Notes: generated from the letters alone by a model not told the origin. DNA of 64,000 nucleotides from Schmidtea polychroa (GCA_044892525.1 CM097885.1:15502001-15566000), one strand, 5' to 3'. Positions 1-64,000 are shown, numbered from the stretch's first letter. Numbers and translations are program-made.

Positions 1-490
1 ATATTTTTAAGAATTTAGATTTGTTTGCATGTATTACAGTGATAGAATTCCGTATATATATAAATTTTAAAAAATTTCAATTTCAATACAACTGTTTTAT
101 TTTAATTTGATTATGATAGTTTCATTTCATTTTTAAGTTTTTAGAGCAGCTTATTAATGATTAAAATATAAAATTAACATAATCAAATTAAAATAAAACA
201 CTATTGAGTTAAATGATAAGGTCACGTGAATAATAATATAAAGGTCTCTACCATATTGATATCAAATTATTTTAAATTTTCTTTTAAATAATTTGAATAT
301 TTGTTGGGGTTTGGCTTGTTCAGAGCGCAAGATTATTAGACGTACAAAGGCTAGAACAATATGTATAATAATAATTATAGACAAATAGTAAGAATAATTG
401 TTAAAAATAGTAATAGTTTGTAACTTAAAATAAATTATAAATAAAAATAGTATCATCAAATTACTACATTTAGATAAATACTTATTATAG

Positions 491-3945
<3,455 letters not shown>

Positions 3946-4011
3946 GAAATTTATAATTACTAAAATTAGGTATAATAGAATATAATTTTATATTAATAAG
4001 ATTAAGTCTTT

Positions 4012-4816
4012 TGTAAAAATCGGAAAAATAATTTTCTGTTAAAATCGATTCGGATTAGTAGCAATAAAGAAAACATTCTCAGCTAAAAATCAATAGTGAT
4101 TCATAGCGATTTAACCGTTGTCAGAGAAGAAATTTGGAACAGCTGTCGCAAGAAGATTAGTCAGAAGAATGATAAAACAGATCGTTGAGATTAGAGCTGT
4201 CGCCAAACGAGTTGATATATAAACAAAAGATTTTTACAGAAAAGTGAGACAATTTTTGCTCAAGCAATTTTCTGCTTCGACAAAAATTATTAGAAAACAC
4301 TAAAAGCTATATAAGCTTGCTTGGAAAGAACATAAAATTTTTAACCATAAGGTTATTTGAATTTTATTTATTAAACTCAACTGCACAATTCGACCACGAG
4401 AAGCAGGATTTCTGGCTGTCTTACTCGTTGGATTTAAAATTTAAGAGGATAAATATCTAGGTAACGGTAGATCGAGCTTGATCTACACGATCGAGCAAAA
4501 TCCGGGAAATCCCTCATCTTGTCCCATTCTTATATACAGCGCTGTGAGGCATTAGTTCTAGCGTTTGTGCTTTATCTGAGGACGGTTCGAATAACCGATT
4601 TCTTTACTTAGAGTTGAGCGGCATTTTTTGGGAAAAACAATTATTACAGTTATATATTTTAATTGTGCATTTTCAATAAATCATTTTCATATTCACGTCT
4701 TGATTTAATACATATTAAATTATTTATATCTACACGCACATATTTTATATTTATATCTTTGGAGTCAGATATAATCTGTGTTAGGAAAAATCAATCCACC
4801 TGATCAGAACCTCACA
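4012..4816 (+). mobile_element. Possible solo LTR
   Basis: TG...CA ends, flanks TCTTT/TATTT (4/5), internal AATAAA, and a TTGGAGTCAGA motif near the 3' end shared with the LTR-like piece near 47640. Confidence 0.4.
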
Positions 4817-4829
4817 TATTTATAACAAC

Positions 4830-16562
<11,733 letters not shown>

Positions 16563-16799
16563 ATTTAATTTGCAATTACTAATTCAAACTGTTGCGCTAA
16601 AGTATCTATAGGAATGCATATTCAAACAAACACTTTAATACCATCTAACCTAAATATTACAGAATTATTTACTAATTTACTTAGTCATTATTAATTAGTT
16701 AATGTTATGTAATAATTTTTAATAATTTGTATATGATGCTTACCTAATTTATAATATTTTAATTTCCAAAAACGCTTCAAGAATAGATTTTATTAAATT

Positions 16800-17040
16800 T
16801 TATTGATGAGAAGGTAAAATCAGAATTGGAATCAGAAAGCGATTACAAAGAATAATTCAATTTTATTTTAAATAAGCTTCAAGAAATTATAAATTGAAGA
16901 CATGTATGGAATTATTTCGGATATCACAAGACAAAGGTGAGTCAATAAAAGATTGGTCTTGTCGAGTGAAATAAACAGTGTCAAAATTTTGAATCTTCGG
17001 AAAAATTACAATTTTGACAGTTGTTTTTATCAGAGGACTT
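16800..17040 (+). mobile_element. Possible LTR-retrotransposon gag relic
   Basis: Peptide ELFRISQDKGESIKDWSCRVK...VFIRG resembles the gag QxxxESIxxY motif. Confidence 0.4.
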
Positions 17041-19249
17041 TCCAACTTGTTGGGCCAAGAACGACAAATGTCTTCTTTTCATCCAATTTCCTTTTATTAT
17101 ATTTTTGAGTATCGGCCTTTATCTTCCGAAGATAGGAATTTCTAAATTGGAAAATTTTATTAAAAAATAAAATAATACCTTAACAACAAATAGGAAATAA
17201 ATAATTAAATTAGAAAGGAACATTAATTAAAATAAAATTAGCTTAATAAAAATAGGAATAAATAAAATCAGTACAAATAAAGGTAGAAATGCGCTAAGAT
17301 ATCTATTATCCAACCAGGATTAAAAAAAATACAATAAATTAAAATAGAATAAAATAAAATAAAACAATCGAATTAATTAAATTAAAAGAGGAAAGGCAAG
17401 AAAACGAAAGAATTTAATGCAAAATCTAAAAATAAAGCAAAAATTCTCTAAAACTACACACATACTCAATCCTAATTGGATGAAGCACCATCAGAAAATT
17501 ATATAAATAAGACCATGTTAATTACATTTTTCTAATGATTAGGTGGTAAACTTACTTTTAAGCAATGCCATTTTTAACTGTGATAAGTTTTCTAGAAACA
17601 TTCAATAGCTTCATTTTATTTTAATTTTGGATCATTGTGGAGAACTCAATTAGTAAATTTTTACTTTATGATATTTTTGGCTTGATGATAATATTTAATG
17701 TATATTGTACAACTATATGTATTCTTTTTAAACATTAAAATTTCATAAAATGGCAAGCGTTTTCTTTTTTCTTGCCGTAAATCATTCAATAAATTTTGTA
17801 AAGTATATGCACGTCTCACGGAATAAGTGGGTAATTACATTTTTCATTGATATTCAATTTTCTTTTCAGTAAAATTCTCACATCACTGCATTCTGCTTCG
17901 AAGTTAGATAATTAAGTCTCATTGATTTTTAAATTGTAAAGTAGATATGAAATTCCGTTTTCCTTTACGGTGGCTTAACGATGGCACCTTCTGTGAGGTA
18001 GGCAACACAATTTCAGTTCGGATAAAATTTCTCGTGAAAACAGAATAGAGTAAACAAAGGGGATATTATCATTACCTCTCGAACTCGCACATATTAATAA
18101 TTATTTTACATAGGTTTGACTAATTATGATTAAATAGAATTTTTTGTCTTGTTGTCATCTACCGGTTCACGTCTCTCATCTTACAAATTAAATGCACATG
18201 CTGTTTATTTGAAATTTTTTGTTGTTTGTTTGTGGTGTGAAACTTGATCGACATAATCTGTCAGACGAAGAAAAGCATGAGGAATTTAAATAATTTTATT
18301 TAGAAACATGACCAACCCAAATACACTGAAATCTACGATCCTGCCGTGTTTTTCTTGTGCAGATAAAAATGCAGCTATGTGTGTAATGCAAACCGAAATC
18401 GGTCATCTGTAAAACGTATCTACCATCTGGAGGGGACGTGATTCACCCCCGTCCAGATGCAAGAAGCCGCGAAAAAGGATACTACGTCTAGAACACTGCA
18501 GGGACAGCCTGCTTGAGAAGATCCATAATCAGCGCATTCTCATCAAGGAACAGTCGAAAACCCTTCATCAAATTTATACTGACCAGAGCTCCGAAAGCGT
18601 ATAGTGGAATGCCCTGTAGCAGATCGGGTTAATATATTTCCAAGTCATCGTCTGTCCGACGGCCTAAGCCCGCCGAACTGATTTATGTGTCTAAGCCATG
18701 GAGAGAGTCCACTTTCTTCCGTCACTTTCGAAGTGATTTACGTTGGAACTAGCGTGCTCCTGTCAATGTCGTTTCATTTGCCGCGGCTCCAATGCAACCA
18801 GTGTCCACTGACAAACCAAAACGCAAATCCCGCACACGGACGGAACGATCTAAAAGTCACAGAGATAAGCAAGCGGAGGCGGAAGCGGCTCTCTTTGCCA
18901 ATAATACCAAGTCGACTGCCGAGCCCTTAACAACATTGGGAGCCACGAAACCTCCATCGTTCGTGGCAGTACTCCACAAGTTGCTTAAGAAAGCCGAGAA
19001 TAGTTAATTATGGATGTCGGCAACCCCAGAACTGATTTAATCTACTCATGCTTTTGTAATGAACTCTTGATTTGTAAATAACTGATGTGACAAATGTGCC
19101 TGCGTTTTAGGGCAGTGTAGTATGTGATTTCATCGGTAGCCAGATATGACGTTGATTTAATTTTGATTGGTGTTGTTTGCTTTTGATTCTTAATATATAT
19201 TGGGGTAGTTTATTTGTTTCTTCTCATATAAATTATATAATGACGTGAT

Positions 19250-21060
19250 AATGTAAGACATTGCGGAAAATCGTTCAGCTAGGACCAGTCGGACATCAAT
19301 TTGTTTTATCGAGATGTAAGTCCTTCTATCGGCATTCTAGGAGCCTGCTCTATAGGTTTCGCAGACCTGAGGCACTACCAATATGGATTAATTTCCATGG
19401 GCATCATGTCGTACGATGAAGGGTCATGTAAGAATCTCCAAGGGCTGACGAAGGAAATCTAAAGCAGTATAAACGTGTGTGGTGAAATTGAAATGTGTTT
19501 GCTATTTTTCTCCTGGACTACTCTTGCTGTGGTGAATCAACTTGAAGGAAAACCTAACAAACTAAAGATATTGGTTTGGATTACAACAACTGAAACTGAA
19601 ATTTATAGAAGTGATCTCTTTAGTAAAATTAGAAATGGATATTGAAAAACAAATAATGTCAGAATCTGATAATTTGCGTTTTCAAAATCTAGATAAGATT
19701 AAAATTGAAATGAAATGATTGAACACACAACTGCATATGTAGCAGAATAAAACACTTTGCTATTGCAATAGAAGAAAAGTGAAGTTAAGAAAAATATAAT
19801 TTTAGTGTATAAACTGAGTAAATTCTCAGTCAAACATCCCAAAAATTTGTAAATTAAGAAGAATTGAAAATTCAGTAATTTGTTGTAGTTTGATGTAAAG
19901 GCACAGAAGTAAAGTGAAAATCAATAAAAAACATCAAATTCACAATAATAAATACAATGTTAATTGAAAAGAAATCAGAAGTGATTATTGAAGAAAGTTC
20001 TTATATTAATAATTAAAGTACAAAAAAACCTATTAAAAAAATCAAAAAATATTAAAATAAATATTTTCCGATGGAAACTGGTTTGGGCGGAAACCAAACA
20101 ATGAGACGAGTTTAAACATAAACAAATAAAATCAACGGATGGTCTCCAGAAAGAAATATTCATAAAAAATTAAAATAATTATCTAATGGAAAATCCGAGC
20201 TTAAGGAAAACTCGAACATAATGAGAAACCTGAGTGATCAACAAAAATTGCTTAATTAAGTTGCGCCAAATCGAGAGAATGATGAAAACCAGATATAAAA
20301 TGAAACCAAATTCAAAATTAAATAATTTTGAAAAATTACCAATAAAAATAAATGAATTGCCCGAAGATCTGAAAACTTCAAATTAAAAATAAATCAGGTT
20401 AGCATTGTGAAACCCGGATAGAGAGATACCCAAAAATGACAAATTCAGTTTGATTAGGAAATAGTTTAATTACGAGAATAATATAAGAAGAACAGGAAAG
20501 TCAACAGAACTGGCAGTTGGTCGAAGAAAGAAGCTTAGTAAATTCCAAAGTAATTGGAAGCGATATAAACTTAGTAATAGCCAAATCAGGTTGAGTCTTC
20601 ATGTAACAGGAATGGTGATATCCAATTGGAAGACCTGTCCTTACGCCACATTAAAAGTGCTAGTGACAATTGTCTAGAATAAGAAGTGTTATTGAGTGTG
20701 AAATGGTTGTATAAAATTGTGCGAGTAAATAAAAGTGTATTTGTGGTGATTTCAAATAAACGTTATTGTGATGGGTTCTTTGATTTACTTCAGTGAGAAC
20801 ACTGAGGAATCCAATATTGACACTGACTTTCATAAATACCCAACAAATCGATATTGAGTTATACAAATTCGAGCATACAAAATTGCATAATCTATCTCAA
20901 GTAATAGCAAGTAGGCTAGAGCAAAGGGACTATATTAAAAAAGATAAACAAGGTTATTTTATAATTTTTATTAAAGGTGAAAATTTTCGAATCTCTGTTA
21001 TGAATTTCATCTATATCAAAAAAGGTCACTGTTCATATGAACTCTATATGTCAATAAAAT
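19250..21060 (+). mobile_element. Heavily decayed LTR-retrotransposon-like region
   Basis: TG...CA bounded LTR-like segment (~19252-19558) followed by A-rich, stop-riddled coding-like sequence; no diagnostic motif read. Confidence 0.3.
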
Positions 21061-21961
21061 AAGTTTATTTATACAAAATTTCATATTTCGCGGAATAATT
21101 TTAGACATTTGACCAAAGATTTGACATCTCCATCAAAACTATTGAGGAAAGTTGAAAGTCCCATCAAAATATCTTTTTTTTGTTTTTCAATTCAACTCGG
21201 GTCGCATTTAATTTTTTTGTGTTTTATTTATATTTATATACTTTATTTTCTTTGTTTTTCGTTTTATTTTTTATTAGTTCCTTATTTGTTTTATTATTAT
21301 TATTATTTTTCATGCAATTAGTCATTTTTGAAATTGATTATGTCTTATTTTATGGTAGCCGACGAGTTTATCGAAAAATATTATTTATAAGGAATTAAAA
21401 ACTTTTAAATTTTTTCTTTATATGCAGAAACTTAAAATGTGTGAATTTGTTGCAAAAAATTAGTGATTTTAAAATTATAATATAAATATTATGTACATAT
21501 ATAAATAAAATATTTAAAAGTTTTTAATTTTTTAAAAAGAGACATGCTTTTTTGAGATAAAATCCAAAATTCGTAAGTTCCTTTAAAATAATATTTATTG
21601 ATAAACTCGCCATTCGATCAATTGATCATACGATAAACTCGTTTACGATAAACTTACCGGAAATCTTATTTTATTACAGACAAAATTTCATATTTACATT
21701 TATTGAACCCCATTTTTTTTAAAAATGATAATGTAATAAACAATTATCTATAAAACATAGGTTAACATATTTCATAATTAATTTGATTTTGAAAATTTTA
21801 TATCTGTCAGATTGACAGGTTTCGTAAATTTTATTTTTTCGATTTAAAATATTCAAATTCTTTCAATTTTTTAATTAAATTTTTTAAATATTTATTTCTA
21901 TCTTTAATTTGCATTATAAATGAAAATGACAAAGTTATTTATAACAATATTTATAACAATT

Positions 21962-23290
21962 AATTTTGAAATATATAAATTTTAAATTATAAATAAAAAT
22001 TTTTAATAATCATTCTTTTTAAAAACAATTTTTAATAATCAATTATATTTAAACTTTTAAAATTATTAAAAATATTATTTAATTTTTTTTTAATTATTTA
22101 ACATAACTATTATTAATATACACCAACATACAAAAACTTAATTAAAAACATTCAACACACAAGTATTCACTGCATTCTGCACATTGATTTTAGGATTAAA
22201 AGTTCCTATCAATAATGCTTCACATATCACACGCTCAAAACAATTATCAAACTTTTTTGATAAGATTTTTAAATCAGACATTCCTAATTCTCTCATACAG
22301 ATTTTATTGTGATCCTTAATTTTGGACACCCTTCGGTCGACAGTGTTCTTGAACTCGAGTACAGAGATGACGGGAAGTCTCTCCAATGTATGTGTCATTA
22401 CACCCATTATATGTGAATTGATTAACGAGATCCAAACACAATTCAACCGACGTTTGAGATTTACTAACAAACATACTACGTACTTTGCACGATTTTGAAA
22501 CAATTCTATAATTCAATGTACCCAACTGTTTACCAATCTTTCTTTTGAAATCTTTATATCCTTCAGAATACGGCAATACCATCGTATATTTTGGCTCATC
22601 TTGTTTGTTAGTATCAATTCATATTCACTACATCATTCGACATATCAGTCAATTTACATTCATTCATACTACGATCCTTAGCATTATTCATACATTTATC
22701 AACAGTCTTTTTCAAAGTTAACAATAAAGACCATTTTGAATAGCCATTCTTCACCAGTTATTCAACTTATTACATTCAAACTCAGATTTTATTAAGGGTT
22801 TATATAATCCATCCAAATACTTCGGTATTTAATACTGAGCTGTTCCGAATATAGATAAAACAGGTCTCATGGGAACTCCGTCTTTATGCACTTTTGGAAG
22901 TCCGTATAATTTAGCTGGCTGTTAACCTTTTGCATGAACTAATTTTGCTACCTCTTCATCAATATGATTATTCTTAACTAAATCACACAACATAGTATTC
23001 AAAATCACTTCATCCTTTAGAGGTGTCAATCTCCCTTTTTTTCGAAACTTATAGATTTTTGAAAATTGAGAACCTGAGAGTACTTTATTTAATTTATTCA
23101 CATATACATCATGGTCCAAAATCACAAATCCATTTCCTTTATCAAATTTACAAACATTAATATCTTTCTTGGCTAAGTTCTTCAGTACCAAAAATTCCTT
23201 ATTATTCTGTTTTTTATTTTTATCAACATACTCAATCGTACTTGTACTCAGCATACTTTTTACCGTAAGTAGATCAATATCCTTCTTTGA

Positions 23291-23331
<41 letters not shown>

Positions 23332-23960
23332 AAACACATTCAATTTTTGCACGTAATTTATTTTCATCGATCCTATTTTTAATGCAATGGTTGGGACCAT
23401 ATTTTAAAATTCGTAACTCTTCATTAGACAGAACAATCTTACTCATATTAATCACAGTATTTTCAACATTAAATTTAGAGACACCAAATAATTTCCTCAA
23501 GTTCAATAATTTCTTAACACGCGAATCACTTTCAGATTTTAACAATGAAATAGAATTATTATTCTTATTCAATACAAACTTGCATACAAAATTCATTAGT
23601 TATGTTAAACAACGACAATCCAATTGAACATAGCTTTTCATCTAAGGACTTCCTCCGAATCTTTTCTGTTTCCAACATTCTTCTAAGCGTTCTTTGATGT
23701 ATTAATTGGATATCTTTATTTGAAAGACAATCACTGAGCTTCATTTTAAAAATGAAGGAAGGATTGAATGTTTTTAATTAAGTTTTTGTATGTTGATGTA
23801 TATTAATAATAGTTATGTTAAATAATTAAAAAAAATAATTAAAATAATATTTTTAATAATTTTAAAAGTTTAAATATAATTGATTATTAAAAATTTTTTT
23901 TAAAAAGAATGATTATTAAAAATTTTTATTTATAATTTAAAATCTATATATTTTATAATT
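21962..23960 (-). mobile_element. Penelope-like retroelement, internally deleted, bracketed by ~195-bp inverted repeats
   Basis: RT N-terminal motifs (KFDKGNGFVILD; AKLYGLPKVHKDGVPMRPVLS) and GIY-YIG endonuclease (YIGETSRHLCTRVQEH; EALLIGTFNPKIN). 21962-22155 is the reverse complement of 23764-23960. Confidence 0.92.
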
Positions 23961-24143
23961 TGTTTATATATTATCAATATAGTATATATATATTCATTCG
24001 TCGTTAATTAATTTTGATTTTTACTGTTTGTTTTAAAGTATCGATTGTTTTGAAATATTTAAATTAATTTATAGTTGTTATACATTTAGTTAAGTGTAAA
24101 TTAATATTTATTTACAAATATTTAATTCCTGAATATCATAATA

Positions 24144-25262
24144 ATGAGGATTGTACTCGTAAATGATTTATCTGAACCAGAAACTATCGATATTGACCAA
24201 AATACTGACTTCGCTACTTTTGAAATGATCGCTGGATCTTATGTTAACATTGACCCAGCTAGTATTATAATTAAAAAAGAAGGAAAAATAATCAAAGGTT
24301 TGCCTTCAAGCTTAATCGGTAATCTAGGTATTCGAGATGGGGATGTTTTGTTAACTTCCAGAAAGCTTCCACAAGTAAAAATTTATAATTTCGAATATTT
24401 ACTTATCGTGTAGACTGCGACAACTAGTTCAAATCGTATCGATTTTTCTGGAATTAATCCATCTCTATTATCTCGAGGAGGAAGTGCACAAAAACGTCCA
24501 CTTGTCACCTCTATAGCCGAACAATTCCGTCAACAGCTTTTGAAATCAACTCCAGATATATTAAGTCAATATAAAACTTTTAATCCAACTCTATGTGATT
24601 ATTTACACGATCCTGGTAAATTTTGTATTTAATGATTTTTATTAATGTTTCCAGTGAAATTTAAACAGATCCACGAAGAACAACAGCGAGCCGTTGAAAA
24701 CAGTAATCGAGAATTGGAAATATTAAATAGTGGTAACTTATTAGATCCGCAAGTGCAAAGCAAAATTGAAGAGCTAATAAAAAAGAAAAATATCGATTCA
24801 CAAATGGAGCACGCAATGGAACACAATCCTGAATCATTTGCTCAAACGACAATGCTGTATATCAATTGTCGAATTAATCAATTCAATGCTAAAGCTTTCG
24901 TTGATTCCGGTGCTCAAATGACTTTTATCAGCCTTAATTTCGCCCGGAAATGCCACGTGGACCATTTAATCGACAGCAGATGGAAAGGAATTGCCAGAGG
25001 TGTCGGTACGCAGCATATCGTTGGGAGGGTTCATTGTGTGCAGCTGCAAATCGCTGAGGTCTTCCTACAGATGTCTGTCAGCGTGCTCGAGGACCAGGAA
25101 ATGGATATGCTAATTGGGCTCGATATGCTCAAGCGCTACCAGTGTAGCATCAACCTCAAACGGAACGTGCTAGAGATCGGCAGTAACAACGTCGAAACAC
25201 CATTTTTACCGGAAAATGAACTGCCAGATTATGCTAAACTCAATTTCAACAATTCCTCTTGA
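24144..25262 (+). CDS. DDI1: DDI1/DDI2 homolog (UBL, helical domain, retroviral-like aspartyl protease), 3 exons, 346 aa
   Basis: Exons 24144-24374, 24414-24615 and 24655-25262 join in frame across two 39-nt GT-AG introns; motifs MEHNPESF, MLYINC, KAFVDSGAQMT, GIARGVG, GLDMLKR, FLPENELP. Confidence 0.95.
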
Positions 25263-25452
25263 CCCGATATATCGCCCCATTCTCAGTTGCGGTGAGGGGG
25301 GGGGACGCGGGGGAGGAGCGGAGGGGATTGCATCCGGCTGCCAGTGGAATATTTTGATAAGATCTTTTTTTAATATAAAATTTTCAATTTGTTTCATGAA
25401 ATTTTATTATGAATTATTAATTTTTATTTCCAGATTTCCAATATTTGTTTTG

Positions 25453-25900
25453 ACAGGCCAGATAATTATATGAATAAATTTGAGATTTTCTTTGAATTGT
25501 TTATTAAATTATCATTTCTATCAAGGAATTCCCTCTCGGGGGCGGGCGGGGTGGAATGGGGATTTGTCGCACTGGAATGGCTTTCAATTGAGACTCATAA
25601 TGCGGGTAATTGATAAAATGAATACTAATTTACATATTGAATGCCCTACTAAAATCGATATTTATTGTGTCCGTTCCCCCTACTAACTAATTTGTGTTAC
25701 TGGGCCAGATAATTATTATTTTTGTTTATTAAATTATCCTTTTTATCAAAGAATTCCCTCTCGGGGGGTTGTCGCAATGAATAGCTTTCAATCAAGATTC
25801 ATAATGTTGGTAATTGATAAAATGGATGGCAGGTCACATATCGAATGCCCTACCAAAAATCGATATTTGTCGGGTGCGCAACCCTACTAACTAATTTGTG
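25453..25900 (+). repeat. Imperfect tandem duplication (~210-245 bp units) downstream of DDI1
   Basis: GGCCAGATAATTAT...GAATTCCCTCTCGGGGG...GAATGCCCTAC...CCCTACTAACTAATTTGTG occurs twice. Confidence 0.85.
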
Positions 25901-25933
25901 AATTGTTTCGTCAGTGTAATGATAAAACAGCAG

Positions 25934-26296
25934 CAAGCTGGATTTACCCTTAGGATGAAACCCAGGGCCCGACTGACGGGGTCACCAAATATTTATGTAA
26001 CATAAGTAAAGAAGAATTTAATTATATTACATATTATATCTTATATAATACCTTTCTAAGGTTGCTGTTGAAGGTTTTGCCGAGAAAAAATTTAAAGAAA
26101 ATATTTCTAAATTATTATTTTGTTATTTATGAATTGTACTTCATGTTTATATCTTTTATATATGAATAAATGTAATATTATTTCTACTATATAACAGCAG
26201 GAAACAAATAAAACTTTCTGTGTTAAAAAATTATAAAACGGGCCCAAAAGATTTTTAGCCTTGCCCCCCCCCCCCTCAAGAGTAAATCCGGCTCTG
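25934..26296. mobile_element. hAT-type MITE
   Basis: Ends GCTGGATTTAC and GTAAATCCGGCTCTG; flanks AACAGCAG/CATAGCAG. Confidence 0.6.
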
Positions 26297-26568
26297 CATA
26301 GCAGGGAAATGATTTCATCGAGACCCCTTTGTTGGCTTATGATAAAATTTGGCTTCTTTGAGCATATCTCGTGATGTTTAATATTCTATGAATAACAATT
26401 TTTTTTTGGAAATTCTATAAATAGCAAATAAAATAATACAAATCTATATTTAGTACTAATAATTATTAATAGTGATTTACTAATATTTTTAGGCACTTTT
26501 TACTCTATATTAACTTCACTGATGTTTGTATGTGCCACGCAAATTTCGTGAGGCCAAATTAACCTCTT

Positions 26569-26661
26569 TTCCGTGATCGGATTGAGTTGAAATTTGGCAA
26601 GTACATTCGTTGTCGAGAACACTGCATGCTATCAAAATTTCAGATCTATCCGATCACGGAA
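26569..26661. repeat. Hairpin-bounded fragment typical of Helitron/Helentron-associated non-autonomous repeats
   Basis: TTCCGTGATCGGA ... TCCGATCACGGAA with inner TGAAATTT/AAATTTCA. Confidence 0.45.
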
Positions 26662-28272
26662 AGTGGGTCAAAATTATTGATATAATAATAATAACGAATA
26701 CGCGACGTTACATTACTTTTCTGAGTTCAAATTCCAATGCGATATTCCATTATTATAATCAGCATTTCTATAATCTTCATATCGTAGACAAAGTAAATAT
26801 TTCAATTTTGCAATTTTAAATTCTACATTTTTAATATTATTTTTAAACCAAAATTCATTTTTTTGATATTGCGTCGATGCATAATTATTTTAGTTAATTA
26901 TTAATTACATTTCAACAGTAGATTTACGTACAAAATTTCATACTAATTTATATTGAGTCCCATCATATTAGGATCTTGTTTTTGTTACAATATTACTTTT
27001 TGTTCTCGCATTGCTTTTCTTTTGTGAAATGAAGGGTATAGATACGGCTGTTTGGTGATTGGCCACTTGTAACGCCTATCCAGGCAACGTTAGTAATACG
27101 CTACAAGCTGGAGCTCATCAGTAAAAATGAGCTTCGCCTTCGGAAATACTGATGTCCTGACGCGCATTGGGTTCGCGGTAGAGCTTCCAAATATTCGTGA
27201 TTCCAACTTTTCGAATATATCCGTAAAATGTTTAAGAAAAGAATTATTTCAGAGGATAAATACATTCATATAGCAAAATACATGATTTTAATTTAAAAAA
27301 TACACATTACAAAAAATACAGTGAAAATTTATATTAATTTTAAAAATACCCCAATCAAATTTTATATTCAAATTTTTTTCTTAAGCAGATCGAAGAGCAA
27401 TATTCCATAGTCGAAAATTCTCATTTTATGTTTTTAATAAATTTGAAACTTATTTTTACTAATTAGTTATCTGAATTGATGCTGCAACCAGGAAACAATT
27501 GTTTTATATTATATTTGTAAATATTGTAATAATTTTCTGTTTGTTTTATTTTCATTTGTCTACATATTACAGATCAATATTTTTATTTACGCAACACGAA
27601 TTTTTGGGAAAACATTTTTCAAATGCTTTTTATAAAGGTTTGTAAAATATAATTTGAATAATTTCTAGTTGACTAAAAAATAAAGCTGTAAGCCGTTCTC
27701 TACCATCAAGATTTAGTATTTTGACGAGTTAATCGGCATTCGTGGCGTATGAGATATTATCCCAAATCTTATTCAATGAAATGTTTTAGTCAAATGCTTT
27801 TTACGTGTTTTCAAATTGCTGTAAAGGGGAGTTTTGCAATTGTAATAAAATATAATGTTAATTTTTTTGCATAATAAAAACTGAATTTTATGACCAACAG
27901 ATTATATCAATTACAAAATTAGTACGCCATACTCTCTCTGAATAATATTTTTAATTGCCCACTTCTGTACCTGTTTTGTGGTGTTTTGAAATATTTCAGT
28001 CAATGTATTTTATCTGATCAAATAAAAATAATTATGAGTTATTTTTAATTAAAAAAATAATTTGCTTATTTTGCTAATTTCCAATGACTAGGAAATGTCC
28101 GATAGACTTTTTAAATTTTTATTTATATTAGTATAAATAATTAAATAAAAATTTAAATATAAATATAAATTAATTTATTAATATAATAGTTAATAAATAA
28201 ATAAATAATTTTTTTGTCGGATGACTAACAAAACAATTAAACAAGGTTTGTGACATCCAATGCAAGCCCCAA

Positions 28273-28312
28273 TAGTAGACTAGTTTCGATCTTTTGGTTC
28301 TCATCAGTACTA
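28273..28312 (-). ncRNA. Minimal type I hammerhead ribozyme
   Basis: Minus strand reads UAGUA-CUGAUGA-GAAC CAAAA GAUC-GAA-ACUAGU-C-UACUA: full core, perfect 5-bp stem I, one stem II mismatch, palindromic stem III. Confidence 0.85.
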
Positions 28313-28496
28313 AGCTTTTTCTTTAATTATTTTAAGCTTTTTTAATCTTCATACGCCACGTTTGCAAGTTTACAGATTTTTTGTGACCAAACTAAAAACA
28401 ACAAGGAAAAGTATGCAATAAAGTTGAATCAGCAATGTTGCATACTTACCTGGCTCGAACTTAACTAATTAATTAGTTAATAAACACACACACACA

Positions 28497-28620
28497 CCTT
28501 GGTAGAAGCATTAATTATATTTTAAAACAATTAAATGATAATTTATGCATTTTCTGCGAATAATATATTTTATACAAATGAAAAAATTTCGATTATAAGA
28601 TAGCCCTTTCAATTTCCTGG
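28497..28620 (-). mobile_element. Diverged copy of PLE-terminal repeat family B
   Basis: CTTGGTAGAAGCATT...TTTCTGCGAATAAT...TTTCGATTATAAGATAGCCCTTTCAA. Confidence 0.7.
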
Positions 28621-29077
28621 AATTTAGCTTCATCTATTTTCAAAATGCTTTTTGATCTTATCTTTTATTTCCTTTTTCTTACTTCTCATTGGTTAAAAAT
28701 AAAAATAAACTTTTTTTCTGAAGAATTTAAAATTGTTTCTCATAATTAAATATGAAAATGAAACACAAAGAAAAATTTAAAAATTTTTAAAGCTTCTATA
28801 ATTAGCTCAAAAAACATTTAAAATATTTTTAAAATATTTCTAAAATATAATTTCCAATAACTATTTATATACGCTATTTAAATATTTAAAAAATATGTTT
28901 CTATTTTAATTTTTAACCCTAATGATCTGTTAAAAGTATATTCTGTCTATTTTTCTATATTATTTTAAATTATTAGTTCAAAAAAAACAAATCAAACTGA
29001 TGATTTCATTGATCTCTTCTTTAGTGTTGATTGTTGGCCGTTGCTTCCTTAAATCTAACATATCGATATCTAAAAAT

Positions 29078-29930
29078 ATGTGGTGTGTCCAAAAAGTGCC
29101 TGTAATACTCTTTAACAATTGATATTACTTTAACAATATTCTACAGAATCATAATATATTATCTTTGATTAGAAAAATATAATTTATTTTAATATTCATC
29201 TTCATGGGAGCTTGGGAGAACACATTTTCAGTTTATTTGTCAAATTATGCTACCTATCTAGTATCGAATTGTGATTAAATTCTTTGTTTTGTGTGGTAAT
29301 AACAGTCAGGAAATATGGAATCAGTTTTCAGACAACTTGTGGCAATATATACCCCTCTCGTATCACAATCTATTAATTGAATTTGCTAGTTTAAACATAG
29401 TTGTCAGCCATTGTTTGATGATGCGAAAGTTTGTATTTCTAATGAAATTTTCTACCAAAATAGAGAAGATTATTTGAAAATTTTAACGGAAGAACGCCTA
29501 ATTATTATCGAAGATTTCTCGCATCTATGAGTACGAGGGGTGTGCGTGCCATCCTGAATGAATCTGGCGTAAGAAAATTGGCATCCAGATTTGTCCCACG
29601 TTTTCTTTCCTCTGAGATATGTATATGATGAACGTGATCACCATTTCCTCATAAATATTATCAATGTGGATAAAACCTTTTTATATTTGTATGTTCCTGA
29701 GAAAAAGCTTAAGTTCGGTGAATGGAAATTCCTTGGAGAAATGAGTTCCCAAAATATGAGATTTTGAACATATCATTGAAAATCGTTGACATTGACAATC
29801 TTTTGGGATCAAAGGGGCAAAATCTGTGTGGATTTCGCTGAAAAAAGGTCTGCAAATTCTCTCCACTGACCACGGCAACCTCGTGGATACATGCATACGT
29901 AATCGCCGAAAACCTCCTTCTATGACTTTA
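29078..29930 (+). mobile_element. Mariner relic
   Basis: TIR-like TA-TGTGGTGTGTCCAAAAAGT; peptide GVRKLASRFVPRFL (WVPxxL motif) and a YVPE-like motif. Confidence 0.7.
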
Positions 29931-29981
29931 TTTATTAATGAAAATTTTAAAGTTTACAATAACATTTATTTTAGTATAAAT

Positions 29982-30148
29982 TGATGATTACTTGATAGCA
30001 CCATTAATTAAATTTTAAAACAACTAAATGATAATTTAAGCCTTTTGTTACGAAAAATATTTTTAAAACAATTATTATTTTTAATACAATATGTATTAAA
30101 TATATTATTCGCAGCAAAGGGTTTAAGTTATCATTTAATTTTTTTAAC
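29982..30148. mobile_element. Fold-back copy of PLE-terminal repeat family B
   Basis: AAATGATAATTTAAGCCTTTTG followed by its inverse CGCAGCAAAGGGTTTAAGTTATCATTT. Confidence 0.7.
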
Positions 30149-30388
30149 ATTTATTTTAATCGACAACATGAGATTTGTATTCCAAAATTATTAGGAAATC
30201 TACTTTTCTCTATCGAATGATACATAATTTATTTAATTTTTACTTGTATTAATTTTAAAAATTTTATTGTTTTTATTATTAAAAACCTATTTTAATTAAC
30301 TATAATTAAATTAATTAATTAAGTTGTTTTGAATTTTTGTTTAAAAATATTTAATAAATATAATAAAATTTGACTCATCATTTAGCTT

Positions 30389-31038
30389 TGTTGGGTTATT
30401 GAGTTGGTGACAATGTTTGTAAATTCAAACTTTTACTATGACGCCAAAGCGTGTTTATTAATTCACAATTCAATACTCTCGAACACGGGATTGTAAAAAA
30501 ATTGCAATTACAACTAATTAACTATTAACCAATTTATCACACAAAGCTTATTTCGACACTACGTGAAGAATAGTCCTTTCTGTAACCACAACAATAATCC
30601 CTAGCTGTCAACTACTCAATTACAATGTACGTTGATCGATTGTTCTATTTGCTTTGACAACCAATTTATTTACTCCACTTCCACTTTATATTCAATTTTA
30701 CAAAAGATTCTCGTTTCACTTTGTTCTGAACTCTGTTTAATTCTCCCATTAAATGTTCCTTTAAATTCTCCCTTTGATTATCTTTTTAACTCTCAAAATT
30801 TAATTCTCCTTTTAAATCTCGTTTTCTTCTCTTGTTGTTACGGTTCAAATTTCGTTCTACTTTTGTTCTGATTTCTCGGTCAACTGTTCCGCTTCATATA
30901 GTCTGTTTCATTTGTGGCACTGGCAACAGATTCTGTTTGTTTTCTTTTATTTGATTTATGTTTCTCATTTGTCATTTCTTTTTACTTCCGTTTCTTTTCT
31001 GAATTTCCCATATATCGTCATATCGTTTGTCATGACGA
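30389..31038 (-). mobile_element. Probable solo LTR
   Basis: Minus strand ends AATAAACACGCTTTGGCGTCATAGTAAAAGTTT...CCCAACA; this motif is shared with about 47620-47650. Confidence 0.55.
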
Positions 31039-31225
31039 TCTTCCCCCAAGTAATTTATTTATCTATTATATTTATCATTTAGGTATCCTCAACAGCTTCA
31101 AATAGTTAAAAAAATATGTTTAAGATGATGTTAATTTTAATAATTATTTTTCCAGGGATTGCGGATCTAGTTATTAAATAAAATAAGAAAATAATAAAAA
31201 TTTATATTTTATCACAGATTCGATA

Positions 31226-32429
31226 TTAATGAAAGTGGAGGTTGAACTGATTCATAATAGTATTCATGGATATGAGGAGTACCAATGCAACTGACCAAAT
31301 CAGTATTAGGATAGACCAAAACTTGTGTTTAAATGGAGATTGATGGGGTTGAATGAGTTGATCATCAGATATATTTATATGTTTGGAAATATATTCTTTG
31401 GATTCTTTTATGAAGGATTCTAAATCCTTTCGAGCATAATGGACTAAACAGATTGGAATCACATACTGAATAGCAATTGTAGCATAAGGTTCAGTATATC
31501 CAACTAAATATGTGATCTTATTTGGAAAGAATGCTGCTATTATTGGCGGTAAAACGGCTATCAGAGGATAAAATATTTCATTCAAAAACCAAATGTCTTT
31601 TATTTTTCCATTTCTCACTGTGAAAAGGCTTCGCAAATTGTTTCTCATTGTAATTCCTAGAATGGGAAAACTTGCACAGGCAGCGAAAACTGGAAATAGC
31701 GATAGAAAATATTGAAAAAATGCGATATTTGTAACTGAAGTTTGATGGAGGTTGAACCCTGTCTGGAAATTTAAACTTATGACAGACCCAACATTTTCAA
31801 AGGCAAAGCTTGAAATTATCGACAAGGCAAGATAAATAACAAGAATTATGATGAAATTGAATGAAAAAATGGCATAAATGTTGTTTTTTCTTTTATATGA
31901 AGTGACGATAGACGGCAAAGAGTGCTGACACATGAAGGCATGGACAAATATCACTAGGTAATTTGTGGACTGATAAAAGTCTGCTACTTTTATTGCTCGG
32001 TTTCTGTTACCAGCAATCAGAAAAAGTGCTATTAAACCAAAAATTGTCCCAAAAGCAAACAATTTCATTACCAAAGAAGTGAATTGAATGAATTTAGTCT
32101 TTGTAATTCCCAAAAACACAAAAGAACAAGAAATAGCAAAAAAACTTGTCTAAAAAAATAAATTAAATGAGACATTAAAGTGAAATAAAATTTGCCAAAA
32201 GAATCCGATATCCATTACTTCGAGTAATACCTGAATTTAGCCAGCAAAGGTCTGAATCTTGTAGAGCTCCGAGAATGAAAGTTTCAGTAGTGGAGTTAAT
32301 TTGTTTTTTATCCAATCGAAATGTACTAATATATTGAAAAAAACATTAAGATCAAAAGCATACGGATTATGAACAAGAGAAAACTATTTATTTACGTAAA
32401 TTCACTGGTATGTATGACTAACGAGATCA

Positions 32430-32501
<72 letters not shown>

Positions 32502-33084
32502 TATTATAATAATAGTTGTTTCGACCAGTCAGAGGGGAAATTACATTTACCTCTGACTGGCAGTTTGTTTGGTGTTTTTTGTATCGCGTCTGTGCGCGCG
32601 GTATGATTAGACCGAATCTTGTTAGTGTGCGCACACAGACGCGAGAAGTAGGTTTTGGTTGTTGAATTGTAATTTTACATTGTTTTTTAGATTTTATTGG
32701 TATTCTGGAATTGATCTTTAATTTTGGTGGAATTGAATTTAATTCTAGTGATTAACGGAATTCTAAGTTTTGTTTGGTTAAATGAATTGATTTGAATTCG
32801 ATTGGATTTTTTGTATTCTGAAATTAAATATGGAAAATGAAAATGTTATTGAATCATCTGGTGAATATTATGATCCTTCTATTGGCCCAAGTATCGACAG
32901 AATAATGGCTGCAAAAGATAGTGCTATATATGATGCTGGAGATTCGTTTAAAGTTACAAGTCAAACCATAGATCTTTGGATAATTTTTGTTCATCGTTTC
33001 ATGTCAAAGAATAATAAAGCAGAATATGGAACTGCCGAAAAGAAGGAATATGATATTCTATTTAATAGAGCTCTTAAAAAGATC

Positions 33085-33130
<46 letters not shown>

Positions 33131-36100
33131 GTAATAATAATAATAAAAATAATAATAACAATAATAATATTTTAAACAATTAAATATTTATTTAGGCCTT
33201 TTGCTGCAAAAAATATATATTATAAGAACTTTTATTTCTTCCAATTTCACCACTGATTATTTTTTCCATTGAATTTATTGAGAAGAGAGTTTGAAGACTA
33301 TAAATCAGTAATATATCGATATTTGTTGATACTCACGAATTTTCGGCACTGCCTTTTTCAAGTGAATTTGATCATTATTACATTCAATAATTATTGTTGG
33401 GAAATTTTTATTTTAATTACCCAAATAATATTTCCTATATTTTAATTTTTATAATTTAATTTAATTTTTAAACTTTTAATATTTTATTTTATAAAAAAAA
33501 CGTTTATATATTTTATATATTTTTTTAATTTTAAATTTTAAATCTAATTAAATATTAATTTAAATATAAATTTAGTTGAATGTTGATGGACGGTTTAAGC
33601 TTTTTAATATAAAGAGTCTCCACGGCTAATCTTAACAATGAATTTTTGAACGCATCTTGTAACATTTTGCATTTTGTTTCGTGTAAGAGTGGTGCTGATT
33701 TGTGCATTTTTTTCCAGTGTTCGTGATGATAGCTGCTTTTGCTCTTGACGTGTTCGTTGAGTCTTGTTTGGAACGTTCTATGTGTTTTGCTCATGTACAA
33801 TGCGTCACATCTTGTGCAGGTAATTTGGTAAACAATGCTCTTTGATAAACAGAAACATTTGGTGGAGGATTGGCATATAAAATCTCGATGAAATAGATCT
33901 GATGTTAGAGATTTCTGAGAATTACGATTTCAAAGTTGCAGAAGTTGTAAAAATTGGGCGAATATGAACTGGCAACTCCATATTGCGAATATAAGCTCTG
34001 ATTGTATTACATGTCATATTTTTTAAAAAAGGGAAGCGTAGGTATATTACTCGCTTATTGACATGTTCCTTTTGTGTATAATGCCTATTAGAGTATTATT
34101 CACTCAAAAAGTATTTTTTCTACGAACTCCTTTGGGTATTCATTTTGTAAAAACCGTCCGAACAGTTCCGTATTGCTCTTTTTCTCTCTCTTACTAATAG
34201 AGCGATTTTTCGTTGGAGTGGAAAGTGACTTTCCCAAGGAAGAATGTGTCCAATTTGTAGACTTTTAGTGAATAAATCTGTCTTGAATGTGAGTGTGTTT
34301 GGACCTTCAGAAGGACTTATCATGGTATCTAAGAAAGAAATTTTGCCTTCTGGGTCAGGTAGTTTAAGAGTGAATTGTATATTAGTGCTAGTGGAGTTTG
34401 CATGTGCCAAGATTATATTGAGAAATACCGTGGAGACTATGAAAATGTCATTAATGTATCTTTTCCACATCAGGATTTTATCTCCAAAAATTAATCTAAT
34501 ATTAGATTCTATATAATGCATGTAGAAAATGGCTAAAATCGGCGAAAGGTTGTTACCCATAGCTAGACCATGAATTTGTTTGAAAGGTTTTCCTTTAATT
34601 AATACAGTATCTGAGTTTATAGCTAGTTTGACAATTTCTATGAAATCTTGTTCAGATAAGTCGGCAAAAACAGTTTCTGGTTTGAAGGTTTCGAAGAAAG
34701 AAGATGCAACTGTGAAGACGTTGTTCTCTCCAGTGAGAGGGATGGATCCATAAAGATTTGAAACATCAAGAGATCCCCAAAAGTATTGTTACTCTAATGA
34801 TGTTGAAAGAGATAGGTTTGTAATTTCTGCAACAAATTGGTTTGTGTTTTTAAGATGACAGGGGATAAAATTTATTAGATTTTTAAGGATTTCAGCAAGA
34901 ATCCTTGAAAGAGTTGTGAATGGCGTGTCAACAACACATACAAGAGGTCTACCATTTATAGGATCTTTGTTATCTTTGAGCAATATTGTCATGGTACTAT
35001 GTAAAGGTTCACTGCAATTGCATTTTGTAAGTAAATTTCTGATTTCAAGGTTATTCTGTTTGTTAGCAATGACAGCAAGTTTCTTATTAAATGCGATCTG
35101 CGAGGAGGATGGTAAGATCATTTTGTTTATTGCGGTATAATTGGGGAGATGTTCGTTGAAGAGTGATTCATAACGATCTAAGTTAAGCACCATAAGTCAT
35201 TTTGTCTTATCGGAAGGCAGAATTGTTAAATCTTTAAGGTTTATAAGTGTTTGTATATTACGAGTGAGAGATTTTTGTGTCGAGAGTTGCTCTTTCATGA
35301 GATAAGCCTGTTTCTTGACAATTTTCCTAATGTCATTTTCCATACTGATAATGTTCTCATCAATGTCATTTGGAAGGTCCGGCATGTTGCCGTATGTTCT
35401 ACGATTTGGATTGAGAAGATGATTATATTTTTCAGCGATGTTAGAAGATTCTGAATGAGATTCGGTTATTGATTTTTTTGTTTTTAGATGTAATCCAACT
35501 TGTCTTCTTAGACTTTCAAAAGTAGCATTAGTTATAATTTCAGTTTTGTTAATATCTTTCAGGTTTGGTGTTGGCACGAAAGTTGGTCCCTTACTAAGAA
35601 GATTTTCTTGTGCTTTGGTGAAAATGTAGTCGGATTTGTTTATAAAAGGTTGTGTTGTTTCTAAGACCTTGGTGTTGTTAGATGTTTTTTGAATAAGCTT
35701 ATTTAATCATATGATTTATGTGCCCGAGCAACGCCGGGAAGCCCAACTAGTCACGCTATGAATAAGCAATTTATGATGACTGAATTAATGACATTGATTT
35801 GTTTTGACTTTATCTCATATAAGCATCAATTTATTATAGAGTTATTCAGTAAAATATAATGGAATATGAAATTTCTGTATACAAGGAATATAAATACGAG
35901 GAGAAACCGGGTAGTAAAAAATAAATAAATATTAATAATTTGTTTTACTTCACTCATTGTAACAGATTAACATTTAGCTTTTTAATAAATAATAATTTTT
36001 TATTTTTATGTTAGTGAAAACCGGTTCAGTAGAATATAGTAAACAATAATGTAAAGATCGGAAAATTTTTAAGCGAAGTTTTGAGAATTAATATTTTGTC

Positions 36101-38762
36101 ATTTGTTTTTAATTATTATTAATAACTGAAAATAGACTTTTCCATTTGTTTAATATTTTCTAATTATTTTCTTTATTTTTATTTTTTTATATTTTTATTT
36201 TTATATTTCCAAAAATTTCCAAAAATTTCCTAATTAAATAATATTTAAATAAGTTACATAATACACATTATTTGTTGATTTTCCAACAATTTTCCATTGT
36301 TAATAAAAACGTATGAGAAAAAATTTAAATATTGCTTAATTACTAATGAAACTCCAAAATTTATTTATTAAATTTATATTTTAACTAATTATTTTAAATT
36401 GATCATTTTTTATATTAATGTCCAAGATTTTTATAATTATGAAAAGTTAAAAAATAAACGAAAACCAGAAAAATTAAACAAATTTAAATTAAATTAAAAT
36501 GAATTTGATTGGGCAATTTAACTAAACATACCACGCAACGTTTCTCAGCGTTTGGGCAACGGATACCGCGGAAATAGCAAGATGTCCATAGAGGTAAATA
36601 CTCAGGGACAAGTAGAACAAAACCAAACCAAAGCGATTGAAAAACCGTATTGCCATTTGTCCCTACAAAATTAAAATACAAAAATTAATGAATTATTTGA
36701 TACATGTCAATGAATTTTAATTAAAATTTTTGAATGGGGTCAGCGTCGGAGAAAAATTAGGATTTAAAACGGTGGCTTTCAAAATGTGGACTGCGAGATC
36801 GATTGAGGATATGGAAGATTTAGGAAACCTGGGCAAGTTTGCATTTTAGAATTACATATCTTTATGAAGTCTTATAACAATGAAAGACAGATCAAAACAA
36901 AATTTACGATGTATTCCAGAAATAAAATCAAGGCATGATTTGAGTTACTGCAAGAAAACCTTTTCCAGCCCCTTTAAAATCACTCATTAAAATTTTTTGA
37001 TTTTTACTTGATTAATATATAATATAACTTCCTTGATTCCTTCATGTCCTTTTATTAGAAAACTCAAAGAAAATATATTTTAAAATTTGAGATCACAGAT
37101 AAAATAGCCTAGGAACTTACTGATACAAAGGGTTTATTAACATTGAAGTAACATAAAAATAAAAATTATTCATCAAACATGTTTTCAAGAATAGATGTTT
37201 CCTAAGGTTGAGGCCTTCATTAAATATGGAAAATATATAAAAATGAAACGAAAAATGTTTTTGGTCTTTTTCAGTAAGTATAAACATTGTATATGTTTAT
37301 TAAAAAGAGAGTTTTAAAACTATAAATCAGAAATATATCGATGTTTGTTGATACTCACGTATTTTCGGCAGTGCCCTTTTCTTATTGAATCATCTTATAA
37401 AAAAATTAATTGAGGTTCTTGATGATATGTATCTTAAATGCAGATTTAAAGGTAAAATGTCATTTTATTCGTGGAACACTGGAAACGGAATCGCGGAACA
37501 CGGGTTGAGAACCACTGGTTCAACTAGTTATTTCATAGAATAACGATCTGCAGCCCGTTAAAGTGTAAAATTATCTAAAAAAAGTTCATTTCGAATTCAA
37601 ATAAAAATTTATGAACTGCATTTATGAACTATTCCAGGCCATATGGAGAGAATTTGTGTTTTTTATTTTAGAAAAAATGTTCTTTGTAATTCTAAGTGTC
37701 ATTTTAGTAATCCTAGTTGTAACCAATGATTTTATGGTACGCTTCCATTTGAACGCTACATTAATTAAATAAATTGCTTCTTTTTCATTTTAATTGTCTA
37801 GCATTAGTTAATTTATAGAATACCTAGTTATTTCATTGAATAACTAGTTAAAGTGTCAAATTATTAACATATTACACAATTTAACAGACACGATAAGTAA
37901 TTTCACGGAATAACTAGGTATTCTATGACATAACTGCATTATATACTTTAACGGTAACATATATACTTAATGAAAAGACCAAAAAGTCACAACCATACAA
38001 TATGATCATATATTAAGTACAAAGGCAAAACCCCATTAAAAGGCCATATTATGACCTTCAATTTATTAAATCATTAGAATATAAAAAGAAATTTAATTTA
38101 ATATTTCATTTATAATTTATTAGTAAAATATATTTTTCTAAATAATAATTTGATAAATTTGATATTATGTAAATATACGTTACTGACAAATTATAAGTAA
38201 AATATTAAATAATCTTTCTATTTATAATTAATATTTTTTTCAGTTTCATCACAGGATATAAAGATGAAAGTTTGTTTGTTTGTTACCCATAGAATTCCCC
38301 GCCGTTGGATCTAGGATGCTGAAATTGTGACCATCATTTGACTCGGAACAGGTCATAAGCAATGTTTCAACCCCAGACAACCACCCCTTAGGTACCTTAA
38401 CCCTAGCCAATTATAGGCAATGCGTGACGTTAAACAAACAACAAATTAAAAATATTTACCATTTCAAAGACATTGGTAATTTCGAAATACAATTCATCAT
38501 TTCTACTATCCTTTTCTTCGGTAATGGAGATCTCTTCAAACTGACCATCAAGGTCCAGCAATTCCTGAGGGGGTGCAGCATAATTCGGTACATCATCTAT
38601 TATAATAGAAAGCGATTCAATTAATAAAAATATATTTACCTATTTCTATAGCATAGTTATAGTGGACTATTTCTGGCATTGTGACTAATTCTATGTTAAA
38701 ATTCAATTCTTTGAGTTCCAGTTTTAATAGATCCTGGAGATAAATAAAAAAACAAAATATCA

Positions 38763-38817
<55 letters not shown>

Positions 38818-39031
38818 GTATTAGTATCAAATGATGATTGCTTGGTAGCAGCATTTATTATTTAAAACAATAAAATGAATATTTAAGCCTTTTGCTGCAA
38901 ATAATGTATTTAATGAAAGAATTTTCGACTATACGATAGTCCTTGTCAAGGACTATCGTATAGTCGAAAATTCTTTCATTAAATACATTATTTGCAGCAA
39001 AAGGCTTAAATATTCATTTTATTGTTTTTTA

Positions 39032-39104
<73 letters not shown>

Positions 39105-39118
39105 ATTATTATTATTAA

Positions 39119-39170
<52 letters not shown>

Positions 39171-39199
39171 TCTATTATTATTATTATTATTATTATTAA

Positions 39200-39280
<81 letters not shown>

Positions 39281-39892
39281 CATTATTATTATTACTATTA
39301 TATAACAGTCTCATATTATATTTTAAACAATTTAAATATTATTTGGAATATTTTATAAAATACAATAATATGAGTTATTTCATTTTATTCATATTTGTTT
39401 GTGTGCTAAATTTTATCTTTTTACAAAAATATTTTCTCAATAATAAACTATTGTTTAGAAAATATTTTCATGTAGTAATATGAAAGCGAAACAATTTTTT
39501 ATTTCTCTTTCATTCTGTAACAATAAAGTGAATTTCGACCAAATTATATTAATTATTAATTAAAATTACTTTTTTCAATTTATTTAATTTCTTCATTCCA
39601 TTTGCTATACTCATGGCCTCGATAATGTAAGTTGATGTGATAAAGCTGTATTTATCTTATTAAATTAGCATTCATTTAAACAAACTACCTGATGAGACAT
39701 AAAATGGACAAAATCATTGTACTAAGTACTAGTCCAGCTTGCTGGAATGCTTTAGGCAATGCCAAAGCTCTAGAGCCAACGATGAGATTGAATACAAAGA
39801 TGCATCCGGTCTGTAACAGAAAGAAAACTCTTCATAAAACCAAAAATAAATGATGCGTAACAAACCCATCTGGAATAAGTGGCTGTCGGCAT
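31226..39892 (-). CDS. TMEM104: TMEM104 / amino-acid-transporter-like protein, about 8 exons
   Basis: Exons ~39866-39892 (MPTATYSRW), 39689-39810 (FVFNLIVGSRALALPKAF), ~39571-39645 (TYIIEAMSIAN), 38640-38733, 38460-38596 (FEITNVFEMG), 36532-36661 (QMAIRFF...IYLYGHLAI), 32196-32325, 31226-32149 (KTKFIQ, FMCQHSLPSIV, FLSLFPVF, FPILGITMRNNL, HQSPFKH). Confidence 0.92.
32515..33084 (+). mobile_element. Unclassified element between (AAT)n tracts: two-hairpin leader plus short ORF (MENENVIESS...)
   Basis: Hairpins at 32525-32560 and 32584-32644; the leader is homologous to 48264-48460; (AAT)n at 32430-32514 and 33085-33168. Confidence 0.6.
33170..35700 (-). mobile_element. Penelope-like retroelement with 3' terminal repeat (family A), in a TMEM104 intron
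   Basis: RT motifs (LSKGPTFVP, ILPSDKT, GLAMGNNLSP, RYINDIF, SFLD) and GIY-YIG (IVYQITC..C...RTFQTRLNEH; ETLYIKKLKPSIN), with stops and frameshifts; ends against (AAT)n. Confidence 0.92.
33331..33367 (-). ncRNA. Variant hammerhead-like fold in the PLE terminal repeat (family A)
   Basis: AUUCAC-UUGAAAAA-GGC AGU GCC-GAA-AAUU-C-GUGAGU: stem I, stem II and a palindromic stem III are present, but the core differs from CUGANGA. Confidence 0.65.
35720..35750 (+). mobile_element. Helitron 3' terminus
   Basis: Hairpin CCCGAGCAACGCCGGG followed shortly by CTAG|T. Confidence 0.7.
37296..37517. mobile_element. Family A repeat fragment abutting the 3' half of the Charlie-like MITE
   Basis: Matches 33280-33360, then 14160-14273. 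Confidence 0.75.
38256..38400 (+). mobile_element. Possible 5' fragment of a non-autonomous Helitron
   Basis: ATATAAAGATGAAA followed by (GTTT)n and a later TGAAATT motif. Confidence 0.4.
38864..39028. repeat. Perfect 165-bp palindrome (82-bp arms, 1-nt centre) of family B, embedded in (ATT)n
   Basis: Arms read as exact reverse complements about T38946; (ATT)n at 38764-38817 and 39032-39300. Confidence 0.95.
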
Positions 39893-40409
39893 TTCAATTT
39901 ATTTTTATTTCGAATATTAATCTAGTCTAAAAAATAAATTTTTGTAAAGTCTTCATTAATAAAATCCTGCTGATTTATATGAACTTTCTCCGTTAAATTT
40001 GATGATTTAAACAAAACGGGTAATATAATGATTTAATAAAATTAATTATCTTTTAATAAATAATATGCAATAATTTGATTAAATAAAATTAGTTCTCTAT
40101 TTCTATATATTTTCAATATATAATATTATTTATGAAATTACATAAGTGTTAATTTATTAAATTAAATGGAAGTAAAAAAATATTTTCTATTTTAAATTAA
40201 TTTTAAAATATTAAAAAAAAAGAAATCGAAAATTGTTAATCTGTTGTTGAGAAAATAAAATATTTTAGTGATAAATAAAATAGAATAATTAATAAAATAA
40301 AATAAGAAAAAATAAATCCTTCATTATTTTCGATATTTTTATTTTTTCGATATATTAATTAATAATAAAAATAATTTTTTTCAGTTTATAAAAATATATT
40401 TAATTATTG

Positions 40410-41920
40410 TAAGAACTTTTTTCCAATTTCACCACTGATTATTTTTCCATTGAATTTATTAAAAAGAGAGCTTGAAGACTATAAATCAGTAATATATCGA
40501 TGTTTTATGAAATTCAATTGAAAAAGGCAGTGCCGAAAATTCGTGAGTATCAAAAAACATCGATATATTACTGATTTATAGTCTTCAAGCTCTCTTTATA
40601 ATAAATTCAATGGAAAAAATAATCAGTGGTGAAATTGGAAAAAAAGTTCTTATAATACATGTTTAAGGATCTTATGCTTGATTTCTCTGAAACCTTCAGA
40701 ATATGTAAATACTAAAGCGTATTTTTTCACCTTCCGAACTTGACAACATAATAACTTCAACATCAATAGGATCATTAGCTTCAGACAAACCGATACAAGG
40801 ATCATGAGTATTCAATATCCATTTATTAACGGTCTCTTTTGTCAAGAAAAGATTTAGGATATCCATTTTTTAGAAGCAGCACAACCAAATAATTTACACT
40901 TTTTACTGAATTGATAAACGTGGATGATAAAAACCATCCCTGAAATTCTAATATCTTACCATATTTCGCTTGTATTTATATTAAAGACCAGTATCAGTTG
41001 CTTTTCTGTATATTTCAGTCTGATAGATAGACATTTTCCTTCCATTGAATAAGCAGATCCAGTAACGGTATGATAAATATTTTGTCTTCTTCATACGAGT
41101 TTGATATCTTTTTGTTTTAAAAATTGGAGTTGGCGGTTTTTGTGAAAAATTAAAAACTTGTTATTCATAAATCTTTTGATTAAATATATATTGTTGGTTT
41201 CAAGATTTTTGATGAGAAATTAAAAGATTGATTTAAAGATAGATTTAACTATATGTAAATTTAATATTCATATGCAAATTATTCATATAATCTGAGAAAA
41301 GCCTTACATGATCACGATTCTCAAACCCTAACAAAATATCATCAACATAACGTTTATACACAGTTGGTTTAATTATATTTTATAATAAAATTTTCTTTTC
41401 TAAACTTGACATGACAATATACGCCATTGTTGGAGCCAAATGGGAACCCATAGCAACACCACCAACCTGTTTATACCACTTACTGTTAGAGAGAAAATTC
41501 ACATTCGACGTTGCAAATTCAAGTAATTTACGAAATGCAATTTCATCAACTTTCTCATGTTCGCTTGCAACATAAATCAATCGTTTCTAATAAGAAGACA
41601 TTCGTATAAAGACTACACATATTAAATGATACCATAAATTCATCTGTACTTTTTTATTCAGCTGCGAAATAAAAGTTGGAAATTCAAAGCTGTCCTTACA
41701 TATAAAATCAGTAATCATTAAAGTTTTTAATAACTCATCCAAAAACATAGCAATTTTGAATTGAGCAATTTTTACTATCGACAATACCGGTCTCATGGGT
41801 ATACCCACTATATGTACTTTAGGTAGTCCATAAAGTTTTGCTGTTTGGGAGCCTTTCGGTTGAAAAGACTTAGCCAAGTCAATGTCCAGATGTTTTTTAT
41901 CTGATAAATCTTTCAACACG
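40410..41920 (-). mobile_element. Penelope-like RT relic with an adjacent fold-back family A repeat
   Basis: TAKLYGLPKVH...PMRPVLS, GVAMGSHLAP, YKRYVDDI and YRKATDTG motifs; 40410-40506 is inverted against about 40553-40652. Confidence 0.88.
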
Positions 41921-42046
41921 AGAAGGAATTTTGGGAAAAATTTACTTTTTCCAAGTAATTTTTCATAAAATATGTTAAAAGTTATTTTAACAATTCAAAT
42001 TATTTAAAATATAAAAAAATAATATAAATACTCGATAAACCAATTT

Positions 42047-43137
42047 GGTACTTATTCATTATCGGGACCCTCAGTAAAAATAATAATAATAATTAATAAA
42101 TTTTAAACTCATAATAATGATATTAATTCCAAAATTATCGAACAGTTGTTATTCAAATTCAATAAACTATTTTCAAAATTAAGTTTTTATCAAATTGTAA
42201 ATATTTTCGATTTTACAACTATATCTTTAACTTGGCGATCACTGTGGAGGAGGCCGTTGCGTTTCTTCAAGAAAAGGGTATCTTGCCGGCCAATCGAATC
42301 TGTCCGAACGGTCACGAAATGAAGCTTTACTTTGGCACACGCATTTTTTAGAAATGTAAAATCAAATCTTGCAAGAAGGTCAAAATGCGCGATGGAAACT
42401 GGTTCGCTGACACTTGCTTGCTATTCGTCACAGCCATTCGCTTCTTCTACGGTTGGGCCAAAGAACTGACTTCAATCAAGGAGTACAACGAGGAGCTGAG
42501 CATGGCTCAGGCGACTTCAGCCGATTGGAACGCGTACAGGAGAGGTGCCGTCACCGAACAGTTAAGCCAACGTCCACAACAGAAGATCGGAGGCGACACA
42601 ATTGCGGAGATTGACGAGTCGATGTTCACCAAGCGCAAGAACAATGTAGGACGGGTGTTGCCTCAACAGTGGATATTTGGAGGACTTTGCGTGATACAAG
42701 TGAGTGCTTCCTTGTTCAAGTTCCAGACTGAAGCGCGAAGACTCTGATGAAAGAAATCAAGAAGCCATTAAGAAGGGCAGAACCATCTTCTCAGACAGTT
42801 GGCGCGCTTACAAGTCAAATGAGCCGGAAAAGGCCGGATTCGAGCACTTCAAGGTCAACCACAAGTATAACTTCGTAGATCCGGACATCGGTACTCACAC
42901 CCATATCGTCGAAAGTATGTGGGGATCGGCCAAATGGCGCAACAAGAAACACCGTTTTTCGTTAGGTTCATGTGATGCAAGTATGTTGCCAGAGAGGATG
43001 TTTTCGAGGCTTTGTTAGAAGCAATTGTGGCTTTCAGGCCTCCTGAGTCTCAGATGCAGTAGTTGTAATTTTTGAATTAAATGTTTTCACCGAATTTTTG
43101 AATAATGAACTGGGGGTCCCGATAATGAACAAGTACC
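42047..43137 (+). mobile_element. Merlin (IS1016/ISXO2-like) DNA transposon with a decayed transposase
   Basis: 29-bp TIRs starting GG (27/29 identical); perfect 8-bp TSD ACCAATTT; motifs EIDESMF, QWIFGG, IFSDSWRAY, VNHKYNFVDP, HTHIVESMW; a frameshift and a stop are present. Confidence 0.97.
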
Positions 43138-44228
43138 ACCAATTTACATAAATCTCGTTTGACATGCGGTGGAAACATAACATTAGAGAGTTCAGATAAA
43201 GAAATTGAGAACTAAAGAAAAAAAACAATTTTTTATATATAATTTCTACTAAATTCATTTTTTGCAAATTCATTTATTACTTTATTTGTATTAATATGAT
43301 TAAGAATATCTTTCTCAACATACAAAAGCGCTTAAAAATATTTTGAAAAATATACTTTATTACAGAAAATTATTTTAATATCGGAAATCAACTGAATAGG
43401 AAATATACAGGAATATTTACAGAAAAACCCTCCAAACTCTAGAAAATTCGCAAATTAAATTTCCCAACTCAAAAAATTTCCCCAAAGTTTTAAAGCTCTT
43501 AAAATTATTTTTCGCAAAAAACTTAATTTTATATATTTTAAAAATTAACTTGTAAATTTTTTTTAAAATATTACTTTTTTATAGGAAATCAACCGTATAG
43601 GAAATATACAAGATTATTACAAGAAAAATCTTCCCAACTCAAATTTTATAATTTTTTTATGACAAAATATTTTAAATATAGATTTCACCACAAAACATAA
43701 TGATGTACATTTATTAAAAAAATACAAAGAGCAAATAATTCAATAACGATTGAATTTCATTTGGCCAATACTAGAGAATTTCAGACTATTAATTCCAGAA
43801 AATATCTGAATGTGAATTAAATAAATATTTTTTGACTGTTCACGACAGCGACAGCATTGCATTTTGCTGGTTTATTTTTGGGTTCAGCATTATGTTATGC
43901 AAGCTTAGGTTTCGGATTGAATTTTATTGGTTAACAAGGAAATATTATTCGACCTATCAATTTTATCGTCAATGGTAATAAATAAAAAAATTACGGCATT
44001 AATTTCTCCCAGAATGGTGTTCTTGTTCCCGTGTTGAGAAATAAAAATTGTATTAAAAAATATAATTTACAAATTCAAATAAAATCAAATCAAAATCTGT
44101 AAATTCAAAACTAACAAATACAAATATATGATAACACAACATAAAGGAATATAAAATTTTTTCAATATTCCAGAATTTCCCTGACCAAGAGACATTTATT
44201 GGACCAGACCTTATCAATCCGTAACAAT

Positions 44229-46520
44229 CAGGCCCGACGCTAGAGTATTTGGCGCCCTAGGCAAACTAAAAAAATGGCGCCTCTAGTCTAGAAACAAACC
44301 CAATAATTAAAGAAGTAAATGAAAATAAAATAACTATACTTCATTTATTTATTACACAAAAATATATATAAAAACAAAAACCATTTAAAATTTAATTTTT
44401 CGTGCTTTTAGTTTAGCGAAATCTTCAAGCAGCAACTTCGTATCTATATCACGCGCCATTTCGTGTTCAATCGACAATATTGCTAATCCCACAAGCCGTT
44501 CTTGTGACATTGTAGATCTTATATATGTTTTGATCTGTTTAAGCTTCGAAAAGCTTCGTTCACCGCTTGCCACAGAAACTGGTAGGGTTAATAAAATTCG
44601 CAAAGCAACAAATATATTTGGAACGCTGTCCACTATATTATTTTTACAAATATAATTAAGTACATCTTCCGGCAATAAGTTTTTTGGAATATGTCTAGCT
44701 ATAAATATCAATTCGTTCAATAAATCTATACCATCAATATCTTTAGAATCATCGTGCCGTAAAAAATTTTCCAGTTTAAGACAATCCTCTAATATTTTCT
44801 TTGACGAAATATATTGCAAATTATGTATGTTGTATAGAAATCCAAATGTTGAATTTATCGTTGACATTTGGGTGAATCTTTGCTCAACAGATTTTAAAGC
44901 TCTATCCAAAACTGCGAAGTAAAAGCTGATCTTAAATTTTTCTTTTGGGTTCTGAATGGGCTCATCGTTGGCTTCATATTCGAACTGTTTTTTTTGTTTT
45001 CTGATACGCTGAGTTTGTTTAAAGATTGGGGAAATTTCTGATTCTTCAGCAAGTTCTCGCGCATCTACCAATATTCTTTCAAAACCTTCATCATTTCGGG
45101 AGTTGAATAGAAATTTTTTGGTATCTTCTAGTAGCTTCATAGCATCTTGAATATTAATTTTCTCAGATTGAAGTTGTTTGCTTGTAATATTTATGTTGAA
45201 AAGAATATCATACCAGATAATAACAGAAACTACAAACTCGAAATTCGAAATAGCTTTAGCAAGGCCCTGTGCTTCTATACGTGAAGTATTACCAGAAACT
45301 CCTGTTTGAGAAGTATCTTGAAAAATATCAATAAGTGCAGCAATAACTTTACTTAGCTGATAGCGTAGAGGTTTAAGGGCATCGATTCGGCTCTCCCATC
45401 TTGTATCGCTCAATGGCTTCACTGTCAAGTTTGAAGCATGACGTTTTAAAACTTCCCATCGACGTGTTGAAGCGGCAAAATAGACATATATTCGTTGCAC
45501 TAACATAAAAAATGATGTAGCATCTAAACAACAGCTTACAGCGTCATTAACAACCAGATTCAAAGAATGCGCAGAACAAGGAACAAATAGTGCTCGTGGA
45601 TTTAGATTCAGAATTCGCCGTTGCACGCCATTTTCTTTGCCTTTCATATTGCTACCATTATCGTATCCTTGGCCACGCAAGTTCTCAATAGGTAATGACA
45701 TATCTGCTAACATCTGAACGATTTCATCGGTCATACCAGCACCAGTTGTATCTGTTAGTTTCACAAATCCCAAAAAATGTTCTCTTATGCATATGGGATC
45801 TAAATCACAATTTTCTGTATTTGTATGGACAAAACGAATAATCAACGTCATTTGTTCAGTATGGCTAACGTCTGGTGTGCAATCCAGGATTATTGAAAAA
45901 TATTTAGCCATGGAAATCGATTTTAAAATTTTTGTTTTAATACTCTTAGATAAAAGTTGTATTAACTCATTCTGAATATCTTTTCCCAAATAATGAACTT
46001 GTGTTTCATTGTTCTTTATTCTGCGAAGATGCTCACCCATAATTGGATCAAAAGAGGCCAAATATTCTACAAAGCTAAGGAAGTTTCCATTTCCAGGAGA
46101 ATACAATTTTTCATTGCTTCCGCGAAATGCAATATTTTGCGTAGCAAGCACTTTAACTAGACCTATAAGACGCTCTAAGACTTGTTGCCAGTGTCTCTCT
46201 TCTTGTTTTATGAGACGCAAATTATCCTGGTCAATAGTTTTATTCTTTTTTAAACGCAATTCTAGCTCCTTCCAAGTTTGAAAATTATAGTAATTGAAGC
46301 AAAAACTTGATAATAAATTAAAATTTTATATAAATTATATAATTTTTAATTGAACAAATTAAAAAAACAATTTAAAAATAAAAATTATGAATAAAAAATA
46401 TATAAAACACAACAAATCAAAATAGCCTTAAGGTACAAAATGTTTTTATAAAAAGTTTTTAAAAATAGTTTTTATATAGTAAATGGCGCCTATGGCAAAC
46501 ACCGATCTTGCGCCCCCTAC
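44229..46520 (-). mobile_element. Second Tip100/ZMYM1-like hAT, lacking the N-terminal coding region
   Basis: One end CAGGCCCGACGCTAG; TGGCGCCYWRGGCAAAC-like subterminal motifs at both ends; second TIR not found. Confidence 0.85.
44385..46259 (-). CDS. hAT transposase reading frame, 624 aa, open but 5'-truncated
   Basis: FSIILDCTPDVSH, RGQGYDNGSNM, CSAHSLNL, TRWESR, PVSVASGERSFSKLK; no internal stop and no ATG at the frame start. Confidence 0.85.
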   Translation of the reverse strand: MRLKKNKTIDQDNLRLIKQEERHWQQVLERLIGLVKVLATQNIAFRGSNEKLYSPGNGNFLSFVEYLASFDPIMGEHLRRIKNNETQVHYLGKDIQNELIQLLSKSIKTKILKSISMAKYFSIILDCTPDVSHTEQMTLIIRFVHTNTENCDLDPICIREHFLGFVKLTDTTGAGMTDEIVQMLADMSLPIENLRGQGYDNGSNMKGKENGVQRRILNLNPRALFVPCSAHSLNLVVNDAVSCCLDATSFFMLVQRIYVYFAASTRRWEVLKRHASNLTVKPLSDTRWESRIDALKPLRYQLSKVIAALIDIFQDTSQTGVSGNTSRIEAQGLAKAISNFEFVVSVIIWYDILFNINITSKQLQSEKINIQDAMKLLEDTKKFLFNSRNDEGFERILVDARELAEESEISPIFKQTQRIRKQKKQFEYEANDEPIQNPKEKFKISFYFAVLDRALKSVEQRFTQMSTINSTFGFLYNIHNLQYISSKKILEDCLKLENFLRHDDSKDIDGIDLLNELIFIARHIPKNLLPEDVLNYICKNNIVDSVPNIFVALRILLTLPVSVASGERSFSKLKQIKTYIRSTMSQERLVGLAILSIEHEMARDIDTKLLLEDFAKLKARKIKF

Positions 46521-46582
46521 TTACTTTTTATTTTCTAAAAAACTAATTTAGAATTGGGTAAAAAAAGCACACAAGTTAAACC

Positions 46583-47600
46583 TACAGTTGGGTATTTTCC
46601 GAGAAAATCACATTCTCGAGATTCGGGATTTCCCGAAGCAAATTCTATAGAATTCTCGAGAAGTCTAAAATCAATGTAAAATAAAGAAATTCGAAAAATA
46701 TGTTTTTTATTTAAGTAAGAAGTAGTAAACAATTAATTAAAGTAATTAAAGTCGTAAACAAAATAGTAGTAAAACAAAAATAGTTCAAAACATTATTAAA
46801 ATAGAATAGAGTATTAAAACAAAAATAATTCAAAAATATTATTTACTAAAATAAATTTCAGAAAACACAGACTGTCAATGGCTGCGTCTGACAATCGCGT
46901 ACGCTTTTGCGAAACAAAATTCCCCGACGTAGAAAAATTGCGCTCATTTTGATTCGAAGTTGGCTTAATTGTATTAAAAGCCCAGATCAGTCTTTGAACA
47001 TATTTTGTTTTCTGTCCACTTTTTTCATATATATTTAGTTCGTTTTTAAATGACGGGAAAAGTTCGTTTGACTCTTGTTGCGCAATGTTTTCTTTTGGTT
47101 TTGAGCATTGCTGGACATAGTTTTCAAGTTGTTTCGCCATATCTTCTTCTTCAACGCTGTTGTTCACAATCACAGCATCATCGGCAGAATCAGAAACTGC
47201 TTGCTCTTCTTGAATGCTTGTAGAAAAGACGAAACAGGTACGCTTTGGCAGATAAGAAAGATCTGCTAGTTTTCTTTTTAGGCTGGATAGAAACTCGTCG
47301 CATAATTCAGTGTGTTGATTCTCCAATTTTGTGAACAATAGTTTTAGAATAAAATCCGTTGCAAGTAAGTTCACATTTTGGCGGCTGAGAGCTTCGACAG
47401 CAACACGAATAAGTTTTAGAGCATTAATGATATTCTCACAATGCTTTTCTTCTGCTACAGTAGTTGCCATAACCGTTAAATTGAGCGTGTCGATTTCCTT
47501 ACAAACGTGCTTGCTGATGCGAATGAACCTCGTCAGCATCGATTGAAAGCTGTTCCAACGTGTCTTACAATCCAATAGCAAGAAAAGCTCTTTCTGCAAA
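46583..47600 (-). mobile_element. 3' part of a ZBED-type hAT, cut by an LTR-like insertion
   Basis: LLDCKTRWNS and KPTSNQNERNFS...RTRLSDAAIDSLCFLK; CTCGAGA-rich subterminal region. Confidence 0.85.
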
Positions 47601-47609
47601 AGTTCTTTT

Positions 47610-48020
47610 TGCAAAGTTAAAACTCTTACTCTGACTCCAAGCGTGTCTTTGACTAACCCACATATACCACTTGACAACAGGAATCTTTATTGATGATCAC
47701 AAATAATTTTCACTTTACTCTGACAATCAATTCAACACTCCGCTCAGTGACTATACAATACTTATTGAAACACTCAGTGAAGAATAACACTCGTGTAAAA
47801 CACCGAATTAAAAGATCCTTAACTACTGATTGGTTTATCGCCTGGGGCTTTGAGTTGGTTGTTTTCTTTTACATTCTTTGACTCTTGATTGATTTTTTAT
47901 CATTATTTTTTCTTGTTTGTTTATTTATGATTCTCTCAGTTTGTTTCACGATTTTTTCTTCTTTCTGTTTTGTTTCTTGACATTTTGATTTTTGTGTCGC
48001 TTGTTTTTCTTACCAAAATT
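47610..48020 (-). mobile_element. LTR-like fragment related to 30389-31038
   Basis: Minus strand has AATAAA and ACACGCTTGGAGTCAGAGTAAGAGTTT. Confidence 0.5.
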
Positions 48021-48446
48021 TAACCGTTAATTTAAGGGCTAAAGGTCAGTGTCAATGTATACCTTGATGTAAATAAATAAATATTACAATAGTTGTTTAC
48101 TATTATCAAGATTTACCTACAAATGGATTTAGCATGAATAATAATTTTTCAACTTTCTATAATTTCGTAAATATTATATTTATTAAAAAACTTGACCTAT
48201 TGTGGATAACTCATGGTGCATGTGATGGTGGATGTATAAAAAATATTAATAATAAATAATAATGATTGTTTCAGCCGATTTTGGATGGTTTTTTTGTATC
48301 GCGTCTGTAAGTTATGTTTCTGTAGTAATAGATTTAAATCGATCTTTAATTTGTGGAATTTGGTTTTGATGGTTTGTTAATGGAAGAGCAGGAATCGTTT
48401 GTTTGAACTGGTAAATTGTGTAGAAATTTTGGTTTTTAGTTGAAAC

Positions 48447-48973
48447 ATGGAAGAAAATGAAGGACTGAAATGTCGTATTGCAATGAGCAATATAGCGAAG
48501 ATTATTTTCTCACCTGAAGGGAGATTATTCCAAGTCGATTATGCATTTAAGGCAATTGCATTAGATGGATTGCTTTCCGTTGGTATTCGAGGATATAATG
48601 GTGGTGTAGTAGCTACACAAAGAAAAGTTCCAGATAAAATGATTGAGAAGAGTTCAGCTACAAGATTGTTTAATATTACTGAAAGTACTGGATGGGTTAT
48701 GACTGGTATGATCCCTGATTGTCGATTTCAAGTATGTCGTGCACAATGGAAGCAGCTCGATTTAAATATAAAAATGGATATGAAATGCCTTGTGACATAA
48801 TATGTCGTATCGCGGAGATTAATCAGCTCTACACCCAATCGGCTGAGATGCGACCATTAGGTTGTTCAATGATAGCATTATCTTATGATATTGAAATGGA
48901 CAAACCGTTATTATTCAAAACTGATTCCAGTGGCTTTGTAGCTGGACATCGAGCTTTTGCAGTTGGAGGCTAA
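48447..48973 (+). pseudogene. PSMA6: Intronless, truncated proteasome subunit alpha type-6 copy with a foreign N-terminus
   Basis: IFSPEGRLFQVDYAFKAI, QRKVPDK, VMTGM, EAARFKYKNGYEMPCD, YTQSAEMRPLGCSM; frameshift near 48750, stop at 48971-48973; the native MSRGSSAGFDRH-type start is absent. Confidence 0.92.
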
Positions 48974-51076
48974 AAGTTATTTGGAAAAGAAACTAAGTAA
49001 AAATAGAGCGTGTGATACTATCAAATACAGAAAGATCTTTTTGACTTGTTTTAGACGAAAACAAACGATAATAATAACAAATAATAAATAATGATAAATA
49101 ATAATAAAAATAAGAATAATAATAATATAAAACGAAGATTCCTTGCCAGTAGCATCGATTAAAAATAAAATAATTAATAAATAAAGTTTTAGTGCAAATT
49201 TCTTATTTAATAAAAACAAAAATGAGAATTTTCGACTATGAAATAATCTTATTTAATTGATTGAAAAATAAATAATAAAATTCCACGAGTGGTCAATGTA
49301 GGTAAGGTGATTGCTCGCCATATATTCTCATGAAATGACCATACTTTGCCTTTTGATGGACATGAAGGACATTTTGTATCAGACTATTGCTGGAGGTACT
49401 GTTTTATATGGATGCCACGTGGCAGCTGCCTGAGAGCCGCAGGAATATCCTAGAAGGCCACTATTAGCATAGAAAGGAACTTATTTCACTCCTCCTTCAC
49501 TCACCAATGAGAATGAATAATAATCTAATGCTTTACTGATCCATCTCAGCCATGTAGAGGCGCCATTGAAAGCTTGGTCACACCGCGTGCCAATACTCAT
49601 GCTCATTGCGGAAAATCCAGTCAAATCGCCTTCATTGCCCTCATAAACATTACACAAATGCACTCAGTCTGGGACAGATTCCTCGCTATCCGTTCTGAGT
49701 AAGCTTCCGTTTTGTACAGCTCCTTTCATGCATGCCATCCGATATGTCAGTGTAGGATCTTGCCTGTGTACAAGTTTCCAAACCTTCAAATTGAGGATCT
49801 CATCATTAATTCATATTCATACACAAGGTAACACCACAGGTAATACTTAGCTAAATATTCTATGCGAATGATTCTTCCTTTCCTAATATTGACGTTTGTA
49901 GGCTACGGAATAAGTGATATGCAATTATATTTCTGTCATTGTTGATATAATCTGTAGCCCCCCCATTCCCTCCATTTATCATGTCAGTTAGTGTCAAATA
50001 CTTTATTCAGCAATGGCATAAAATCCTTCATTCAATAAACAAATATTGAAAACTAAATAAAACAAGCGTTTCCAAAGCATTTATCACACGGGGCATGGAT
50101 ATAGATGAATGCTACTGACGCCCTGTGATCTATTCCGTCAACTTTTACACATTCGCTATTGTAGGAAAAACTCTTGATAGAGTCCCCTAATAAGTCACGT
50201 CACAATGTATCAATGAGTTCGATGACACAACAAAGAACAATGAAAGATGAACACGGTTACTGCGGAATGGCATCTGAATGGTCCTGACAATTGCTCAATG
50301 GTGTCCATTAATTGGATTAATATTAAAAAATAAAAAACAAATGTTTCATTTTTTGCTGAACCTGCTGTGACCGAATTCTGTGCCATATTTATGTACATGC
50401 ATCAAAACAAACACCCTCCAGCACATCCACAGTCGCATGCACCAGCACATGCACCAGCACATGCACCAGCACAGTGAACTACAATTTGATAGAATCAATT
50501 AAAATTAAGTTTCAATTAGGCATTGTATTGATCACAGATTTCATAAAATTATACAAATATTCGTTACAATTTAATTTTTTATTGTGTTAAATCTAATCCA
50601 ATTTATCAATATTGGTTTGTGCTTTTGACATTTTATCATTGCACCTGTCACAATAAAATGTGAAAATGTCAATATGGGGCTCACAGGAACCTTGTACACA
50701 TTTGAAAATGTCAGACAAATATTTGTAACCATAACGAGATCATTAGATCAATATATATGCATTTTATGAAAAATATTTATTTTTATATTTTGATATATTT
50801 TTAATTTGTATTTAAATTTGTATTTAAAATTTTACATTTCGTTATAAAATTATAATTTAAATAATTTTGTAATATTTAAAATAAATGAGAAAAAAATTAA
50901 CATTAATAATAAGGCTAAAATACAATATTTATAAAATGTTTGTTTATCTACATCAAAATACAAATTATAAATATTGAAATTGTCAACGTCAGCGGAAATA
51001 ATTAATATAATAAGTATGATTTATGATTGTTGTGAAATAATGAAATATTTTGAAAATTTTGTTAATTTTAGATAAA

Positions 51077-52507
51077 ATGTTTGCAAGCGTATGGGAAATG
51101 ATGAAGAGGAATAAATTTGAATTTGATAATGAAATCAGCAGTGAATTGATATGCAGAATTTGCAAGGTTTTAATGATAAAAGCTTGCAATGCTCCTTGCG
51201 GTTGTCGCTTTTGTTCTGATTGCATTGAGCAATATTTGGATGGAAAAGATAAATTCTGTCCAGTAGCATCAAAACATTGTGGAAAGAAAATGATCAATTT
51301 CAAAAAAGATGTTTCTGAAGATCACGCAGCCAATTTAAGGATTTCAGAAGTGATAGTGAGATGTCCAATGCAAAATTGTCAATTCAAAGATGAATTAGAG
51401 GTGATGGAGAGCCACATGAGAACATGCAACAAGCAACCAATGAAATGTCCATTCAATAGAATCGGATGCGAAATGAATGAGGTGGTAAAGGATGAAATGA
51501 AAGTCCATCTCAATGAGAACACTGAAGGCCATAGCAAATTATTGATCGATCAGATCAGTAATCTATGCAATGAGATGCAAGCAATGAGACACGAGAATGT
51601 GACATTGCGTAATGAAATTATCAATATTAATGTAAAATTTTATTTGTAATTAATTTAATTGATATTTGTGATTGTAGGTGAAACTGGCCAATCTTGAAAG
51701 GAAAGAGGCGGAGAACAGAGGAGAAATAGAAGAATTGAATGAGGAAATGGTGGCATTGAAGAATGAGAATCGTTCATTGAGAATGGAGATGGAGACAAAT
51801 ATTGGATCAAACAATCAAGTTTGATTATTGATTTGATTTGATATTGATTTGTTATTGATGCAAAGCAGGTCAGACAACAAATTGAAATGAATGAATCAAA
51901 ATGTCAACAGCAAATTGATGAGATGAAAGAGAAATGCGAGCAGCGGCTGCAACAGGGGAATGCAAAGGTGATTTATTGATTTATTAACGTGTTTGAATTT
52001 GAGATTCAGTTGCAGCTTGAAATGGCGAAATGCGCCAATGAAATTCGCCAGATTGAATCAAAATTAACAAATGAAAAATATATAAATTATGGATTTTTTG
52101 AATGGCAAATCGATAAATTTTCACAACAAAAGAGAGGTGAAAATATTTACAGCGAGGCATTTTATTCCGGGCCAATCGGTTACAAAATGTGCTTGAGGGT
52201 GAGCATTAGGGGTGATTGGGTTGGGGTTGGTTTCTGTTTGATGCGTGGGGCAAATGATGAGCAATTGCATTGGCCGTTCAATCAATCCGTGACAATCGAT
52301 GTGATCGATCCAGCAAATGGCAGCATTTATATGAGCAAGTCAATGAAATATTCAGATTGCCCTGGTGCAGCCGGATGGAGGAAACCGTCACAAGACAGAA
52401 ATGATCCAATTGACATTTATTATGATTATCCTGATGCCATCTCAATCAATAAATTAGCAGCCAGAAGTGATAAATTGCTGCTCAGGTGCAGAATTGAAAA
52501 ATTATGA
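51077..52507 (+). CDS. TRAF-like protein (RING, TRAF zinc finger, coiled coil, MATH), 4 exons, about 430 aa, apparently intact
   Basis: Exons 51077-51631, 51678-51818, 51869-51967 and ~52010-52507 join in frame; RING CRIC...PCGCRFCSDC...CP; MATH YSEAFYSGPIGYKMCLR, LMRGANDEQLHWPF. Confidence 0.9.
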
Positions 52508-53559
52508 CAAATTTAAAAAAACATTTCAATAAAGAATTTATTTTGGGTTTTGATTTGTTTTATTGTTTGCCTTTTTTTATTATATTTTTATTATATTTAT
52601 TATATGAGATAATTATTGTGGTAATTATTGCCATTCTCGCCTTCCATCCGATATCATCATCACGTGGCGGAGCGCGCACAGCAAATGCCAATTGCAATAT
52701 CAACATCAATTATATAATTAAATAAAAGCAATTTAATTAAATCAAAAACATTTAATATAAATTAATTTGAATAATTATTATAATTAAATTAATAATTAAT
52801 TTGAAAGAAATGAAATTAAAATTCACCCGAATATAAGCGCTGACAAATCGCCTCAACAAATCAAGCGCTCCTATGACGAGTGGAACTGACGAGAAAACCG
52901 CCGCTGATGTTATATGAGTTGTGGATAAATTATTGCTGTACTGAATGGCAGTAAAATGCAGCTAAATGCAATACTAACACCGCGTTATATCAAATTGATA
53001 AATGCCTTAACATTTCGCCAGCTATTTGTGAGGCATTTAAACGGAAATCCGCAACAACAATACTGATCAAATGTTCGAAATTTGCTTTCACATCTGTTTG
53101 GGTAAGTTTACCAAAATTAGAGCTGTCGATTCGATGAGGGCAATCAATGCTTTCTAAACTCTATAACATTCTGTTACGAATTCTTTTAATAATTAAACGA
53201 ATTACTTTATTTAATCTTTCATAAAATTTAGATTTACTAATAATATTATTGTTAATATAATAATAATAATAATTGCATTTGTACTGAGATCCTTTTCAAG
53301 AGCTTTTGACCTGATTTAATATTAAATAATGTAACATTTCATAAATTTATTCACTTTTTCATTCGTTAAATTTTCAAATACAATATTATTTAAACAAAAA
53401 AAGATTTCATGTAAATTAATATTTAAATTCACAAATTTGATAAATTTTATGAATGCATTTTACTTATTAACAAACAACGAAATTTATTTTGAAATCTTGA
53501 AATTTTAGGAAATTTATAAATTAGGTTTCAAAGTGAAGTTGAGTCCAATACGTAATCTA

Positions 53560-53975
53560 CATCAATACCTTGGGGTGATAAGTGACGGTTATGGGGTTTA
53601 AGGGGGGTCATTTAAAAAATTTATAAATTATAATCTGAAATTAAACGTAGTTGAGCATACATAATAAAGTAATTTACATTATTGAAGTTGGTACTTGAAT
53701 GATGGTCAAATTACTTGAGGAGGTCATAAATAAATTATAATTTTAAAATTCAAAATTTAAGCTAGACATTTATAAGTAAACAATTTACATTAATGCATTT
53801 AGGATGAAATTAGTAGTGGTAGCACTTTAGGGGGTGATAAATAAATTTTGTAAATTATAGTGTTAGAATAAAAATTTAGGTCACAAGCAACTTACATTAA
53901 TACATTTTAGATGAAATTAGTAGTGGTGGCACTTTTGGGGGGTCAAAAATAAAATTTGTAAATTAATATTTTGAT
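53560..53975 (+). repeat. Degenerate ~110-bp tandem repeat, about 4 units
   Basis: Recurrent GGGGGTSA...AAATTAT...TTACATTA...GATGAAATTAGTAGTGGT. Confidence 0.7.
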
Positions 53976-54039
53976 TCTCAAATACAAGATGAATAAATAT
54001 ATAGATGATCTATATTAGTGAAATTCTTAATAAGTAGAT

Positions 54040-56260
54040 GACTCCTAGCAATACACGAAGCAATCAAACACTTCCAAGAAGGACGAAACTTTAAAATATT
54101 CACAGATCACAAACCGCTAACTAACGCAATCGAAATGAAGAATCCCTCACCAAGGCAGATTAGACAAATCAACTTCATTTTACAATTCAACTTCACAATA
54201 AACTACGTAGCGGGAAAATCAAACATGGCAGCTGTCGCTCTATCAAGAAACGAAAGTGACATAAACTCCCTGGAATTCGAAAAGATAATAGCACGACGTC
54301 TCTAACGAAAGCAACAAACGAATATTACTCCCGGAGGAATTCTGCGAAAACTGCATCGAGAAGATGCACAAGATCAATCATTTAGGAAACAAAGTAACAT
54401 TCGAACTAATACACAACAATTATATATGGCCTAACATGCGAAAAGACATCAAAAACTTCGTCAAGAGCTCTCACAGCTGCCAATTAAACAAAACAACAAA
54501 AACTCAAACCTCAAAAAGTAAACTTCCCAAGCAGCAAAGTCTTCGAAACAATACACACAGATATGGTAGGACCACTACCACCAAACGACAACTACAAATA
54601 TCTGCTGACAATTATAGACAGGAAATCCAACTGGTTCGAAGTAATCTCAATAAAAGAAATCACCGCAAAAAATAAATGTGAAATGGTCGAATTAAATTGA
54701 ATAGCTCGTTATGGTCAACCGAAAACAATTATAACCGATCAAGGCAGACAGTTCGAATCAGAAATGTTCAAAATACTCTGCAACAAATACAACATCAAAA
54801 GGAACCGAACAACAGCTAACAACCCACAATCAAACGGAAAAAAGAGCGGTTCCACAGACATTAAAAGAAAGCATATGAACAAAAGCCAATGATCAAAATT
54901 GGTTAAATAATCTACTAATCGGACTGAAAAATAGTCCAAACTCAATAGATAATGAAAGTCCAGCAGTCAAGGTGTTCGGAAAAGCAACAAATTTACCATT
55001 ACTCAAAAACAAAACAGCAGATAACACAGAAACAAACAAACAAACAATTAACAATAACAAAGGAAAAACAGATAAAAAACACAAAAGGAATTTTAAAAAG
55101 GAGACCGGACTCCTAATGGGATGGGAAAACAGTACTAACAACATATTTTTATTTCATCATAATAAAGAAACCATTCACAAAAGGTTTCGAATCTAAATAC
55201 GAAAGTCCATTCAAACTCTTAGAAATTAACAAAAACATCGCTACAATAATCAAAAAAACAACAAAATGAAAATAAACATATGACGAATAAAACCCTATCC
55301 CCTGAACGAAAACCCACAAAACAATCCACCAGAAAACAAAACACAAAGACAAACGAAAACACAACCAATTCATAAAAACATCACATTTAACCACAAAACC
55401 TCAATCAAACTATTTGACAAAGATACAATAATTACACCCTTATACAAAAAACGATACAGCGATTGCCTTAAATAAAACACCCACAAAAAAAGTAAAAATA
55501 ACAAAACACACTCACAAACAATACTAATTGTACAGTTTTTTTTATCAATTTCGTTGTATATATAGAGTAAATTGTAAATTTTTTGTTTTATCCAGTTTAT
55601 AGATACAAAGGAACAGAAACCAAATACATAAAAACATATAATACATACTAAAAAAAGGTTATTGAATGTAATTTTTTCGTTACCTTTAATTGATTCATGT
55701 TAAGCTCCGGTTTTAAAGGGGGAAGTTGTGTAATGTACAGTTATATATTTTATTTATTTTTAAACAAGGTTTTGCCACGCCTTGTTATTTTATTGAGTGT
55801 AGATCGCAATGGAAAAAGAATAAAAAATACTATATAGCGATAATTTACTATGGTAAATACAAATATCGACAAATCCCAACGTTTCAATCAAAAAGAAATT
55901 CATTCTATAATATTTATTCTACCATCCGTTATTTCTTTCAAACGTCAAAAGAAGATGCTCGAATTAATCCAAGAAAGTAAATTCGCCGAAATTAACGAAG
56001 GATTACCATTCGTTCCCTCTCTAAGGTTTTACAATTTTTATTTAAATAAAGTTGGATTTTTAAATTGTTCATTGGTTCATAAAACTAATTTATTTTAACA
56101 AAACTTTGGTGATTTCTTTGCAATACTATCTAAATTGTTCTTCTATTCGTTTTTATTCGCTTGTTCATATAACTAATTTTATTTTAATAATACTTTTGTG
56201 ATTTCGTTTTATTACTGCCTAGATTTTATTTTGTCTACTCATAGTCATAAAATCCCTACA
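54040..56260 (+). mobile_element. 3' part of a Gypsy LTR retrotransposon (RNase H, integrase, PPT, 3' LTR), decayed
   Basis: FKIFTDHKPL, YVAGKSN..ALSR, HLG...YIWPNMRKDI, DMVGPLP, IITDQGRQFES, PQSNG..ERFH; PPT AAAGGGGGAAG then TG...CA segment at about 55729-56260. Confidence 0.92.
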
Positions 56261-56363
56261 CAACACGCACCCCGATTGTCCCGCCACATTTTTAACGGTG
56301 ATTCTATCGGGCTCTCCAGATTTCCTCACACATACACACTCCCTAAGACGAATATAATATAGG

Positions 56364-58478
56364 TAGAGTTTCCAAAATATCCGGTTTTTTAGTATCCGCG
56401 AATACCGCTTTTCATTATTCGAAAACCGCGGTTAACCGGTCGAATACGGATATTTTGGAAAAAGCTAATTTAAAAAAGAAAAGATAAAAAAAAACTCGAA
56501 AAATTGTCAATTTAAGATGAAAATTTATTCACTTTTTTTCATTTATATACAAATATTTTAGAAAAACTAAGCAATTTAGAGATTAATCAGATAAATGGGT
56601 TCAAAGTTTACCACAAAAGTGGGAGGAAACGGAGAAAGTCCTTTCGGCTTCGTTTGATGATGGCTTTATTGTTGTTAAGGCTTCAAATAATTTTTCAAGT
56701 TTTCAGGCCTTTGAACTGTTTTCTTAAATATCATAAAGTCATCGTTGATGTTTAAGTTGGATTTTTGAAAATTTCCGCAAGTAACATAATTAATTGCAGT
56801 ATCAAGCTCTGCTTCCAACGAAACTGGTGCATCCGTGTTCAAATCTACATGTTTTGGTGAAGATGAAGGTGACATGATGAAGAAGATTCAAAAAGTCTAG
56901 CAAACAGATTAGATGCAAATTCCAAAACAATTTTTGATGGTTTTATAGAGTTATTGGTGAGGCATGCCAGAGTATCAATAATGGTAGAGTTTTCTCGTTC
57001 TTTCATCCGTCGTTCGATATTTAATTTTAATGTACTACAGATCACGTCATTACATTCATTCAATTTGTTGTACAGAAAATTCATCGCTCCTTTTGCTGTT
57101 AATAAATTGGCGTCTTGTCTCCCCAATGTTTCAACAGCTAATGTTAATGGTTTTATTGCATTCATTAAGCTGCACAATTTTTCGAAATCTATTCCAGATA
57201 CTAGGTGAAGTGCATTTAATTCGATCAGCGTGTTTTGAATTGGAATTCGAACTCTGAGTAGTTTTTCTAACATAGGATGAATAGAGTTCCACCTGTGTTT
57301 CAGATTTTTTTGTATGTCGACATCTTCATTATCTGCGAATTCTTCTTCATTAACATCATCATCGAAAAATTCATTGTCTTGGAAGTCGTCATCATCTTCT
57401 TCTTCTATAATGTCAACATCATTTGATTCAAAAACTTTCTTTTAATAAAATGTTTCAATTACCGCCAAATGCAGCCCTTGACATAAACATAACTGTGATT
57501 CAGATGGACAATCTGAACCATACTTCACCATTACCCTGGCACCATCATTTGTAGTATAAACAATGTCGTTTTGGAACGAAAAATTAAACAACTCTAAATG
57601 CTTGGTTACAATTTCAAACACTACAGCTGCAGTACACGAACCAGTAGCTCTCACCAAACCTAGATTGTTGCAATTTCCATTATTTCCATGTACATTAATA
57701 TTAATAATGCGACGATTTCGTGCACTTACCCACTCATCAAGGGTTATACTAAACTTACTATATCATTCTAAATTGTTGTTAATTTTTTTATTCCCTCTTG
57801 TTTTCTATTTCGAATTCAGTATCAGTTATATCCTCTGTCTACAATAGATTGTCTGATAAACTTGAAATTTGTAATTGCACGAATTGTTATTCCGTTTTCA
57901 GCAGCTAATCTTGAAACAATCTCACTTAAACTTTGCCGTTTAACAAAATCCATCATCGTATTTCCTTTGATTTTCTTGAAGTTTTGCTCTTGCTCACCCA
58001 AAATGGATTCATCATTATCCCGTTTACAATAGATTTTGTGTACCATTTTCAGATGGTTTAGCATACCACCCGTGTTTCCATTACTATTTGAAATAAAAAC
58101 TATTTACTTTAAAAACTGAACTTTGGCAAATTTTTTATTGGTAGAAGGAATTTTTAAAAATATTCTCAAACAGGAGCTGATGGTGCCATGGGCTAAATAG
58201 TAGTACAATATAAATTTAATACAAGTTTTACGGTAAAAAATAAATTAATCATAATTACCTGTGATTATTTTCAATTCTTTGATTTGAGAGCTTTTAACAA
58301 TTTCGCAATAACTAATTATATCGATTTTTCATTCTATTTAAAATTTTATTCTATACATAATTTAAAATAATTTTCACTATCCGGTAATCGCGAGTGTATT
58401 TGAGCGGATACCGAATACGGATTTTTGTCTGCAAATTCGCGGATATCGGATACGGATTATCCAAACTGTCAAACTCTA
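56364..58478 (-). mobile_element. ZBED-type hAT with a decayed, internally deleted transposase
   Basis: TIR TAGAGTTT; perfect 8-bp TSD AATATAGG; BED finger remnant TGGMLNHLKMVH; LDEW, TNDGA, CLCQGLHLAV, HRWNS, KPSSNEAERTFS. Confidence 0.95.
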
Positions 58479-58486
58479 AATATAGG

Positions 58487-59455
58487 CTATATATTACACG
58501 TATAGAATACAATATCACCGAAATAACACACATAGAATATAATACACCGAAACCTCCAGCTATAATATAATAACTGGTATAATAATAGCTATGATAGGGA
58601 TGATCATTGCCGTGGTCGTTGCCAACGGTAGACAACCCAAATCCACTAGGTATTCATCATCATCTACTTGCCTACCATGGACCATTATCAGGTATATACC
58701 TGTAGTTTTATCGGTAGCAATCACATCTCTCCTCAATATTCTGACTTTGATATAACAGTTAAAAGTCATTGTTAATGGTTCTTTTCCAACCATTCGCACG
58801 TCCAGATTAATGTTGCCTTGATTGTTAGGCTGACTTCGGATTGTTTTCCCATTTCTCCTCATCAACGCTTCGATTTGCGTCTGAAATGGGCTTGTTTCTT
58901 TTACCACTGGTAGTATAATTGAAATTATTGCTACCAACAAATCTACTGGTATTCGTAATACTAACATCCAGTCTAGTATTTCTTTTATGGTTTCTCCGTC
59001 TCATGGAGAATTTTGTAATTCTAACCCTTGTCGTTGGGATAATTGTTGAGTTTCCTCCAATCTCTCAATTTCCATCTAAGTAATTAAGAATATACTGTCT
59101 TGATACATTACCGCCACTGGCTTCGGTGCTGTCTTTGTTGTGAACTTCGTCACTCTACCGAGGAGTATCCCGTTCTGTAGAAGTGTTTGGTTTGCTTCTA
59201 GTTTTATTCCACATAAGTACAAGTCATATCATTGATGCTTAATACTTGTCAATGTCTCTGTTAATTTATCTGCTCGACATCTTGCATTTATATCGAGAAT
59301 ATACTCTTTATCCTGAGGGAGTTTTATATTGAGCTAAGCATCTTGGAGATCTCACTCATTCTCCATGATTTCTTCTAATATCCTTAGGATTTTATATGTG
59401 TCGTTATGATGCATTGGGTCATCTTCAATCTGCGATATCAGCTTCACTAATGTAT
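58487..59455 (-). pseudogene. Decayed ORF ending in a hydrophobic segment; possibly an accessory or env-like ORF of a retroelement
   Basis: ORF 58560-58967 ends AMIIPIIAIIIPVIIL; the sequence continues across the hAT TSD to a G-rich PPT-like stretch near 56265-56290. Confidence 0.4.
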
Positions 59456-59806
59456 CAATGAAAAATATTTATTTTGATATATTTTTAATTTGTATTTGTC
59501 GTTAAAAATGTTAAAATTTTACATTTCTGTATCAAATTGTAATTTAAATAATTTTGTAATATTTAAAATAAATAAGAAAAAAATTAGCATTAATAATATT
59601 TTGAATTGCTCTAAAAGCTAAAGAACAATATTTATAAAATGTTTTATCTACTTCAAAATACAAATTATAAATATTGAAATTGTAAACGTCAGAGGAAATA
59701 ATTAATATAATAAGTATGATTATTGAAATGTTGTAAAATGTTGAAATATTTTGATAATTTTGTTAATTTTAGAGTTAATTTTATAGTTTGTTAATTTTAT
59801 AGTTAA

Positions 59807-61403
59807 ATGTTGGCAAGCGTATGGGAAATGATGAAGAGGAAAGAATTTGAATTTGATAATGAAATCAGCAGTGAATTGATATGCAGAATTTGCAAATGTT
59901 TAATGATAAAAGCTTGCCATGCTCCTTGCGTTTGTGGCTTTTGTTCTGATTGCATTGAAAATTATTTGGATGGAAAAGATAAATTCTGTCCAGGAGCAGC
60001 AAAACATTGTAGAAAGAAAATGATCAATTTCAATAAAGATGTTTCTGAAGATCATGCAGCTAATTTAAGGATTTCAGAAGTGGTAGTGAGATTCCCAATG
60101 CAAAATTGTCAATTTAAAGATGAATTAGAGGTGATGGAGAGCCACATGAGAACATGCAACAAGCAACCAATAAAATGTTTATTCAATAGAATCGGATGCG
60201 AAATGAATGAGGTGGTAAAGGATGAAATGAAAGTCCATCTCATTGAGAACACTGAAGGCCATAGCAAATTATTGATTGATCAGATCAGTAATTTGTGCAA
60301 TGAGATGCAAGCAATGAGAGACGAGAATGTGACATTGTGTAATGAAATTATCAATATCAATGTAAAATTGTATTTGCAATTAATTTTATTGATATTTAGG
60401 ATTGGAGGTGAAATTGTGCAATATTGAAAAGAAAGAGGCTGAAAACAGAGAAGATATAGAAGAATTGAATGAGGAAATGGTGGCATTGAAGAATGAGAAC
60501 CGCTCATTGAGAATGGATATGGAGACAAATATTGGATCAATCAATCAGGTTTGATTATTGATTTGATTTGATATTGATATGTTATTGATGGAAAGCAGGT
60601 CAGACAGCAAATTGAAGTAAATTGAATCAAAATGTCAGCAGCAAATTGATGAGATGAAAGAGAAATGCGAGCAGCGGCTGCAACAGGTGAATGAAAAGGT
60701 GCTTTATTGGTTTTTTGAAATGTTTGAATTTGAGATTCAGTTGCAGTTTGAAATGGCGAAATGTACCTATGAAATTTGGCAGATTGAAACAAAATGTCAA
60801 CAGCAAATTGATGAGATGAAAGAGAAATGCGAGCAGCGGCTGCAACAGGTGAATGAAAAGGTGCTTTATTGGTTTTTTGAAATGTTTGAATTTGAGATTC
60901 AGTTGCAGTTTGAAATGGCGAAATGCGCCAATGAAATTCGGCAGATTGAAACAAAATTAGCAAATGAAAAATATGTAAATTACGGATTTTTTGAATGGGA
61001 AATCGATAAATTTTCACAACAAAAGAGAAGTAAAAATATTTACAACAAAGCGTTTTTTTCCGGACCAATCGGTTACAAAATTTGCTTGTGGGTGCTGATT
61101 GATGGTAATTGGGGTATTGGGGCTGGTTTCTGTTTGATGCGTGGGGCAAATGATGAGCAATTGGATTGGCCGTTCAATCAATCCGTGACAATCGATGTGA
61201 TCGATCCAGCAAATGGCAACATTTATATGAGGAAGTCAATGAAATATTCAGATAGCCCTCTTGATGCAGCTGGATGGAGGAAACCGTCACACGACAGAAA
61301 TAATTCAATTGGTATTTATTATTATCCTGATGCCAGCTCAATCTATAAATTAGCAGCCAAAAGTAAAAAATTGCTGCTCAGGAGCAGAATTGAAAAATTA
61401 TGA
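59807..61403 (+). pseudogene. Second TRAF-like copy, frameshifted, with an internal 162-bp tandem duplication
   Basis: Collinear with 51077-52507; a 1-nt insertion gives QIEVN* at about 60624; zinc-finger Cys lost (VRCP to VRFP). Confidence 0.85.
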
Positions 61404-62207
61404 CAAATTTAAAAAAACATTTATATAAAAAATTGATTTATTTTGGGTTTTGATTTGTTTTATTATTTGCCTTTTTATTATAGCAAATTGCCGATTGCAA
61501 TATCAATAATATTGCAAAATCAAAAATATTTAATATAAATAATTATTTTAATTAAATTAATAATTAATTTGAAATTAAATTTAAATTCACCCGATTATAA
61601 GCGCTGACAAATCGCCTCAACAAATCAAACGCTCCTATGACGAGTGAAACCGACGAGAAAACCGCCGCTGATGTTGAATGAGTTTTGGAGAAATTATTGT
61701 TGCATTGAATGGCAATAAAATGCACTTAAATGCAATACTAAAACTGTTATATCAAATTGATAAATGCCTTAACATTTCACTAGCTATTTCTGAGGCATTT
61801 AAACGGAAATCCGCAACAGCAATGCTGACAAAATGTTCGAAAATTGCTTTCACATCTGTTTGGGTAGTAATTGTATTTGTACTGAGATCCTTTTTAAGTG
61901 CTAGTGACCTGATTTAATATTAAATAATGTAACATTTCATAAATTTATTCACTTTTTCATTCGCTAAATTTTCAAATTAAAACAAAAAAAGATTTCATGT
62001 AAATTAATATTTAAATTCACAAATTTGATAAATTTTATGAATGAATTTTACTTATTAACAAACAACGAAATTTATCTTGAAATCTTGAAAATATTTTGGA
62101 ATTATTTGAAAATATTATTCACTTATTTGAAATTATTTTGGAACCTGAATTAATTAGGTACATCAGAAGTTGAAGGTTGTTAAAGTCAAACTTACAAGTT
62201 TTGGGAT

Positions 62208-62615
62208 CAGTGGCTTAACCAATGAGGTGGGTTAAGGGGGTTAAACCTCCCATTGGTTTTTAATTGTACAAATATTTGTCGATGTCAAGTGCCTAAAAGA
62301 TCATCCATCTACATAAGAAAAAAACAAGACACTTACTATATTTTATTGTAAATATAATACTGTGACATATGTCTGTACTTTGTAGTCTATACTCTCAGTT
62401 AAATTTTATTTTGGCTATTTTTTTCTGATGTTCAATACGTATCTCCGTACTTTATGGAGTAAGCGAATGACGTCATTATTACAGACACCCCTATCATGAA
62501 GGTCTTAGTGCCTTCGACACCCTCAAAAGTCAACGCTTGAAATGATTGACCATATTATTAATAAATATTTCTCAACTCCAATCCCCTCACATTCATAAAT
62601 TCCTGGTTACGTTGG
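62208..62615. mobile_element. Probable hAT MITE
   Basis: Starts CAGTGGCTTAACC; ends with a degenerate CCTGGTTACG. Confidence 0.45.
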
Positions 62616-64000
62616 AATATTAAGAGTTTTGGTTGGCAAATAACTCAGAATTTGGCAAGTATGTTTTTTTAATGTCTTAGTAACTGATAGATTTATCATT
62701 AGCTTTTACTTAAACGCCTCAATGGATATTTTACATTTTACCATAAATATACCCATGCCAACCATCTTATTTCGAATGTACACAGTAGTTGAAAATCATT
62801 TAGCAGGTGAGCTCAATTTAGAAAGATGGGTTACGAGTTGGGAGAACAATTTATGCTTATCCTTGCAAATGTAGGCCTTTTCCTGCCGTTGCTTACACTT
62901 TACCGTATTTCATTCGTAACTCCGCATAACTATTGATTTTACCGCTAAATGCCCATCGCAAGCGACACTGGTGTTTTAATTTAGTTGGTCACCATCAACT
63001 AAAGGTGGAACTTTCACAAAAACTGAAAAAGCACACACTTTAATGAAACAACCACAACTCCTTTGCTCTACGCATTGCAATATCAGTCTGAACCCTTTGA
63101 AGGAATTAATCTCCCTACGGAAGATGTCCGTGTCTGGTACTCTCGATTCGAAAATATATTGTTATCACTAAGTTTAATTCTCCTTTGCTTGTTCTCTCTA
63201 GATTATCTCTTTTCGTTTCTTCGACCTACTGGCGTTTCTGTTTACTTGCAGGTCGCCTTTAAACCCTTCGGGTAATTTGATTGTCCTTGGCAAATTATTT
63301 TGGATCCATTTTTAACGGTGATTGGAAGTCGAATTTTATGAATCAGAGTGAAGGGAAATTTGCAATAGTTGGGGAAAATCGAACATAATATTCCAAATAC
63401 AAATTTATCCTGCATAGTGAAGTGAAATGAGGTATGACATAGAATGGAACCAGATGAGTCAGTAGACAATAGGTTTCAAATAAAATCCAGTACTTCGTTA
63501 TGTCGGCTAATGCAATTAATATCAGTGAAATCGTACTAATTCCAAACGAAGATCGAATATTGCTCCTGCGGGGCTGGAAACCGAGGTAATCAAAAAACTT
63601 TTGTAAATTTAAATTTTCTATAAATTAATTAAGATAACACTGTATTAACATAAATTGAGGTAATCAACCAAATGTAAGGAAAATAAAGAATAAAATAGAG
63701 GAAAAATAATAGAATAAATCAAAAATTAAAACAAGTCACTAAAATAAAATAAATAATAAACAAGTCGCAAACAGACAAAAGTACATAACCATATCCGACA
63801 AGCAAAGAAAAAATAATTAGAAAGAATAAAAATAAATACCAGAAAAACAAAATATTACTAAACGAATAAATTATAATCAAAAAACAAAGAATAAAATACT
63901 AAATCAGGATCCAATAAAAAGCAGGAGAAAATGTGAAAATTAAATTATTTAATAAATTATCAAAAGAAAAAGATAAATAACCTAGAAAAAGAACTTAAAA

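Follow-up and report, generated by a model that had tools for sequence, protein, structure and literature searches.

Introduction

Host-gene capture by retroelements has a related case in the transducing retroviruses, and in yeast Ty1 the Gag protein starts within the LTR and is read across the primer site. To our knowledge, none of Ty1, the transducing retroviruses and maize Bs1 combines a host mosaic borne in the LTR with a ubiquitin-Gag fusion. Bs1 contains pieces of three host genes (PMC5131818), and LTR-mediated retroposition in animals is described as a rare process in which internal ORF sequence between the LTRs is replaced by cargo (Tan et al. 2016, PMC5131818). In cytopathogenic pestiviruses, a viral protein is preceded by captured host ubiquitin, and cleavage by host hydrolases leaves that protein with an authentic N-terminus (PMC8310069). 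Two groups of elements known from planarians are also relevant: Burro/GYPSM1, giant Gypsy elements with host-like domains, a ubiquitin-like one among them, in their polyprotein (PMC6431247), and the Flow superfamily of BEL/Pao, described from a planarian and from cnidarians (PMC3118150). All comparisons made here relate to the available portions of these papers.

The locus considered here lies in a window of 64,000 nucleotides from Schmidtea polychroa (GCA_044892525.1 CM097885.1:15502001-15566000, designated G000:C1:15502001-15566000) and belongs to an element family that resembles each of these systems in part. As in the published cases of LTR-mediated retroposition, which include a mosquito BEL element, partial, spliced and mostly sense pieces of host mRNA are carried, multi-gene chimeras occur and further copying rounds follow (PMC5131818); junction microhomology, a feature of those cases, is found at both hand-read junctions of the window copy. 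Unlike in those cases, each of the two LTRs of young elements, of which some retain gag-pol, contains the cargo, which precedes Gag and is found in hundreds of copies; one internal cargo is also present, in the shorter of two subfamilies. Pestiviruses are RNA viruses with sporadic insertions (PMC8310069), whereas here a whole retrotransposon clade has ubiquitin as a constant component, with a cleavage that is predicted. Burro/GYPSM1 are instead Gypsy elements of >30 kb, whose extra domains belong to the internal region, where they follow Gag, and do not form a swappable LTR cassette (PMC6431247). With Flow, compared by its description, the family shares a DUF1759 Gag, RT, Pao peptidase/RNase H, integrase, DUF5641 and a size in the range, and the carrier possibly belongs to this superfamily; in the main text of the Flow paper the word ubiquitin is absent and capture is mentioned for env only (PMC3118150).

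The literature searched yielded no account of host sequence captured within an LTR and in frame with ubiquitin-Gag; Repbase reports, subscription papers and supplements may hold one. The arrangement is absent from the available text of the BEL/Pao survey (PMC3118150), a giant-transposon review (PMC6431247), a planarian genome comparison (PMC11410931) and three works on planarian piRNAs (PMC6824462, PMC10954484 and preprint 10.64898/2026.01.28.702291). Template-switch capture by LTR elements is known (PMC5131818), and the BEL/Pao LTR as an in-frame cargo bay before ubiquitin-Gag appears to be new. The reading preferred here, which we regard as probable from the sequences compared, is that Gag has its frame opened within the LTR, together with intronless host pieces that were likely acquired by template switching of the reverse transcriptase and are likely tolerated through a predicted cleavage of ubiquitin.

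A decayed solo LTR in the window

Judged by its structure and its sister copies, the interval 48267..49063 (plus strand) is almost certainly a decayed, dead solo LTR of a BEL/Pao retrotransposon family. It measures 797 bp, runs from TG to CA and has the subtype start TGTTTCAGCC. A sequence-only reading of the window had described a repeated leader fused in frame to a proteasome alpha-6 (PSMA6) retrocopy at 48255..49130; the repeat unit is real, but its extent is narrower than given there and its frame is broken, with gaps near 48745, 48807 and 48963 and stops at 48798-48800. The left target-site duplication, AATGAT (48261..48266, plus strand), lies within a short AAT tract, while its counterpart on the right, AACGAT (49064..49069, plus strand), matches at 5/6 positions and is followed by a degenerate AAT tract to 49127. 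This 6-bp duplication with one mismatch contrasts with the 5 bp usual elsewhere in the family. In the array sisters L006 and L007, AATGAT stands on both sides.

The LTR opens with a non-coding leader (48267..48446) from which most of the palindromic hairpin of the sister copies is missing. An ATG and 18 codons from the start of an earlier RING-finger cargo (48447..48499) come next, followed by the spliced PSMA6 piece (48500..49008), which corresponds to host CDS nt 36-562 at 93.7% identity and contains the three gaps, and by a tail common to copies with different cargo (49009..49063), which ends in GAAAACA; all are on the plus strand. The AATACA located 40 nt before the LTR end is likely to be a poly(A) signal. 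As had been claimed, the ATG at 48447 leads in frame into PSMA6, encoding MEENEGLKCRIAMSNIAK and then proteasome alpha sequence (Pfam PF10584, PF00227). The piece represents codons 12-187 and crosses two splice junctions without introns. In a search run on the sister copy L056, the best relatives of the PSMA6 cargo were flatworm PSMA6 proteins at 62-67%. Since the leader peptide equals the start of the RING cargo, whose ORF MEDNECLICRISMSNIAK in L129 matches zf-C3HC4_3, PSMA6 has on this evidence displaced part of an earlier RING capture. The leader is not the normal 5' region of PSMA6. The hand-read junctions of the insert show microhomology, GA(T/C)TATT on the 5' side and GTAAAAATA(G/A)AG on the 3' side, which fits the earlier proposal of a template switch onto host mRNA.

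A second LTR of the family, of subtype TGTTTCGACC, occupies 32517..33085 (plus strand), with two 5' hairpins and a different, unnamed cargo ORF from 32830. Its usual 3' end is absent; family matches stop near 33086, whereas sister L025 goes on. The first 144 nt have an RNA fold z of -4.8 (0/200 shuffles). An (AAT)n target tract without assigned strand borders it on the left (32430..32514) and another on the right (33085-33169). The ordered blocks reported as shared between the two sites are present: BLASTN between them recovers two matches, one of 30 nt (90%, E 7e-5) and one of 26 nt (E 0.003), and the local alignment score is 78 against 45.6 +/- 7.1 in shuffles, with a maximum of 75 (n=300).

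The window holds further features. A DDI1-like ORF at 24645 was considered as a second retrocopy and rejected, upstream exons being present; it belongs to an ordinary gene for a DDI1-like aspartyl protease with short introns (24144-25262), and the statement that neighbouring genes are intron-rich holds for this gene, the one checked. Remnants of hAT-like transposases, recognised by eye from ORFs, lie on the minus strand at 816-3251, 44385-47539 and 56845-57273, with 816-2313 resembling 44458-45908. Fragments at 22922-23596 and 34120-35193, also on the minus strand, resemble Penelope-type reverse transcriptase ORFs. Tandem TRAF-like genes, ~88-90% identical, are found at 50766-53502 and 59458-62090, the second with a 162-bp internal repeat.

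The carrier is a BEL/Pao retrotransposon

The family has LTR structure, a tRNA-Met primer site, a polypurine tract, target duplications and BEL/Pao gag-pol. LTR pairs in direct repeat surround an internal region in L063, L065, L068-69, L077, L114, L224 and others, with L065 and L077 carrying the 5' subtype of the window copy, and in paired copies a primer site follows the first LTR and a polypurine tract precedes the second. The junction of the terminal CA with the primer site has 351 exact genome matches, the control none. The primer site is complementary to tRNA-Met(cat) of the same genome, a sequence which we take to resemble the initiator tRNA. Tandem tRNA-Met(cat) genes with a 454-bp period were observed at G000:C1:79.33-79.39 Mb (L203-L208), and the motif has 1228 exact genome matches.

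Between the LTRs, DUF1759 Gag, RVT_1, Peptidase_A17, integrase motifs and DUF5641 follow one another in BEL/Pao order (L217, L068, L069, L114, L224). In L217, Proteasome and ubiquitin matches lie in a single ORF with downstream gag-pol domains. One subfamily has an internal region of ~5.9 kb with gag-pol, and the other mostly one of ~3.5 kb without pol, one such copy having pol; the polypurine tract of the window subtype is common to the shorter subfamily. LTR pairs are mostly 98.8-100% identical, with older pairs at 97.6, 96.8, 96.6 and 89.8%, and this near-identity implies that the family was recently active. The presence of the same cargo on both Gag types (L181, L188) points to recombination between the two subfamilies. 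A second, internal host-like insert lies at the end of the long ORF in a member of the shorter subfamily (L224:4924-5622); it has no Pfam match, and in three runs it matches a 2.2-2.4 kb contig that extends on both sides.

The layout around the primer site also occurs outside this genome. In the metagenome BEL/Pao protein P0138, 27% identical over 92% of the query region, the frame passes AATAAA, CA and a primer site identical to that of the family before it reaches a ubiquitin-like domain and Gag-Pol. Its cargo position is taken by a 30-nt tandem repeat, and the contig, the single one from which the wider genomic context of the relatives is drawn, ends before the LTR start. Ubiquitin precedes Gag in four further relatives among 153 Gag relatives. 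Because P0138, with its tandem repeat in place of cargo, and these four share the order, the LTR-crossing ubiquitin-Gag layout is likely older than the host cargo.

Cargo consists of spliced host mRNA pieces

Relative to two parental genes the cargo has lost its introns, and it lies in sense and in frame. The only intact host PSMA6 gene found (L210, C1:117275317-117276192) encodes 247 aa and has introns of 50, 43 and 42 nt. PSMA6 copies in LTRs comprise at most CDS nt 36-562, with identities from 98.1% down to 78% and many different endpoints; of 82 distinct copies, 36 span junction 1 and 69 span junction 2 with no intron there. A second PSMA6-like locus (L209:6712-7117, G000:C3:79.62 Mb), broken, more diverged and with a C-terminal part that the LTR cargo lacks, was rejected as the parent. 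In the Adaptin_N cargo, presumably gamma-COP, seven exon blocks of the parent L243 are joined at 95-100% identity. The introns of both tested parents are missing, and the pieces were likely picked up from host mRNA by reverse-transcriptase template switching. The microhomology at the junctions rests on the two hand-read junctions, an automated survey having been noisy and often having set PSMA6 against itself.

The expectation that other copies would carry different cargo behind the ATG is borne out by about 15 host protein families recognised by Pfam in LTR ORFs. They include Proteasome, Ras, DSPc, EAP30, SelR, CLP_protease, Myotubularin, Adaptin_N, Cofilin and WD40 and, further, two RING types, JAB, Suf, HSP70 and zf-Nse; some of the cargos we take to be Rab1, DUSP12, CstF-77 and CCT-gamma. 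Mosaics within one ORF are common, as in the Ras-Proteasome-SelR combination of L030 and L160. Pfam matches were found in 45 of the 100 longest sense ORFs (of 182), among them a match to Gag, two to internal ubiquitin and a weak one to Helitron, against one of the 100 longest antisense ORFs (of 186), which apparently lies beyond its LTR; antisense ORFs are shorter, which weakens this comparison. For PSMA6 pieces, an LTR start was located upstream in sense in 101 of 111 and in antisense only in none, with 10 unassigned.

An open frame from the LTR through ubiquitin into Gag

The frame that encodes HGSRAW at the primer site is open for at least 100 codons upstream of it in 24 and downstream in 18 of 30 loci, four of which are array duplicates, while each other frame scores 0/30. 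It is likewise open upstream in 12 of 19 additional junctions, and for 26 of 29 PSMA6 pieces it is also the frame of the PSMA6 coding sequence. On the 3' side of the primer site, a variable AT-rich spacer is followed by one or two ubiquitin-like repeats and by Gag. These repeats end in Gly-Gly in 47 of 54 cases, with the variants LRGG, LAGG and LCGG, and host proteases are predicted to cut Gag free after this Gly-Gly. Upstream, 33 of 49 junctions have AATAAA or ATTAAA at a distance of 35 or 41 nt from the LTR end, where it encodes a recurring NKI peptide; this suggests a long R region containing the cargo.

Directly after the primer site GTA is present in 41/41, and it may be a U1 site that suppresses the poly(A) signal of the 5' LTR, in the way known from HIV-1. 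A spliced intron in the AT-rich spacer was considered and rejected. Unspliced read-through is preferred because 10 of 14 measurable spacers keep the frame without stops and, as we read the sequence, a splice to the closest acceptor would put the ubiquitin out of frame. Contigs from runs guessed to be RNA, which were given no weight in this choice, cover parts of gag and show no splice joint at the GT that follows the primer site. The signal for a membrane anchor in the spacer is weak, the best 19-residue hydropathy being 1.37 (L217), and in L224 the spacer does not hold the maximum.

Stop codons are avoided in the cargo while amino-acid change is near-neutral. In the selection test, 77 of the 82 distinct PSMA6 copies were compared with the host gene, with array duplicates collapsed and alleles rather than events counted. 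Omega was 1.3 for singletons, 0.98 for alleles in two copies, 0.84 for those in 3-5 and 0.72 for those in six or more. Singleton alleles contained 9 stops where 11.2 were expected, and alleles in at least three copies contained none where 6.6 were expected (Poisson P 0.001). Seven of ten shared PSMA6 indels are not multiples of three, which speaks against open-frame selection unless neighbours cancel; several lie in close pairs and possibly do so, the net frame having been tested as far as the primer site. The best reading of these patterns is selection on an open frame and hardly on the cargo protein. As the copies counted are related, all the proportions of copies given here overstate the number of independent events.

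The same element could be read with cargo selected as a shield, in that host-like, well-translated 5' sequence delays piRNA recognition or makes silencing costly to essential mRNAs. Although compatible with the preferred reading, this addition is unlikely. It would suit the repeated replacement of cargo and its origin in housekeeping genes, as well as the reports that planarian SMEDWI-1 makes piRNAs from poorly translated transcripts (PMC10954484) and that SMEDWI-3 degrades mRNAs matched by near-perfect antisense piRNAs (PMC6824462). Abundant mRNAs, however, are also the likeliest to be co-packaged, and the distant relative keeps the same junction open with a tandem repeat that holds no recognisable host sequence.

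Less probable still, and in our view quite doubtful, is an action of released cargo proteins on the host, for instance the dampening of defence by an incomplete GTPase or proteasome subunit. No cargo was seen more often than PSMA6 (at least 155 matches, with 150 of 1279 candidates scored), ubiquitin or trafficking pathways are involved for several cargos, and the fall of omega from singletons to widely shared alleles is in the direction such a function would predict. Against it, omega does not depart far from 1, erosion has taken the PSMA6 piece to its many endpoints and lowest identities, and domains are cut mid-fold and fused at random.

Family size and insertion sites

The leader is, as had been suspected, a high-copy repeat, with 59 matches in the genome. 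Exact 5'-end motifs of three subtypes have 1129, 107 and 92 genome matches (controls 0, 4 and 0), the start of the window copy being the one with 92. Twelve of these 92, the window copy included, lie in the duplicated array at C1:15.55-16.25 Mb, so that its nearest sisters are segmental duplicates and not new insertions. A large segmental array at G000:C1:15.48-16.74 Mb contains a dozen or more repeats of the window locus together with its neighbours. Copies in unique DNA start with TG, end with CA and have 5-bp duplications (ATGAT, CATAT, CCCGT, CTACG, ATATT, ACTAT); with ends taken from LTR-LTR alignment, the duplications are GTTAT, ATTAT, GTAGG, ATATC and ATAAA, and CTAAG, GGTAT, CTATT and CGATG. 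The proportion of 17/18 exact 5-bp duplications is circular, as solo calls demanded a 5-bp match, and shows only that longer duplications are rare. Ends were unresolved in 58 of 129 sampled copies, and some "solo" ends called within microsatellites are false. In an empty-site comparison for the L114 element, its flanks, which are repetitive, lie next to each other in two runs but are separated by 17 other letters.

With array duplicates dropped, an AAT/ATT tract forms the left flank in 24 of 73 sampled insertions, against a background, taken over all positions, of 2.0% for fetched DNA and 2.1% for the window. Insertions in such tracts occur in both orientations, and two thirds of all insertions lie outside them. 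The tracts that were noted beside both window copies do adjoin them, and they are best taken from these counts as preferred target DNA, neither a tail nor part of the element; growth of a tract after insertion is possible.

R4/Dong elements encode a reverse transcriptase and a restriction-like endonuclease, have no LTRs, leave 5'-truncated copies and insert sequence-specifically into (TAA)n in one orientation. The sequence-only reading had favoured an unclassified, possibly (TAA)n-targeting retroelement and had pointed to the R4/Dong clade, and a (TAA)n-targeting LINE or SINE that switched onto PSMA6 mRNA would account for the excess of AAT tracts on the left and for spliced cargo. It is now highly improbable and, for an R4/Dong-like LINE, refuted by the paired LTRs: the ends are fixed at TG and CA, duplications are short, direct-repeat pairs enclose BEL/Pao gag-pol with a tRNA primer site and polypurine tract, and orientation and placement relative to the tracts are mixed. 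Capture of gene fragments at the DNA level by a cut-and-paste transposon with TG...CA ends, as in Ginger or Pack-MULE elements, whose terminal inverted repeats are long and whose cargo bears introns, has practically no remaining probability, since the short terminal inverted repeat TGTTT...AAACA and the long inverted end of L051 that recall it are outweighed by the loss of both tested parents' introns, by the primer site and polypurine tract, by copies in direct repeat around retrotransposon genes, and by the polypurine tract on the left of L051, which marks a rearranged 3' LTR.

Rearranged members were observed at L051, L080:5688-5702 and L250; they comprise a folded-back 3' LTR, a head-to-head pair of LTRs within a single AAT tract, and a tandem of two elements with one LTR in common. 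A dispersed AT-rich repeat of another kind, often a long perfect palindrome, repeatedly adjoins AAT tracts and also lies beside LTRs in L051 and L064; in the window it is found at 15085-15255, 28498-28612, 29964-30144, 33165-33372, 38825-39036 and 40390-40664.

A model of capture and its implications

On the preferred reading of an LTR-borne Gag frame with template-switched cargo, transcription would start near the 5' end of the LTR and polyadenylation would occur near its 3' end, making most of the LTR a repeated R region. Within the particle, the enzyme would switch at short homologies onto co-packaged host mRNA or other RNA of the family and then back again, and the switched product would be copied into both LTRs. 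Spreading would continue only for captures whose frame is open from the LTR ATG to Gag. As deubiquitinases would cut the Gly-Gly-ended ubiquitin, the leader would be free to be almost anything. The integrase would duplicate 5 bp of target DNA (at the window copy 6 bp, or 5 with an additional base) and favour AAT tracts, and LTR-LTR recombination would leave solo LTRs like the window copy, itself multiplied later by segmental duplication.

A broader view can be offered tentatively, and we hold it to be more doubtful than not: that a BEL/Pao clade moved Gag initiation into its LTR and, with a cleavable ubiquitin before Gag, gained a standing capture bay, that the host mosaics serve as camouflage against translation-coupled piRNA surveillance, and that the thousand-plus solo LTRs act as chimeric mini-genes and as piRNA sources feeding back on essential mRNAs such as that of PSMA6.

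When LTR elements capture host genes, this is usually a rare event that affects the internal region and cripples the element. In the present family capture is routine and compatible with young gag-pol copies, and its site is the duplicated segment, which persists in the genome as solo LTRs. For annotation this is a warning, as hundreds of apparent PSMA6, Rab-like and phosphatase "paralogs" in such a genome are LTRs. For the family, a ubiquitin-dependent step of Gag release is predicted. For the planarian, the LTRs are a candidate source of gene-matching piRNAs in its stem cells, and they amount to exon shuffling on a genome scale under a measurable rule, by which the frame is kept and the protein is not, that can be checked in hundreds of natural copies.
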